From an uncultured Candidatus Rokubacteria bacterium (GTDB taxonomy: Bacteria; Methylomirabilota; Methylomirabilia; Rokubacteriales; CSP1-6), in NCBI GenBank assembly GCA_963758635.1, contig CAVWWD010000003.1, positions 576,001 to 640,000 of the forward strand: a DNA stretch of 64,000 nt, in the 5' to 3' direction. Both the position numbers and the translations under genes were made by a program. The notes under the pieces are model-generated. The model saw only the letters and a list, made by a program, of their open reading frames with translations, did not search any database and was not told where the DNA came from. This document shows positions 1 to 64,000 of the stretch, piece by piece; the first letter of the stretch is position 1, and the number at the start of each line of letters is the position of its first letter.

Positions 1-105
1 GCCCGCGTCGTCCACGACGGCGATGGCCACCTGGAACCCGAGCTCACGCGCCTTGGCCAGACCCGCGTCGATACACCGCACCGCCCGATCGAGCGTCAGC
101 GCCAT
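1..105 (-). CDS. GlcG/HbpS (DUF336) heme-binding family protein, N-terminal part (runs off window)
   Basis: Manual translation MALTLDRAVRCIDAGLAKARELGFQVAIAVVDDAG matches the typical GlcG N-terminus (LTL..A......A.....G..V.IAVVD.GG); not in ORF track. Confidence 0.8.
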   Translation of the reverse strand, partial: MALTLDRAVRCIDAGLAKARELGFQVAIAVVDDAG

Positions 106-127
106 GGGTCAGGTCTCAGGGTTGATG

Positions 128-166
128 TGCGAGCCGAGCCACAACGGCGAGGCGAGCGTACATGGA
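128..166 (+). repeat. Tandem-G.A hairpin element (family A), intergenic
   Basis: TGC-GA-GCC-GA-GCC-ACAAC-GGC-GA-GGC-GA-GCG-TACATGGA; same architecture as the two copies at 25233-25401 (- strand). Confidence 0.65.
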
Positions 167-197
167 GTGACGGTCGCCAGCGTCCGCTCGCCATCGG

Positions 198-506
198 TCA
201 GGGCAGGTCGACGAGGACGCTGTCGCCCTCGATGCGGACGGGATAGCTCGGCACGGCTTCGCCGCGCGCCGGGAACAGGCACTGGCCGGTCCGCACGTCG
301 TAGAGCCAGCCGTGGAGCGGGCATGCGAGCTTGGTTCCCGAGAGCTTCCCCTGGGAGAGCGAGCCGCCGCGGTGGGAGCACACGTCGCCGCAGGCATGGA
401 TGGCGTCGCCGACGCGGACCAGGACGACGCGGACGCCGCCCACCTCGGCCAGCCGCGGCTGGCCAGGCGCGACGTCCGCGAGCGCGGCGGCCCGGTGCTC
501 GGGCAC
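198..506 (-). CDS. Rieske [2Fe-2S] ferredoxin (oxygenase ferredoxin subunit type)
   Basis: CSH...CPLHGW Rieske motifs, 102 aa. Confidence 0.92.
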   Translation of the reverse strand: MPEHRAAALADVAPGQPRLAEVGGVRVVLVRVGDAIHACGDVCSHRGGSLSQGKLSGTKLACPLHGWLYDVRTGQCLFPARGEAVPSYPVRIEGDSVLVDLP

Positions 507-522
507 GGGGGCGAAGGCCCGG

Positions 523-1206
523 CTAGACCTCTTCCTTGAGGACGTAGGCGCGGTGCAGGCCGGTCATGTACTGCCAGCGCATCTCGGTGGCCTGGCGCAC
601 CGCCTCGATCGCCTCGGCCTGGCGCTCGGGCGTCCCGCTGTGCCGCTCCACGATCTGGTAGCCGCGCTCACCGTGGATCTCGTCGGCCTCGATGTGGATC
701 GCGAAGAACTCCACCTCGTGGTCGGTGAAGCCGTAGTGCGTCTTGAGCGGGGGCAGGTTGCGCTTGTAGATGCCGGGCACCTGCGACTCGAGGCCCACGA
801 GCAGGCCGGCGGCGGCCACGTGGAAGGGCTGCCGCGACATCTCGTAGCACCAGGCGGTGAGCCCGCGCGTGGTGGGGAGCTGCCGAGCGGTCTCCACCTC
901 GTGACGGCTCACCCCGCACGCCTCGGCGAAGCGGATGAGCAGGTCCACGTGCTTGGTGCCCGACTCCTCCTCGATGATGTTCTCCAGCAGGAAGTCCCGG
1001 GCGTCCGGGTCCGGGCACGACCCGTACACGGTGGCGCACCAGCGCGCGAACTGCGAGACGTACTGGTAGTGCTGGCGCGCCCACGCGCCGAGCTGCGAGC
1101 GGGTCAGGTCGCCGTTCACCCACTTCTCGGTGAACGGGTTCATCCGGCTGTGGCGCGCGTTGACCGCGTCCTGGAGCTGGGTGCGGAACGGGCTCATCTG
1201 CGTCAT
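523..1206 (-). CDS. Heme-oxygenase-like diiron (HDO) enzyme, CADD/PqqC/TenA superfamily
   Basis: ATG at 1206 preceded by GAGGAG RBS; ENIIEEE..H, GLESQ and FFAIHIEADEIH give the E/H/E/H/D/H diiron ligand set seen in CADD. Confidence 0.85.
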   Translation of the reverse strand: MTQMSPFRTQLQDAVNARHSRMNPFTEKWVNGDLTRSQLGAWARQHYQYVSQFARWCATVYGSCPDPDARDFLLENIIEEESGTKHVDLLIRFAEACGVSRHEVETARQLPTTRGLTAWCYEMSRQPFHVAAAGLLVGLESQVPGIYKRNLPPLKTHYGFTDHEVEFFAIHIEADEIHGERGYQIVERHSGTPERQAEAIEAVRQATEMRWQYMTGLHRAYVLKEEV

Positions 1207-1316
1207 TCGGCGGTCTCCTCGTGCGGCCCCGCGGCGGGCCGGGTCGGTATCCTCGTGCGCCTCAGCGGGCCCGGTCGCTTTCCACGCGCACCGTCGGCGT
1301 GTCTCCGCGTGTCCGT

Positions 1317-2159
1317 TCAGCCCGCGATCTCGCTCCAGACCACCATGCCGGTGCCCGTGCGCCAGGCCACGGCGGGCATGTAGGCCAGCACGTCCGCCGC
1401 CCCGGTGGTGAACGCGAGGGTGAGGATCCAGGACAGCAGCTCGGCGGTGCCGCCCGAGCCCGCGGCCTCCATGCGCTCGAGCGTGCATTCGCGCAGGAGT
1501 GCCGCGTGGTCGCCGGCCTTCAGGAGGTCGAGGAACCAGCGGTCGAACTCCTCGTCCACCCAGAAGTAGCGCGGGCCGCCCGGCTCGTGGGAGAGGCCGC
1601 CGGTGCCGATCACGGCCACGCGCTCCTGGCCGGGGTAGGCGCGCACGATGTCGGCGATGGCCGTGCCCACCTGGTAGGCGCGCTCGGGTGTGGGGATGGG
1701 CGGCACCGTGCAGTTCATCGACACGGGGACCAGCGGGATCCGCATCTCCGGGTTCAGGTAGTGCAGCGGCACCGAGAAGCCGTCGTCGAACTCCATCTTC
1801 CGGAGGTACGCGAAGGCGATGCGCCGGCGCGCGCCCTCGCTCACCAGGTGCCGGGCCAGCGCGGCATGACCGGGCACGCGGTACTTGGGCAGCGCGAGCC
1901 ACTCGTCGTACCAGTCGGCGGGGCCCACGTGCTCATCCGCGATGCCCACCGTGAACTCCGGCGTGTTGTTGATGGGCCAGTTCAGCAGGTGATCGTTGCT
2001 GAACATCAGGAGCACGTCCGGGCGCGCGGCCTCGAGCCGGTCGCGCATCTCGCCCAGCGCGTTCTTGGCGAGGCGCTGGTGCTCGTCCGGCGCGGCGGTG
2101 AACCACCCGGTGAGCCCGGGGGAGTGGGTCAGGGCCATCGCGGCGACGATCTCGGCCAT
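1317..2159 (-). CDS. Class III extradiol ring-cleavage dioxygenase, LigB/MhpB-like catalytic subunit
   Basis: THSP, SNDH, GTGGLSHEPGG, N-equivalent EEFDRWFLD, AEL motifs. Confidence 0.88.
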   Translation of the reverse strand: MAEIVAAMALTHSPGLTGWFTAAPDEHQRLAKNALGEMRDRLEAARPDVLLMFSNDHLLNWPINNTPEFTVGIADEHVGPADWYDEWLALPKYRVPGHAALARHLVSEGARRRIAFAYLRKMEFDDGFSVPLHYLNPEMRIPLVPVSMNCTVPPIPTPERAYQVGTAIADIVRAYPGQERVAVIGTGGLSHEPGGPRYFWVDEEFDRWFLDLLKAGDHAALLRECTLERMEAAGSGGTAELLSWILTLAFTTGAADVLAYMPAVAWRTGTGMVVWSEIAG

Positions 2160-2162
2160 GGC

Positions 2163-2507
2163 TCAGCTCCGCGAGTCGGCCTGCGCCTGGGCGGCCAGGG
2201 CTCGCGCGGACTCCTCCGGGTAGGCGCGGCGGTACGCGTCCAGCACCGGATGCGCGTTCGAGTTCGCGGCGGCGCCGTGGAACAGGCGCAGGATCTGCGG
2301 CACGTAGTACTGGTGCACGCCCATCTCGTGGAGCCGGCGCACGTCCTTGTCGCGGAGCGCCTCGTACTCTGCGGCGGAGAGGCCAAACTCGCGCGCCAGG
2401 CCTTCCAGGTCGGTGAGCCAGCGCTCGCGGAGCGCGCGGTCGCGTCGCACGTAGAAGATCATCTCGTTCAGCGGCAGCGTCTTGTCGCAGCGGTCCACGC
2501 TACCCAT
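2163..2507 (-). CDS. LigA-like small subunit of extradiol dioxygenase
   Basis: RERW..D.E...EFGLS..EY.AL...D...L..MGVH pattern; adjacent to the LigB-like gene. Confidence 0.75.
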   Translation of the reverse strand: MGSVDRCDKTLPLNEMIFYVRRDRALRERWLTDLEGLAREFGLSAAEYEALRDKDVRRLHEMGVHQYYVPQILRLFHGAAANSNAHPVLDAYRRAYPEESARALAAQAQADSRS

Positions 2508-2892
2508 CGGCGCTACCTCGCCGCTGCTCCGCCTTGAGCACCTTCGGGTTCAGCTTGAGGAACATGATCACGCAACGCTCCGGCCCCAGGTTCCGCACGT
2601 CGTGGAGCACGGCGTTGGGGAACTGGACGATGGAGCCCGCCCGCACGACGACCTCCTGGCCGTCGATCTGCATGTGGGCGGTCCCCTCCAGCACGTAGAT
2701 CGCCTCCTCCTCACGCGGGTGCTGGTGCATCACCGTGGACTGGCCCGGCTCGTAGCAGGCGATCTCCGACCAGAGCTGGTCGGTCTTGAAGAGCATCTTG
2801 CGCACGCGCTTGTCCGGCGCGAACGCCTTGAGGGCGTGGAGGTCGAACACCTGAGCGACCCCGGTCGTGGTCGCCACCGCGGTCTCGTCCAT
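2500..2892 (-). CDS. Cupin domain protein
   Basis: ATG 2892 with AAGGAG RBS; HQHPREEEAIYVLEG ... FPNAVLH cupin metal motifs. Confidence 0.85.
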   Translation of the reverse strand: MDETAVATTTGVAQVFDLHALKAFAPDKRVRKMLFKTDQLWSEIACYEPGQSTVMHQHPREEEAIYVLEGTAHMQIDGQEVVVRAGSIVQFPNAVLHDVRNLGPERCVIMFLKLNPKVLKAEQRRGSADG

Positions 2893-2996
2893 GCGGGGTT
2901 CTCCTTGGTGGTGGGCGCAGTATACCCGATCAGTCCGCGGGCCGGATCGGCGAGGACGGAGGCGGCACGGCTTGCGGCGGGGGGGGCCGTTGGCGC

Positions 2997-3416
2997 TCAG
3001 CCCGGGAGCCGCAGCTCGCGGCCGGCCTGGATCTGAGCCGCGTCGAGGCTCACGAATCGCGCCAGCGGCTCCCGCTCGTGGAACCACAGCGCGGTCCTGA
3101 GATGGGCCAGGTCCAGGGAGCGAGGCGTGGAGACGATCGGCATCGCCTGGGATCGGCATAGATCGAGCGTCAAGTCCCGCAGCGTGAACTGCGCCAGATC
3201 GGCGGCCAGCCGGTCCAGCGCCTCCTGCAGATGCTCGGGCGAGAGCCGACCTGCGCGCGAGAGATGCACGAGGGTGCGCTCGGCTTCCAGAGCGAGCAGT
3301 GAACTGGACAGGAGGCGCCCTCCGGCCAGTTCCTTGACGAGGCGTTCCCATCCGGCCTCGCCGAGCAACACGCACAGGTACGCTGACGTGTCGACGTAGT
3401 AGCGCCGGGCGGGCAC
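2997..3416 (-). CDS. vapC: PIN-domain toxin (VapC family)
   Basis: YVDTSA N-terminal motif, RSLDLAHL and SLD..Q C-terminal motifs; directly downstream of antitoxin. Confidence 0.85.
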   Translation of the reverse strand: MPARRYYVDTSAYLCVLLGEAGWERLVKELAGGRLLSSSLLALEAERTLVHLSRAGRLSPEHLQEALDRLAADLAQFTLRDLTLDLCRSQAMPIVSTPRSLDLAHLRTALWFHEREPLARFVSLDAAQIQAGRELRLPG

Positions 3417-3423
3417 GGCCCGC

Positions 3424-3681
3424 CTATTTCGGGCGACGGTCGTCGGCACGACGATCGTCGGCCAGGACCTGGAGGTACGCGCCCCGTGTCGGGGCCTTCA
3501 ACAAGGGGCGTAGCGCCGCCCGCCCGGCGCGCACGCCGACGTGTACGTGCTCCAGATCGACCCGTGTCAGGGACGCCACGGGGCGCTGGTGCCGCGTGAT
3601 CACGACGCGCTCTCCGGCTGCGGCCTCGTCGACGAGCGAGGACAGGTTGCGCTTCAGTTGGTCAATCGATACCGTTTTCAT
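3424..3681 (-). CDS. Phd/YefM family antitoxin
   Basis: MKTVSI..LK..LS.LVD....GE.VVITR...PVA.L signature. Confidence 0.88.
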   Translation of the reverse strand: MKTVSIDQLKRNLSSLVDEAAAGERVVITRHQRPVASLTRVDLEHVHVGVRAGRAALRPLLKAPTRGAYLQVLADDRRADDRRPK

Positions 3682-3781
3682 CTTCTAACCGTACCACTGT
3701 CGGATCCATTTGGGGATGGGTTCGGCACGGTCACGGCCGGTCCCGGCGGGCGCTCGATCGCACAGGTGCGCGCCGCCGGGC

Positions 3782-5572
3782 TCAGGGGCGGAGGGGGACG
3801 AGCAGGAGGCGGTTGTCCTTCACGCCCATCGCGAAGGGAGCGCGGCCGGGCATCGCCTGCATGATGGCCTGGTTCCGCTCGGGGCCGAGATCCTTCACGA
3901 AGAGGACCGGGTCGGAGAGGTCGGGGGACGGGTTGCGGTGGAAGTACACCCAGGCGCCGGGCCGCCACGTGAGCGACGGGAGGCCGTGGACGAAGACCAC
4001 GGCGCGGTCCAGCCGGCGCTCGGCCACGAGATCGTAGGGCAGGCGAGCGAGGGCCGACATGGCGCGGAGGGAGCCGCCGTAGACGGGCAGGAACGCGACG
4101 CACGCGCAGATCACCGCGGCGGCGACGGCGCCGAGGACCAGGCGCTCGGCGCCGAAGGCTCGCGCGCGTTCCACCAGCCGGTCGAGGCCGCTGGCCGAGA
4201 GCATGACGAGGAAGGCGGCGAGCTCGGAGTAGTGCGCGGGCCCGGTGGCGTTGATCGTGGGCAGCGTGCTCGCCGCGTACGCGACCACCACGGCCGCGGT
4301 GGAGAGGAAGATGAGCACATCCGCCGCGGACCGCCGGAAGAACGGCAGCAGCGCCAGCGAGAGCGGCCAGCCGAACACCCAGAAGTTGAAGCGCTCGACG
4401 GTGTAGCCGAGCTCGTACACGCTGGGGAGCGGCGCCGCCGCCTTGACCGCGCCGATGTCCACCGGGAAGCGATACAGCGCGCTGTAGGTGTGATAGCCCG
4501 TGGTGAGCGGATGACCGGCGAGCGCGACGTTGTAGACGCAGAGCACGCCGAAGGCGATCAGGCCGCCCGTGGTCAGGAGCGCGGTGCCGAGAACGCGGGC
4601 GCGCGTCGGGTCGTGTCGCAGCCGGAGCAGGACCCAGACGCCCCACGGAACGACGAACGCCGCCGCGGCGAGCGGCCGCGTCAGCCCGGCACATCCCACG
4701 GCCAGCCCGGCGATGAGCCACCAGGCCGGCGACGCGCCGTCGTCCTGCGCGCGGAGCAGCGCGTCCACGAAGATCATCAGGAAGAGCGCGGACGTCGAGT
4801 GCGCGAGGAGCGTCGCCGAGGACATCACGAAGTAGGGGGAGACGACGAGGCCGGCCAGCGTGAGGATGGCCACGCGCGGCCCGAAGACACGACGCGCCAC
4901 CGCGAACGCGAGCGCGGCGGTGGCGAGGGCCGAGAGCATGGGGACCCAGCGCACGAGACCCAGGAGCTCACCGGCGGCGAGCAGGAAGCCGTGGCCGGGG
5001 AAGAACATCCCGTACCACTTCCCGTTGTTCACGATGAACTGGTTGTCGAAGAACGCGCGGATCGGCTCGGGCGGCGACGGCGCCCAGAGCCCGCCCGCCG
5101 CGAACACACGCGCCATGAAGGCGTAGACGTGCTCGTCGTCCGTGATCGCCGTGTCGCGCAGCAGGAAGAGCCTGGTCGTGGTGATCAGGACGGCCAGCGC
5201 GGCGAGCGCGACCAGGACCACGGCGCGGACACACGTGGGCGCGAGACGGCCGAGCCCGTCGACGGCGGCGGCGAGGCGCGGGCCGCCACCGAGCGCGATG
5301 GCGGCTCCGCCGAGCGCGATCGCGATCGTGCCGAAGACGAGGTAGTTGACGAGGAACGCGAGCTCGAACGGACCCCAGCCGAAGCGGCCGTAGTGAACCT
5401 CGTAGCCGGCGTACGGGATCCCGCCCGCGTAGAGGGCGCCCAGGGAGAGCGCGGCGCCCGCGGCGAGCGTGAACGCGCGCAGCGCGACCGGCCGTGCCTT
5501 GCCGGCGGCCAGCGCGGTCATGCCGCGTGCGTCGAGCTCGGCGGCTTCCGTCGAGGCGTCCAGGTCGGCCAT
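3782..5572 (-). CDS. Polytopic membrane GT-C glycosyltransferase (ArnT/PMT-like)
   Basis: Many TM segments, DDEHVY acidic motif in first loop, TRP motif. Confidence 0.7.
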   Translation of the reverse strand: MADLDASTEAAELDARGMTALAAGKARPVALRAFTLAAGAALSLGALYAGGIPYAGYEVHYGRFGWGPFELAFLVNYLVFGTIAIALGGAAIALGGGPRLAAAVDGLGRLAPTCVRAVVLVALAALAVLITTTRLFLLRDTAITDDEHVYAFMARVFAAGGLWAPSPPEPIRAFFDNQFIVNNGKWYGMFFPGHGFLLAAGELLGLVRWVPMLSALATAALAFAVARRVFGPRVAILTLAGLVVSPYFVMSSATLLAHSTSALFLMIFVDALLRAQDDGASPAWWLIAGLAVGCAGLTRPLAAAAFVVPWGVWVLLRLRHDPTRARVLGTALLTTGGLIAFGVLCVYNVALAGHPLTTGYHTYSALYRFPVDIGAVKAAAPLPSVYELGYTVERFNFWVFGWPLSLALLPFFRRSAADVLIFLSTAAVVVAYAASTLPTINATGPAHYSELAAFLVMLSASGLDRLVERARAFGAERLVLGAVAAAVICACVAFLPVYGGSLRAMSALARLPYDLVAERRLDRAVVFVHGLPSLTWRPGAWVYFHRNPSPDLSDPVLFVKDLGPERNQAIMQAMPGRAPFAMGVKDNRLLLVPLRP

Positions 5573-5599
5573 CTGAGGCGGTTGCGACGGGAGGGTCCG

Positions 5600-5695
5600 A
5601 GCCGGTTCGACGAGGGTCTGGGCGCCGCGTTGTACCGGGTGGGCGTTCCCTGGTGGAAGAGCATCTGCCAGCCACTCTCGGTCAGGGCGGCCGAA
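5600..5695 (-). pseudogene. Short remnant resembling the C-terminus of a DUF4440/SnoaL-like protein
   Basis: Manual translation LTESGWQMLFHQGTP resembles the conserved W.M.FHQGT end of DUF4440; no start or N-terminus. Confidence 0.4.
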
Positions 5696-8600
5696 TCACT
5701 GCTGTCGATTCTCGTGTGCGACCGCCTGGGCGATGGCGCCCAGACGTGCGCGAATGCGGCTGCCGAGCCGCTCGAACGGCAGCTCGTCGAAGATCTCGCG
5801 GATCAGCTCCTCGTCGGTTCGCAACAGGCCGTCCGAGACGATCCACTCGGCAAGCTGACGCAGATCGTGGTCGCTGTAGTGATCGATCGACTCGCGCTCA
5901 GGAGCGCTCGGCCTCGGTCCTCGTGGCCGCGCGACGGGGTGCGACGGCGGCGCGGTGGCGGGCGGGCGCAGCCACCGCCGCGCGGTCGGGGACGTCGGCG
6001 TCCATCCGGTCGGCCAGGTGAACGGCTTCCTGGTAGGCGGCGAGGGCACGCTCAGTCTCCTGCTCACGGCCGTAGAACCAATCCGTGGACCAGATGCGGA
6101 GGAAGCGCCAGCCGAGTCGCTGCAGGTGGGCCTGCCGAAGCCGATCGCGGTCGCGCGCCGTGGCGCTGGAGTGATACGACGCGCCGTCGCATTCGATCGC
6201 GAGGACCGGCCGGCCCGGCCTCGCCGGGTGCATGGCCACCAGGTCGATACGGTAGCGGGACGCGCCGAACTGCGGCCGTGTCCTGATGCCGCGACCCTCC
6301 AGCGCATCGCGAATGTCGGCCTCGAACGGGTTGAGAGGGACCTCCCCGGCGCGCTCCGCGTCGGGAAGGCGCCGGCCCCCGCTCGCCGCGTACTCCAGGT
6401 AGGCCTTGAGGAGCTGCACGCCACGGCTCCCTGAGCGCTCGAGGTCGATCTCGTCATGTGAGAACGAGCTGATGACGGACATCCGGCGCCTCGCCCGGGT
6501 GACGGCCACGTTCAGGCGGCGGTACCCAACGTCCTGGGTGAGGGGGCCGAAACGGTGCGGCAGGTCCCCATTCGCCGACTTGCCGTAGCCGATCGAGAGG
6601 ATGATGGCGTCGCGCTCGTCGCCCTGAACGCGTCTCGAGGTTCTTGACGAAGAAGCGCTCCTCGCGCTCGAGCGAAGAGAACTCTGCGAGGTCGGGATGG
6701 AGGTCCACGACGCGGTCCAGCGCGGCCTGGACGCGGTTTGCGTGCTTGATGCCCATGGTGATGACGCCCAGCGATTCGTCCGGTCGCGTCTCGACGTGCC
6801 GCAGCACCTGGCGGACGACCTCGTCGACCTCGCGCGACGCGCTCTCTTCCTGCCCGCCCACCGAGGCATCGTGCGGCACCAGGACGTGGCGGAGTGCCTC
6901 GTGACCGCGCGCGCTCGGGAAGGTGACGAGGCGCCCATCGTAAACGTGGCTGTTGCTGAAGGTGATGAGCCGCTCGTCCTCGCTGCGGTAGTGCCACTCG
7001 AGGAGCCAGTTCGGGAGGAACGCGCCCAGCGTGTCGAGCAGGCTCTCGAACCCGCCGATCGCCGCCGTGGCCGCGCGAGGGCGTCCTGACCGCCTTCGCC
7101 GCCGGAGATCTCATCCTCGCCTTCGACCGCGGTCGCGAAGAACGTGGTCGGAGGCAGCTGGTGCCGGTCGCCGGCGACGACGACCTGCTCGGCGCGGTAG
7201 AGCGCGGGGATCGCTTCCTCCTGGAGGATCTGGCTCGCCTCGTCGAAGATCACAACGTCGAAGTGGCGCCTGCCACCGTCCAGCAGCTGACTGACCGAGA
7301 GAGGGCTCGCGACCCAGCAGGGCGCGAGCCTCGTGAGGACGTGGGTGCCGGGCCAGGAGCTCGCGTAGCGGGATGTGCCGCGAACGCTTGGCCGCCTCCC
7401 GTCGGACGAGGTCTGCCTGATCGAAGTGCTCGTTCATCGCCGCGACGGCCCGCTCGGCGTGGAGGCGGCGCACGCGCTGAGCGTTCAGGCGGATGCGCTC
7501 CCGGTCGAGGCGGACGAACGCATCGACGATCTGCTCGTGCGTCCGGCCGTTGAAAGAGGCGAGCGCCAGGATCCGACGCGAGCGCCTCGTCCAGGGTGGA
7601 GTGCAGCCAGACGTGCTCGAACCTGTGGGCCCAGTGCTCCGGAGCCACGCCGCTCTCGCGGAGATCGTCGAGGAACCGGGCCAGGCCGGCGGCGACGAGT
7701 CGCGCCCGCGTGCCGTGGACGGCCGGCAGGAGGTACGGCGTCCGCTGGTCGGCGGCCAGCGCCCGCAGCCGCGATGCTAGCGCCCCGAGTGGCATGCTCG
7801 TGAGCGGGCTCCCGTCGGTCAGCGCGCCGAGGGAGGACGTCGCCTTCGCGACCTCCTCGAACACCGTCGCGAGCTCCTTCTCCGAGGGCGCTTCCGCGGG
7901 CGCGGCCGAGGTGGGGCCAAGGGCGTGCCAACGGCGAAGGATGTCCTCGGCCTCCAGCGCCTCCTGCCGCAGCGTTGCCGACGGCGCCGGCGCGGCCCGC
8001 AGCGCGAGCAGGCGCTTGCGGGAGGCCCGGTAGTCTTCTTTGCCAGGAACGCCCAGGCGCGGTGTGCCCGACCACCGGTGGCTGGCGCCAACGCCCGTGC
8101 GAGCTCGGCGGGCTGTGCCCGAACAGCTCGGCGGCATAACGCGCACGGAGCTGACGGACGTCGTGCAGCACGGACAGGAGGGCCGCCACGTCGTCGAGGC
8201 TTCCGGGACCCGGACGCCGAGCTGCTGCACGACCTGGCCGAGCATCCGCTCGAAGGAGGGCCAGAGCTCGGAGGCCTTGGCCGCCAGGTCCAGCGCCTCT
8301 TGTGCTTGGCGACCGTCCACGATCCCGGCGTTGTTCCAGGGAGACGGGTCGGTGCCCAGGAGCAAGCCTCGGATTGGCGGTGCCGTCCACGATCGATCGC
8401 TTGATCTCGTCCGCGCGGCTCGGCGGTCAGGGCGGCGAGCGCGTCACCTCGGAAGCGAAGCGCCGACCGCGCCACAACCGGCAGGCGCAGGAGCATGCCC
8501 ATCATCCGGTTGACGGAGAGATCCGAGGGCGGGCGAGGGGCATTCACGCGACGGGCGTGCTCGTTGAGCTGACGGCGCCGAGCCTCGAACTCTCGCTGCA

Positions 8601-9811
8601 CGACGTTTGCGCCGTCGGCCGGCGCCGCGTGACGTATGTGGTCCAGGGCTTCGGCGAGCCGGGCCATCACGTTTCCTGGACACGGAGGCGCCGTGCAGGT
8701 CGAGCACCAGGTGGTTGAGCCGAACGTTCTCATGGCTCAATCGCTTGATCACCGCCTCGAGCGCGGCTCGCTTCTCGGCCACGAAGAGCACTCGGCGGCC
8801 CTCGGCCACGCTCTGTGCCATGAGGTTGGCGATCGTCGGCTCTTGCCGTGCCCGGCGGGCCTTGCATGACGCCGTTCTGCCCGGCACCAGCCTGCACGAT
8901 GGCACGGTGCTGCGTGGAGTCCGCGTCGAGCACCAGATAGTCATCGGACGCCGGCAACTCGTCGAGCGCGGCAGGCTCGAGGTCGGCCACCGCCTGCGCC
9001 AGGTGCCGGCGTGACGCCGGATGTCCGGCCACCGCGGCCACGATCGCGCTCGCCGCGATGGTGTCGGCGTTCCGCTTCAGGTCCTCGACCATGGCCATCT
9101 TCGCGAACTGGAAGTTGGCCAGGATGGCGCGCCGGTTCACCGCGAATCCCGGAACCGCGGCCGCCGCCCGGGCGATGTGGGCGCGACGCCCTCGGGATCA
9201 ATCCGCCACTCTCCCGAATCATCCTCGCCCCCGCACTCGCTCAGCACGGCGTTCACATCGAGGCGGATCCCGTGGGTTTCCTCGATCACGTACAGGAGCA
9301 CGGGGTTGATCTGCGGCTCGCCCGTGAGCAGGAGCCGTAGCTCGTCGCCCGTCCGGCCGCGCGCCTCGATGCGGGCCGGGAGCAACAGGATCGGCGCCTC
9401 GTACGGCCGCCCGCCGTCGGCCGCCGGCCACGTGGCCATGCCCAGCGCCAGGTACAGCGTCTCGAGACCCTTCTCCTCGAGGTTGCTCAGGGCCTTGCGC
9501 TGCAGGGCCACGAGCGCGCCGCGGACCTTCTGGCGTGCGGCGGTCTCGGCTTGAGCGACAGTCACCTCGGAGGTCTCGGGGGACCGGGCCGCCGGCGCCA
9601 GCAGTTCGGGCGTGAGCGCATCGCCCGCCAACAAACGGTCCACCGCCTCGGTCTCGGTGCTCAGATCGAGGGTGCCGACCTTGAGGTCGCGATAGAAGAG
9701 GAGGGAATTGGTCCGTGAGTAGTCGATGAGCCGACGGGTCCACACCGCACGCGCGGCATCGACGATGTGTCGAATCTCCGGGTTCAGCTCTTCGGCGTGA
9801 GGTTCAGGCAT
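5696..9811 (-). pseudogene. DUF4011 - SF1 (Dna2/UPF1-like) helicase - Vsr-like nuclease, Hhe-like antiphage protein; about 10-12 frameshifts
   Basis: Segments in successive frames: WTRRLIDYSRTNSLL (DUF4011), QGPPGT(GKS)/TIANL, VLFVAEKRAAL, PCWVASPLSVSQ, VIFDEASQ, VVAGD..QLPPT, WHYRS.DE.LI.FSN, KNLE.VQGDERD, RRLNVAVTRAR, IECDGASYHS...RDRDRLRQ..L..LGW....IWSTDW. Confidence 0.85.
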
Positions 9812-9825
9812 CGAACCGGGCCTTA

Positions 9826-9959
9826 GGGCGATGGCGCCAGACGTGCGCGAATGCGGCTGCCGAGCCGCCCGAACGGCAGCTCGTCGAAGAGCTCACGGAT
9901 CAGCTCCTCGTCGGTTCGCAACCGGCCGTCCGGTCGGCCAGGTGAACAGCCTCCTGCTC
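9826..9959 (-). repeat. Degenerate, internally deleted copy of the 3' end of the helicase gene
   Basis: 9826-9932 is near-identical to 5728-5835; 9929-9956 matches 6005-6032; 9951-9959 matches 6057-6065. Confidence 0.85.
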
Positions 9960-9973
9960 GACGCGCAAAACAC

Positions 9974-10414
9974 CTATGTCATCCGCACATTCCAAAAAAC
10001 CGGCGCGGTGAACTGGAGGATGCCCTGAACGTTCTTCCGGAAGGCCGTCGGAGGAACGACTCTCCCCACGGCACATACGCCACCTCGTCGAGGGCAATTT
10101 TCTGGATCTCAGCGGCGAGCTGCCTTTGTCTACTTGATCGGTCGCCCGCGCCCAGTCGAGGGTGAGCTTCTCGAGCTGCGGAACGCTGGGCCAGCCGAAC
10201 CAGGCGTTCTCCCCGGCGCCAGACAAAGCGAAGTGGACGGCGGGATTCATCACGTCTGGTGCGGACGGGATCCACGACCGTCAAGTCGGCCTGCGCCACG
10301 AACCGGAGGTCCCGACGGCTCTTTTGTGCATGAACCGTTGGCGAGCCAAGGGCCAACGGCCGCGCCGGTTGCAGCGGCACCTCCGAGGATCTGTCGCCGG
10401 CTGAGATGGTTCAT
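9974..10414 (-). pseudogene. Family 5 (peptide/nickel) ABC substrate-binding protein remnant with a large internal deletion
   Basis: Tat-like signal MNHLSRRQIL..., LRFVAQADLTVVDPV joined directly to C-terminal NPAVH...WFGWP...IQKIALDEV...PVFWNV; about 145 codons versus about 500 normal; frameshifts. Confidence 0.8.
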
Positions 10415-10686
10415 GGTGTGCGCTCCATCGCGGCGGCTCAAATCGCCTCGCTGTGCGACGAACTCGATGCGACGGAAACCGGGGGCCCCCTTTCGGAGCG
10501 CCCGAGAACATAGCACGCGACGATCACCGGGGTAAACCGGGCCGCGGGTGTCTCTGATGGAGACACGCGGCTTGACGCGGACCTCGTGAAGGCTCTCACG
10601 TCGACCACCCCGCGGAAGATGCGATACTCGCTCGGGTCGCCCGCGGGGCAGGCCTCACGCCCAAGACCGGCCAGGAGGCCCCGAGC

Positions 10687-12573
10687 TTGACGAGGTTACT
10701 CGAAGCGTCCCGTCGCGGTGGGGTCGTCCCGGCGCTCCTCCTGGGCGTCGTGGTCAGCCTCGCCACGATCGGCCTGTCGAGCATCGGTGTGTTCGAGGGG
10801 TGGCAGACCCGCGCGGTTGACGCCTTCCAGTTCCTCCGGGACCGCGAGCCTCCGTCCGAGATCGCGCTCGTCCACATCGACGAGGACACCTTCCGCGAGC
10901 TGGGAGAGCGACAGCCGCTGTCGCGCCGATTCCTGACCGAGCTGGCGGACTTCCTCCTGCGGAGCGGGGCGCGGGTGGTGGCGCTGGACATCCTGCTCCA
11001 GGCGCCGACCTCGCCGGAGGAGGACGAGGCCTTCGTGGCGATGGCCAGGCGGTGGCCCGGGCGGCTCGTGCTGGCTCAGGAGGCCGTTCCGGGAGCGGAT
11101 GGGAAGTTCGAGGCCAAGCCGCACTTCTCGCCGGAACTGAACGGGCCCTCCGGCTTCGTCAACGCGCCGGTGGAGAAGGACGGGCTGGTTCGCCGGTTCG
11201 ACCCCGTGCTGCCCGCGGCCAACGGCGGCTTCCTCCCCTCGCTGGCCCTGGCCGCCGTGGCGGCGCATGGTGGGCTCGCCCCGGCCGACCTGGCGCGCGC
11301 TCTCATCGCGGGCGGCAGCGTGCTCTTGCCCGCCGCCGGCTCGGGCGGCGAGCGGCGGGCGCCCGAGGCCGTGAGTGTGCACACCCTGGCCGGAGACCGC
11401 TGGCGCATCGGCTACGCTGGCCCGCCGGGCACGCTCACCGCCTTCCCCGCCGGGCCGCTCGTCATGCTCGCCCGGTCGGGGCAGGAGGTGAGCATCGACA
11501 ACCCCTTCCGGGACCGGATCGTCTTCGTGGGAGGAACGTTCGCGGCGAGCCGCGACTTCTATCCCACGCCCACCGGGTTCATGGCCGGCGTGGAGATCCA
11601 GGGGAACGCGGCGCACACGCTGCTGGCCCGGCGGATCATGCGACCGCCGCCCGCGTGGCTGAACCTGGCCGTGCTCGTGGGGGCGTGCCTCGTGGTGGCG
11701 CTGGCGCCGCTCTGGCTCCGGCCGCTCTGGGCCACGCTCGTCAGCCTGGCGCTGGTGGCGGGCATCGTGGCCGTGAGCTTCGAGGCCTACCGGCGGGGCG
11801 GGTACTGGCTGGACTTCGTGGCGCCGGTGGCGGCGATGCTGGTCTACCAGCAGGCGGCGCGCGTGGTGGCGCGGCGGCGCCTGCGCGCGGCGTTCGGGCA
11901 GTACGTGAGCCCGGAGGTGATGGGCCGGGTGCTGCGCGAGGGCTCCGCGCTCGGCGGCGAGATGCGCGAGGTGACGGTGCTGGTCTCGGACCTCCGCGGG
12001 TTCACCACGCTCTGCGAGCGCCTCGCGCCCGCGCAGGTGACCGAGGCCATGAACGAGTACCTGACGGCCATGGTGGACCGCATCCTCAACCGGCGCGGCA
12101 TGGTGAGCGACTTCATCGGCGACGGGATCATGGCGTTCTTCGGCGCGCCGCTCGACGACCCCGACCACGCGTGGCACGCTGTGCAGGCGGCCGTGGAGAT
12201 GCAGGCCGCGCTGGAGGCGCTGAACGCGCGCTGGGCGACCCAGGGGAAGATGGCCCTCGCGATGGGGATCGCGCTGAACACCGGCGTGGCCTACGCCGGC
12301 ACCATCGGGGCGCCGCGGAAGAAGAAGTTCGCGGTGCTCGGCGACACGGTGAACACGGCGGCACGGATCGAGGGGCTGAACCGGCAGTTCGGCACGCGCA
12401 TCCTGGCCGGCCGGGCCACGGTGGACGCCGTGCGCGGCCGGGCGGAGTTCACGCGGCGGGACGCGGTGCCGCTCAAGGGCAAGGCGGAGCCCGTCGAGAT
12501 CTTCGAGATCACGGGTCTGACGCCGGCGCCGGCGCGGGAAGCGGCCGGGCGACCGGCGGAGGTGAAGGCATGA
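10687..12573 (+). CDS. CHASE2-domain class III nucleotidyl cyclase
   Basis: IALVHIDE..., VALDIL, GVEIQ (CHASE2); 3 TM helices; SDLRGFT, FIGDGIM, GDTVNTAARIE. Confidence 0.92.
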   Translation: MTRLLEASRRGGVVPALLLGVVVSLATIGLSSIGVFEGWQTRAVDAFQFLRDREPPSEIALVHIDEDTFRELGERQPLSRRFLTELADFLLRSGARVVALDILLQAPTSPEEDEAFVAMARRWPGRLVLAQEAVPGADGKFEAKPHFSPELNGPSGFVNAPVEKDGLVRRFDPVLPAANGGFLPSLALAAVAAHGGLAPADLARALIAGGSVLLPAAGSGGERRAPEAVSVHTLAGDRWRIGYAGPPGTLTAFPAGPLVMLARSGQEVSIDNPFRDRIVFVGGTFAASRDFYPTPTGFMAGVEIQGNAAHTLLARRIMRPPPAWLNLAVLVGACLVVALAPLWLRPLWATLVSLALVAGIVAVSFEAYRRGGYWLDFVAPVAAMLVYQQAARVVARRRLRAAFGQYVSPEVMGRVLREGSALGGEMREVTVLVSDLRGFTTLCERLAPAQVTEAMNEYLTAMVDRILNRRGMVSDFIGDGIMAFFGAPLDDPDHAWHAVQAAVEMQAALEALNARWATQGKMALAMGIALNTGVAYAGTIGAPRKKKFAVLGDTVNTAARIEGLNRQFGTRILAGRATVDAVRGRAEFTRRDAVPLKGKAEPVEIFEITGLTPAPAREAAGRPAEVKA

Positions 12574-13560
12574 CACCAGGCATTCGTGCGATGGCGGCCC
12601 TCCTCGGCGTGGCGCTCGGCCTGACGCTCGCCCTGCCGCAGGCCGCCCACGCGCAGGCGGCCGAGACCGTCGGCCTCATCACGGAGATCAAGCCGGGCCG
12701 CGGCCGCGTGGAGGTGAAGCCCGCCGCCGGCGGCGACTGGAAGCCCGCCGGCCCGCTCCTCGCGCTCCGCGCGGGCGACAGCGTCCGCGCCAGCGAGGAC
12801 GCCATCGCCGTGATCGTGCTCAGCGGGGGCCGTGGCGTGGTGCGGGTGGCCGCGGCCTCGCCCGCGGTGCTCGGGCCCGCGGCCGCGCCGGACGGCAAGG
12901 CCGACAAGGCGCGCGCGCTCGTGGAGTCGAGCCTCGGCTTCCTGTCGAAGACGACGAAAGAGGCTCCGAAGGGGCCTGCTGGCCACGCGCGGCGTGGTGC
13001 CGCCTCCCGTGGTGCTGAGCCCGCGCGCCTCGCTGGTGCGCGCCGAGGGGCTCACGTTCGAGTGGGTGGGCACCGCGCGGGGGCGCTACTCGGTGCGCGT
13101 GGTCGGCCCGTCGGGTCCCGTCCTGGAGCAGCCGGAGGTGACGGGCACGCGCCTCGTGTACCCCGAGGGGGCGCCCGCGCTCCAGCCCGGCGCGCGCTAC
13201 GCGGTCGAAGTGAAGTCGGCGGCCGCGCACCCGGTTCAGCGCGCGGAGTTCGAGGTGCTCGACGCCGAGCGCGCCCGGGCCGTGACGCGCGACCTGGCGG
13301 ACATCGACGGCGCGCTCGGCGCCGGCGCATCGCCCACCTCGGTGGCCGTGCTGCGCGCGGGCTACCTCGCCGAGAACCGTCTCTTCCACGAGGCCCGCGA
13401 TGTGCTGCTCCGCGCCATCCGCGCGGACGCCGAGCAGTCGTCGCTGTACGTCCTGCTCGGCAACGTCTACGAGCGCACGGGCCTCGGCGCGCAGGCCGCG
13501 GAGGCCTTCGAGGAAGCGCAGTGGCTGGCCACCAAGGGCGCCGCGCCGGCGCGGCAGTGA
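12570..13560 (+). CDS. Exported protein with FecR-like N-terminus, DUF928-like region and C-terminal TPR (frameshift near 12970)
   Basis: Signal peptide ...AAHAQA; LATRG motif, F.W strand, LQPGARY, YLAENRLFHEA, TPR; ATGA overlap with cyclase stop. Confidence 0.6.
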
Positions 13561-13583
13561 AGCAGACGCCGGGGAGGGAACTC

Positions 13584-16551
13584 ATGATCGGGAAGGCAAC
13601 CGCGGTCCTGCTGGCCGCCGCCGCACTGGCGTGGGCCGGCGCGCCCGCGCGCCCCGCCGAGGCCCAGCCACTCAAGAACGTGGGCGACGAGGTGGTGCTC
13701 GGCAAGAACAAGACGGGCGAGGACTGTCGGCTGCGCTTCGTCGGGAGCCAGAGCGGCTCGGACCGCTTCAGCTTGTTCTGCGAGGGCTGGACCCAGTCGA
13801 GCGGCGACATCCGGCGCTTCCGCGCGGGGCCGCAGTTCACGGCCGAGCGCCTGCTCACGGACAGCAGTCTCCAGAAGGGCTTCGAGACCCGCCTGGCCTG
13901 CGGCGCGGTCGAGCCGAGCACCCTGGCCAGCGGCACCGCCGCGGCGCTCCGCGAGTGCAAGCGACTGGACGGCGGCTGGAAGATGCTCGTCGTGGCCGTC
14001 GTGATCCCGGCACGGGCCGTGGGCTACGGGCTCGAGACGTTCCCGACCAACCTCCCGCTCCTCGAGATGGCGGTGGAGGCGCTCGAGGGCAAGCGCCGTC
14101 TCGACCAGCCGGGCACGCCGCCGCTCTCCGCGGCCATCCGGCGCGCGGAGACCATGGTGGGCGCCACCGGGCGCCTCATCGGCATCCAGGACGTGGGCGC
14201 CTACGTGGCGCTGTACCGTCTGGGCGAGGCGCAGAACTGGCAGGCGCACTACCCCGAGTCCGAGGCGTCGTTCCGCCGCCTCCTCGAGATCGAGGAGCGC
14301 CTGCAGGGAAAGAACACCTCGCAGGCCGGCGTCATCCTCGGCTGGATCGCGCTCAACGTGGGCAACCAGTTCCGCTTCGCCGAGGCCGACCAGATCTACG
14401 CCCGCGCCGAGCCCCTCGTGACGGCCTCGCTCGCCTTCGACGACGCTCCGCGGTTCCTCTCCTTCCGCTCTCTCACCGAGCTCCGGCGCGGCAAGCCGGA
14501 GGCGCAGCTCGCCTACGCCGAGGCCGCCATGCGCGCGTACGAGCAGCGTGGAGCCGAGTCCACCGGCGTCGGCTATGGCGCGCTCAACGTGGCCATGGCC
14601 CAGCACGGCCTCAACCGCCTCCCCGAGGCCGAGGCGAACGCCCGGCGCGCCATCGACATCCTGGAGAAGTGGGGCCCGCGGCCGGACTTCCGTCTCTGGT
14701 GGTCGGGCGAGGCGTACATGCACCTCGGCCGCATCCTGACCGACCAGAAGCGTTACGCGGACGCGCGGAAGGCCTTCAACGCCGCGGTCGAGCGGCGGCG
14801 CCTCCAGATGGGCGACTCCGTGCGCACGGACATGACGCTGCGCGAGCTCGGGCGTCTGGGGCTGGTGGAGGGGAACCTGCCCGCCGCCCTCGACGCCTTC
14901 CGCCAGGCGGCCGCGATCGAGATCCTCGACCGGCCCACGCGCGAGCGGACGCGCGCCGACTACCTGGCGGGCTATCTCGACGCGCTGCTGGCCTCGGCGG
15001 CGGCCACCCCCGCGGAACGCGAGACGCTCCACGCCGAGGCGTTCACCGCCGTGCAGATTCCCCGCGGCGGCGAGACGGCCCGCGCCATCAGCAACATGTC
15101 GGCGCGCCTCGACGCGGCCGACCCCGCCATCCGGGCCGTGGCGCGCGAGTACCAGGAGGCCAGCCCGCGAGCGGGACCGGCTGCGGCAGGCGCTGACCGC
15201 GGAGACGATGCGCGAGCCGGCCGAGCGCAAGCCGGGCGCGGAGGAGGCGCTCAAGCGCGACATCCGGGCCGCCGAGGAGAAGGTCGCGCGCCTCGAGGAG
15301 CGCCTGCAGGCCGAGCTGCCTCGTTATGCCCAGCTCACGGCCGCGCGTCCCGTGCCCGCGGCCGAGATCTCGCGGCTCCTGAAACCGGGCGAGGCGATGA
15401 TCGCGTTCCTGCCCACGCGGGAGGCCACCTACGTCGTGGCCCTCCACGGCGGCCGGGCGCACGCGCACCGCGCGGCGATCCCGCTGGCGGATCTCTCCCG
15501 CGCGGTGCATTCGATCCGCGCCACGCTCGAGCCGGCGGACGGCGGCCAGCTGCGCCCGTTCGACACGGCGACGGCCCAGCGTCTGCACGAGCTCCTGCTC
15601 GCTCCGGCGGCCGGGGCGCTGCAGGGGGCGAAGCAACTGGTCGTGGTGCCCGCCGGTCCGCTCCTGAGCCTGCCGCTGGCGCTGCTCGTGACGAAGCCGA
15701 CCGCGGCCAGCGCCGATCCCGCGCAGGTGCCGTGGCTCGCGCGCGACGTGGCGATCAGCACCGTTCCCGCCGTCTCGTCGCTCCGCGAGCTGAGGCAGGT
15801 GGCGCGCGGATCCGCGGCGCCGCGCCCCTTCATCGGCTTCGGCGATCCCGCCTTCGCGGGGGCGCCGGGCGACACGCGCAGCATGAAGGCGATGGCCGAT
15901 CTCTGCCGCGACGGGACGCCGGTGGACGCGGACATGGTGCGCGGGCTCCCGCGGCTTCGCGAGACGGCGCGGGAGCTCACGCTGATCTCACGCGCGCTCG
16001 GCGGCGACCCGGCCAGCGTGGTGCTGGGCGCCGACGCGAGCGAGGCGAAGGTGCGCGCCACCGACCTCGCCCAGTACCGCGTGGTGGCCTTCGCCACGCA
16101 TGGCCTCTTGCCCGGCGAGCTCAAGTGCAAGGCCGAGCCCGCCCTGGCCTTGACGCCACCCGCGACGGCGAGCGGCGCGGATGACGGACTCCTGGACGCG
16201 GGCGAGGTGGCGCAGCTCAAGCTCGACGCCGACTGGGTCGTCCTCTCCGCGTGCAACACCGCCGGACCCGACGGAAAGCTCGGCGGCGAGAGCCTCTCCG
16301 GCTTGGCCCGCGCGTTCTTCTACGCGGGGGCCCGCGCGCTCCTCGTGTCCCACTGGGCGGTGGCCTCGCAGGCCACCGTGGCGCTCACCACCGCGACCTT
16401 CGACGCGCAGGCCAAGGACGCCACGCTCGGCCGCGCGGAGGCTCTCCGCCGGGCCCAGCTCGCCCTGGCCGGCCAGAAGGACACCGCTCACCCGTTCTAC
16501 TGGGCGGCGTTCACGCTAGTGGGCGACGGAGGGGCGCCCGCGCGGCCCTGA
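13584..16551 (+). CDS. TPR + CHAT (caspase/HetF-like) protease with N-terminal signal peptide (frameshift near 15160)
   Basis: FATHG and LSACNT catalytic dyad motifs, GLARAFFYAGA, VSHW.V, HPFYWAAF.LVG; TPR array; signal peptide. Confidence 0.9.
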
Positions 16552-16621
16552 GCCGGGCGGCCGCAGTCAGGCTGGGCGGACGTCGTCGTCCGTGGCGCCC
16601 GGGCGCATGAACGGGGACCTG

Positions 16622-17626
16622 ATGGAGGTCGGCTTCTTCTTCTGGCCCTACGACGTGCCTCTCGTCCGCGCGATGGCGGAGGCGGCCGACCGCCACCGCT
16701 ACGACCTGGTGGGCGTCGCCGATACCCCGGGGAACGCGATGGACCCATGGGTCGCCGCCACGCTGGTGGCGAGCGTGACGCGCCGGGCGCGGGTGGCGCT
16801 CTGCGTGACCAACCTCGTGACCCGGCATCCAGCGGTGTCGGCCGCGGCCATCGCGTCGGTCGACCTCGTCGCGCCGGGGCGGGCCGTGCTCGGGATCGGC
16901 GTGGGGCACAGCGGCACGCGCAACCTCGGCGCGCCCAGCCTGCCCGCCGGCGAGCTGGCCGAGGGCGTCACGTTCGTCAAGGAGCTCCTGCGCGGGCGCC
17001 CGGCGACCTTTCGGGGCGCCTCCGCGCACCTGCCGTGGGTGGCGCGGCCGAGCCCGGTGTTCCTGGCCGCGTCGCATCCGCGCTCGCTCCGGGCTGCCGG
17101 CGCCGCCGCCGACGGCGTCTTCGTCAACTACGGCCTCGGCGCGGAGAACGTCGCCGAGTCGCAGGGGATCGTGGCGGATGCGGCACGCGTCGCCGGGCGG
17201 GCGCCCGGCAACGTCGAGACGTGGCAGATCGCGTGCCTCGACTGCCACGACGACGGGGACGTGGCGCGAAGCAAGGTCGGCGCGATTCTCGCCTTCGTCT
17301 CCGCCTACGTGATGGGGGCGGGCGATCTGGCGCGCCGGGGCGTCCCCGCGGAGCATCGCGAGCCCCTGCGCGAGCTGCGCCGGCGCTACAGCACCCGACC
17401 CGGTGAGGCGGACGCGGCCCTGGTCAGGGAGCTCGGCCTCTTCGACTACCTGTCGCGCCGGCTCGCCGTCTGCGGCACGCCCGACGAGTGCCTCGCGCAG
17501 GTCCGCGCGGCACGAGCGGCCGGCGCGGAGCGGCTGATGTTCACCGTGAGCCTGGCCGCCGATCCCGTGCGCGCGGTGACGCTGTTCGGCGAGCGCGTCC
17601 TTCCCGCCATCCGCGCCGGCGTCTGA
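16622..17626 (+). CDS. LLM-class flavin/F420-dependent oxidoreductase
   Basis: DPWVAA, VTNLVTRHPAVSA, GRAVLGIGVG, A...ADGV motifs. Confidence 0.88.
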   Translation: MEVGFFFWPYDVPLVRAMAEAADRHRYDLVGVADTPGNAMDPWVAATLVASVTRRARVALCVTNLVTRHPAVSAAAIASVDLVAPGRAVLGIGVGHSGTRNLGAPSLPAGELAEGVTFVKELLRGRPATFRGASAHLPWVARPSPVFLAASHPRSLRAAGAAADGVFVNYGLGAENVAESQGIVADAARVAGRAPGNVETWQIACLDCHDDGDVARSKVGAILAFVSAYVMGAGDLARRGVPAEHREPLRELRRRYSTRPGEADAALVRELGLFDYLSRRLAVCGTPDECLAQVRAARAAGAERLMFTVSLAADPVRAVTLFGERVLPAIRAGV

Positions 17627-17701
17627 CCGGCGTCGGGCGGTGTTGTGGAGGATCGCGCGCGTGCGGGACAATGCGTGCGCTCGGTACGGAGGCCGAGGAT
17701 C

Positions 17702-18381
17702 ATGACGGATGCCGGCAATCTGCTTCCCTGCATCGAGATCGAGACGCGTCCTTCGCCCGACGCGAGCGTCGTCTGGCTCCACGGGCTGGGCGCCGACGGG
17801 CACGACTTCGAGCCGATCGTGCCCGAGCTCGGGTTGCCGCGGTCGCTCGGCGTGCGCTTCGTGTTCCCGCACGCGCCCATGCGGCCGGTGACGGTGAACG
17901 CGGGCATGGTGATGCGCGCCTGGTACGACATCCGGATCGAGGGGAACCGGCGGGAGCCGGACATGGGCGGGATGCGCGAGTCCGCCCGGGCCGTCACGGC
18001 CCTCATCCGGCGCGAGCGCGAGCGGGGCGTGACCGCCGAGCGCATCGTGCTGGCCGGCTTCTCTCAGGGCGGCGCGCTGACGCTCTACACGGGGCCTCGC
18101 CATGACGAGCGCCTGGCCGGCCTGATCGCGCTCTCGTGCTCGCTCCCCGCCGCGGACGCGCTCGCCGCGGAGGCGGCGGCGGCCGGGCGCGGCATGAAGG
18201 TGTTCGTCGGCCACGGGAGCGACGACGACCTGGTCCCCGCGGAGCGTGGCCGGCACGCCTCGGAGACCCTCGCGAAGCTGGGCTACGCGGTCACCTGGCG
18301 GGAGTATCCGATCCCGCACTCGGTGAGCGCGCAGGAGATCGCGGAACGTTCTCGGCGTTCCTGCAGGAGTTGCTCAAGTAG
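17702..18381 (+). CDS. Carboxylesterase/phospholipase (alpha/beta hydrolase), frameshift near 18345
   Basis: WLHGLGADG, RAWYDI, GFSQGG nucleophile elbow, HG..DDLV, HSV. Confidence 0.9.
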
Positions 18382-18420
18382 GCGGGGGAGGATGATGTGC
18401 TGCGGGTGCTGGGGCTACCG

Positions 18421-18462
18421 CCCCTCACCCTGCCCTCTCCCCCGAGGGGGAGAGGGTGAGGC
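18421..18462. repeat. REP-like palindrome between convergent genes
   Basis: CCCCTCACCCTGCCCTCTCCCCC-GA-GGGGGAGAGGGTGAGG inverted repeat. Confidence 0.7.
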
Positions 18463-18476
18463 GAGGAGCCCGTCGA

Positions 18477-19415
18477 TCAGCGTCCGGCGGTGGCGGGGAC
18501 GCTCTTGCTCCGGTAGATGGCGCTGCGCCACTCGGCGTGGCTCTTGTCGATGCCGCGCACCAGGTCCAGATACGCCTTGGACAGGCGCTGCGTGAGCGGG
18601 CCCGGACGACCGTCGCCGAGCTGGAACCGGTCGATGGAGACGATCGGCGTGATCTCGTAGCCGCTGCCGCAGAAGAACGCCTCTTCGGCCACGTAGATCT
18701 CGGTGCGGTCGATCTCCCGCTCCACCACGCGCTGGCCGAGCGCCCGCGGCACCAGGTCCTCGATGAGCGTGCTGCGCGTGATCGACTCCAGGATGTCCGC
18801 GGACAGCGGCGGCGTCGTCACCTGGCCCTTCCGCACCATGAAGAACGTGGCCCCGCTGCCCTCGGCCACGTGCCCCTGGTTGTTCAGGAAGATCGGGCCG
18901 TCGTACCCGTCGGCCTTCGCCTGGAGGGTGGCGAGCCGGCCGTTCTGGTAGTTCGAGCCGCTCTTGAGCCGGATGGGGATGGCGTTGTCCGACGTGCGCA
19001 CCCACGAGCTGACGCAGCAGCGGATGCCCGCGTCGTTGACGCGCGCGCGCCGGCGCGGGTTGATGTAGAGCCCGGTCGGCTCGGTGGCGTCCAGCCCCAC
19101 GCCGGCCACGTACGCGACCAGGTGCATGTGGATGTCCTCGCGGAACTGGTTGCCGGAGAGGAGCTCGCGCACCGCGGCGTGGAGATCGTCGTCGGTGTAG
19201 GGGACGGTGAACCGCATCATCTTCATGGACTCGCGGATGCGGGCGAAGTGCTCGGCCAGCCGGAAGCAGTACAGCTCCTCGTCGGCGGGGTTCCAGTACG
19301 CCCGGATGCCCTCGAACACGTTCGTGGCGTAGAAGACCGCCGCGCTGTTCACGGGCAGCTTCGCTTCGGGCTCGGGGACGAGGCTGCCGTTCATCCAGAT
19401 CTTGACCGTGCTCAT
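18477..19415 (-). CDS. ilvE: Branched-chain amino acid aminotransferase (class IV PLP)
   Basis: YATNVFEGIRAY, FRL..H..R, K..SNY, AEGSG, ILESITR. Confidence 0.85.
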   Translation of the reverse strand: MSTVKIWMNGSLVPEPEAKLPVNSAAVFYATNVFEGIRAYWNPADEELYCFRLAEHFARIRESMKMMRFTVPYTDDDLHAAVRELLSGNQFREDIHMHLVAYVAGVGLDATEPTGLYINPRRRARVNDAGIRCCVSSWVRTSDNAIPIRLKSGSNYQNGRLATLQAKADGYDGPIFLNNQGHVAEGSGATFFMVRKGQVTTPPLSADILESITRSTLIEDLVPRALGQRVVEREIDRTEIYVAEEAFFCGSGYEITPIVSIDRFQLGDGRPGPLTQRLSKAYLDLVRGIDKSHAEWRSAIYRSKSVPATAGR

Positions 19416-19562
19416 CGTTCCTCCTTGGGCGCGGCCCGTCCGGGCGCGCGCGGGGTTCCGTCGACCGACCGCCCTACGTTACGGCTGGTCGGACCACGTT
19501 GTCAAAAGCGCTCTTGGGCGTGTTTCGGCCCATCTGGCATCTCGCGCGTTGGTACATACAGC

Positions 19563-19690
19563 ATGAGCGAGCGGCAACGAAAGGGTAAGTTCCGGCTGCG
19601 AAAGGCGTCGTTCAAGGGAACCGGCCTGCATCCTGACGTTGCCGTGCCTCCTGGGAGCAGATCCGGCCAGGATCTACAAGCGCGTGCCAC
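19563..19690 (+). pseudogene. Remnant of a type II TA antitoxin C-terminus (DUF2191/VapB-like)
   Basis: FRLRKASFKGTGLHPDVA..(fs)..SWEQIR..IY pattern; no N-terminus and no toxin. Confidence 0.45.
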
Positions 19691-19691
19691 G

Positions 19692-20878
19692 TCAGCCGAG
19701 TAGGACGACACGAAAGTCCCGCTGACCCCGGCGCCGGCGAAGCGGGCCAGGCGGAAGGGCGCGAGGCTCACCGGGGGCGTCGCGCCGGTGACGCGGGCGG
19801 CCATCATCTCGCCCACGGCGGGGGCCAGCTTGAACCCGTGGCCGGACATGCCGGCGGCCACGAAGAGGCCGGCCACCGGCGTCTCGTCGAGGATCGGCAT
19901 CCAGTCGGGCGTGATGTCGAAGGCGCCCGCGTAGCTCGTGTGGAGCCGCGCGTCGGCCAGCTTCGGCACCGCGCGCGCCGTTCGCTCGAGCGCCTCGGTG
20001 GCCTCCCCGAAGCCGGCCTCGCTGCCCAGGAGCTCCGGGTCCATCGGGTGCTGGGTCTCGTCGTCCGTCAGCGAGCCGGTGAGGGTCAGGCCGCCGGTCT
20101 CGGGCCTCACGTAGCTCCCGCCCGCCAGGTCGAGGTACACGGTATGGGGAGGTCCGAAGTCCGCGCTGCGCTCCAGGACGAACACGGGGTGGCGCCCGAT
20201 CATGATCGGCAGCTCGACGGCGGCCAGCGCGGCCACGGCCGGCGCCCAGAGGCCGGCGGCGTTGATCACGACCGGCGCGTCGATCGTCTCTCCCGAGCGG
20301 AGCGTCACGCCGGCCACCCGGTCGCCGTGGCGACGGATGGCCGTCACCTCCGCTCCCTGCTCGATCGTCACGCCGCGCTTCCGCGCCGCCTCGGCGTAGC
20401 CGGCGGTGACCGCCGAGGGATCGCCGTAGCCGGACTCGGGCTCGTGGAGCACCGCGCCGAGGCCGGCGGGATCGATGCGGGGCTCCACGCGCGCCACGTC
20501 GGCGGGATCGAGGATCGAGGCGCGGATGCCGAGGGACTGCTGGAGCGAGAGCGTCCTCTCGAGCGTGGGCCGCATCGCGGCGGACACGCCGATCAGGACG
20601 CCGCAGCCGACGTACCCGGAGTGGCCCGCCACCGCCTCGCCGAAGCGCTGGAACACGCGGAGCGAGCGCAGCACCATCTGGCTCGTCTCCGGCGTGGGAT
20701 AGAGCTGCCGGATGATGCCCACCGAGCGTCCCGTGCCGCCGGCGCCGAGGAACTTCCGCTCGAGCACCACGATGCGGCCGGCGCGGAGGCCGGCCAGGTG
20801 GAAGGCGATGGAGACGCCCGTCACGCCGCCGCCGATGATCACCACGTCGGCGGCGCGAGGCAGCCCGCCCGGGGTCAT
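19692..20878 (-). CDS. FAD-dependent oxidoreductase, DAO/sarcosine oxidase beta family (probable frameshift at the very 3' end)
   Basis: VVIIGGGVTG, GTGRSVG, NAAGLWA, DITPDWMPI, GMSGHGFKLAP. Confidence 0.9.
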
Positions 20879-21345
20879 GGAAGGAGGCGGATGGGATCGC
20901 CCGCGCGGATCCCGCCCGGGCGCAGCACGCGCGCGTACACTCGGCTGTCGCCGGGGTTCTGCTTCTGGGAGACGCGCGCGAAGTCGCCGTTCTTGAACGC
21001 GGCCTTGATCTTGAAGCACGGCGACGTGTAGCGAGTGACCTCGACCAGCACCTCGTCACCCAGGGCGAGACGGGCGCCGGGCACGACCGCGCTCCAGTCG
21101 ATGCCGGCCACGGTGATGTTCTCGCCGATGGCGCCGGGGACGATCGCGTGGCCCTCGGCCTGGAGCGCGTGGATGCGCTCGAGGGGGAAGAGGCAGACGG
21201 CCCGCTCCGGGCCGCCGTGGTATCGGAGGTCGCGCTGCTGATCGCCTTGCACGCCGAGCGTGGTCACCCGGGCCTCGGGGACCGGCAGCTTCGGTACGCC
21301 GCCACCGGACACGTTGATCTGCGCGATCTTCCCGATCGCACTCAC
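20875..21345 (-). CDS. MOSC domain protein
   Basis: SGGGVPK, HGGPERAVC, GENIT, SPC..I, ARVL..G.I..GD. Confidence 0.9.
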   Translation of the reverse strand: MSAIGKIAQINVSGGGVPKLPVPEARVTTLGVQGDQQRDLRYHGGPERAVCLFPLERIHALQAEGHAIVPGAIGENITVAGIDWSAVVPGARLALGDEVLVEVTRYTSPCFKIKAAFKNGDFARVSQKQNPGDSRVYARVLRPGGIRAGDPIRLLP

Positions 21346-21440
21346 CGCCGCGCCCGTCTGCCGATCTGCCTCGGCGCTCACAGCCGCACCCGCCGGCCGA
21401 TGTTTCTCACGCTCACAACCGCACCCGCCGGCCCATGTTC
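21340..21440 (-). repeat. Three imperfect ~35-bp tandem copies of the ocd stop / MOSC start junction
   Basis: AACATGGGCCGGCGGGTGCGGTTGTGAGCG, AACATCGGCCGGCGGGTGCGGCTGTGAGCG, CAGATCGGCAGACGGGCGCGGCGGTGAGTG. Confidence 0.7.
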
Positions 21441-22387
21441 CTCGCCATGGCCCGATCATACGCGAGCCGCGCGGTGGCGGCGTCCTCGGCGGCCCAGCCC
21501 ACGGACTTGAAGAGCGTGATCTCGCGATCGGAGCGGCGGCCCGGCTTCCGGCCACTGACCACCTCGGCGAGCTCGGCGACCACGTGCCGGCGCGGGAGCG
21601 CGCCCGCGCGGATGGGGATGAGCACGTCGCCCGCCTCCGTCCACGCGCCCTCGTACGTGTCCACCACCACGCGGGCGCGCCGCACGCCCTCCGTATCCAC
21701 CTCGCGCGCGTGGGGCAGGAAATTGCCGACCGCGTCCACGTGAGCGCCCGGGCGGAGATCGCGGCCCCTGAACACGGGCGTGGTGGCCGTGGTGGCGCAC
21801 ACCACCACGTCGGCGTCGCGGACGGCGGCGCTCCGATCAGTCGTGACCGTGACGGGCACGCGGAGCGCGCGACGCATGCGCGCGGCGAAGTCGCGGGCGC
21901 GCGCCGGGCTCCGGCCCACGACGGTGACGCGGTCGATCGGCCGCACCGCCTGCAGGCAGCGGAGCTGGAACTCCGCTTGCACCCCGGCGCCGAAGCAGGC
22001 GACGGAACGCGCGGCGGCGCGCGCGAGATGACGGGAGGCCAGCGCGGAGGCGGCGCCGGTGCGGATGGCGGTGAGGAAGCCGGCTTCCATGAGGGCCAGC
22101 GGCACGCCGGTGGTGGCATCCGTGAGCAGGTACGAGCCATGGATCGTGGGGAGGCGCCGCGCCTTGTTGCCGGGCACCCAGGTCACGAGCTTGGTGCCGA
22201 GCGTGCGACGTCGGGAAAGGCTCGCCACCATGGAGAGGAAGATGCCGCCGCCCGTCATCGGGAGCATGGCCCGGGGCAGCGCGCGCACCTGGCCCGCGGC
22301 CGCCTCCTGGAAGGCGGTCTCCACCGCGCCGATCACGTCGGCGGGTGACAGGAGGCGCTGGAGGTCCCGGCGCGTCAGGATCAGCAC
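21413..22387 (-). CDS. Ornithine cyclodeaminase/mu-crystallin family protein
   Basis: LTAIRTGA, GAGVQA, LFKSVG.A.ED. Confidence 0.9.
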   Translation of the reverse strand: MLILTRRDLQRLLSPADVIGAVETAFQEAAAGQVRALPRAMLPMTGGGIFLSMVASLSRRRTLGTKLVTWVPGNKARRLPTIHGSYLLTDATTGVPLALMEAGFLTAIRTGAASALASRHLARAAARSVACFGAGVQAEFQLRCLQAVRPIDRVTVVGRSPARARDFAARMRRALRVPVTVTTDRSAAVRDADVVVCATTATTPVFRGRDLRPGAHVDAVGNFLPHAREVDTEGVRRARVVVDTYEGAWTEAGDVLIPIRAGALPRRHVVAELAEVVSGRKPGRRSDREITLFKSVGWAAEDAATARLAYDRAMARNMGRRVRL

Positions 22388-22425
22388 GATGTCAGCCCCC
22401 CAGGCAGGCCACGATCGGCACGCGC

Positions 22426-23142
22426 TCAGCCTTCCCCGAGGTAGGCACGGCGCACCTCGGGGTTGTCGGCCAGCTCGCGCGCCGCGCCCTCCAGCACGAT
22501 GCCGCCCGTCTCCAGCACGTACCCGCGCCCGGCGATGGCCAGCGCCATCGCGGCGTTCTGCTCCACGAGCAGGATCGTGACGCCCTGGCGGTTGATGTCC
22601 TGGACCGTGTCGAAGATCTGCTCGACGATGACCGGGGCCAGGCCCATCGACGGCTCATCCAGCAGGAGGAGCCGCGGCCGCGCCATCAGCGCGCGCCCGA
22701 TGGCCAGCATCTGCTGCTCGCCGCCGGAGAGCGTGCCCGCGACCTGCACGCGGCGCTCCTTGAGCCGCGGGAAGATGGAGAACACCCGCTCCATGTCCGC
22801 GCCCACCTCGGGGTCGGCGCGGGTGTAGGCGCCCATCTCGAGATTTTCCACCACGGTGAGCCGGTTGAAGATCCGGCGGCCCTCGGGGACGTGGGTGATG
22901 CCGCGCGCCACGATGGCATGGGCGGGCACGCCGACCAGCGACACGCCCTCCAGCGTCACCTCGCCCGCGCGCGGGCCGAGGAGCCCGGAGAGCGTGCGGA
23001 GCGTCGTGGTCTTGCCCGCGCCGTTGTTCCCGAGGAGCGCGACGATCTCGCCCTGTCCCACGCGGAACGTGACGCCCTTGAGGGCGTGGATCTCGCCGTA
23101 GTAGACGTGCAGGTCGCGGACGTCGAGCATGGCGCGCGTCAC
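22426..23142 (-). CDS. livF: Branched-chain amino acid ABC transporter ATPase
   Basis: GNNGAGKTT, LSGGEQQML, LDEPSMGLAP. Confidence 0.93.
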   Translation of the reverse strand: MTRAMLDVRDLHVYYGEIHALKGVTFRVGQGEIVALLGNNGAGKTTTLRTLSGLLGPRAGEVTLEGVSLVGVPAHAIVARGITHVPEGRRIFNRLTVVENLEMGAYTRADPEVGADMERVFSIFPRLKERRVQVAGTLSGGEQQMLAIGRALMARPRLLLLDEPSMGLAPVIVEQIFDTVQDINRQGVTILLVEQNAAMALAIAGRGYVLETGGIVLEGAARELADNPEVRRAYLGEG

Positions 23143-23927
23143 CCCGTCCCCGCCGTGCCGACCCGCCGGCGGCCCAGGTACGCCTCGATCACGCGGGGGT
23201 TCCGCTGCACGTCCGCGGGGCGGCCCTCGGCGATCTTCTGGCCGTAGTCCAGCACCGTCACGTGGTCCGACACCTCCATGACCACGCGCATGTTGTGCTC
23301 GATCAGGAGGATCGTGACCCCGCGCTCGCGCACGAGCACGCGCAGGAGGTCCATGAGGCTCCGCGCCTCGCCCTGCGTCATGCCCGCGGTGGGCTCGTCG
23401 AGGAGCAGGAGCGCGGGCTCGGAGGCGAGCGCGCGGCCCAGCTCGAGGCGCCGCTGGTCGCCGTACGGCAGGTTCCGGGCGAGCGCGTTGGCCTTGTCGC
23501 GGAGGCCGACCACGCTCAGGATCTCGGCGGCCCGCGTCCAGAGCCGCTGCTCCTCGCCGTGCCACTTCGGACCGCGGGCCAGCACCTGCCAGAGCCCGAG
23601 CGGCACACGGCTGTGCATGCCCACCAGCACGTTCTCCGCTGCCGTCATGTTCGCGAAGAGGCGGATGTTCTGGAACGTGCGGCAGATGCCGAGCGCGGTG
23701 ATCTGGTCCGGCCGTCGCCCGATCACCGGCTGGCCGCGGAACGTGACGGCGCCGGCCTCCGGCACGTAGATCCCGGTGAAGACGTTGAAGAACGTCGTCT
23801 TGCCCGCGCCGTTGGGGCCGATGATCGACGCGATGTGCCCCTCGTCGAGCGTGAAGTCCACCTCGTCCAGCGCGGTGAGGCCGCCGAACCGCTTGGAGAC
23901 GCCCCTGGCCTCGAGGAGGACGGCCAT
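23139..23927 (-). CDS. livG: Branched-chain amino acid ABC transporter ATPase
   Basis: GPNGAGKTT, RTFQNIRLF, LPYGDQRRLE, VIEAYLG. Confidence 0.93.
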   Translation of the reverse strand: MAVLLEARGVSKRFGGLTALDEVDFTLDEGHIASIIGPNGAGKTTFFNVFTGIYVPEAGAVTFRGQPVIGRRPDQITALGICRTFQNIRLFANMTAAENVLVGMHSRVPLGLWQVLARGPKWHGEEQRLWTRAAEILSVVGLRDKANALARNLPYGDQRRLELGRALASEPALLLLDEPTAGMTQGEARSLMDLLRVLVRERGVTILLIEHNMRVVMEVSDHVTVLDYGQKIAEGRPADVQRNPRVIEAYLGRRRVGTAGTG

Positions 23928-25210
23928 CAGGACGCGGGCGGGCCGCCCGCGGGCCCGTCGGTCAGCTCGCGATGGCGGCGCCGGGCGGGGAGGATGCCGG
24001 CGGGACGGAAGATCATCATCACCACGAGGATCAGGCCGAACACCATGCGCTCGTACTTGGCCGGCTCGAGCTGCGTGGGGAGGTTGGCGAGGCTCCAGCC
24101 GAAGATGGTCACGCCGGCGTTCCTGAGCTCGTTGAGCCAGAGCGAGAGGCCCTTCAGGACCTGGAGGTTCAGCACCGTCACCACGGTGGCGCCGAGCACG
24201 GCGCCGGGGATGGATCCCATGCCGCCCAGGATGACCATGGCGAGGACGCCGATCGACTCCATGAACGTGAACGACTCCGGGTTGATGAACACCTGCTTGG
24301 CCGAGAAGAGCACGCCCACCGCGCCCGCGAACGACGCCCCGCACGCGAAGGCCAGGAGCTTGGTGCGCACGAGGGGCACGCCCATCGCCTGGGCGGCGGT
24401 CTGATCCTCGCGGATCGCCTCCCAGGCGCGGCCGATGTGCGAGTCCTCCAGGCGCCGGTTCACGAGGATCGTGACCCCGACGATCACGAGCACGAGGAAG
24501 TAGAGGTAGAGCGGGATAGATCACGTTGGGGTTCGGGTCGATGCCGAGCGCCTGCAGCAACGGCGCGAAGAAGATGGGCGGGCGGGAGATGGGCGTGATG
24601 CCCTTCGGGCCCGTTGGTGAAGTTGATCGGCTTGTCGAGGTTGTTGGCGAGGACGCGGATCACCTCGCCGAAGCCCAGCGTGACGATCGCCAGGTAGTCG
24701 CCGTGGAGGCGGAGCACGGGCAGGCCCAGCAGGATGCCCGCGCCCGCGGCCACGCCGATGCCGACCAGCAGGAACACGAAGAACCACGCGGGCGACAGCG
24801 GGAAGAATGTGCCCCCGGCGATCTGGTTCGCCTGGGGCGAGCCGAACACCGCCCACGAGTAGGCGCCGACGGCGAAGAAGGCGACGTAGCCCAGGTCGAG
24901 GAGCCCGGCGAGGCCCACCACGATGTTGAGGCCCAGCGCGAGGGCCACGAAGATGCCCACCTGGATGGCGATCTCCAGGTAGTAGCCGTTGATCGAGCCC
25001 AGGACCGGCATGAGCACGCCCAGGGTGGCCACGGCCATGAGCGTCTTGAGCCGGCCCGGGATGTTCGCGAAGTAGAGGAGGAGGATCGAGGCCTGGAACA
25101 GCATGAAGACCACGATCGAGCGCGGGAAGTGGGCCACGCCGTAGGAGGTCATGGCGATGGCGGCGACGGTGATCGCCAGGGCGGAGAGCGGACGACCGAG
25201 GAGGTTTCAT
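23927..25210 (-). CDS. livM: Branched-chain amino acid ABC transporter permease (about 3 frameshifts)
   Basis: [42 protein letters not shown] across successive frames. Confidence 0.88.
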
Positions 25211-25232
25211 GTGCGTCTGCGGTCAGGCGTTC

Positions 25233-25401
25233 GCGGTCGTTTCCAAGGCATTTCCATATACGCTCGGCTCGCCTTCGGCTCACCTCGCAAAGCAGGTGCC
25301 CCAGTCATGAGCGCTGGCGGACGACCGGTTGCGGTCGTTTCCAAGGCATTTCCATATGCGCTCGGCTCGCCTTCGGCTCACCTCGCAAAGCAGGTGCCCC
25401 A
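25233..25401 (-). repeat. Two 71-bp direct repeats (25233-25303, 25331-25401) carrying the family A tandem-G.A hairpin, between livH and livM
   Basis: TGGGGCACCTGCTTTGCGAGGTGAGCCGAAGGCGAGCCGAGCG(C/T)ATATGGAAATGCCTTGGAAACGACCGC twice, 1 mismatch, 98-bp period. Confidence 0.92.
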
Positions 25402-25403
25402 AG

Positions 25404-26375
25404 TCAGGCCCGCTCGCGGACGACTTCACCCAGGAGCCCCTTGGGGCGGAAGATCAGGATGAGGATCAGGATCGAGAACGCGAAGATGTCCTTGTACTCG
25501 GCGCCGAAGGCGCCGCCGGTCAGGAGCGAGAGGTAGGAGGCGGCGAAGGCTTCCAGCAAGCCCAGCACGAGGCCGCCGATCATGGCGCCCGGGATGTTGC
25601 CGATGCCGCCGAGCACGGCGGCGGTGAACGCCTTGAGCCCGGGGATGAAGCCCGTGTAGGGATTGATGAGGCTGTACTGCACGCCGAACAGCACGCCCGC
25701 CGCGCCCCCCATGGCCCCGCCGATCAGGAACGTGAGCGAGATCATCCGGTTCACGTTGATGCCCATGAGGCTGGCGGTGGCCTGGTCCTCGGCCACGGCG
25801 CGGATGGCCTTGCCGATCTTGGTGCGGTTCACGAGGACGTGGAGGCCCCACAGCATCAGCAGCGAGGCCAGGATGACCACCAGCGACTTGATCGAGACGT
25901 CCACCGTCTCGGTCAGGCTGAAGCGGAGGTTCAGGTCCTCCATGGTCGGGTAGACCAGGTTGAAGGAGTTCCGCCAGATCGACTCGAAGAGGCGGATGGC
26001 GTCCTGCAGGAAGAACGACACACCGATGGCGGAGATGAGCGGGATGAGCCGGGGCGCCGTGCGGAGCGGCCGGTAGGCCACGCGCTCGACGGTGACGGCC
26101 AGGAGCCCGCTGGCCAGCATGCCGAGCAGGAGCACGACGGGCAGCACCAGCAGCGGCCACATCACGTCGAGCCAGCCCAGCGCCTTCAGCGTCAGGAGCA
26201 CCTCAACGCCGACGAAGGCGCCGACGATGAAGATCTCCGAGTGGGCGAAGTTGATGAACTCGAGGACGCCGTAGACCATCGTGTAGCCGAGCGCGATGAG
26301 GGCGTACATGAACCCCAGGACCAGGCCGTCGATCAGGACCTGGGGGAGGATGGCGAGGAGGAGCGGGAAGTCCAT
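25404..26375 (-). CDS. livH: Branched-chain amino acid ABC transporter permease
   Basis: YALIALGYTMVYG..INFAH, ERVAYRPL, LKAFTAAVLGGIG. Confidence 0.93.
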   Translation of the reverse strand: MDFPLLLAILPQVLIDGLVLGFMYALIALGYTMVYGVLEFINFAHSEIFIVGAFVGVEVLLTLKALGWLDVMWPLLVLPVVLLLGMLASGLLAVTVERVAYRPLRTAPRLIPLISAIGVSFFLQDAIRLFESIWRNSFNLVYPTMEDLNLRFSLTETVDVSIKSLVVILASLLMLWGLHVLVNRTKIGKAIRAVAEDQATASLMGINVNRMISLTFLIGGAMGGAAGVLFGVQYSLINPYTGFIPGLKAFTAAVLGGIGNIPGAMIGGLVLGLLEAFAASYLSLLTGGAFGAEYKDIFAFSILILILIFRPKGLLGEVVRERA

Positions 26376-26392
26376 GCCGGCCCCTGACATGA

Positions 26393-26427
26393 CGAAGGGG
26401 AGGGGCCTAGCGGGCCCCTCCCCTTCG
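26393..26427 (-). terminator. Strong hairpin after the substrate-binding gene (attenuator or mRNA stabiliser)
   Basis: CGAAGGGGAGGGGCC-TAGCG-GGCCCCTCCCCTTCG perfect 15-bp stem. Confidence 0.65.
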
Positions 26428-26444
26428 AGGGCGCATGCGGCGAG

Positions 26445-27647
26445 CTACGACTTCTTGAGCGGCGGCGCCGCGATGTCGAGCGTCTTGATCGGCTTGTTCT
26501 CGTTCCACTTCGCGGGGTCGTCGGAGGCCACGGTCAGGACGAAGTACTTCGCCTTCTTCGGGTCGCCCTTCTCGTCGAACTCGACGCCGCCCGTGATGCC
26601 CGTGTGCTTGGTCTTCCGGATCGCCACCGAGACCTGCTCACGGCTGGGCAGCTTGCCGCCCGCCGCCTTCACCGCCGCCTCGATGCCCTTCAGGCCGATC
26701 GCCGTCGCGTCGTAGGCCTGGGCCGCGAAGGGCTCCGGATCCTTCTTGAACTTGTCCTTGTACTCCTTGGCGAAGGCGGCGGCGTCCTTGTACACGGACA
26801 CCGGGCCGGCGACCGACGTGTAGAACATGCCCTGGACGGCCTTGCCGGCGATCTTCGTGAGGTCCGACGAGTCCAGCCCGTCCGGCCCCATGAACACGGC
26901 CTTGACGCCCTTCTCGCGCGCCTGCTTGAAGAACGGCGCGGCCTGGTCGTAGATGCCGCCGAAGTAGATCAGGTCGGGATTCTTGGCCTTCATCGGGGTG
27001 ATGATCGGGTCGAAGTTCGACTTCTCCTCCGTCCCCTCGAAGCCGAGGATCTTGATGCCCTTCTTCTCCGCGTCGGCCTTGAAGAACTCGGCCACGCCCT
27101 GCCCATACGTGGTCTTGTCGTGGATCACGTACGCCGACTTCCAGCCCTTCGACTTCGCGAACTCCGCGCCCACCACGCCCTGCACGTCGTCACGGCCGCA
27201 CACGCGGCTGACGTTCAGGTAGTTGCGGTCGGTGACGGTGGGGTTGGTGTTGGCGGGGGAGATCATCGCGAGCTGCGACTCCTTGTACTTCTCGGAGGAG
27301 GGGATGGCCACGCCGGAGTTCAGGTGGCCGATGACCAGCAGGATGTCCTTGTCCGCGATGATGTTGGCGGCGTTGGCCACGCCCACGTCGGGCTTGGCCT
27401 GGTCGTCGAACGGCACCAGCTCCACCTTGTAGCCGGCCTTCTCCAGCGGGCCCTTCAGCTTGTCGATGGCGAGCTGGGTGCCGAGCTTGATGCCCTCGCC
27501 GAGGGCGGCCTGGCCGCCGGACAGCGGGCTCTGCGTGGCGATCTTGATGGTGCCCTTGGACTGCGCGTCGGTGAGCGTCGTGATCGGCAGCACCAGCGCG
27601 AGGGCGATGAGGGCGACGAGCCAGTGACGCAGTCGCATGGTCCGCAT
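26445..27647 (-). CDS. livK: Branched-chain amino acid ABC transporter substrate-binding protein
   Basis: Signal peptide, PLSG, DDQAKP, GHLNSGV, DKTTYGQG, YDA. Confidence 0.9.
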   Translation of the reverse strand: MRTMRLRHWLVALIALALVLPITTLTDAQSKGTIKIATQSPLSGGQAALGEGIKLGTQLAIDKLKGPLEKAGYKVELVPFDDQAKPDVGVANAANIIADKDILLVIGHLNSGVAIPSSEKYKESQLAMISPANTNPTVTDRNYLNVSRVCGRDDVQGVVGAEFAKSKGWKSAYVIHDKTTYGQGVAEFFKADAEKKGIKILGFEGTEEKSNFDPIITPMKAKNPDLIYFGGIYDQAAPFFKQAREKGVKAVFMGPDGLDSSDLTKIAGKAVQGMFYTSVAGPVSVYKDAAAFAKEYKDKFKKDPEPFAAQAYDATAIGLKGIEAAVKAAGGKLPSREQVSVAIRKTKHTGITGGVEFDEKGDPKKAKYFVLTVASDDPAKWNENKPIKTLDIAAPPLKKS

Positions 27648-27698
27648 CAGGTTCCTCCTGAAAGAGGGAAGCGTGAGTTCGGTTGAAAAATCGACGCC

Positions 27699-27726
27699 AT
27701 TATAGCGATTTCACCCAGTGCGTCAA
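27699..27726 (-). promoter_or_regulatory. sigma70-type promoter of the liv operon
   Basis: TTGACG-N16-TATAAT on - strand upstream of livK. Confidence 0.7.
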
Positions 27727-29174
27727 CGACGAGCGGCGGCCCATCCGGTTCCCGGCGGCGCGCGACCGTGGCGCTCCCGGCAGGAGCACGCGGACCGACG
27801 AGCGGCCACAGCCGGAGCTCTCACGCCGGCTCGCATCGAGGCCCCGACGTCGAGCCGCGGCACAGGTCCGCAGCCCCGGGCCACGAACTCCGGGTCGGCG
27901 AGGAGCTTGAGGTGGTACGGGATCGTGGTCTTGATCCCCTCCACCACGGTCTCGCCGAGCGCCCGTTGCATCCGCACGATGGCCTCGGCGCGGTCACCCC
28001 CGTGCACGACGATCTTGGCGACCAGGGAGTCGTAGTGGGGCGGCACGACGTAGCCGCTCCGGAGATGGCTGTCCACGCGCACCTTGGGTCCGCCCGGCGG
28101 CACCCAGGCGGTGACGCGGCCCGGGGACGGCGCGAAGGTCTCCGGGTCCTCGGCGTTCACCCGGCACTCGATGGCGTGGCCCGTGAAGCGGATGGCGTCC
28201 TGCCGGTAGCCGAGCGGCTCGCCCGCCGCGATGCGGATCTGCTCGTGGACCAGGTCCAGGCCGGTGAGGATCTCCGTCACGGGGTGCTCGACCTGGATGC
28301 GGGTGTTCATCTCGATGAAGTAGAAGCGCCCGTCGCGCGCCACGAGGAACTCCACGGTGCCCGCCGACACGTAGTTCACCGCGTTCGCCACCGCGAGGGC
28401 GGCCTTGTGGAGGCCGGCGCGCGTCTCGGGCGAGATGAAGACGGCGGGCGCCTCCTCGAGGAGCTTCTGGTGGCGGCGCTGCACCGAGCAGTCCCGCTCG
28501 CCCAGGTGCACGCGGATGCCGTTCTTGTCGCCCAGCACCTGCACCTCGACGTGGCGGGCGTCCTCGACGAACTTCTCCAGGTAGAGGTCGGCGCTGCCGA
28601 AGCCCTTGAGGGCCTCGGACCCGCACGTGGCGTAGGCCCGCTCGAGCTCGGCCGCCTCGCGCACCACGCGCATGCCGCGGCCGCCGCCGCCCGCCGAGGC
28701 CTTCAGCATGACCGGGTAGCCGACCTCGGCGGCCAGCTCGCGCGCCTCGTCGACCCCCCGGAGCGGGCCCGGGCTGCCCGGCACCACCGGCGCGCCGGCC
28801 TGCTCGGCCATGCGGCGGGCCTGCGCCTTGTCGCCCATGAGCCGGATGGCCTCGGGCGACGGGCCGATGAACGTGATGCTGCAGCCGCGGCAGATCTCCG
28901 CGAACGCCGCGTTCTCGGCGAGGAGCCCGTAGCCGGGGTGGATCGCTTCGCTGTCGGAGATGGCGGCGGCCGAGATGATCGCGGGGATGTTCAGGTAGCT
29001 CGCCCGCGCCTCCGCCGGGCCGATGCAGATGGACTGGTCGGCCAGCTTCACGGGCAGGGAGTCCGCGTCCGCGGTGGAGTGCGCGATCACCGCGCGGATG
29101 CCCATCTCGTGGCAGGTGCGGATGATGCGCAGCGCGATCTCGCCGCGGTTGGCGATGAGGATCTTGTTGAACAG
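27723..29174 (-). CDS. accC: Acetyl-CoA carboxylase biotin carboxylase subunit (apparent CTG start; 3' end uncertain)
   Basis: FNKILIANRGEIA, HPGYG, GGGGRGM, ERDCSVQRRHQK, EMNTRIQVEH. Confidence 0.93.
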   Translation of the reverse strand: MFNKILIANRGEIALRIIRTCHEMGIRAVIAHSTADADSLPVKLADQSICIGPAEARASYLNIPAIISAAAISDSEAIHPGYGLLAENAAFAEICRGCSITFIGPSPEAIRLMGDKAQARRMAEQAGAPVVPGSPGPLRGVDEARELAAEVGYPVMLKASAGGGGRGMRVVREAAELERAYATCGSEALKGFGSADLYLEKFVEDARHVEVQVLGDKNGIRVHLGERDCSVQRRHQKLLEEAPAVFISPETRAGLHKAALAVANAVNYVSAGTVEFLVARDGRFYFIEMNTRIQVEHPVTEILTGLDLVHEQIRIAAGEPLGYRQDAIRFTGHAIECRVNAEDPETFAPSPGRVTAWVPPGGPKVRVDSHLRSGYVVPPHYDSLVAKIVVHGGDRAEAIVRMQRALGETVVEGIKTTIPYHLKLLADPEFVARGCGPVPRLDVGASMRAGVRAPAVAARRSACSCRERHGRAPPGTGWAAARR

Positions 29175-29281
29175 GGTGCGGCCTCTCGCGAATGCCGCCG
29201 ACTACAGCGGACGAGTCATGACCGGGTTCACCGGACGCACGCGCTGTTCCAGGTCCGCCTCCGATCGCGAATGATGCGGGC

Positions 29282-30481
29282 CTAGAGCTCGATGGGCACG
29301 GACTCGACCACCTCGAGGCCGAAGGCCTGCAGGTGGTGCAGTCGCCTCGTGCTGTTGGTCAGGAGGCGGAGCCGGGTGAGCCCGAGGTCGCGCAGGATCT
29401 GACCGCCCACGCCGAAGTCGCGCCGGTCCATCGGGATCGCCTCGGCGCCGATCCCGCCCGCGCTCGTCAGGTCGGGCTCGTTCACGCTGCCCGCGGGATG
29501 CCAGGGTGGATACACCCGCGTCTGCAGGCGCTCGTGCAGGCCCTCGCCGACGCTGTCCGAGCGCAGGTAGACGAGCACGCCGTGCCCCTCGGCCTGGATC
29601 CGCCGCAGCGAGGCGGCGAGCAGGCGATTGGACGGGCGCGACTTGTCGCCGAAGACGTCGCCGAGGAGGTTCCGGCGGTGCATGCGCACCAGCGTGGGCT
29701 CGCGGGTCTCCGCCGGGTGCCCGCCGGGATCGAGCCGGCCCACGCCGCCCAGGCAGAACGCCAGGTGGGGCAGCGGGTCCACGACGCTCCGGTACGCGAT
29801 CAGGTCGAACCGGCCGTGGTCGGTGTCGATGGGCACGCCCTCGTGGGGCGGCAGGCGGTGCACCAGCCGCTCCCGCCGGAGCCGGTAGTGGATGATCTGC
29901 TCGACCGAGCAGATCTTGAGCCCGTGCTCCCGGGCCAGCGCCTGGAGCTCGGGCAGCCGCGCCATCTCGCCGTCCTCGCGGCACACCTCGCTGATCACCG
30001 CCGCGGGGTTCAGCCCGGCCAGCTGCATCAGGTCCACCGAGCCTTCGGTCTGCCCGGTGCGGACGAGGACGCCGCCGTCGCGGGCGCGCAGCGGCACCAT
30101 GTGGCCGGGCCGCACGAGGTCGTCGGGGCGCGTGGCGGGATCGGCGAGGAGGCGCGCGGTACGCGCGCGGTCGGACGCCGAGATCCCCGTGCCCACGCCG
30201 TGGCGCGCATGACCGTCCACCGACACCGCCATGGCCGTGCCGCGGAGCGCGGTGTTCGTGGGTGTCTGCGGATGCAGCTCGAGGCGGTCGCAGTCGGCCG
30301 CGGTGAGCGTCACGCACAGGTAGCCCGGCGTGTGCCGGGTCATGAAGTTGATCATGGCGGGGGTGACGCTCTCGGCGGCGCAGACGAGGTCACCTTCGTT
30401 CTCGCGGTCCTCGTCATCGACGAGGATCACCATCTTCCCGTTCCGCAGGTCCTCGATGATCTCGGGAACGGTGCTCAGCAT
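29282..30481 (-). CDS. ribB: DHBP synthase fused to a degenerate GTP cyclohydrolase II-like domain (RibBX type)
   Basis: [18 protein letters not shown] in RibB; C-terminal domain reads [15 protein letters not shown] and lacks the Zn-binding cysteines. Confidence 0.88.
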
Positions 30482-30496
30482 GATGGCCCCCGCCGG

Positions 30497-30970
30497 TCAG
30501 GCCCTGGGGTCGAGCAGGAAGAGCGCCTGGCCGTATTCCACCGGCTGGCCGTTGTCGACCAGGATCTTGACGATCCGTCCCGCCGCCTTGGCCTCGATCT
30601 CGTTCATGAGCTTCATCGCCTCGATGATGCAGAGGATCTGGCCTTCCTTGACGACCTCGCCCTCGCGGGTGAACGGCGCGGCCTCGGGGGCCGAGGCGCG
30701 GTAGAAGGTGCCGACCATGGGCGCCTCCAGCGTGACGAGCCCCGAGGGCACCGCCTCGGCGGCGACCACGCCCGGCTGCTCATGTCCGGACGGGAGAGGC
30801 GCGGGACGCGCCACCGACGGGCCGGCGGGACGCTCCCGGACGACGTGCACGCGGAGGCCGGCCTGCTCCACCTCCAGCTCGGCGAGGTCGTGCTTCACGG
30901 CCAGCTCGACAACGTCACGGGCCGTCAACGCCTTCGTCCGGTCCGCGCCCGCCGTCTTCCGCGTCGCCAC
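30497..30970 (-). CDS. accB: Biotin carboxyl carrier protein
   Basis: [17 protein letters not shown] biotinylation motif. Confidence 0.95.
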
Positions 30971-30972
30971 GG

Positions 30973-31542
30973 CTACCCCGCGGTGGCGACGCGGTTCAGG
31001 TACTCGCTGGTGCGCGTGTCCACCTTGACCACGTCCCCGACGTTGAGGAACAGCGGCACCTGCACGACGGCGCCGGACTCGAGCTCGGCCGGCTTGGTGC
31101 CGCCCGTCGCGGTGTCGCCGCGCACGCCGGGATCGGTCTTGACGATGGCCAGCTCCATGAAGTTCGGCAGCTCGACGGTGACCGGGCTGCCTTCGATGAA
31201 GAGGATCTCGACCTCGGTGTTCTCCTTGAGGAACTCGCGGGCGTCCCCCACCTCGTCCTCGGAGAGCGAGATCTGCTCGTACGACTCCAGGTCCATGAAG
31301 TGGTAGCGGTCGTCGCGGTAGAGGAACTGCATGCCCTTTTCCTCGAAGTCGACCAGCTGCACCTTCTCGCCGGCGCGGTAGGTGTGGTCGATGACCTTGC
31401 CCACCCGCATGTGCTTGAGCTTGGTGCGCACGAACGCGCCGCCCTTGCCCGGCTTGACGTGCTGGAAGTCGACGATCGAGTAAGGCTCGCCGTCGAGCGC
31501 GATCTTCATGCCCTTCTTGAACTCCGCGGTGGAAGCCTGCAT
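30973..31542 (-). CDS. efp: Elongation factor P
   Basis: HVKPGKGGAFVRTK, PGVRGDTATGG, VPLF. Confidence 0.97.
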   Translation of the reverse strand: MQASTAEFKKGMKIALDGEPYSIVDFQHVKPGKGGAFVRTKLKHMRVGKVIDHTYRAGEKVQLVDFEEKGMQFLYRDDRYHFMDLESYEQISLSEDEVGDAREFLKENTEVEILFIEGSPVTVELPNFMELAIVKTDPGVRGDTATGGTKPAELESGAVVQVPLFLNVGDVVKVDTRTSEYLNRVATAG

Positions 31543-31546
31543 GTCG

Positions 31547-32242
31547 CTATGACCCTTTCCGTTTCTGAGTCTTGACCCGGAGGGCCTGATCGAGCCCATC
31601 CCGAGCCCGGGCATCTCCCGGGTGCGTGCGGAGGCGCCGCAGGAACACCTGCGCCGCCTCCTCGGCGAGGCCCTGCTCCAAGCAGAGCGCGCCGAAGGCC
31701 AGCGTGGCAAACGTGTCGTCCGCGAGCACCGCGGCGAGCGGCGAGTGTCCGGGCACGCGCCCCTGCGCCTCGAGCGACTCCAGCGTGAGCCGCGCCTCGC
31801 GGTCGCTCGGGTCCAGCCTGACCGCCTCGGCGAGACGCTCGACGGCCTGGTCCAGCCGGCCGGCCCGGCGATGCAGCTCGCCGGCGAGCCGATGCGCCTC
31901 CGCGTCGCGCACGCCGGCCTCGCGCATCGTCTCGAGCACGGCGAGCGCCGCGTCCGCGTTGCCCTCGTCGAGGTGCGCCTTGGCGAGGATCAGCCGCGCC
32001 GCGTGGTACTGGGGGAAGCGGGCGAGGACATCCCGGCACAGCTCGATCGCGTCTCGCGCTCGTCCCGCCTTGCGATGCGCGTCGGCCAGGCGCGCCCAGG
32101 CCATGGAGTAGGGGTCCCGGGCCAGGCGCTCTTCGTAGCGGCGGATCGCCCCGGAAGCGGCCTCCTCGGCGGGCAGCGCCGCAGGGGCCGTCGCGACCGG
32201 GCTCGGCGTCTCCGGGCCGCCTTCCCGCACGTCCTGGCCCAT
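31547..32242 (-). CDS. Tetratricopeptide repeat protein
   Basis: TPR helices (LADAHRKAG, ARLILAKAHL) and a C-terminal T..FG.L..EQG motif. Confidence 0.75.
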   Translation of the reverse strand: MGQDVREGGPETPSPVATAPAALPAEEAASGAIRRYEERLARDPYSMAWARLADAHRKAGRARDAIELCRDVLARFPQYHAARLILAKAHLDEGNADAALAVLETMREAGVRDAEAHRLAGELHRRAGRLDQAVERLAEAVRLDPSDREARLTLESLEAQGRVPGHSPLAAVLADDTFATLAFGALCLEQGLAEEAAQVFLRRLRTHPGDARARDGLDQALRVKTQKRKGS

Positions 32243-32251
32243 GGCGCCTTT

Positions 32252-32280
32252 GTTATACGTGGGGTCGCGCAGCGAGTCAA
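32252..32280 (-). promoter_or_regulatory. sigma70-type promoter, near-leaderless, for TPR-efp-accB operon
   Basis: TTGACT-N17-TATAAC with the -10 ending 10 nt before the ATG at 32242. Confidence 0.7.
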
Positions 32281-32286
32281 TTGGAG

Positions 32287-32537
32287 TGGGGGGGAGCGGC
32301 CGCGCTCCCCCCCCACCGCCCCCCACGGCCACGTGCGAGCCTTCGCGGCGCCATTCGGCGCGCGGGGTGCTTCCGTTTTCGCGTGTGCGCCCGGTCGAAC
32401 GTGCGCGCTCCCCCCCACCGCCCCCCACGGACCACGTGCGCGCCTTCGCGGCGCCATTCGGCGCGCGGGGTGGTTCCGTTTTCGCGTGTGCGCCCGGTCG
32501 AACGTGCGCTCCCGCCCCCTCGCCCCCCACGGCCACG
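32287..32537. repeat. About 2.3 tandem copies of a ~103-bp GC-rich palindromic unit
   Basis: GCGCTCCCCC..ACCGCCCCCCACGG..CACGTGCG.GCCTTCGCGGCGCCATTCGGCGCGCGGGGTG.TTCCGTTTTCGCGTGTGCGCCCGGTCGAACGT at ~32302 and ~32405, partial third copy. Confidence 0.85.
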
Positions 32538-32557
32538 GGCGGGCGTCGGCGGGGCGG

Positions 32558-34123
32558 CTATCCTCGGTCCGCGTCCTCTGGCCCGTTCCGGGGCCCGAGA
32601 TAGCCAAGCACGAGCAACGTGATGTCGTCGGCTTGCAGGGCGCCGGCGGAAAACCGTTGAACCCCTTCGAGGACGTCCTCGATGACATCCTTGCTGCGAA
32701 GACCGCGTGTGCCCTGCAACGTCTCTCTCAGACGCGCGTCCGAAAAAAGCCGGCCGCCCTCATCGAGGGCGTCGGTCACCCCGTCCGTGTACAGCACCAG
32801 CCGATCTCCCGGCCCGAGCAGGAGCTGACCGGAGCCAACGCGTCCCGCCGTGGTCACGCCCAGCGCGGTGCCTCCGGTCTTGGGCAGAGCCATCACCGTT
32901 TCGTTGGACATGACGTAGGGCAGGACGTGCCCGGCATTGCCGTACTCCACCTGGCCGGTGCGCGCATCCAGGACGCAGCAGAAGACCGTCGCGAACATGC
33001 AGGTGTCGTTGTCCCGGCACATCTCTCCGTTGAGCTGGGACAGGATGCTGACCGGCGTGGCGTCGGGATGGCCTCCGGTGGCCCTGAACAGGGTCTTGGT
33101 CAGCGCCATGAAGAGCGCCGCGGGCACGCCCTTGCCGGAGACGTCGCCGATGGCAAAGCACAGTCGCTGGTCGTCCAGCATGAAGAAATCGTAGAAGTCG
33201 CCTCCGACCTCCCGCGCGGGAACGAGCGCCGCATGGATGTCGAACTCCCTCCGGTCGGGAAAGGCCGGAAAGGTCTTCGGCACCATGTTCATCTGTATGT
33301 CGTGGGCGATCTTCAGCTCACTCTCGATCCGTTCCTTGGCCGCCGTGGTCGCGGCGAGGTCCTGGAGGTACCGGTGCAGCGTCCGCTCCATGTCGATGAA
33401 CGACTCGGCCAGCTCGCCCACCTCGTCCTTGGATCTCTCCGGGAGGGCCAGGATCGCCGCGGGAATGTCCGACCCGGCCGCGAAGTCGTGCGTGGCGAGC
33501 GATCGCGCGTGCTCGGCGAGCTGACTCAGCGGTCTCGCGATGCGATTGACCAGCAGATACGCGAGCCCCACGCTCAGGAGGAAGAGCGCGAACACGAGCC
33601 CCTGCTGCCGGGCGACGGTGGACCAGATCTGAGCGCGGATGACCCCTTGGTCCATGCCCACGTGCACGTGGCCGGCCACCCCGGCCAGGATCGGCGCGTA
33701 GACGTGGATGAAGTCTCCTTGCCCGTGCAGCCGGAGCGTCGTGGCCACCACGTCGCCGGTCGACGAACTGGCGCGCGACTGCTGGATGAGAGGGACGACG
33801 TCCCGGGGCACCGCCGGCACGAACGTATGGGCGACGACGTCTCCCTGCGCATCGGCCACGAACACGTACGCCACCCCGTCGATCTCGTCGAACTGGTCGA
33901 TGATGGCCTGCACCGTGGCCAGACCGCGGTTGAGAAGAATCTCCGCGCTCGAGTCGGCCACACTCTTTGCGATCGCGATGCCCTTGCTCCGATACTCCGT
34001 GGTCAGGCTCCGGGAGAGCGTCCACCCCGATAGGATCGACGTGGCTCCGGCAATGACGCCGAACAGCGCCACGATCAAGAGCAGCGTCTTCGTGAACAGC
34101 CCCGATGTCCTCACTTCGCCCAC
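32558..34123 (-). CDS. Membrane sensor HAMP + PP2C (SpoIIE/RsbU-type) phosphatase
   Basis: 2 TM helices, HAMP, EVGGDFYD, GDVSGKG, YTDGVT, DDIT. Confidence 0.92.
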   Translation of the reverse strand: MGEVRTSGLFTKTLLLIVALFGVIAGATSILSGWTLSRSLTTEYRSKGIAIAKSVADSSAEILLNRGLATVQAIIDQFDEIDGVAYVFVADAQGDVVAHTFVPAVPRDVVPLIQQSRASSSTGDVVATTLRLHGQGDFIHVYAPILAGVAGHVHVGMDQGVIRAQIWSTVARQQGLVFALFLLSVGLAYLLVNRIARPLSQLAEHARSLATHDFAAGSDIPAAILALPERSKDEVGELAESFIDMERTLHRYLQDLAATTAAKERIESELKIAHDIQMNMVPKTFPAFPDRREFDIHAALVPAREVGGDFYDFFMLDDQRLCFAIGDVSGKGVPAALFMALTKTLFRATGGHPDATPVSILSQLNGEMCRDNDTCMFATVFCCVLDARTGQVEYGNAGHVLPYVMSNETVMALPKTGGTALGVTTAGRVGSGQLLLGPGDRLVLYTDGVTDALDEGGRLFSDARLRETLQGTRGLRSKDVIEDVLEGVQRFSAGALQADDITLLVLGYLGPRNGPEDADRG

Positions 34124-35334
34124 TGGCTCCAGCTCTCGAGCGGAACGAACCAGGCGCCCTCGAGGGTCGTGTAGTACACGCGGTCCGAGCCCTGATGCCG
34201 GTCGGGCCCGAAGGAGATGCGGCTTCCGATCCCGAGATCCAGATCGCGGATGCTCTCCACGGTGTCCTTGATGCGCGCCTTGGTCGGCGGGGAGCCCATG
34301 CGCTTCAAGATGTGCACCAGCAGTTTCGCGTTCAAGAAGCCTTCCAGGCTGACGGAGCTGTACCGGATGGGGCGATAGTCCGCGGCGCCCGGATGCGGCC
34401 CCTGAGCCCCGAACTCGTCCATCTGCTCCCGATACTCCCGGATCGCGAGCAGCGACACATCTTCATGGGATGGGACCACTTGCGACACGATGAGGTTGCG
34501 CGTGTAGTCGACGCCCTTGGCCCGGCCGAGCTGATGGAGAGCCTCCGCCATCGCCTCGCTGCCGACGAACGACACGTTGGCGATGGGGACCGTCCAGCCG
34601 GCATCGCGCGCGTCCCGGATCAAGGCCGCGGACGCCGCGTAGGCGCCGATAGCCACGATCGCGTCGGGGCGTGCGGCTCTGAGGATGTCCACCTGCGGTT
34701 TCAGGCTTGCCGACAGGGTCGTGCCTCGGCGATAGGTGGCCTCGCTCACGATCGTGAGTCCGTGGCGCGCGAGGGCGTCCTTGACTCCTTCCCATCCGCC
34801 TCGTCCATAGGCATCGGCTTGATAGAACACGGCGACCCGCGTCCTCCCGATCCGGACGAGGTGATCGACCAATCCCCGCGTCTCCTCGCGATAGGAGGCC
34901 CGCAGGTTGAACACGGAATCGACGTAGGGGGGCTGCCGGTGCGGCTGGGCTCCGGTGAACGGAAAGAAGAGATACACCTGACGCTTCTGATAGCTCTTCA
35001 GCAGGGGAAGCACGCGCGTGACCGTGGGCGTGCCGACGAAGTTCATCAGCAGAAGGACATCGTCGTCGTCGACGAGCCTGATGGTGTTGCGGATGGCCGG
35101 GGTGGGGTCGTACCGGTCATCGTAGGCCCGAATGACGATGCGCCGGCCGTTGATGCCCCCCGCTCGATTGACCGACTCCAGGTGCGCCATCGAGCCGCGA
35201 TAGAGCTCGATACCGAGGCCCCGGGAGGGCCCGGTGAACGCCGCGGACATGCCGATGACGATCTCCTGGGCCGGGAGCGTCCCGGGAAGAAGAAGGATCA
35301 GGCCCGCCAAGAGGAGCGCGCGCCCCAGGGCCAT
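34111..35334 (-). CDS. Periplasmic binding protein (type 1, Leu/Ile/Val-like) without transporter genes
   Basis: Signal peptide, IGMSAAFTG, DDRYDP, VGTPT, NLRASY. Confidence 0.85.
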   Translation of the reverse strand: MALGRALLLAGLILLLPGTLPAQEIVIGMSAAFTGPSRGLGIELYRGSMAHLESVNRAGGINGRRIVIRAYDDRYDPTPAIRNTIRLVDDDDVLLLMNFVGTPTVTRVLPLLKSYQKRQVYLFFPFTGAQPHRQPPYVDSVFNLRASYREETRGLVDHLVRIGRTRVAVFYQADAYGRGGWEGVKDALARHGLTIVSEATYRRGTTLSASLKPQVDILRAARPDAIVAIGAYAASAALIRDARDAGWTVPIANVSFVGSEAMAEALHQLGRAKGVDYTRNLIVSQVVPSHEDVSLLAIREYREQMDEFGAQGPHPGAADYRPIRYSSVSLEGFLNAKLLVHILKRMGSPPTKARIKDTVESIRDLDLGIGSRISFGPDRHQGSDRVYYTTLEGAWFVPLESWSQWAK

Positions 35335-35409
35335 CACGACGGTTTTCGCCGGCGATGGTGTCCGCGAGACTGCTCGTCCCGCCCCCCGCTGACGCGATCC
35401 CGGCCATCC

Positions 35410-35826
35410 CTAGTGGACGCTCTTTCTCAGGAGCAGGACGTTCTTCCCCTTCCGCCTCTGGTACTCCAGCCCGTCCACGAGCGTGCGCACCAGGTGGATG
35501 CCGAGTCCGCCGATCGACCGATCGTGCAACGATCGCGTAGTGTCTGGCGACGGCGCGTGGAGGGGGTTGAACGGCTGGCCGTCGTCTTCCACCTCGGCCT
35601 CGAGCGTTCCCGGTCGTGCCGTCAGCCGGACCGTGATCTCGTGTTCACGGCCGTCCGTGTAGCCATGGGACATGATGTTGGCGAGGATCTCCTCGAGGGC
35701 GAGATCGAGGGCGTGCACCGCTCGGGGAGCGAGGCGATAGCGCTGTCCGAACGACGCCAGCGTCCGGCTGAACCGCTCGATCTCGCGGCGGTCGTTGGTG
35801 AGCGTGACCTCCAGTTGTTCTCGCAT
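35410..35826 (-). CDS. Anti-sigma factor / serine kinase (RsbW/SpoIIAB-type HATPase)
   Basis: LALEEILANI..HG, DDG.PFNP, GGLGIHLV. Confidence 0.9.
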   Translation of the reverse strand: MREQLEVTLTNDRREIERFSRTLASFGQRYRLAPRAVHALDLALEEILANIMSHGYTDGREHEITVRLTARPGTLEAEVEDDGQPFNPLHAPSPDTTRSLHDRSIGGLGIHLVRTLVDGLEYQRRKGKNVLLLRKSVH

Positions 35827-35947
35827 CGTCTGGGCGTCCGGGACAGAAGCCGCGCAGAGCCTGGCGCTTATCGGTCGGGCCACCCGACGCGATGGGCGTC
35901 GGAGAGAGTTCCGGGAGGCGTCGGCGCCACGGGCGACGTCTGGAGGT

Positions 35948-37291
35948 TCAGCGGAATTCCAGCTCTTCGGTGATGATCCGGTCCCGGGGTACGCCGAGCG
36001 CCCGGAATTGCCGGCTGAGGTCCGCCACGAACCTGAGCTGGCCACACAGCATCACCGCGTAGCCTTCGAGCGCGACATCGGCCGCGACGAGAGCGGCCGT
36101 GATCCTCCCACGCCGTGCCGTCTGCCACAGCGAGTACTCGATGAACGACTCCGCCTGCAAGTAGGACTGGCGGATCTCCGCGTCGTACACCGCGTCCTGA
36201 TCGTCGCGGACGACGTAGTAGAGCCAGATCCGACGAAAATCGTGGTTGCTGAGCTCGAACGCCAGCATGCCGAGGAACGGCGTGATGCCGATGCCCGCCC
36301 CGATGCAGACGATCCGCCGAAAATGGGCGTAGCGATGGGACGTGAACCCGCCGAAGGGTCCGTAGACGTCCAGCGGCGTCCCTGGCTTGAGCCCGGGGAG
36401 CTGCCGGGTGAAGTCTCCGACGGCCCGGATCGACACGCGCAGATCCCGATCCACCGGCGACGAGGAGATCGAGAACGGATGCAACTCCTTCCGATGCTGC
36501 TCCAGCTCGGGAACCCGCAAGAAGACGAAGGTCCCGGGCTCGTACATCATGCGCCGGTCGACGGGGCGCATCACGAGGTCGATGATGGCGCTCCCCTTCG
36601 AGGCCACCGCCGCGAGGCGGTAGGGGTAGCGGGGCCCGAGCCGGTTGAACAGGACCACTCGGTAGAGCCAGGCCGCTCCGCCCGCCAGCAGAAGAATGAC
36701 CATCCAGGTCCGCAGCGGCTCGAACTCGGCGATCGTGCCGGGCTCGATGGCCGCGTGCGCGGCGCCCCCGAGAAAGACGAGCCCGGTCAGCCGGTGGACC
36801 GCGAGCCAGCGCTCGTAGCGCATGCGGCGATCGAAGGCGAGGCCACCCAGGAGCAGGAGCACGTAGAAGATCAGGATATCGATCGAGCGCGCGGACTCCG
36901 ACCAGAATGGGATGAAGATGTCTCCGAGCGACGCGCCCCGCTGGAACGCCACCACCGCCAGCAGAAGGACGTGGACGATCAGGAGGAGGATCGCGGCCGG
37001 CCCGACGACCTTGTGGAAGCGCACGGCCCGATCGAGACCCCCGAAGATCGGCTCGAGCGCCTGGGCGCGAACCACCGCGAGCATGGCGAGCGCCATGAGG
37101 GTGACCGACCACAGCACCGTGAGCTGAGAGAGCCCTCGCCAGGGCCAGAAGCCAGCCGGGACCGGGCCGGGGATTCTGGCCGCGGCCCAGAGAACGGTCG
37201 TGATGGTCACGCAGCCGGCGGTCAGGATCCATCCCGGTCGCCACGCCCCGAGCGGGGGCAACCGCCGGCGCAGGATGTCCCCGAGTCTCAC
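35948..37291 (-). CDS. Ferric reductase-like transmembrane + FAD/NAD(P)H-binding flavocytochrome (bacterial NOX-like)
   Basis: Four TM His (RFHK, IVHV, AVHR, AAHA), HPFSISS, GPFG, GAGIGITPF, LCG, terminal EEL.F. Confidence 0.85.
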   Translation of the reverse strand: MRLGDILRRRLPPLGAWRPGWILTAGCVTITTVLWAAARIPGPVPAGFWPWRGLSQLTVLWSVTLMALAMLAVVRAQALEPIFGGLDRAVRFHKVVGPAAILLLIVHVLLLAVVAFQRGASLGDIFIPFWSESARSIDILIFYVLLLLGGLAFDRRMRYERWLAVHRLTGLVFLGGAAHAAIEPGTIAEFEPLRTWMVILLLAGGAAWLYRVVLFNRLGPRYPYRLAAVASKGSAIIDLVMRPVDRRMMYEPGTFVFLRVPELEQHRKELHPFSISSSPVDRDLRVSIRAVGDFTRQLPGLKPGTPLDVYGPFGGFTSHRYAHFRRIVCIGAGIGITPFLGMLAFELSNHDFRRIWLYYVVRDDQDAVYDAEIRQSYLQAESFIEYSLWQTARRGRITAALVAADVALEGYAVMLCGQLRFVADLSRQFRALGVPRDRIITEELEFR

Positions 37292-37337
37292 GACGTGATC
37301 CGCCCCCTGCGGGCGGTGACTCCTTCATTCATGGCGC

Positions 37338-37673
37338 TCATCGGAGACCCTCGAGGGCCTCGCGGTGAGAATCGTAGATGGCAAAGATGGGGATGAATCC
37401 GGCGATATCGAAGACTTCCCTGACCGCCTCGGTGAGCGTGCAGAGCGCGATCCGGCCCTGCGCGCTGTCGAGGCGCTTGGCGGCGAGGATGAACACGCGC
37501 AGCCCGGCGCTGCTGATGTACTCGAGCCCCGCCAGGTCGATCGCGATCCGGCGAGCGCCGGACTCGATGTGAGCGAGAACTCGATCCTGGAATGCGTTCG
37601 CGGTCGTCGTGTCCAGTCGCCCGGACACGATGAGCGTGACGATGTCCGCCGTCTTGTGCTCCGTGATCTCCAT
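37338..37673 (-). CDS. STAS-domain anti-sigma factor antagonist (RsbV/SpoIIAA-type)
   Basis: GRLD, YISSAGLR phospho-Ser motif, VFDIAG. Confidence 0.92.
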   Translation of the reverse strand: MEITEHKTADIVTLIVSGRLDTTTANAFQDRVLAHIESGARRIAIDLAGLEYISSAGLRVFILAAKRLDSAQGRIALCTLTEAVREVFDIAGFIPIFAIYDSHREALEGLR

Positions 37674-37763
37674 GCCTGCTCCTTGGTTACCCGCACCACC
37701 CGATGTCTCGTCCTCGAGAGCGAGAGACGAGAACGAATCAGGCGCCGCTGCGCGGCCGGTGGG

Positions 37764-38846
37764 TCAGCCGAGCTCCTGGAGGGTCTCGAGGATGGCGGTG
37801 GTCGGAACGTCGTGGACCATGCGGTATTTGCCGATCTCGGGGGCGAGGACGAACGGGACGCGGCCGTCCTTGCCCTTCTTGTCACGCGTGAGCGCCTCCA
37901 TGACCGCGGTGGGATCGGCGCCGGAGCCCTTCACGGGGAGGCCCACCGCCTGGAGCACGTCGACCTGGCGCGCGCGGCTCTCCGCGTCCCCCACGCCGAG
38001 GCGCTCGGCCAGTCGCGCCTCGGCCGCCATGCCGAGCGACACGGCCTCGCCGTGGGTCCACCGGACGTAGCCGGTCGCGGCCTCGATGGCGTGGCCCAGG
38101 GTGTGGCCGTAGTTCAGCACGTTGCGCAGCTCGGTGTCGCGCTCGTCCTGCTCCACCACCGAGGCCTTGATCCGGCACGAGCCGGCGACCACGCGCTCCA
38201 GCGTGGGCAGGTCGCGGGCGAGGAGCGGCTCGCGGCTCGCCTCGAGGTCGTCGAAGTACTCTCGGTCGAGCACGATGCCGTGCTTGATCACCTCGGCGAG
38301 CCCCGAGCGATAGTCCCGCTCGGGCAGCGTCAGCAGCACCCCGGGGTCCACCAGCACGACGCGGGGCTGGTGGAAGGCGCCGATGAGGTTCTTCGCCCGC
38401 GGGTGGTCGATGGCGGTCTTGCCGCCGCTGGAGGCGTCGACCTGGGCCAGGAGCGTGGTGGGCATCTGGACGAAGTTCACCCCGCGCATGTAGGTGGCGG
38501 CGGCGAACCCCGCCACGTCGCCGATGGCGCCGCCGCCCAGCGTGAGCACCGTGGAGGATCGGTCGAGCCGCGCGTCGGCGAACGCGTCCCAGAGACGGCT
38601 CGCCACGGCCAGGACCTTCGCCTCCTCGCTGCCCGGCACCATCATCGTGGTCACGTCGAAGCCCGCCGCGCGCAGGCCCTCCAGCACCGGCCCGCCGTGG
38701 CGCTCCAGGATGGACGGCTCGGTGACGAGGGCCACGCGCCGCCCGACGCGGAGGGCGGTCAGCTCGCGGCCCACCTGCGCCAGTGTTCCCGTTCCCACCA
38801 GGATCCGGTAGGAGCGCGCGCCGAGGTTCACGGGGATGACGTGCAT
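37764..38846 (-). CDS. aroB: 3-dehydroquinate synthase
   Basis: GGGAIGD, PTTLLAQVDAS.GGKT, KNLIGAFHQP, LNYGHT, HGEAV. Confidence 0.96.
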   Translation of the reverse strand: MHVIPVNLGARSYRILVGTGTLAQVGRELTALRVGRRVALVTEPSILERHGGPVLEGLRAAGFDVTTMMVPGSEEAKVLAVASRLWDAFADARLDRSSTVLTLGGGAIGDVAGFAAATYMRGVNFVQMPTTLLAQVDASSGGKTAIDHPRAKNLIGAFHQPRVVLVDPGVLLTLPERDYRSGLAEVIKHGIVLDREYFDDLEASREPLLARDLPTLERVVAGSCRIKASVVEQDERDTELRNVLNYGHTLGHAIEAATGYVRWTHGEAVSLGMAAEARLAERLGVGDAESRARQVDVLQAVGLPVKGSGADPTAVMEALTRDKKGKDGRVPFVLAPEIGKYRMVHDVPTTAILETLQELG

Positions 38847-38947
38847 GGCGCCCATTCTAGTCCGGTGGGCGGCACCCCCGGCGGGGAAAGCAACCGGCCC
38901 CGTCGCGCGTCGGCGCGACGGGGCCGGGGATGCGGTCGGCGGCGCGG

Positions 38948-40822
38948 TCAGCGGGACGCGACGGCCGCGTCGGTCCTGAGCAGCACGGGAGTCACGAACA
39001 CCACCAGCTCCCGGCCGGTCTCGAAGGTCTCCTTCTGCTTGAAGAGCCAGCCGAACAGCGGGATGTCGCCCAGGACCGGCACCTTGCGAACGGTGCTGGC
39101 GGTGACCGACTGGGTGACGCCGCCGATCACGAGCCGCTCGCCCTCCCTGATGAGGACCTGCGTCTCGGCCTTGCGGCGGTTGATGGCCGGCGGCGTGCCG
39201 CCCGAGCCCAGGTTCACAACGTCGCCGCGGGAGTTGTTCTCGATGACCACGACCATCTTGATCTTCCGGATCTCCTGGGTGTTCAGCCGCTCGCGGATCA
39301 CCGTGGGGGTCACGTCCAGCTTCAGGAGCGCTTCCTTGAACTGGATCTGCGTGCCCGCGGAGCTCACCGTGGCGTAGGGAATCTCCTCGCCGAGCGACAC
39401 GCTGGCCTTGTTGTTCTCGACCGTGACGATCTCCGGCCGGGCCAGGGTGCGCGTCTTTCCCTGGGAGGCCAGCGCCTGGAGCGCCAGGTTGATGTTGAAG
39501 TTGGTGCCGATGATGCCGAAGGCGATGCCGGCGGCCGGGATCTGGGTCGCCGCGTTCGGCAGCAGCTGGAACGGCAGGTTCACGAGGTTGCCGCCGATCG
39601 GCAGGCCCGTGCCCTGGTCGACCTGGAAGAGGTTGCTGAGCGGGATGTTGGTCTTCGGCGCGGTGGGGCCGGTCGGGTTCACGATAACCGTGGAGCCGTC
39701 GGGCTGGAGCACGCCGCCCACCACGGGGAGCGTCTGGCCGGGCACCCGGCCGGGCGCCGACTGGAAGCCCTGGCCCACCACGGTCGTGTTGCCGGCCTGG
39801 CCCGCCATGCCGCCGCCCCACTGGATGCCGATGGCCTCCAGCGCGTTGCGATCGAGGATCTCCATCCGCGCCTCGATTTTCACCTGGGGCAGGGGCACAT
39901 CGAGCTGCTCGCGCACCAGCTTCTTGATGCGCTCCAGGTCGGCCGAGTAGTGCCGGATGAAGATCGTGTTGGTCGGCTTGTGAGCGCGGATCGTGATGCC
40001 CTTGGCCAGCACGTCCTGGCTCACGGACACCAGCGGCGCGGGCGCGCGCTGGGCGCCCTGCCCGTAGAGCTGGGCGAACGGGGGCTCCATGATCGGCGGG
40101 GACCCCGACGGCACAGACAGGGGCTGACCGGGAATCACGGTGGATACCGGCTGCGTGCCCTCGGGCGGGATCCCCAGGATGCCCTGGAGCGTGCGCGCCA
40201 CTTCCTCCGGATCCGCGTAGGACAGCCGGACCGTCTCTTCCTGCAGCGGGCCGCGCCGGCGCGCTTCCTCGGCGGCGGCTTCGTTGATGGCGCGCCGCGC
40301 TGCCAACTCGGCCTCCTTCAGCTCGGCCTCGGCCAGCTTCGTGCGCGTCTCGATCTCGGCGCGGCGCTTGGCCTCTTCGACGCGCGCCTGCGCCTCGCGC
40401 TCCTTGGTGAGCTGATCCAGCGACACGATGCGGATCACGCCGCCCTTCTCGACCTTCGACAGGCCCTTGACCTCGAGGATCGTGTCGAGCGCCTGCTCCC
40501 ACGTGACGTTGCGGAGCGACACCGACACCTTGCCGCGCACGTCCTCGCCGGCCACGATGTTCTTGCCGCTCTCCGCCGACAGGATGCGCAGCAGGTTCTG
40601 GATTTCGGCGTCCTTGAAGTCGAGCGAGATCAGCTTGCCGCCGTTCGGCGCCGCGGGCCGGCCCGTCTGCGCCTGCGCGACCACGATCGGGCTCGGCAGC
40701 GGGGCCACGCTCACGTCGTTCAGCCGAGCCGGTGTGTCGCCGGAATGGGCGACCCCGAAGACCCCGCCCAGGAGCAGCCCGGAAAAGATCGGGACCGCCA
40801 GCTTCCTCGTCGTGCGCCTCAT
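38948..40822 (-). CDS. pilQ: Type IV pilus secretin
   Basis: ISLDFKDA (STN), QVKIEAR, P.IVT..N..A, KVPVLGDIPLFGWLFK. Confidence 0.93.
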   Translation of the reverse strand: MRRTTRKLAVPIFSGLLLGGVFGVAHSGDTPARLNDVSVAPLPSPIVVAQAQTGRPAAPNGGKLISLDFKDAEIQNLLRILSAESGKNIVAGEDVRGKVSVSLRNVTWEQALDTILEVKGLSKVEKGGVIRIVSLDQLTKEREAQARVEEAKRRAEIETRTKLAEAELKEAELAARRAINEAAAEEARRRGPLQEETVRLSYADPEEVARTLQGILGIPPEGTQPVSTVIPGQPLSVPSGSPPIMEPPFAQLYGQGAQRAPAPLVSVSQDVLAKGITIRAHKPTNTIFIRHYSADLERIKKLVREQLDVPLPQVKIEARMEILDRNALEAIGIQWGGGMAGQAGNTTVVGQGFQSAPGRVPGQTLPVVGGVLQPDGSTVIVNPTGPTAPKTNIPLSNLFQVDQGTGLPIGGNLVNLPFQLLPNAATQIPAAGIAFGIIGTNFNINLALQALASQGKTRTLARPEIVTVENNKASVSLGEEIPYATVSSAGTQIQFKEALLKLDVTPTVIRERLNTQEIRKIKMVVVIENNSRGDVVNLGSGGTPPAINRRKAETQVLIREGERLVIGGVTQSVTASTVRKVPVLGDIPLFGWLFKQKETFETGRELVVFVTPVLLRTDAAVASR

Positions 40823-40833
40823 CCCTGTCCCCC

Positions 40834-41274
40834 CTAGTCTGTGCGGACTCTGAGCGTCACGGTGGTGGGCGGCTGACCCGGACGCCCCGCGACGGAGAAG
40901 GTCAATGAATCCTTGCTGATCTCTGCGACGCGTCCGTCACCGAGCACGTCGCCGGGCTTGAGGATGTAGCCAATGCCGTCAGGCGCCTCGATGAGCCCGA
41001 GCGGTCCTTGCCGGCCGTCGATGATGCCGGCCAGCTTGACGGACGCCACCTGGAGGCCCTGCTTGCTGCCCTGGGCGACCGTGACCGGCACGAACGGATC
41101 CTTCCGTTCCTTCGCCTCGTACTTCGCCGGTGCCAGCGGCGGGCCCGCGTCCGGCGGGCGTGGCGCCACCGCGGCCCTCGGAGGCACGACGGGCGGCGCG
41201 GGCGGGGGCGGGGGCGAGCTGCAACCGACCAGGAGCACCGTGCCGACGAGCGTGGCGAGGCGCGCGCGGCTCAT
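40834..41274 (-). CDS. pilP: Type IV pilus assembly lipoprotein
   Basis: Lipobox LVGC, RKDPF, G..LG.G.V..I; position between pilO and pilQ. Confidence 0.8.
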   Translation of the reverse strand: MSRARLATLVGTVLLVGCSSPPPPPAPPVVPPRAAVAPRPPDAGPPLAPAKYEAKERKDPFVPVTVAQGSKQGLQVASVKLAGIIDGRQGPLGLIEAPDGIGYILKPGDVLGDGRVAEISKDSLTFSVAGRPGQPPTTVTLRVRTD

Positions 41275-41912
41275 CGGCCGGCTCCGGCCGGGGCGGGCCC
41301 CGGAGGCCTCGGCGGCGCGGCGGGCGCGGCCGGAGCCGGCGACGCCGGGGCGCTCCCGTCGCGATAGATGTACGTGGCCATGGTCATCTCCGCGCGCACC
41401 GTGCCCGTGGCCTGGTTGATGCCGGAGATCCTGAAGTCGCCCAGGCTCACGAGGCGCTGGAGCTTGCCGAGCCGGTCGAAGAAGCCGCCCAGCTGGTGGT
41501 AGCCGGTCTCCGCGGTCACGTTGATCGGCACTTCCTGGAAACCCGGCTGCTCGACGGGCGCCCGCGGCTGGAACAGCGCCATGTTGAGGCCGGCCTGCGT
41601 CGCCATGTCGGACAGCGTCCGGTACAGCCGCGGCATCTCCTTCTCGGACGGCATCCGCTCCTTGGCGGCCTCCAGGCGCTTGCGCAGGGCCGCCACCTCG
41701 GTCCGGAACTCCCGCAGCGTGGCCTCGGTGGCCCGGGCGCTGGTGACCTCGGTCTTGAGCGACTCGTTCTGCTGCCAGAGGCCATCGCGCTCGAGGATCT
41801 TCGGCGAGATCACCAGGAAGTACGTCAGGCCGGCGACCAGCGCCAGCCCGACGACGCCGATGGCGATCTTCTGCGACTTCGGCAGCTCGAGGAGCGGCTC
41901 GAGAGAGGCCAT
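41271..41912 (-). CDS. pilO: Type IV pilus assembly protein
   Basis: TM, coiled coil, P.EKEMP.L, YHQLG.FF. Confidence 0.9.
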   Translation of the reverse strand: MASLEPLLELPKSQKIAIGVVGLALVAGLTYFLVISPKILERDGLWQQNESLKTEVTSARATEATLREFRTEVAALRKRLEAAKERMPSEKEMPRLYRTLSDMATQAGLNMALFQPRAPVEQPGFQEVPINVTAETGYHQLGGFFDRLGKLQRLVSLGDFRISGINQATGTVRAEMTMATYIYRDGSAPASPAPAAPAAPPRPPGPAPAGAGR

Positions 41913-41915
41913 GGC

Positions 41916-42467
41916 TCAGATCTCGAAGCGGCACGTCACCTCGAAGGTGATCGTGCGCACTGGCTTGGTGAGGTCCTGCCGGGACTCCACCAGGTCCACT
42001 TCCGCGAACTTGCCCGATGCCCGCAGGTTGGCCATGAAGTCCGAGAGCACCGTGGAGGAGTAGGTGACGCCGGCGAGGCGGAGCACCGGCCCGCGCTCTT
42101 CCATCCGCGTCAGCCAGAGGTCGCGCGGGACCGAGTCGATGACGGCGTCCAGCAGGTAGACGGGGCGAGTCTGCTTCCGGGCCACCGCGTCGATGGCGTT
42201 CACGCGGCTACGCAGCTCCTCGCTCTCCTTCTTGAAGCGCTGTCCCTCGGCGATGAGGGTCTTCAGACGGTCGATCTCCCGCTTGTTCTCGGTGATCTCG
42301 GTATTCAGCCGAGTCATCTCGCGGTCGAGCGGCCACCACCAGCCAACGAGAGCGACGACGAGGGCGGCGAACAAAATCCCGAACAGCCAGCCGAGGTTGA
42401 ACGACGGGACCGAGAGCGTGAGCTTCTTCTTCGTGGGGGGTGGCGCGAGGTTGATCCTGATCGTCAT
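41916..42467 (-). CDS. pilN: Type IV pilus assembly protein
   Basis: IRINL.P motif, P..LWLT, FM.NL. Confidence 0.9.
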   Translation of the reverse strand: MTIRINLAPPPTKKKLTLSVPSFNLGWLFGILFAALVVALVGWWWPLDREMTRLNTEITENKREIDRLKTLIAEGQRFKKESEELRSRVNAIDAVARKQTRPVYLLDAVIDSVPRDLWLTRMEERGPVLRLAGVTYSSTVLSDFMANLRASGKFAEVDLVESRQDLTKPVRTITFEVTCRFEI

Positions 42468-43525
42468 GAGGGCTTGTCTCCCGGCCTTCGCAGCCCGAGC
42501 CCGACCGCGACGGCGAGGCTCGGGCCGATCCGCTCCATCTCCTCGGCCGGGAACCGGCTCGCATCCACCTGGATCCCCGCGAACGGGCGCGCCAGCTCGA
42601 CGGGGATGCCCCAGGAGGAGGACAGGAACTCGTCGAGTCCGGACAGGCGCGCGCATCCGCCCGAGAGGATGATCTTGCCGATGCGCTCCGTCTCGGCCAT
42701 GGAAGCGAAGTAGTCGAAGGTCCGCTGCACCTCGAGGGACAGCTCACGGGACACCGCCTCGAGCGCCGGGACCATGTCGTCCCAGTTCACGCCGACCGAC
42801 TGCCCCTGCTTGGCCGCCTCCGCCTTCTCGAAGGGGATGCTGAGCCGCTGGGCGATGGCGTCGGTGTAGGTGTTGCCGCCGAACGGCACGTCCCGCGCGA
42901 AGATCGACAGGCCCTCGCGGATGACGTTGGTCTTCATCACGCTGGCGCCGATGTCGATCAGGGCGACGGCCTCCCCCTCGGCCCGGTTGCCCTGCTCGTA
43001 CTGGTTCTGGAGGGCGAAGTCGTCGAGGTCCACCACCACGGCCTGGAGCCCGGCGTCCTCGACGGCGGACACGTACTCCAGCACCTTCACGCGCTTGACC
43101 GCCACCAGCATCACGTCCATCGCGTTGCCCGACTCGCCCATGACCTGGTAGTCGAGGAACACATCGTCGACCGCGAAGGGGATATGGTGCTCGGCCTCGA
43201 GCGTGATCGCGTCGGCCAGCTCCTTGGGGGACACCCGGGGGAGAGACACCCGCTTGGTGATGCCCTCGCGGCCGGAGATCGAGATGACGGCGGCCGTGGT
43301 CTTGATCCCCGCCCGGTCGACGCACTCCTTGATGGCCTCGGTGACCACCGCGGGGTCCTTGATGGTGCCCTCCGCGATGATGTCCCGGGGCATGGGCATC
43401 GTGGCGAAGGACTGCAGGGCGAACTCGCCTGCGCGACCCTCGGCCAGCTCGACCACCTTCACGACGCTCGAGCCGATGTCCAGTCCGAACGTGTTCTGCT
43501 TCTTTCGCAACCCGAACAGCGCCAT
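42464..43525 (-). CDS. pilM: Type IV pilus assembly actin-like protein
   Basis: GLDIGSS, IDIGA, ILSGG, AVAVGLGLR. Confidence 0.94.
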   Translation of the reverse strand: MALFGLRKKQNTFGLDIGSSVVKVVELAEGRAGEFALQSFATMPMPRDIIAEGTIKDPAVVTEAIKECVDRAGIKTTAAVISISGREGITKRVSLPRVSPKELADAITLEAEHHIPFAVDDVFLDYQVMGESGNAMDVMLVAVKRVKVLEYVSAVEDAGLQAVVVDLDDFALQNQYEQGNRAEGEAVALIDIGASVMKTNVIREGLSIFARDVPFGGNTYTDAIAQRLSIPFEKAEAAKQGQSVGVNWDDMVPALEAVSRELSLEVQRTFDYFASMAETERIGKIILSGGCARLSGLDEFLSSSWGIPVELARPFAGIQVDASRFPAEEMERIGPSLAVAVGLGLRRPGDKPS

Positions 43526-43732
43526 ACCGGGCTCCCGATCTCGCCGCCGCCCTCTCCGGAGGATGCGGCGGCGCGCGTGCCGACGAGTGGAGGGAAGTGA
43601 CGTTCGGGAACTACCGATTGTTCCGTGTTGGTGACTGTATATGGGCGTTTCTCGTGCCCTCGCACTCATCCGGCGCTCCTCATGTTGTGGACCGGAACGC
43701 GAGCGCTACATCCAGGGGGGCCCGAATCGGCG

Positions 43733-44947
43733 TCACGGGTCGGGGGTCTCCCGGTAGGTGCCCGGTTTGACGACGAAACTTTCCGGCACCGTGGCGCCGC
43801 CCGTGCGAGCGGCGCGGCAGCCATACGCGATGTGCGCCCCACCCCCCACCGCGGTGACGGGATCCCGGAGGTTTCCGGAGATGACCTGCCCCAGGATGCG
43901 TGCCGGCCCCGACACCTGGATGTCGTTAACGGCGTACAGGAGCCCCTGGCTCTCGAAGTCCCCGGAGAGGCGAAGCCCTCCGTTGACGATGAGCCATCCC
44001 CGGAAGACGCCCCCGGGCCCGGTGCCCGCCCGGCCCTCCACCGTGACGACGGCGGGGCTCGCCGCGTCGATCCCGCCGCTGGCCGTGTCCACGAACACGA
44101 CGCCGTCTCCCAGTCGGTTCAAGGAGCCGAAGCTCACGGCGCCCTGGTGGTAAGTGCCGCGCGACCTGGCGTAGGCCCGGAGCACGGACAGGTTGTCGGC
44201 GGTCAAGACGTGGGCGTCGAAGAGCGCCTGGCTCTGGCCCTGGGCGGCGTCGCCGGCCTCGTCGGGCATGTCGTCGCCGTCCGCGCCGAACACCTGGCCA
44301 TCGCCGCGCTCGGTCAGCCCTTCGGCGGGCGGCTCCGCGACCCGGGTCGACAGCGTGCCGTATCGGCTTCCGCACGAGGTGTCGGCCCGGGCGTCGATCG
44401 TGGAGCCTCCGGCGAGCCTGATGTCGCCGCGCGCGCAAAGCGCGCACGGGAGGTCCAGGGCCGGAAAGCCGAAGTCCATGACCGTGGCCGTCACCCGCTG
44501 GTGAGCCTTCGTCCGCGGGTCCGCCGGCGAATCGCCGGGGACCCAGCCGATCGAGGTCAACAGGCGCTCGTTCGGCGCCGCGCCTGGCGCCACGTGGAGC
44601 CGGAAGCCGCCGATCGGGAGGCCGGCCGAGGCAACCGGCACGAGCACGCTGCCGTCGAACGGGGCGGGCACCGGGGTGGGCAGGGGCGAGGCGAGCACCC
44701 CGGGCGTGCCATTCGACATCCGGCCGGCGCTCAGCGCCCACACGGCGTGCTCGATGCCGGATTCGGCCACCGCTCGCGCCTGCGCGACCAGCAGCTGGTT
44801 GGTCGCGATCGTCGGCTCGGTCGCAGCGAGGACCGAGAAAGCGAGGGCGAGGGCGGCCAGGATCAGGAGGGCGACGAGGGCCATCGGCAAGGCGATGCCC
44901 TGCCGGCTCGCGAGGGCCGATGAGAGCAGGCGCCGGCCGGAGATCAC
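43733..44947 (-). CDS. pilX: PilX-like minor pilin with large C-terminal domain
   Basis: QG|IALPMALVALLIL class III signal lacking E5; A..VAESG.E. Confidence 0.7.
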   Translation of the reverse strand: MISGRRLLSSALASRQGIALPMALVALLILAALALAFSVLAATEPTIATNQLLVAQARAVAESGIEHAVWALSAGRMSNGTPGVLASPLPTPVPAPFDGSVLVPVASAGLPIGGFRLHVAPGAAPNERLLTSIGWVPGDSPADPRTKAHQRVTATVMDFGFPALDLPCALCARGDIRLAGGSTIDARADTSCGSRYGTLSTRVAEPPAEGLTERGDGQVFGADGDDMPDEAGDAAQGQSQALFDAHVLTADNLSVLRAYARSRGTYHQGAVSFGSLNRLGDGVVFVDTASGGIDAASPAVVTVEGRAGTGPGGVFRGWLIVNGGLRLSGDFESQGLLYAVNDIQVSGPARILGQVISGNLRDPVTAVGGGAHIAYGCRAARTGGATVPESFVVKPGTYRETPDP

Positions 44948-45432
44948 CGGCGCGCGAGGAGAAGGGTGAGGACCGCGGACTTGGACGAGGGCGAGCGGCC
45001 CACACCGGTGAGCGGCGCATAGCTCACCGTGACCGTGACCTGCCTGAGGCCGTCGGCCAGGACTCCGGCGCACCCCGGACCGGTCCCGCAGTCCATGACG
45101 CGGACGCGGCGGCTGTACTGGGTGTACGGGGCGGCGACGGGCGACTCGTCCGGGAAGCTCGTGATGCCATCGACGGCGGGAGGGGCGTCGGCCGAGGGGG
45201 AGAGCCCGAGGTCATCCCGGGGCGGTGTCGCCGTCCACACGGCCATGCGCACCTGCTCGAGGCGCTGCCCGGCGAGGAACGTGGCGGTCGAGAGCTGGGA
45301 GCCTTCCTGGATGCCGTACGCGGAGAGCGGCACCGTGGCGACCAGCCCTGCGAGCCCCACGGCGATGATGCCCGCCGCCAGCGCGACCTCGACCAGCGTG
45401 AGGCCCCGCTGGCCGTACGCCAGCGTCGACAC
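44944..45432 (-). CDS. pilV: PilV-like minor pilin
   Basis: RG|LTLVEV prepilin motif, A.FLA...LE. Confidence 0.7.
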   Translation of the reverse strand: MSTLAYGQRGLTLVEVALAAGIIAVGLAGLVATVPLSAYGIQEGSQLSTATFLAGQRLEQVRMAVWTATPPRDDLGLSPSADAPPAVDGITSFPDESPVAAPYTQYSRRVRVMDCGTGPGCAGVLADGLRQVTVTVSYAPLTGVGRSPSSKSAVLTLLLARR

Positions 45433-45444
45433 CGCAGACCTGCG

Positions 45445-45930
45445 TCAGGGACCGATCGTGATCCGGCCGGAGGCGGCGACGGTCACGGTCATCGTGCGGT
45501 TGTTGGCCGTGTTCGTCACCGTGTAAGTCGCGGCCGGTGCGGCCGCGCCCAGATAGTTGAAGATGGGGTTCGCGGTGCTGCTGAGGCTGAATCCCGACGG
45601 CAGCTTCAGATTGCCGGACCCGTCGGTGTTGGTCCCCAGCCAGGTCGTCCCGGCGCACGTCCCGATCTTGAGCCGGATCGCGCCGCTCGCGGTGACGACG
45701 CACATCGGCTGGTTCTGCCTGATCGCCTGCTGGCGTCCCTGGTTGAGGAAGGCGGCCAGCTCTTCCGCCGAGCTCTTGAGCGCCGCCGCCTGGTAGTAGG
45801 TCAAGAAGAACGGGATCGACGCCGTCGCGAGAATGCCGAGGATCGCGCACACCACCAGGAGCTCGGCCATGCTGAAGCCGCCCGCGCCTCGGGCCGTTCG
45901 AACGATTGTGGTTCTCACGGTGCCATCCAT
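45445..45930 (-). CDS. fimT: FimT/FimU (GspH-like) minor pilin
   Basis: G|FSMAELLVV motif, R..AI..N..., FN.LG, V..SGRI. Confidence 0.78.
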   Translation of the reverse strand: MDGTVRTTIVRTARGAGGFSMAELLVVCAILGILATASIPFFLTYYQAAALKSSAEELAAFLNQGRQQAIRQNQPMCVVTASGAIRLKIGTCAGTTWLGTNTDGSGNLKLPSGFSLSSTANPIFNYLGAAAPAATYTVTNTANNRTMTVTVAASGRITIGP

Positions 45931-45933
45931 TTT

Positions 45934-45985
45934 CGTCTGTGTCGTGCGTCTGTGTCGTGCGTCTGTGTCGTGCGTCTGTGTCGTG
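45934..45985. repeat. 13-bp perfect tandem repeat x4 immediately upstream of fimT
   Basis: (CGTCTGTGTCGTG)4. Confidence 0.95.
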
Positions 45986-46189
45986 TCGTCCGTCGGTATC
46001 GTGTGGTCGTCGTTCTAGCATCTCTGCTCCGCGGCGCTTCAGCGGCGCCGCCTGCCTCGTCGTGAGCGGATCTTAGCAAGGCGGCGATCGGGTCCGGAAT
46101 GTCCAGAGATCGATACACCGCGGGCCGCCCGGAGGCCCGCCTGGCCCGCATCGCGCTCCGGAGAAGTCCTGCGGCGGCGCCGTCGCCCG

Positions 46190-46954
46190 TCATGGGACGA
46201 ACGCGCCGAAGTACCAGTCGATGAGCCGGTCCTCGTACAGGAAGGCCACCATCCCGCCGAGAGCCAGGAACGGCCCGAACGGGACCGGGTCCTTCCGGCC
46301 CTTGCGGCCCAGGGCGAGGAGGACGACGGCCACCAGGCCGCCCGTCAGCGCGGCGAGGAGCATCGCGACCAGCAGGCCCTGCCAGCCCAGGAACGCGCCG
46401 AGCATGGCGGCGAGCTTCATGTCGCCCCCGCCCATCCCGCCCCCGCTCGCCACGATGATGACGAAGAAGAGGCCCCCGCCCACCAGCACGCCGATCAGGG
46501 CGTCGAGCCAGCGCGGCGCCCCCGTGAGCAAGCTCAGCGCGACGCCCACGACGATGCCGGGCAGGCTCACCACGTCGGGGATGATCTGGTGGTCGAGGTC
46601 GATCCCGGTGACGACCACGAGCGCCGAGGCGAGCAGCAGCCCGGGCACGAGCCCGATCCCGGGCCCGCGCGCCAGGAGGACCAGTACGAAGAGGATCCCG
46701 GTGGCGAGCTCGACGAGCGGGTAGCGCCACGAGATGGGCGCCGCGCACTGCCGGCATCGGGCGCGCAGGACGGCGAAGGACAGGAGCGGCACGTTGTCGT
46801 ACCAGCGGATGGGCGTGTCGCACCGCGGACACTTCGAGCCCGGGCTGACGATGCTCGCGCCCTCGGGCAGCCGCGCGATCACGACGTTCAGGAAGCTGCC
46901 CACGCAGAGCCCGAACACGAGGGCGACGACGAGGGTGGCGGCCTCCGGGGTCAT
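46190..46954 (-). CDS. pilD: Prepilin peptidase / N-methyltransferase
   Basis: GSFLNVVI.R, CxxC pairs, ID, GGGDMKL, PFGPFL. Confidence 0.95.
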   Translation of the reverse strand: MTPEAATLVVALVFGLCVGSFLNVVIARLPEGASIVSPGSKCPRCDTPIRWYDNVPLLSFAVLRARCRQCAAPISWRYPLVELATGILFVLVLLARGPGIGLVPGLLLASALVVVTGIDLDHQIIPDVVSLPGIVVGVALSLLTGAPRWLDALIGVLVGGGLFFVIIVASGGGMGGGDMKLAAMLGAFLGWQGLLVAMLLAALTGGLVAVVLLALGRKGRKDPVPFGPFLALGGMVAFLYEDRLIDWYFGAFVP

Positions 46955-48933
46955 CGGACGGCGCCACGGCTGCGCTCGATCTGGCGCTCGGCATAGACGA
47001 CGTCGGCGCGGTGCTGATCGGTCTGCTCGGGGGCCGAGCGGACCGAGGCGATGTACCGTGCCCACCACTCGCGGGCCCGGGCCGGATCCTTCGGCCCGTG
47101 GATCTCCGCCGCCACGCGGTAGCCCCAGCCATTGCCCGGGCTCATGAGGGCGCTCAGCGCGAGCCCCCGTTCGAGGGTGCGCTCCGCCTCCTCCTGCCGG
47201 CCCAGCTTGGCCAAGGCCAGGGCCAGGTTGAACACGGCGTTGACCTGGTTCGGGTTGAGCCGGAGCGAGTCCTGGAGGTGGACCGCCGCGGGCGCGGGCT
47301 CGCTCCGATACAGGTACACGGCGCCCACGGTGGACAGGACGTTGGGGTTCTTCGGCGCGTACGCGTACGCGCGGAGCGCGTTGCGAAGCCCCTCGTCTCG
47401 CTCGCCCAGGACCGTCTGGGCCAGCGCCAGCGACACCAGGGCGCGCGGGTTCTTCGGCAGGATCTCGACCGCGCGCTGGAGGTGTTCCCGAGCCGGGGCC
47501 ACCTGTCCGCGCTGGATCTGGGTGAGGCCCAGGTTCACGTGGGGCAGGGCGGCCTCCGGCGACGTCTCGACCATGCGCAGGTAGAGCCGGTAATCGTCCT
47601 TCCAGTCCTCGTTGCGCGAAAGCGTGAGTACGGCGTAGGTGACCAGGAGGGCCATGACGGGCAGGGCCACATACGCCTTCACCTGCCGCGCCCGGCCGGC
47701 GTCCGTCCGCTCGAGGTCGCCGAGCAGGGGGCGCAGCGCCGCCCCGGCGGCGATGCAGAAGCCCACGCTGGGCAGGTAGAGGAAGCGCTCGGCCATGATG
47801 GGCGCGGAGAGCGGTAGGAAGTTGACCCCGGCGGATGGGATCAGCGCGATCGCGAACCAGAGCGCACCGAAGGCCACCACCGGCCAGCGCCGGACGGCGA
47901 CGGCGACCAGCCCGATCACGGCCACGAGGAAGCCCACGGCGAGCCACCAGACCGCCGGGGGTGGCGGCGTCACCGGCACGATCGGGTAGTAGGCGTTGGC
48001 CGGAAACGGCACGAGCGCCAGCCACGCGTACCAGGCGACGATCTTGATGCCGGTGAGGGCGCGGACGATGAGCGGCGCCCACGCGGGGCCGTCCGAGTCG
48101 GTGAGGCCTCCGATGGCCAGCAGCCGGAGCCACGCGTAGAGACCGATGACGCCGGCGTAGGGCATGCACCGCGCGATCGTCGGGGCCAGGGCCCGCCCGC
48201 CCAGGCCGGGACGATCCCGGGCCCAGTCGTAGAGCGCCAGGACCAGCGGCAGCACGACCGCCACCTCCTTCGAGGCGAGCGCCAGGAAGAACGCGGCGAG
48301 GGAGCCCGCGGCCCAGAGCGGCCGTCCGGTGTCGCGCCAGCGCGCGTAGCCGAGAACGGCCATCAGGAAGAAGAGCGTGGCGAAGATGTCCGTGCGGCCC
48401 GACACGAAGGCCACCGACTCCGAATGGAGCGGATGCAGCGCGAAGAGCACGCCCGCGCCACCTGCGGCCACGCGACGACGCGTCAAGCGCCAAGCCAGCG
48501 CGAGGACGGCGAGTGATGTCGCGAGGTGGGCGAGGACGTTGGTCAGATGAAAGCCGAGCGGGTTCAGCCCCCACACCTGCAGGTCCAGGAAGAACGTGAA
48601 CGTGATGAACGGACGATAGTAGTGGCTGGCCTCCTGCACCTCGGCCCAGAAGTGCGTGGCCAGCGCCGGCCACAGATCGCGCCAGTCGTGGAGCTGGTAG
48701 CTCCGCTGGATCAGCAGCGTGTCGTCCCACACGAATTCGAACGCGAGTGTGCCCGCGAACGCCATGAGCGCGGCGAGGGCCACGACCACCGCCACGAGGG
48801 GGGTGAGGCGCAGCGCGGGACCATCCTGCGGGCCGAGGGGCCGGGGAGGCTCGCTTCGGAGCTCTTCGACGGACCGTTTGTCGAGCGTCGGCGGGGTGGG
48901 CCGCTCGAGGAGCGCGGGAGACGTGAGGTTCAT
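46951..48933 (-). CDS. TMTC/DUF1736-like GT-C glycosyltransferase with C-terminal TPRs
   Basis: FVWDD, YYRP, LFALHPLHSESVAFVSGRTD, SKE, AERFLYLPS, RNEDW, then TPR array. Confidence 0.8.
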   Translation of the reverse strand: MNLTSPALLERPTPPTLDKRSVEELRSEPPRPLGPQDGPALRLTPLVAVVVALAALMAFAGTLAFEFVWDDTLLIQRSYQLHDWRDLWPALATHFWAEVQEASHYYRPFITFTFFLDLQVWGLNPLGFHLTNVLAHLATSLAVLALAWRLTRRRVAAGGAGVLFALHPLHSESVAFVSGRTDIFATLFFLMAVLGYARWRDTGRPLWAAGSLAAFFLALASKEVAVVLPLVLALYDWARDRPGLGGRALAPTIARCMPYAGVIGLYAWLRLLAIGGLTDSDGPAWAPLIVRALTGIKIVAWYAWLALVPFPANAYYPIVPVTPPPPAVWWLAVGFLVAVIGLVAVAVRRWPVVAFGALWFAIALIPSAGVNFLPLSAPIMAERFLYLPSVGFCIAAGAALRPLLGDLERTDAGRARQVKAYVALPVMALLVTYAVLTLSRNEDWKDDYRLYLRMVETSPEAALPHVNLGLTQIQRGQVAPAREHLQRAVEILPKNPRALVSLALAQTVLGERDEGLRNALRAYAYAPKNPNVLSTVGAVYLYRSEPAPAAVHLQDSLRLNPNQVNAVFNLALALAKLGRQEEAERTLERGLALSALMSPGNGWGYRVAAEIHGPKDPARAREWWARYIASVRSAPEQTDQHRADVVYAERQIERSRGAVR

Positions 48934-48962
48934 TCGCTGAGCCGTCCGGTCGCCGCAAGTGC

Positions 48963-48993
48963 GACGGGGGAGGGGTTGCCCCCTCCCCCCGTC
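48963..48993 (-). terminator. Hairpin downstream of pilA
   Basis: GACGGGGGAGGGG-TTGC-CCCCTCCCCCCGTC inverted repeat. Confidence 0.6.
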
Positions 48994-49019
48994 GGCTCTG
49001 GCCGTGTGGCCGGTGCTGG

Positions 49020-49436
49020 CTACGGCAGGCTGATCGTCGTGCCGTCGCCGCTCGCGCTGACCGTGAAGGTGCCGTTGGCGTTCGAAGCGTAGCTGTAGCT
49101 GGACCAGCCCGGGTTGCCACCGGACGGAGGCGCCGGGGTCGAGGGCATGAACGGGCCAGCCGACTGACCCTGCGAGTTCGTTGCGGCGCTGTTCAGAGCG
49201 GCCAGCGTGCCCGGGAGCGAGCCCATGTGCGCCGAGTACATGTTGATGGCGGACACGAGCGTGCGGGAGTCGGCCTGCGCCTTGGCGATGCGGGCCCGCG
49301 CCTGGATGTTCGCGTAGAGCGGGATCGCGATCGCGGCCAGGATGCCGATGATGGCCACGACGATCATCAGCTCGATGAGCGTGAAGCCACGCTGATTGCC
49401 CAACGCCTTCCGTCTCTTGTGCCAGAAGCTGATCAT
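49020..49436 (-). CDS. pilA: Major type IVa pilin
   Basis: NQRG|FTLIELMIVVAIIGILAAIAIP; mature protein about 121 aa. Confidence 0.92.
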   Translation of the reverse strand: MISFWHKRRKALGNQRGFTLIELMIVVAIIGILAAIAIPLYANIQARARIAKAQADSRTLVSAINMYSAHMGSLPGTLAALNSAATNSQGQSAGPFMPSTPAPPSGGNPGWSSYSYASNANGTFTVSASGDGTTISLP

Positions 49437-49510
49437 TTCTGGGGTCCCCCCTGTTAGTGTGACGGGCCGATCACGCGGCCCACGTTCTTGTCGGCTGCTT
49501 CTCTCCTCGG

Positions 49511-49526
49511 TGCAGGTTCGGTGCCA
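49511..49526 (-). promoter_or_regulatory. sigma54 (-24/-12) promoter of pilA
   Basis: TGGCAC-CGAAC-CTGCA about 75 nt upstream of the pilA ATG. Confidence 0.75.
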
Positions 49527-49920
49527 CCGATGCAGCCCCCTTGGCCGAGCACCCGCCTGAGATCCACGAGGACATCGATTCTCGCGGCTCCCCTCCCCGA
49601 ACCCCGTGAAAAAATGGTCTCCGAAGCGCGGTCCGGGTGCTGGCCCTGGCCGGTCGCCGCGCGGCAGTCTTCGGGCCCCGCGGGTGTCCGGGTGACAAGA
49701 CTTGTTAGTCCGATGACCAAGGAACGTCAGGTGCTCACCCACCGCTGCATTCCTCCTCTGCTTGTGCCGCCGCCGCTGTGCACCTGCCCCGCCCACGGAC
49801 CGGCTCGCGTGCTGGAGCCACGTCCCCGCGGAGACCACGAGGACGGCGACGGCGAGTCGCGTCCACCCGAGCTGCCGCGCGGAGGGCGGGTGCCCGGCCG
49901 CCGCCGTCACCGCCAACCGG

Positions 49921-51120
49921 CTACTTGATCAGCGTGACGAGGCGGAAGATCGGCAGGTACATGGCCACCACCATGCCGCCGATGACGATGCCCAGGAACA
50001 CGATCATCAGCGGCTCGAGCAGCGCGGTGAGCGCGGTGACCGCCGTGTCGACCTCGTCGTCGTAGAAGTCCGCGATCTTGGACAGCATGGCGTCGAGGGC
50101 GCCCGTCTGCTCGCCGACGTTGATCATCTGGGTGACCATCGGCGGGAACACGGACGAGGCGCGCAGGGGGTCGGCGAGGGTGCGGCCGGCGGTGACGGCG
50201 GCTCGGCACTGGAGGACGGCCTTCTCCACGACCTTGTTGCCCGCCGTCTTGGCGGTGATGCGAAGGCCTTCGAGGATGGGGACGCCGGAGGAGACCAGCG
50301 TGCCGAGCGTGCGCGTGAAGCGGGCCACCGCCACCTTGCGGATCAACGTGCCGAAGACGGGTGTCTTGAGCAGCATGGCGTCGATCGTGGACTTGCCCTG
50401 CTCGGTCTTGTAGTACTGCCGCACGGCGAACACGAGCCCGATCACGCCGAGGATGATGTAGATGAACTTGGTCTGGGCGAAGTCCGAGAGCCAGAGCACG
50501 ATCTGCGTGGGCAGCGGCAGGTCGGCGCCCAGGTTCTTGAACATCTTCGCGAACTCGGGGATGACGAAGGTCAGCATGAACAGCACGACGAGGAACGCCA
50601 CGCCGATGATCGTGGCCGGGTACACCATGGCCGCCTTGATCTTCCGCTTGAGGGCGGCCGCCTTCTCGATGTAGACGGACAGGCGCTGGAGGACCACGTC
50701 GAGGATACCGCCGGCCTCGCCCACCGCCACGAGGTTCACGAAGAGGTCGGTGAAGACCTTGGGATGCCGCTTGAGGGCGTCGGCAAGGGTCGAGCCGGAC
50801 TCGACGGACCGGGCCACGTTCGCGGTCACGCCCCGCAGGGTCTTCGAGTCGCTCTGCTCGGCGAGGATGTTCAGGCACTGCACCAGGGGCAGGCCGGCGT
50901 CGATCATGGTCGAGAACTGGCGCGTGAAGATCGCCATCTCGCGGTCGGTGACGCCGCCCCCGAACTTGGCGATGGTGCGTCCGCCCGCCTTCTCGGAGAT
51001 CTTGGTGACGAGGATCGACCGGTTGCGCAACTCACCGACGGCGGACGTCCGGTCAGTCGCCTCGATCTCTCCCGTGGTCACCCCTCGCGCTCCGCGACCC
51101 TGGTAGGCGAACACCGGCAT
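49921..51120 (-). CDS. pilC: Type IV pilus platform protein
   Basis: FTRQFSTMIDAGLP, GEAGG, AMVYP, GEQTG, AMYLPIF. Confidence 0.95.
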   Translation of the reverse strand: MPVFAYQGRGARGVTTGEIEATDRTSAVGELRNRSILVTKISEKAGGRTIAKFGGGVTDREMAIFTRQFSTMIDAGLPLVQCLNILAEQSDSKTLRGVTANVARSVESGSTLADALKRHPKVFTDLFVNLVAVGEAGGILDVVLQRLSVYIEKAAALKRKIKAAMVYPATIIGVAFLVVLFMLTFVIPEFAKMFKNLGADLPLPTQIVLWLSDFAQTKFIYIILGVIGLVFAVRQYYKTEQGKSTIDAMLLKTPVFGTLIRKVAVARFTRTLGTLVSSGVPILEGLRITAKTAGNKVVEKAVLQCRAAVTAGRTLADPLRASSVFPPMVTQMINVGEQTGALDAMLSKIADFYDDEVDTAVTALTALLEPLMIVFLGIVIGGMVVAMYLPIFRLVTLIK

Positions 51121-51166
51121 GAGTTCTCCCTCCTGGTGACGTCCCGGCTATCGTGAGGCGGCTCGT

Positions 51167-51243
51167 TGAGCCCCGCGCATCAGACTAATGCCGGGCGGTG
51201 GGACTGTAGAGGCCCGTGGCGGTTAGCCCATGCTGCGAGGTCA
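51167..51243 (-). ncRNA. Family B structured element (candidate RNA motif or miniature mobile element) at the pilT stop
   Basis: 71/78 aligned positions identical to 63312-63389; terminal stem TGA.CC.CGCA / TGCGCGGGG.TCA. Confidence 0.5.
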
Positions 51244-52382
51244 TGACCGCCGGCCGAACGGCGATCCCCCGCCGCTCCCGGCGGCAGACGCGGGCGCCCC
51301 CGCGCCCCCGCCGGCCCGGTGGACTTCAGGAGCTGGTCGAGCTCGTCCGGGAGCGTGCTCCGGTTGACCGCCTCGTCGCGCGCGATCTTCCGCTTCTGCA
51401 CCGCGTCGCACAGCGACTGGTTCATCGTCTGCATGCCGAACTTCTGCCCGGCCTGCATGACCGAGTAGATCTGGTGGATCTTTTCCTCGCGGATCAGGTT
51501 CCGGATGGCCGGCGTGGTGACCATGATCTCGAGCGCCATCACGCGGCCCCGCCCGTCCGCGGTGGGGACCAGCTGCTGGGAGAGCACGCCTTCGAGCACG
51601 AGGGAGAGCTGGGCCCGCACCTGGCCCTGCTGGCTCGTCGGGAACACGTCGATGATGCGGTTCATCGTCTGCGCGCAGGAGTTCGTGTGGAGCGTGCCGA
51701 GGGTGAGATGGCCGGTCTCGGCGATCGTCAGGGCGGCGCTGATCGTCTCCAGGTCGCGCATCTCGCCGACGAGGACCACGTCCGGGTCCTGGCGGAGGAT
51801 GGACTTCAGCGCGTTCTTGAACGAGTGCGTGTCCGAGAACACCTCGCGCTGGTTCACCAGGCTCTTCTTGTGCTGGTGCACGAACTCGATGGGGTCCTCG
51901 ATGGTCATGATGTGGTCGCTGCGCTCGGAGTTGATCTTGTCGATCATCGCGGCGAGCGTGGTCGACTTGCCCGATCCCGTCGGCCCGGTCACGAGGACGA
52001 GGCCCTTGGGGCGGTCGGCCAGCTGCTCGACGATGGGCGGCAGGTTGAGGTCGGAGAACGACCGGATCTTGAACGGGATCACGCGGATGGCCGCGGCCAC
52101 CGCGCCCCGCTGACGGTACACGTTGCAGCGGAAGCGGGCGAGGCCCTGGATCCCGAAGGACAGGTCGAGCTCGTTCTCCTCCTCGAACTTCTGCTTCTGC
52201 CCTTCGTTCAGCACGCTGTAGGCGAGGCGCTGGGTGTCCTGCGGCGTCAGCTGCTCGAACTGGTTGAGCCCGACGAGGCGTCCGTTGAGCCGGATCTGCG
52301 GGTAGGTGCCGGTCGTGACGTGCAGATCCGAGGCTCCGCGCTCGATCATGATCGTCAGCAGGTCGTGCATCGTGGCCGCCAT
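51241..52382 (-). CDS. pilT: Type IV pilus retraction ATPase (probable frameshift in G-run near 51300)
   Basis: GPTGSGKST, TIEDPIE, LRQDPD, TGHL..GTLHT, AIRNLIRE, GMQT. Confidence 0.96.
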
Positions 52383-52391
52383 GCTCTCTCC

Positions 52392-54124
52392 CTATCCCAT
52401 CGTGACGCGGAGGACCTCGTCGACGGTGGTGACGCCGTCCAGGACCTTCTGGAGCGCGTTCTGGCGGAGGGTCTTCATACCCTGGGCGAGGGCCACCTCG
52501 CGGATCTCCGTGGTGGGGGCGTTGGCAGGATGAGCCCGCGCAGCTCCTCGGAGATCGGCATCACCTCGTAGATCGCCACGCGGCCCTTCATGCCCGTGAA
52601 GTTGCAGGCCGGGCAGCCCTTGCCCTTGTAGAACTGCACGCGGCCCAGCCCCTGCGGGACGTGGCCGTAGGGGGCCAGGGCCTCCTCGTCCGCCTCGTAG
52701 GGCTGCCGGCAGTCCTTGCAGATCTTCCGCCCCAGCCGCTGGGCCAGGATCACCGTGAGGGCGGAGGAGACCAGGAAGGGCGGGATGCCCATGTCGAGCA
52801 GCCGGGCCACCGTGGACGGGCAGTCGTTGGTGTGCAGCGTGGTCAGCACCAGGTGGCCGGTGAGCGCGGCGCGGATGCCGATCTGCGCCGTCTCGAGGTC
52901 CCGCGTCTCGCCGACCAGGATGATGTCCGGGTCCTGGCGCAGGAAGCTCCGCAGCGCGGCGGCGAAGGTGCGGCCGATCTCCTCGTTGACCTGGCACTGG
53001 TTGACGCCCTTGAGGTTGTACTCCACCGGATCCTCGGCGGTCATGATGTTCACGTCCGGCGAGTTGATCGTGTGGATGGCGGAGTAGAGGGTCGTGGTCT
53101 TGCCCGAGCCCGTGGGGCCGGTGATCAGGATCATCCCGTAGGGCTGGCGGATGGCCTTGCCGAACTGCTCGAGGCTCCAGGGGTCGAACCCGAGCAGCCC
53201 CAGGTCGAGCTGCAGCGCTTCCTTGTCCAGGATGCGCATGACCGTCTTCTCGCCGAAGATCGTGGGCAGCGTGGACACGCGCAGGTCGATCTCGCGCTGG
53301 TTGTAGCGCAGCTTGATCCGGCCGTCCTGGGGCAGGCGGCGCTCCGCGATGTCCAGGCTGGCCATGATCTTCACGCGCGAGGTCAGCGCCGCCTCCAGCC
53401 GCTTCGGCGGCGTTATGATCTCGTGCAGCACCCCGTCCATCCGGAACCGCACGCGGAATACCTTCTCGTACGGCTCGAGATGGATGTCCGACGCCCCGCG
53501 CCGGATGGCGTCCACGAAGATCATGTTCACGAGCCGGACGACCGGGGCCTCGTCGGCCGACTCCTTCAGCTCGAAGATGTCGAGCTTCGACCAGGTGTCC
53601 TCTTCGCCCTCCACGAGCTCGACGTCCTGGGAGCCTTCCATCTCCGAGATCACCTCGGCGATTCCGGACGCCTGGACGTCGTAGAGGCGGTCGATGGCCT
53701 TGCGGATGGCGCCCTGCGAGGCCACGACGGGCACGACCTGGAGGTTCGTCATGAAGCCGACGTCGTCCACCGCGAAGACGTTCGTCGGGTCGGCCATGGC
53801 CAGCGTGAGCTGGTTGGCGCGGCGCTGGATGGGCAGCACCTCGTACTTTCGGGCGATCTGGGACGGCACCAGCTTGAGGACTTCGCCGTCGATGTCGAGC
53901 TGCGAGAGCTGGATGGCCGGGATGCCATACTGCTTGGACAGGAAGGCGAACAACTGCTCATCGCTGATCAGGTTGAGCCGGACGAGGATCGAGCCGAGCT
54001 TCTCGTTGGTGCCCTTCTGCTCGGCGAGGGCGCGCTGGAGCTGCTCCTGATCGATCACGCCTTCTCTGACCAGGAGGTCGCCGAGCCGACGGCTGACGGG
54101 CTGTCCGAGTTTCGGTTCCGCCAT
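52392..54124 (-). CDS. pilB: Type IV pilus extension ATPase (frameshift near 52525)
   Basis: MshEN-like RLGDLLV..G.I...QL..AL, GPTGSGKTT, LRQDPD, CxxC Zn motifs. Confidence 0.95.
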
Positions 54125-54162
54125 TTAGACCTTGCGGAGGGCGGCACCCCCCGGTCGCACGA

Positions 54163-54696
54163 TCATACTCCCGCCAGCTTCTTGAGCGTATTTGTAAAGG
54201 CTTTTTGGGCTTCCTCCTGGTACAGCACGAAAAGCACCTGCTTCAGGCTGGAGTTGCCGCCCTTCAAGTGCGTCACGACCGTGGTGAGCATGGCGTCGGC
54301 GGACTGCGCCGGTGAGACCCCGCCCGCCCCGCTCCCGAGGGCGGGAAACGCGATCGACGTCAGCCGATGCTTCTCGCAGATGGCAAGCGAAGATCGCGTG
54401 GCGGCGGCGATCTTCTCGACGTCCGGCTTCACCGCCGGTCCCATGGTGGCGGCGTGGATCACGTGGGTGGCGGGCAGGTTGCCGGCCACCGTCAGCACGG
54501 CCTCGCCGATCTCGATCGGGCCCTGCCGCACCGCGTCCTCCTCGATCACGGTGCCGCCCTTGCGCTTCATGGCGCTGGCCACGCCGGTGGCCATGAGGAG
54601 GTCGGCGTTGGCGGCGTTGACGATGGCGTCGACCTCGGACTCCGTGATGTCGCCCAGGGCGATCGATACCGTGGCCGGACCGATCTTCGCCTTCAT
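54163..54696 (-). CDS. Macro domain protein (ADP-ribose binding/hydrolase)
   Basis: GDIT, IVNAAN, VIHA, AFPALGSG. Confidence 0.9.
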   Translation of the reverse strand: MKAKIGPATVSIALGDITESEVDAIVNAANADLLMATGVASAMKRKGGTVIEEDAVRQGPIEIGEAVLTVAGNLPATHVIHAATMGPAVKPDVEKIAAATRSSLAICEKHRLTSIAFPALGSGAGGVSPAQSADAMLTTVVTHLKGGNSSLKQVLFVLYQEEAQKAFTNTLKKLAGV

Positions 54697-55538
54697 TGCG
54701 CGTCTCCGGTGATCCGAGGCCCCGGTGCCTCGACGCGGCGCACTTCGCTCTCGCGCGCCTTCACGCGCTCCCAGCTCTCGTCCAGGTCTTGCGCGGACGC
54801 GTCGGCCACCGCGCGGCCCTCGGCCCTCATCTCCGCCTCTACCTCCATGAAGCGTCGTGTGAACTTCTCGTCGGCCTGCCTCAGCGCGTCCTCCGCGTCC
54901 ATCCCGAGGAGGCGGGCCACGTTCACGATCGAGAACAGCAGGTCGCCGAGCTCCTCGCGGATGCGGCCGGCGTCTCCGGCGGCCACGCTCTCATCCAGCT
55001 CGGCCATTTCCTCGCGCACCTTCGCCCACGCCGGTTGCCAGTCGGTCCAGTCGAAACCCACACGTGAGGCCTTCGCTTGCAGGCGCTGGGCTCGGAGCAG
55101 CGCGGGGAGCGCGCGGGGGACGCCCTCCAGCGCGGATCGACGGGTCCCATCGGCCTTGCCCTCGTCCTGCTTGATGCGCTCCCACTGGGCGAGCGCCGCG
55201 CGCGCGTCGGCGACGGGAGCGCCGGCGAACACGTGCGGGTGGCGCCGGATCATCTTGTCGCAGAGCTGTGCGAGCACGTCGCGCATCGAGAACTCGCCCT
55301 GCTCGCTCGCGACCTGGGAGTGGAACACCACCTGGAAGAGGAGGTCGCCCAGCTCCTCCGCGAGCCCGGCCCGCGTGCCCGAGTCGATGGCGTCGAGAAC
55401 CTCGTACGCTTCCTCGATCAGGTACGGCTTGAGCGATTCGCGCGTCTGCTCGCGGTCCCACGGGCAACCGCCGTCGCCCCTGAGGCGGGCCATGATGGAG
55501 AGCAGAGACTCGAAGAGAGCGCCGGGGGAATCAGCCAT
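54693..55538 (-). CDS. mazG: Nucleoside triphosphate pyrophosphohydrolase MazG
   Basis: GCPWDREQT, EEAYE, EELGDLL twice, RRHPHVF, GFDW. Confidence 0.95.
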   Translation of the reverse strand: MADSPGALFESLLSIMARLRGDGGCPWDREQTRESLKPYLIEEAYEVLDAIDSGTRAGLAEELGDLLFQVVFHSQVASEQGEFSMRDVLAQLCDKMIRRHPHVFAGAPVADARAALAQWERIKQDEGKADGTRRSALEGVPRALPALLRAQRLQAKASRVGFDWTDWQPAWAKVREEMAELDESVAAGDAGRIREELGDLLFSIVNVARLLGMDAEDALRQADEKFTRRFMEVEAEMRAEGRAVADASAQDLDESWERVKARESEVRRVEAPGPRITGDAQ

Positions 55539-55562
55539 GGGACAGTCCTGGGAGCGCAATCG

Positions 55563-55591
55563 AGTATACACAAGCGCGGGCGGTCCTTGAA
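55563..55591 (-). promoter_or_regulatory. Putative sigma70 promoter of mazG-macro-pilB
   Basis: TTCAAG-N17-TATACT. Confidence 0.5.
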
Positions 55592-55642
55592 GGACTTCGA
55601 GCGGCGTGCTAGCCTGCGCCGGAGTCCACGAGGAGCGACGCG

Positions 55643-56131
55643 GTGAGTGAGGAAGAAGCGTTCAAGGTCACGGATCGTCGGCGGCGCGCGGACGACGAGG
55701 AGCCCGCGCCCAGCGTCGCATCCGCGCCGCCCCGTCCCGCCGAGACCGCGGCTCCGCCTCCGCGGCCCGAGGCGCTGCGCCCCGAACCCTCGCGGATCGA
55801 GTCGCCTTCCGCTCCACCGCCCGACGAGCTCGACCTGCAGGGCCTCTTCGTCATGTTCGCGAGTTCTGCGTTGATCGGCCTCGGTGCCGCCCCCGATCCG
55901 ATGACCGGGCTCCAGCGCATGGATCTCGACCAGGCCCAGGAGGCCATCGAGACGCTGCTGCTCCTACGAGTGAAGACGGAAGGCAATCGTACCGAGGCGG
56001 AGAACCGGCTGCTCGAGCAGATTCTCTACGATCTCCAGATGCGCTTCGTCCGCATCACCGAGGGAGGCGGCGCCCCTGGCCCGGGTGGCCTGGGTGGCGC
56101 GCCGCCGACGGGGCGAAGTCCCCTCAGGTAG
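55643..56131 (+). CDS. DUF1844 family protein
   Basis: FKVTDRRR N-terminus; LG..PDP, A...I..L..L..KTEGN..E.E..LL...LY.LQM.FV. Confidence 0.8.
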   Translation: MSEEEAFKVTDRRRRADDEEPAPSVASAPPRPAETAAPPPRPEALRPEPSRIESPSAPPPDELDLQGLFVMFASSALIGLGAAPDPMTGLQRMDLDQAQEAIETLLLLRVKTEGNRTEAENRLLEQILYDLQMRFVRITEGGGAPGPGGLGGAPPTGRSPLR

Positions 56132-56163
56132 CACCGCGGCCCTCGAGGCCAGCCCGCCGCCGA

Positions 56164-56814
56164 TCAGCGGGTGGCGATGATCAGCTTTCCTGGCTGGATC
56201 TCGAGCTCCTGCACCACCGCCGGCACTTGCCAGCGCATGATCCGTTGGCTCGTGGGGCCGAGCATCAGCGACAGGAGCCAGCCGCCCAGTTCCTGCTTGC
56301 CGAGCCGGAAGTTCGACAGTTCGATGCGCCCATAGGTACGGTCGCCCCGGAGCCCCCTCGCCTCGAGGAGCACCCGGCCCTTGATGGTGACCCAGATGGG
56401 GTAGTCGAGCCGGCTGTCGGAGATGTAGGGCAAGAGCTGGGCGAACGGAGGCCCCTGGAGGAGGTTCCGCAAGGGCGTCTGCCCCTGCATCTCGAGCTGA
56501 CCCGCCGTGAATCGCACCATGATGGGGTCGAACGGCAGGCCAGCGGCTTCGGCGAGATGGTTGGCCAGGAAGGCGTTGGCCTCTTGCTCCGTGATCACAA
56601 CCGGGTCCTGTCGAGACGAGCGACCGGACTGCCGGAGCACGAGCTCGTAGAGCTTCTGCTGGGCAGAGAGCCCGTCGGCCCGGCTGTACCGGGTTGGCTG
56701 AGTGTCGGGGGGGGCGGTGATGTTCCCGGACATGAAGATCAGGCCGAGGGCGGCCATGACGATCACCATGAAGATGACCAGGACCGCCAGGCACCCGAAG
56801 CAACCGAGCCTCAT
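56164..56814 (-). CDS. Hypothetical membrane-anchored protein
   Basis: GCFGC + single N-terminal TM, ITEQEAN motif; coding-like composition. Confidence 0.65.
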   Translation of the reverse strand: MRLGCFGCLAVLVIFMVIVMAALGLIFMSGNITAPPDTQPTRYSRADGLSAQQKLYELVLRQSGRSSRQDPVVITEQEANAFLANHLAEAAGLPFDPIMVRFTAGQLEMQGQTPLRNLLQGPPFAQLLPYISDSRLDYPIWVTIKGRVLLEARGLRGDRTYGRIELSNFRLGKQELGGWLLSLMLGPTSQRIMRWQVPAVVQELEIQPGKLIIATR

Positions 56815-56890
56815 GCGGCGACATTAGCACTCCAAGCTCGATAGATATTAAGAGGTTTATAAAAAATTCCGCGCCAAGCCCCGATCAGCT

Positions 56891-56935
56891 ATTGACAGAG
56901 ATCAACTCATGAAATATAAGTAATCAACACTCAGA
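56891..56935 (+). promoter_or_regulatory. sigma70 promoter overlapped by two HAIR-like (HspR) operators
   Basis: TTGACA-N17-TATAAG (56892-56920); ATTGACA-N7-ACTCATG (56891-56911) and TATAAGT-N7-ACTCAGA (56915-56935) versus consensus CTTGAGT-N7-ACTCAAG; hspR is in the operon. Confidence 0.75.
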
Positions 56936-56973
56936 TATGGCCCGGCTGAGACCGGGACAATGACACGAGGAGG

Positions 56974-57438
56974 ATGGAGATGGCAATTCTCAGGTGGCGA
57001 ACGGTGGACCAGTCGATGGATCCCTTCCGTGAAGTGGCCGATATCCAGTCCGAGATGAACCGGTTGTTCAGCCTGTTCGGTCCCGCCAACGGGAGCATGC
57101 CCCGCGATCGGGCCTGGGCTCCCCCGATGGACATGGAGGAGACGAAGGACGAGCTCGTCGTGACCGCCGAGCTGCCCGGTGTGGAGGAGAAGGCGATCAA
57201 TCTCTCGATCACCGGCGACCTGCTCACCCTGAGAGGCGAGCGCATGGCCCGCGAGCCGAAGGCGGAGGGGTCGTATCGCGGTGAGAGGCGGTTCGGGCGA
57301 TTCGAGCGCACGGTGAGCCTGCCGTTCCCCGTGCAGGCGGACAAGGTCAAGGCGACGTACCGGGACGGCGTGCTCACGATCACGCTGCCCAAGGTCGAGG
57401 AGATCAAGCCGCGGGAGATCAAGATCGGAGTGCAGTAA
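56974..57438 (+). CDS. Hsp20/alpha-crystallin small heat shock protein
   Basis: P.D..E, AELPG, ER.FG.F.R, A.Y.DGVL.I.LPK. Confidence 0.95.
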   Translation: MEMAILRWRTVDQSMDPFREVADIQSEMNRLFSLFGPANGSMPRDRAWAPPMDMEETKDELVVTAELPGVEEKAINLSITGDLLTLRGERMAREPKAEGSYRGERRFGRFERTVSLPFPVQADKVKATYRDGVLTITLPKVEEIKPREIKIGVQ

Positions 57439-57519
57439 CGTGCGGCGACGGGCGGGGGGCGAGCGCTTCCCGCCCGTCGTCTCTTCGCGACCCAGATGAC
57501 CTCAACAGGAGAGTGAGAC

Positions 57520-59427
<1,908 letters not shown>

Positions 59428-59476
59428 GAGGGAACGGGCGGGCGCCGGGTGGTGAAGCCGGCGCCCGCCTCGACCG

Positions 59477-60484
59477 ATGATGCGCGACTACTACGCGGTG
59501 CTGGGTCTCGGAGTGGCCGCCACGCCGACGCAGATCCGGCATGCCTACCAGCGGCTCGCCCGCCGGTATTCCCCGGACGTGAATCTCTGGGACCGGGAGG
59601 CCCAGTCCCTGTTCGAGGAGATCTCCCAGGCGTATCGGGTGCTGAGCGATCCCTCGGCGCGCCAGCTCTACGACCGGCAGCCGGGGCCGCGCCCCGGTCA
59701 AGAGCGCGGCGCCGGCGAGCGGCGCGGGCGTCGCGGCGACGACCTGCACGTGCCGGTCGCGCTGACACTGGCCCAGGCCTACAGCGGGTTGACGCTGGAT
59801 CTGCCTGTCGACCGGCTCTCGCCGTGCGTGGCGTGCACCGCTACCGGCGCCCGGCCGGGCGCCCGCGCCGGCGCGTGCGGCCACTGCGCAGGCACGGGCG
59901 CCGTCTGGCGCCGGGACGGCGTCGTGGCCTCGCCCGAGCCGTGCCCGGCGTGCGACGGGTCGGGCCAGCGTGTGACCGAACCGTGCGATGACTGCCGGGG
60001 CCGCGGGGTGCGGACGGCCCATGCGGTGGTGCCGGCGGGGATCCCCGCCGGCGTCGACACCGGCGGTCAGATCCGTGTGCCCGGGGAAGGCCACGCCGGG
60101 CCCTTCGGTGGCGCCCGTGGCGACCTGGTCGTCCTCACCCGCGTGCACGACGATCCCTCATTCGCGCGCAAGGGCGACAACCTGCACTGCGATCTGACGG
60201 TGAGCGTGGCGGAAGTCCTGCTGGGTGCGCGCATCCCGCTCGCCACGCCCAACGGGCCGCTCGACCTCGTGCTGCCGCCCGGAACGCAGAGCGGCCAGAT
60301 GCTCCGCGTGCGCGGCAAGGGGATGCCGCGGCTCGCCGGCGAGGGCAAGGGGGACCTCTACGTCACCGCGCGGGTCGAGATCCCGCGCGACCTCGACGTG
60401 CGCACGCAGGAGATGGTGCGGGCGCTGGGGCGTCTCCTGCCCGGCCCGCGTGGCGGGGCGCCACGGAGGAGCGCGCAGACATGA
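59477..60484 (+). CDS. dnaJ: DnaJ-like co-chaperone with four CxxCxGxG-type repeats; HPD replaced by SPD
   Basis: DYYAVLG, RRYSPDVN, AY.VLSD, four Zn motifs, C-terminal GDL domains. Confidence 0.85.
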   Translation: MMRDYYAVLGLGVAATPTQIRHAYQRLARRYSPDVNLWDREAQSLFEEISQAYRVLSDPSARQLYDRQPGPRPGQERGAGERRGRRGDDLHVPVALTLAQAYSGLTLDLPVDRLSPCVACTATGARPGARAGACGHCAGTGAVWRRDGVVASPEPCPACDGSGQRVTEPCDDCRGRGVRTAHAVVPAGIPAGVDTGGQIRVPGEGHAGPFGGARGDLVVLTRVHDDPSFARKGDNLHCDLTVSVAEVLLGARIPLATPNGPLDLVLPPGTQSGQMLRVRGKGMPRLAGEGKGDLYVTARVEIPRDLDVRTQEMVRALGRLLPGPRGGAPRRSAQT

Positions 60485-60867
60485 CCGACCGGGGCAAGCC
60501 GCTGTACATGATCGGCGTGGTGGCCGAGATGCTGAAGATGCACCCGCAGACGCTCCGGATGTACGAGAGGAAGGGGCTCATCCGCCCCAGTCGGACCGTC
60601 GGGAAGACTCGCATGTACTCGGTGGACGACGTCGAGGAGATCGCCCGGCTCGTGCGGCTCACGCGTGACCTCGGAGTGAATCTGGCCGGGGTCGAGATCA
60701 TCCTAAAGATGAGGAGCCGCATGATCGAGATGCAGCGAGAGATCGAGCAGCTCATGCACTACGTGCGGGAGGACGCTGCGCAGTCGTCGGACGGCCGGGC
60801 CCGCAACACGGGCGAGGCTCTTGTGCGCGCCGCGACCAGCCAGCTCCGACCGGTCGATCTCTTCTGA
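60481..60867 (+). CDS. hspR: MerR-family heat-shock repressor
   Basis: [32 protein letters not shown]; position after dnaJ. Confidence 0.9.
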
Positions 60868-60881
60868 GAGAGGACCATCAC

Positions 60882-63311
<2,430 letters not shown>

Positions 63312-63389
63312 TGACCCGCGCAGAATGCGGTAACCGCCACGGGCCTCTACAGTCCCACCGCTCGGCATTGGTCTGATGCGCGGGGCTCA
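63312..63389 (+). ncRNA. Family B structured element directly after the lon stop codon
   Basis: TGACCCGCGCAGAATGCGGTAACCGCCACGGGCCTCTACAGTCCCACCGCTCGGCATTGGTCTGATGCGCGGGGCTCA; second copy at 51167-51243. Confidence 0.5.
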
Positions 63390-63422
63390 CTAGCGTAACG
63401 TCGTGCCGACACAGGCTGAAAT

Positions 63423-63459
63423 CGGGAGTCCGATTCCGGGTTGCCGGGTCGGACTCCCG
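63423..63459. terminator. Inverted repeat between lon and the transglycosylase gene
   Basis: CGGGAGTCCGA ... TCGGACTCCCG perfect 11-bp arms. Confidence 0.5.
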
Positions 63460-63468
63460 TCCGCTATC

Positions 63469-64000
63469 GTGGAAGCAGTCGTGCTGAGACGCCTCATCCT
63501 CGGCTCTTCCATGCTGCTCCTCCTCGGGCCCGCCCCTGGCGGCGCCGCACCTTCCTATCAGCTGACCGACACCGAAGGTGTGACCCACTTCACCAACGCG
63601 CCGACCGACCCGCGCTACCGCCGCATCGCCGGCATGTCGGGGACGGCCGTGGGGTGGCTGCGCATCCCCGAGGCCGCGCGCCTCCGCTACGCCGACGAGA
63701 TCGCAGGCGGCCGCTTCGCGCCATGGCGTGGATCAGGCGCTCGTCCAGTCGGTGATCAGGGTGGAGTCCGCGTTCAACCCGTGGGCCGTCTCCCCCAAGG
63801 GCGCGCAGGGCTTGATGCAGCTGATGCCGCAGACGGCCTCGTCGCTCGGGGTGCGGGACGCGTTCAACCCTCGCCAGAACATCGACGGGGGCGTTCGACA
63901 CCTTCGCTACCTGATCGACCGGTTCCCGGGCAACGTGTCGCTGGCTCTGGCCGCTTACAATGCCGGCGAGAACGCGGTCAACGCGTACCGCGGTGTCCCG
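63469..64000 (+). CDS. Lytic transglycosylase (SLT) with DUF4124-like N-terminus, partial; frameshift near 63703
   Basis: Manual translation: signal peptide, TDTEGVTHFTN.P, VIRVESAFNP.AVS.KGAQGLMQLMP, ALAAYNAG. Confidence 0.88.
   Translation, partial: MEAVVLRRLILGSSMLLLLGPAPGGAAPSYQLTDTEGVTHFTNAPTDPRYRRIAGMSGTAVGWLRIPEAARLRYADEIAGGRFAPWRGSGARPVGDQGGVRVQPVGRLPQGRAGLDAADAADGLVARGAGRVQPSPEHRRGRSTPSLPDRPVPGQRVAGSGRLQCRRERGQRVPRCP

Follow-up and report, generated by a model that had tools for sequence, protein, structure and literature searches.

The repeat that lies next to both pilT and lon in the window (the whole 64,000-nt stretch of DNA analysed here) is, at a probability that we place at about 0.9 from sequence comparison, a copy of an old, gene-less MITE of the IS630 type that resembles RUP and ERIC and owes its placement at stop codons to its likely target, CTAG. 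The 80-bp repeat is short, non-coding and dispersed, carries terminal inverted repeats and is found at sites that are empty in orthologous loci, the features by which bacterial MITEs are recognised. The original prediction had offered two readings, a new cis-acting RNA or a stop-codon-targeting miniature mobile element. The mobile element stood, with 174 copies, empty sites, TA flanks and IS630 ends; the targeting did not, and is only apparent, the share of copies at stop codons matching that of free CTAG sites.

The two copies in the window and their family

The copy between pilT and pilC (51165..51244, minus strand, right boundary uncertain by one base) and the copy behind lon (63311..63390, plus strand) form the longest inverted repeat in the window. 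Over the segments first compared (51167-51243, minus, and 63312-63389, plus), they show seven differences, one of them a gap, in 78 columns, which reproduces the 71/78 match reported at the outset. The invariant block common to both, present as predicted and given there as 30 nt, was counted as 31 nt on the pairwise alignment. Likewise, the proposed 78-nt element is a real repeat, with boundaries one base wider on each side, i.e. 80 bp between TA dinucleotides. Both copies lie in the sense orientation, as had been stated, which holds for these two and not for the family.

The lon protease gene (60882..63311, plus) ends in TAA at 63309-63311 and the 78-mer begins at 63312, directly behind that stop as originally read. 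The left TA (63309..63310, plus; preceded by C 63308) supplies the first two bases of the stop codon and the first base of the element, A, completes it; a second TA (63391..63392, plus) with G 63393 next closes the right side, and the two would represent the target duplication. The terminal repeats, about 25 bp long, occupy 63311..63335 (left, plus) and 63366..63390 (right, minus). Near-identical contigs from three studies (X1, X2 and X5) begin inside the lon copy and continue downstream, so the copy is not an assembly artefact; these contigs show two gaps in 63340-63999. Contigs of four soil/bog runs, compared at 80% likeness, gave 450 joints; none of the 15 listed skipped either copy, a result that carries no weight. 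Downstream of the lon element, a single-copy inverted repeat at 63415-63460 lies where lon orthologues are often hairpin-like; it may be the native lon terminator, one that a simple terminator scan did not call.

At the other copy, the left flank TC (51245..51246, minus) is read as the decayed TA of an ancestral pilT TAG stop, in the context G-TA and not C-TA, and the right flank GA (51163..51164, minus), followed by G, as a decayed TA-G, a variant common in the family. The element's own TGA (51243-51241, minus) would now end pilT, the type IV pilus ATPase gene (51241..52382, minus); the pilC-like inner-membrane gene (49921..51120, minus) lies downstream of the element. The assembled pilT frame, which carries one frameshift near its 3′ end, enters the repeat and stops at 51180. 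The alternative frame ends GSPFGRRS-TGA, and since the PilT proteins of relatives have tails of the SPFGRR type, this correction, made in the original prediction, is reasonable and the frameshift would be an assembly error. Frameshifts at 51260-51320, about 52475 and about 63700, near the pilT and pilB ends and in a transglycosylase-like gene, are probably long-read assembly errors.

A BLAST search with the repeat against the source genome gave E 1.3e-24. A profile built from 154 BLAST hits and run on this genome (6.17 Mb, 71% GC, an 87%-complete assembly) returned 174 nhmmer hits at E<=0.01, 92 on the plus and 82 on the minus strand, 161 of them near full length. The flanks were analysed in 134 copies with anchorable ends, a choice that favours intact ends. 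Their consensus reads C-TA, a body of 80 bp with RTGA at its start and TCAC at its end, and TA-G; pairs of copies are on average 88% identical, and two pairs are fully so. The terminal inverted repeats, about 25 bp, are imperfect, and left and right ends alike resemble one IS630 end motif. C precedes the left dinucleotide in 110/134 copies and G follows the right one in 108/134, and on either side the most frequent dinucleotide is TA. The two dinucleotides agree in 44/134 copies, against 32 expected by permutation (p=0.002), and just 32/134 copies keep TA on both flanks; TA retention at the flanks does not follow the divergence of the interior. Only two of the 134 copies lie within called genes.

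Adjacent copies are arranged head to tail in 11/11 pairs, most with one dinucleotide in common, which fits re-insertion at the CTAG left by a right end, or local duplication. Four head-to-tail copies at C5:331665-331990, all spaced by GA instead of TA, suggest local amplification after the flanks had decayed. Older, diverged elements of the 80-bp type with IS630-type ends and a different interior were also seen at C4:341984-342070 (2984-3070 of locus L021), C3:440956 and C3:787884, outside the profile hits. The window further holds an unrelated tandem repeat of about 97 bp (25207-25303 and 25305-25401; 113 genome BLAST hits at E<=1e-6) and local tandem repeats of about 103, 13 and 35 bp at 32294-32555, 45934-45985 and 21339-21443, respectively.

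IS630 elements with matching ends

IS630 matches above the cut-off were present in 51 of 159 genomes of the same bacterial family. From these, 48 loci were examined, namely the first 28 and a further 20 chosen by hand from the matches listed, mainly of split-frame types. Within the first 28, C-TA followed by GT occurs at both ends in 18. A subclade whose ends start with TAATGA comprises eight loci, all in the second set (L290, L292, L294, L296, L299, L300, L301 and L304), and the best local matches to the ends of the element among the 48 loci all come from it. The left end of the family consensus matches at up to 17/19 bases; over 27 bases, left ends agree with the left end of the element at 17-21 positions and right ends with its right end, which is more diverged, at 14-19. 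Seven complete members are 1,121-1,134 bp long and are flanked by C-TA and TA-G. Two frames, divided at a run of A, encode their transposase, and both halves match the IS630 model NF033545. In L296 (430-1472, genome G044) and its relatives, the two frames overlap and the split falls at a run of eight A, which we take to be a probable site of programmed -1 frameshifting. The match of the ends points to the transposase of this subclade as the one that would have moved the element. Beyond about 35 bp, no match of the MITE interior to the subclade elements was detectable. An attC-like site, IS3-type TG...CA ends and a 4-bp duplication had also been considered and were dropped, since the ends match IS630 and tandem copies share two bases.

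The same end motif was found in 21/251 genomes of the class, against 0/251 for the reversed control, and it bounds sister MITEs of 80 bp (G089), 176 bp (G072) and 256-273 bp (G078, G097, G110, G142 and G156). The 80-mer of G089 agrees with the source-genome consensus at 51/86 positions without gaps, and in its interior at 20/46 (p=0.012), so the 80-bp type may be old. The sister MITEs inspected (L316, L323, L332, L333, L334 and L315 in G156, G097, G110, G142 and G078; L317 in G072; L321 in G049) include elements of 176-273 bp with long internal arms and a common C-rich central motif, which the 80-bp element does not have. Parts of the sister-MITE interior also match the source genome.

The source genome carries IS630, IS110, IS4/5-type and integrase-core genes, none with matching ends, and an IS630 of the TAATGA subclade was not found in the 87%-complete assembly. 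The best match to the subclade lies at C7:248k; this IS630 carries a frameshift, its separate pieces are 30-63% identical and its ends are different. At the two best IS630 loci of this genome the ends do not match the element. The missing transposase bears on present mobility and not on origin; the family is probably immobile in the source genome.

Empty sites, stop codons and a proposed mechanism

Orthologous loci were compared for both host genes, for pilT the best 29 loci from 120 family genomes (28 after one, where pilC had been picked instead, was dropped) and for lon the best 24 from 50 genomes. The element is absent from all 52, in relatives that belong to other genera and that count as non-independent observations. 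The stop codon of the PilT orthologues is at the same position and reads TAG in 17/28, TAA in 4/28 and TGA in 7/28. Among nine lon orthologues ending in Asn like that of the source genome, six have C-TAG, two C-TAA and one C-TGA. The orthologue L231 has the identical last two codons, CAC-AAC, and then a plain, single TAG where the source genome has TA, the element and TA-G.

Comparison with the relative G060, in which no copy was found in 2.0 of 5.5 Mb, extends this to other genes. For 18/18 syntenic gene pairs with a copy in the source genome, the gap is longer than that of G060, in six cases by 80-86 bp and in one two-copy gap by 160 bp; the 547 control pairs have a median difference of +3 bp with a wide tail (10th to 90th percentile, -44 to +160 bp). 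In three cases, the G060 orthologue ends in TAG and the source gene reads TTG, TCG or TCA there, followed by the TGA of the element, as at pilT. Genome-wide, the share of orthologues of element-bearing genes that end in TAG or TAA is not significantly raised (11/23 versus 344/907, p=0.39), and the search for empty sites among source-genome paralogues gave no clean case among the matches listed.

Outside the source genome, exact patterns had no match in GTDB genome contigs and viral contigs and one match in metagenome contigs, L011, in searches that possibly left out records near the source genome; L011 carries the same insertion beside a flanking gene that is 82% identical. A sequence-only model gave one strong match in 149 family genomes, a single diverged copy in G003, with the caveat that short-read assemblies can lose repeats; two weak matches (E 3e-4 and 4e-4) were not counted. 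A right-end pattern allowing two mismatches had single matches in 6/250 other genomes, none of them an element on inspection. The unpublished genomes G009, G023 and G102 enter the search tallies and support nothing else said here.

The position of the copies relative to genes was assessed with our own prediction of 5,706 genes, which covers about 77% of the genome. A stop codon lies at one end in 82/133 copies, 52 of them at the left end in sense, 34 at the right end in antisense and four at both. The flank dinucleotide together with the first base of the element forms the stop in 54 cases, and in 21/133 copies the gene ends one codon later, at the TGA that belongs to the element. Free CTAG words in gaps of <=300 bp fall on stop codons in 286/513 cases (56%), which does not differ from the element (p=0.19). 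On a cruder baseline that counts every non-genic CTAG, 62% of the copies and 34% of the CTAG words stand at stops (p=2e-10). This excess fell to p=0.19 in the short gaps because about a fifth of the genome received no gene calls. Looser target words are at stops less often (C/G-TA-A/G 39%, C/T-TA-A/G 43%), and with these the excess would remain. That most surviving copies sit at gene ends would follow from the rarity of CTAG at 71% GC, with over half of the CTAG words in short gaps being TAG stops.

The gene contexts comprise 64 sense and 36 antisense insertions between co-oriented genes (p=0.007), 27 between convergent and six between divergent genes. Transcripts may tolerate one orientation better than the other, which could account for the sense bias. 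Divergent gaps are under-used, with six copies against 19 expected (overall p=0.002), a shortfall that we ascribe to counter-selection of copies in promoter regions.

According to one account (PMC2170065), transposases of the IS630 family integrate by cut and paste at TA, which is thereby duplicated. A transposase supplied in trans would have bound both ends of the present element, excised it and inserted it at TA. Either end reads TA-purine-TGA inward, so that insertion at such a site would rebuild a stop, TAA or TAG, and add a spare in-frame TGA; upon later decay of the TA, this TGA would take over and the protein would gain one residue, as proposed for pilT. A 1991 paper, going by its title, is said to report that IS630 prefers TA within CTAG.

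As for decay, the interior TA words erode as well, at three of four sites (kept in 40%, 51% and 72% of copies, and in 95% within CTAC), and of all TA words in gene gaps, CTAG, CTAA and TTAG are the most strongly depleted (O/E 0.24-0.27). If TA words are being lost in general, this would suffice to explain the decay of flanks and interior, albeit as an unproven cause. Copies are scarce in lower-GC regions, which hold 2% of copies and 12% of windows; together with the insertion common to L011, this suggests an old burst.

Alternative readings and comparison with known systems

Of the two readings in the original prediction, one was a structured RNA confined to pilT/pilC and lon and acting in cis as a riboswitch, ribozyme or leader; in its favour, the ends can pair. 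The prediction was right that no known RNA class could be recognised: Rfam gave no hit in the window, and the only hit of five copies was mir-7939, whose 15-18 bits fall short of the cut-off of 75, so no Rfam family explains the repeat. The pilT copy does fold better in sense than its shuffles (z=-1.98), but it is the sole exception among single copies; the lon copy has z=-0.02 and a different fold, and the antisense values are +0.80 and +0.17, respectively. The fold of the 134-copy alignment is weak as well, at about -3 kcal/mol with four pairs kept. In the proposed helices, two-sided changes number 6, 1, 0 and 0 against 4.2, 0.5, 0.6 and 0.6 in shuffles, i.e. there is no covariation, the share of paired cells equals that of shuffles, and the first pair of the 3′ half of the AATGC helix is broken in the majority variant. 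With 174 copies beside unrelated genes in both orientations, absence from the 52 orthologous loci, and a terminal pairing that is the transposon's inverted repeat, neither the helices nor the RNA itself can be upheld, and we regard a structured RNA as highly improbable. The chance that the repeat is a small peptide gene, read as a 21-codon sense frame from its first base, is practically negligible: the frame is open in 53/134 copies and the G003 copy likewise starts MTLAE, but it is broken in 81/134, single-base indels are frequent (26 copies are shorter by one base and 25 longer), and the G003 copy retains the DNA block with the frame shifted.

It had also been proposed that many copies in random orientation would favour a REP-type repeat over an RNA. 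Both orientations are indeed common, and what they belong to is a DDE-type MITE and not a REP. REPs are, according to PMC2817692, short palindromes that start with GTAG and alternate in orientation within BIMEs. High copy number, intergenic position, some tandem pairs and a GTAG word on the minus strand of the core recall such repeats; here, however, GTAG is internal, all 11 neighbouring pairs run head to tail, and the source genome has no Y1 transposase (PF01797). Movement by another IS family with CTAG-like targets is opposed by the finding that none of this genome's IS110, IS4/IS5-type or integrase-core loci coincides with an end-like word outside the copies, and the IS630 match of the ends argues against both ideas, which we deem very unlikely. 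A MITE by origin, many of whose copies are kept as mRNA stability or processing signals in 3′ UTRs or between cistrons, has a small but appreciable chance. It would account for the sense bias, for the many interior positions conserved at 95-100% when the flanks are not, and for the insertion common to L011, and ERIC in Yersinia is reported (PMC2229807, PMC10969869) to alter mRNA stability or processing. Against it, no proposed helix covaries, the element is absent at orthologous sites in relatives, the lon copy has no sigma-70 promoter-like or terminator-like site in a simple scan, and the fast positions are mostly TA, in the interior too, so that the contrast may stem from a loss of TA words throughout the genome, with no need for selection on the interior. 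A bolder proposal, and a doubtful one, is that the TAATGA ends are adapted to the stop codon as a safe harbour and that the 80-bp derivative, domesticated behind dozens of genes across the genome, acts on mRNA stability or processing according to its orientation, TA erosion locking the copies in place.

Under the preferred reading, an old IS630-type MITE, the significance is modest. A false structured-RNA candidate is removed, and repeats that seem to start at stop codons in GC-rich genomes become the expected outcome of CTAG targeting. The family is apparently undescribed and, with its sister MITEs of 80-273 bp in other genera, would be tied to one IS630 subclade. It also offers a small route of protein change, as genes ending at the element's TGA have one residue added. 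No description of the 80-bp family was found in the literature searched, which covered few subscription papers. It is likely a new family of a known kind, an IS630 MITE resembling RUP and ERIC, and ordinary selfish DNA.

The comparison with RUP, ERIC/MITEPlu5 and Correia draws on the papers cited and on PMC2759123. RUP of Streptococcus pneumoniae is about 100 bp long, has over 100 intergenic copies and TA flanks, and its terminal repeats resemble those of an IS630-family element, IS630-Spn1, which is thought to move it in trans (PMC2229807, PMC3049150). Unlike RUP, the present family is 80 bp long, GC-rich, unrelated in sequence and heavily decayed in its flanks; it overlaps stop codons strongly because CTAG is rare in the source genome, and its matching IS630 is known just from related genomes and not from the source assembly. 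Terminal similarity is also the basis on which RUP and ERIC-like MITEs have been assigned to IS630 elements (PMC2229807, PMC6267812). ERIC/MITEEc1 and MITEPlu5 of Photorhabdus are, like the present element, TA-flanked, with termini matching one subset of the IS630-type elements of their group, and their copies are similar, rarely identical and often at gene 3′ ends; in contrast, their hairpins are strong and MITEPlu5 varies from strain to strain, whereas our element folds weakly (PMC6267812, PMC2229807). Correia (NEMIS) of Neisseria is another TA-flanked MITE with terminal repeats of about 25 bp (PMC2229807) and is counted among the IS630-derived MITEs (PMC2817692); the present element is shorter, with imperfect terminal repeats and no established IHF site or promoter. 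Also comparable are the IS630 elements of the TAATGA subclade in the same bacterial family, which are autonomous, 1.13 kb long and equipped with a split transposase, and which share with the 80-bp element the first 19-27 bases of the ends and the C-TA/TA-G flanks.
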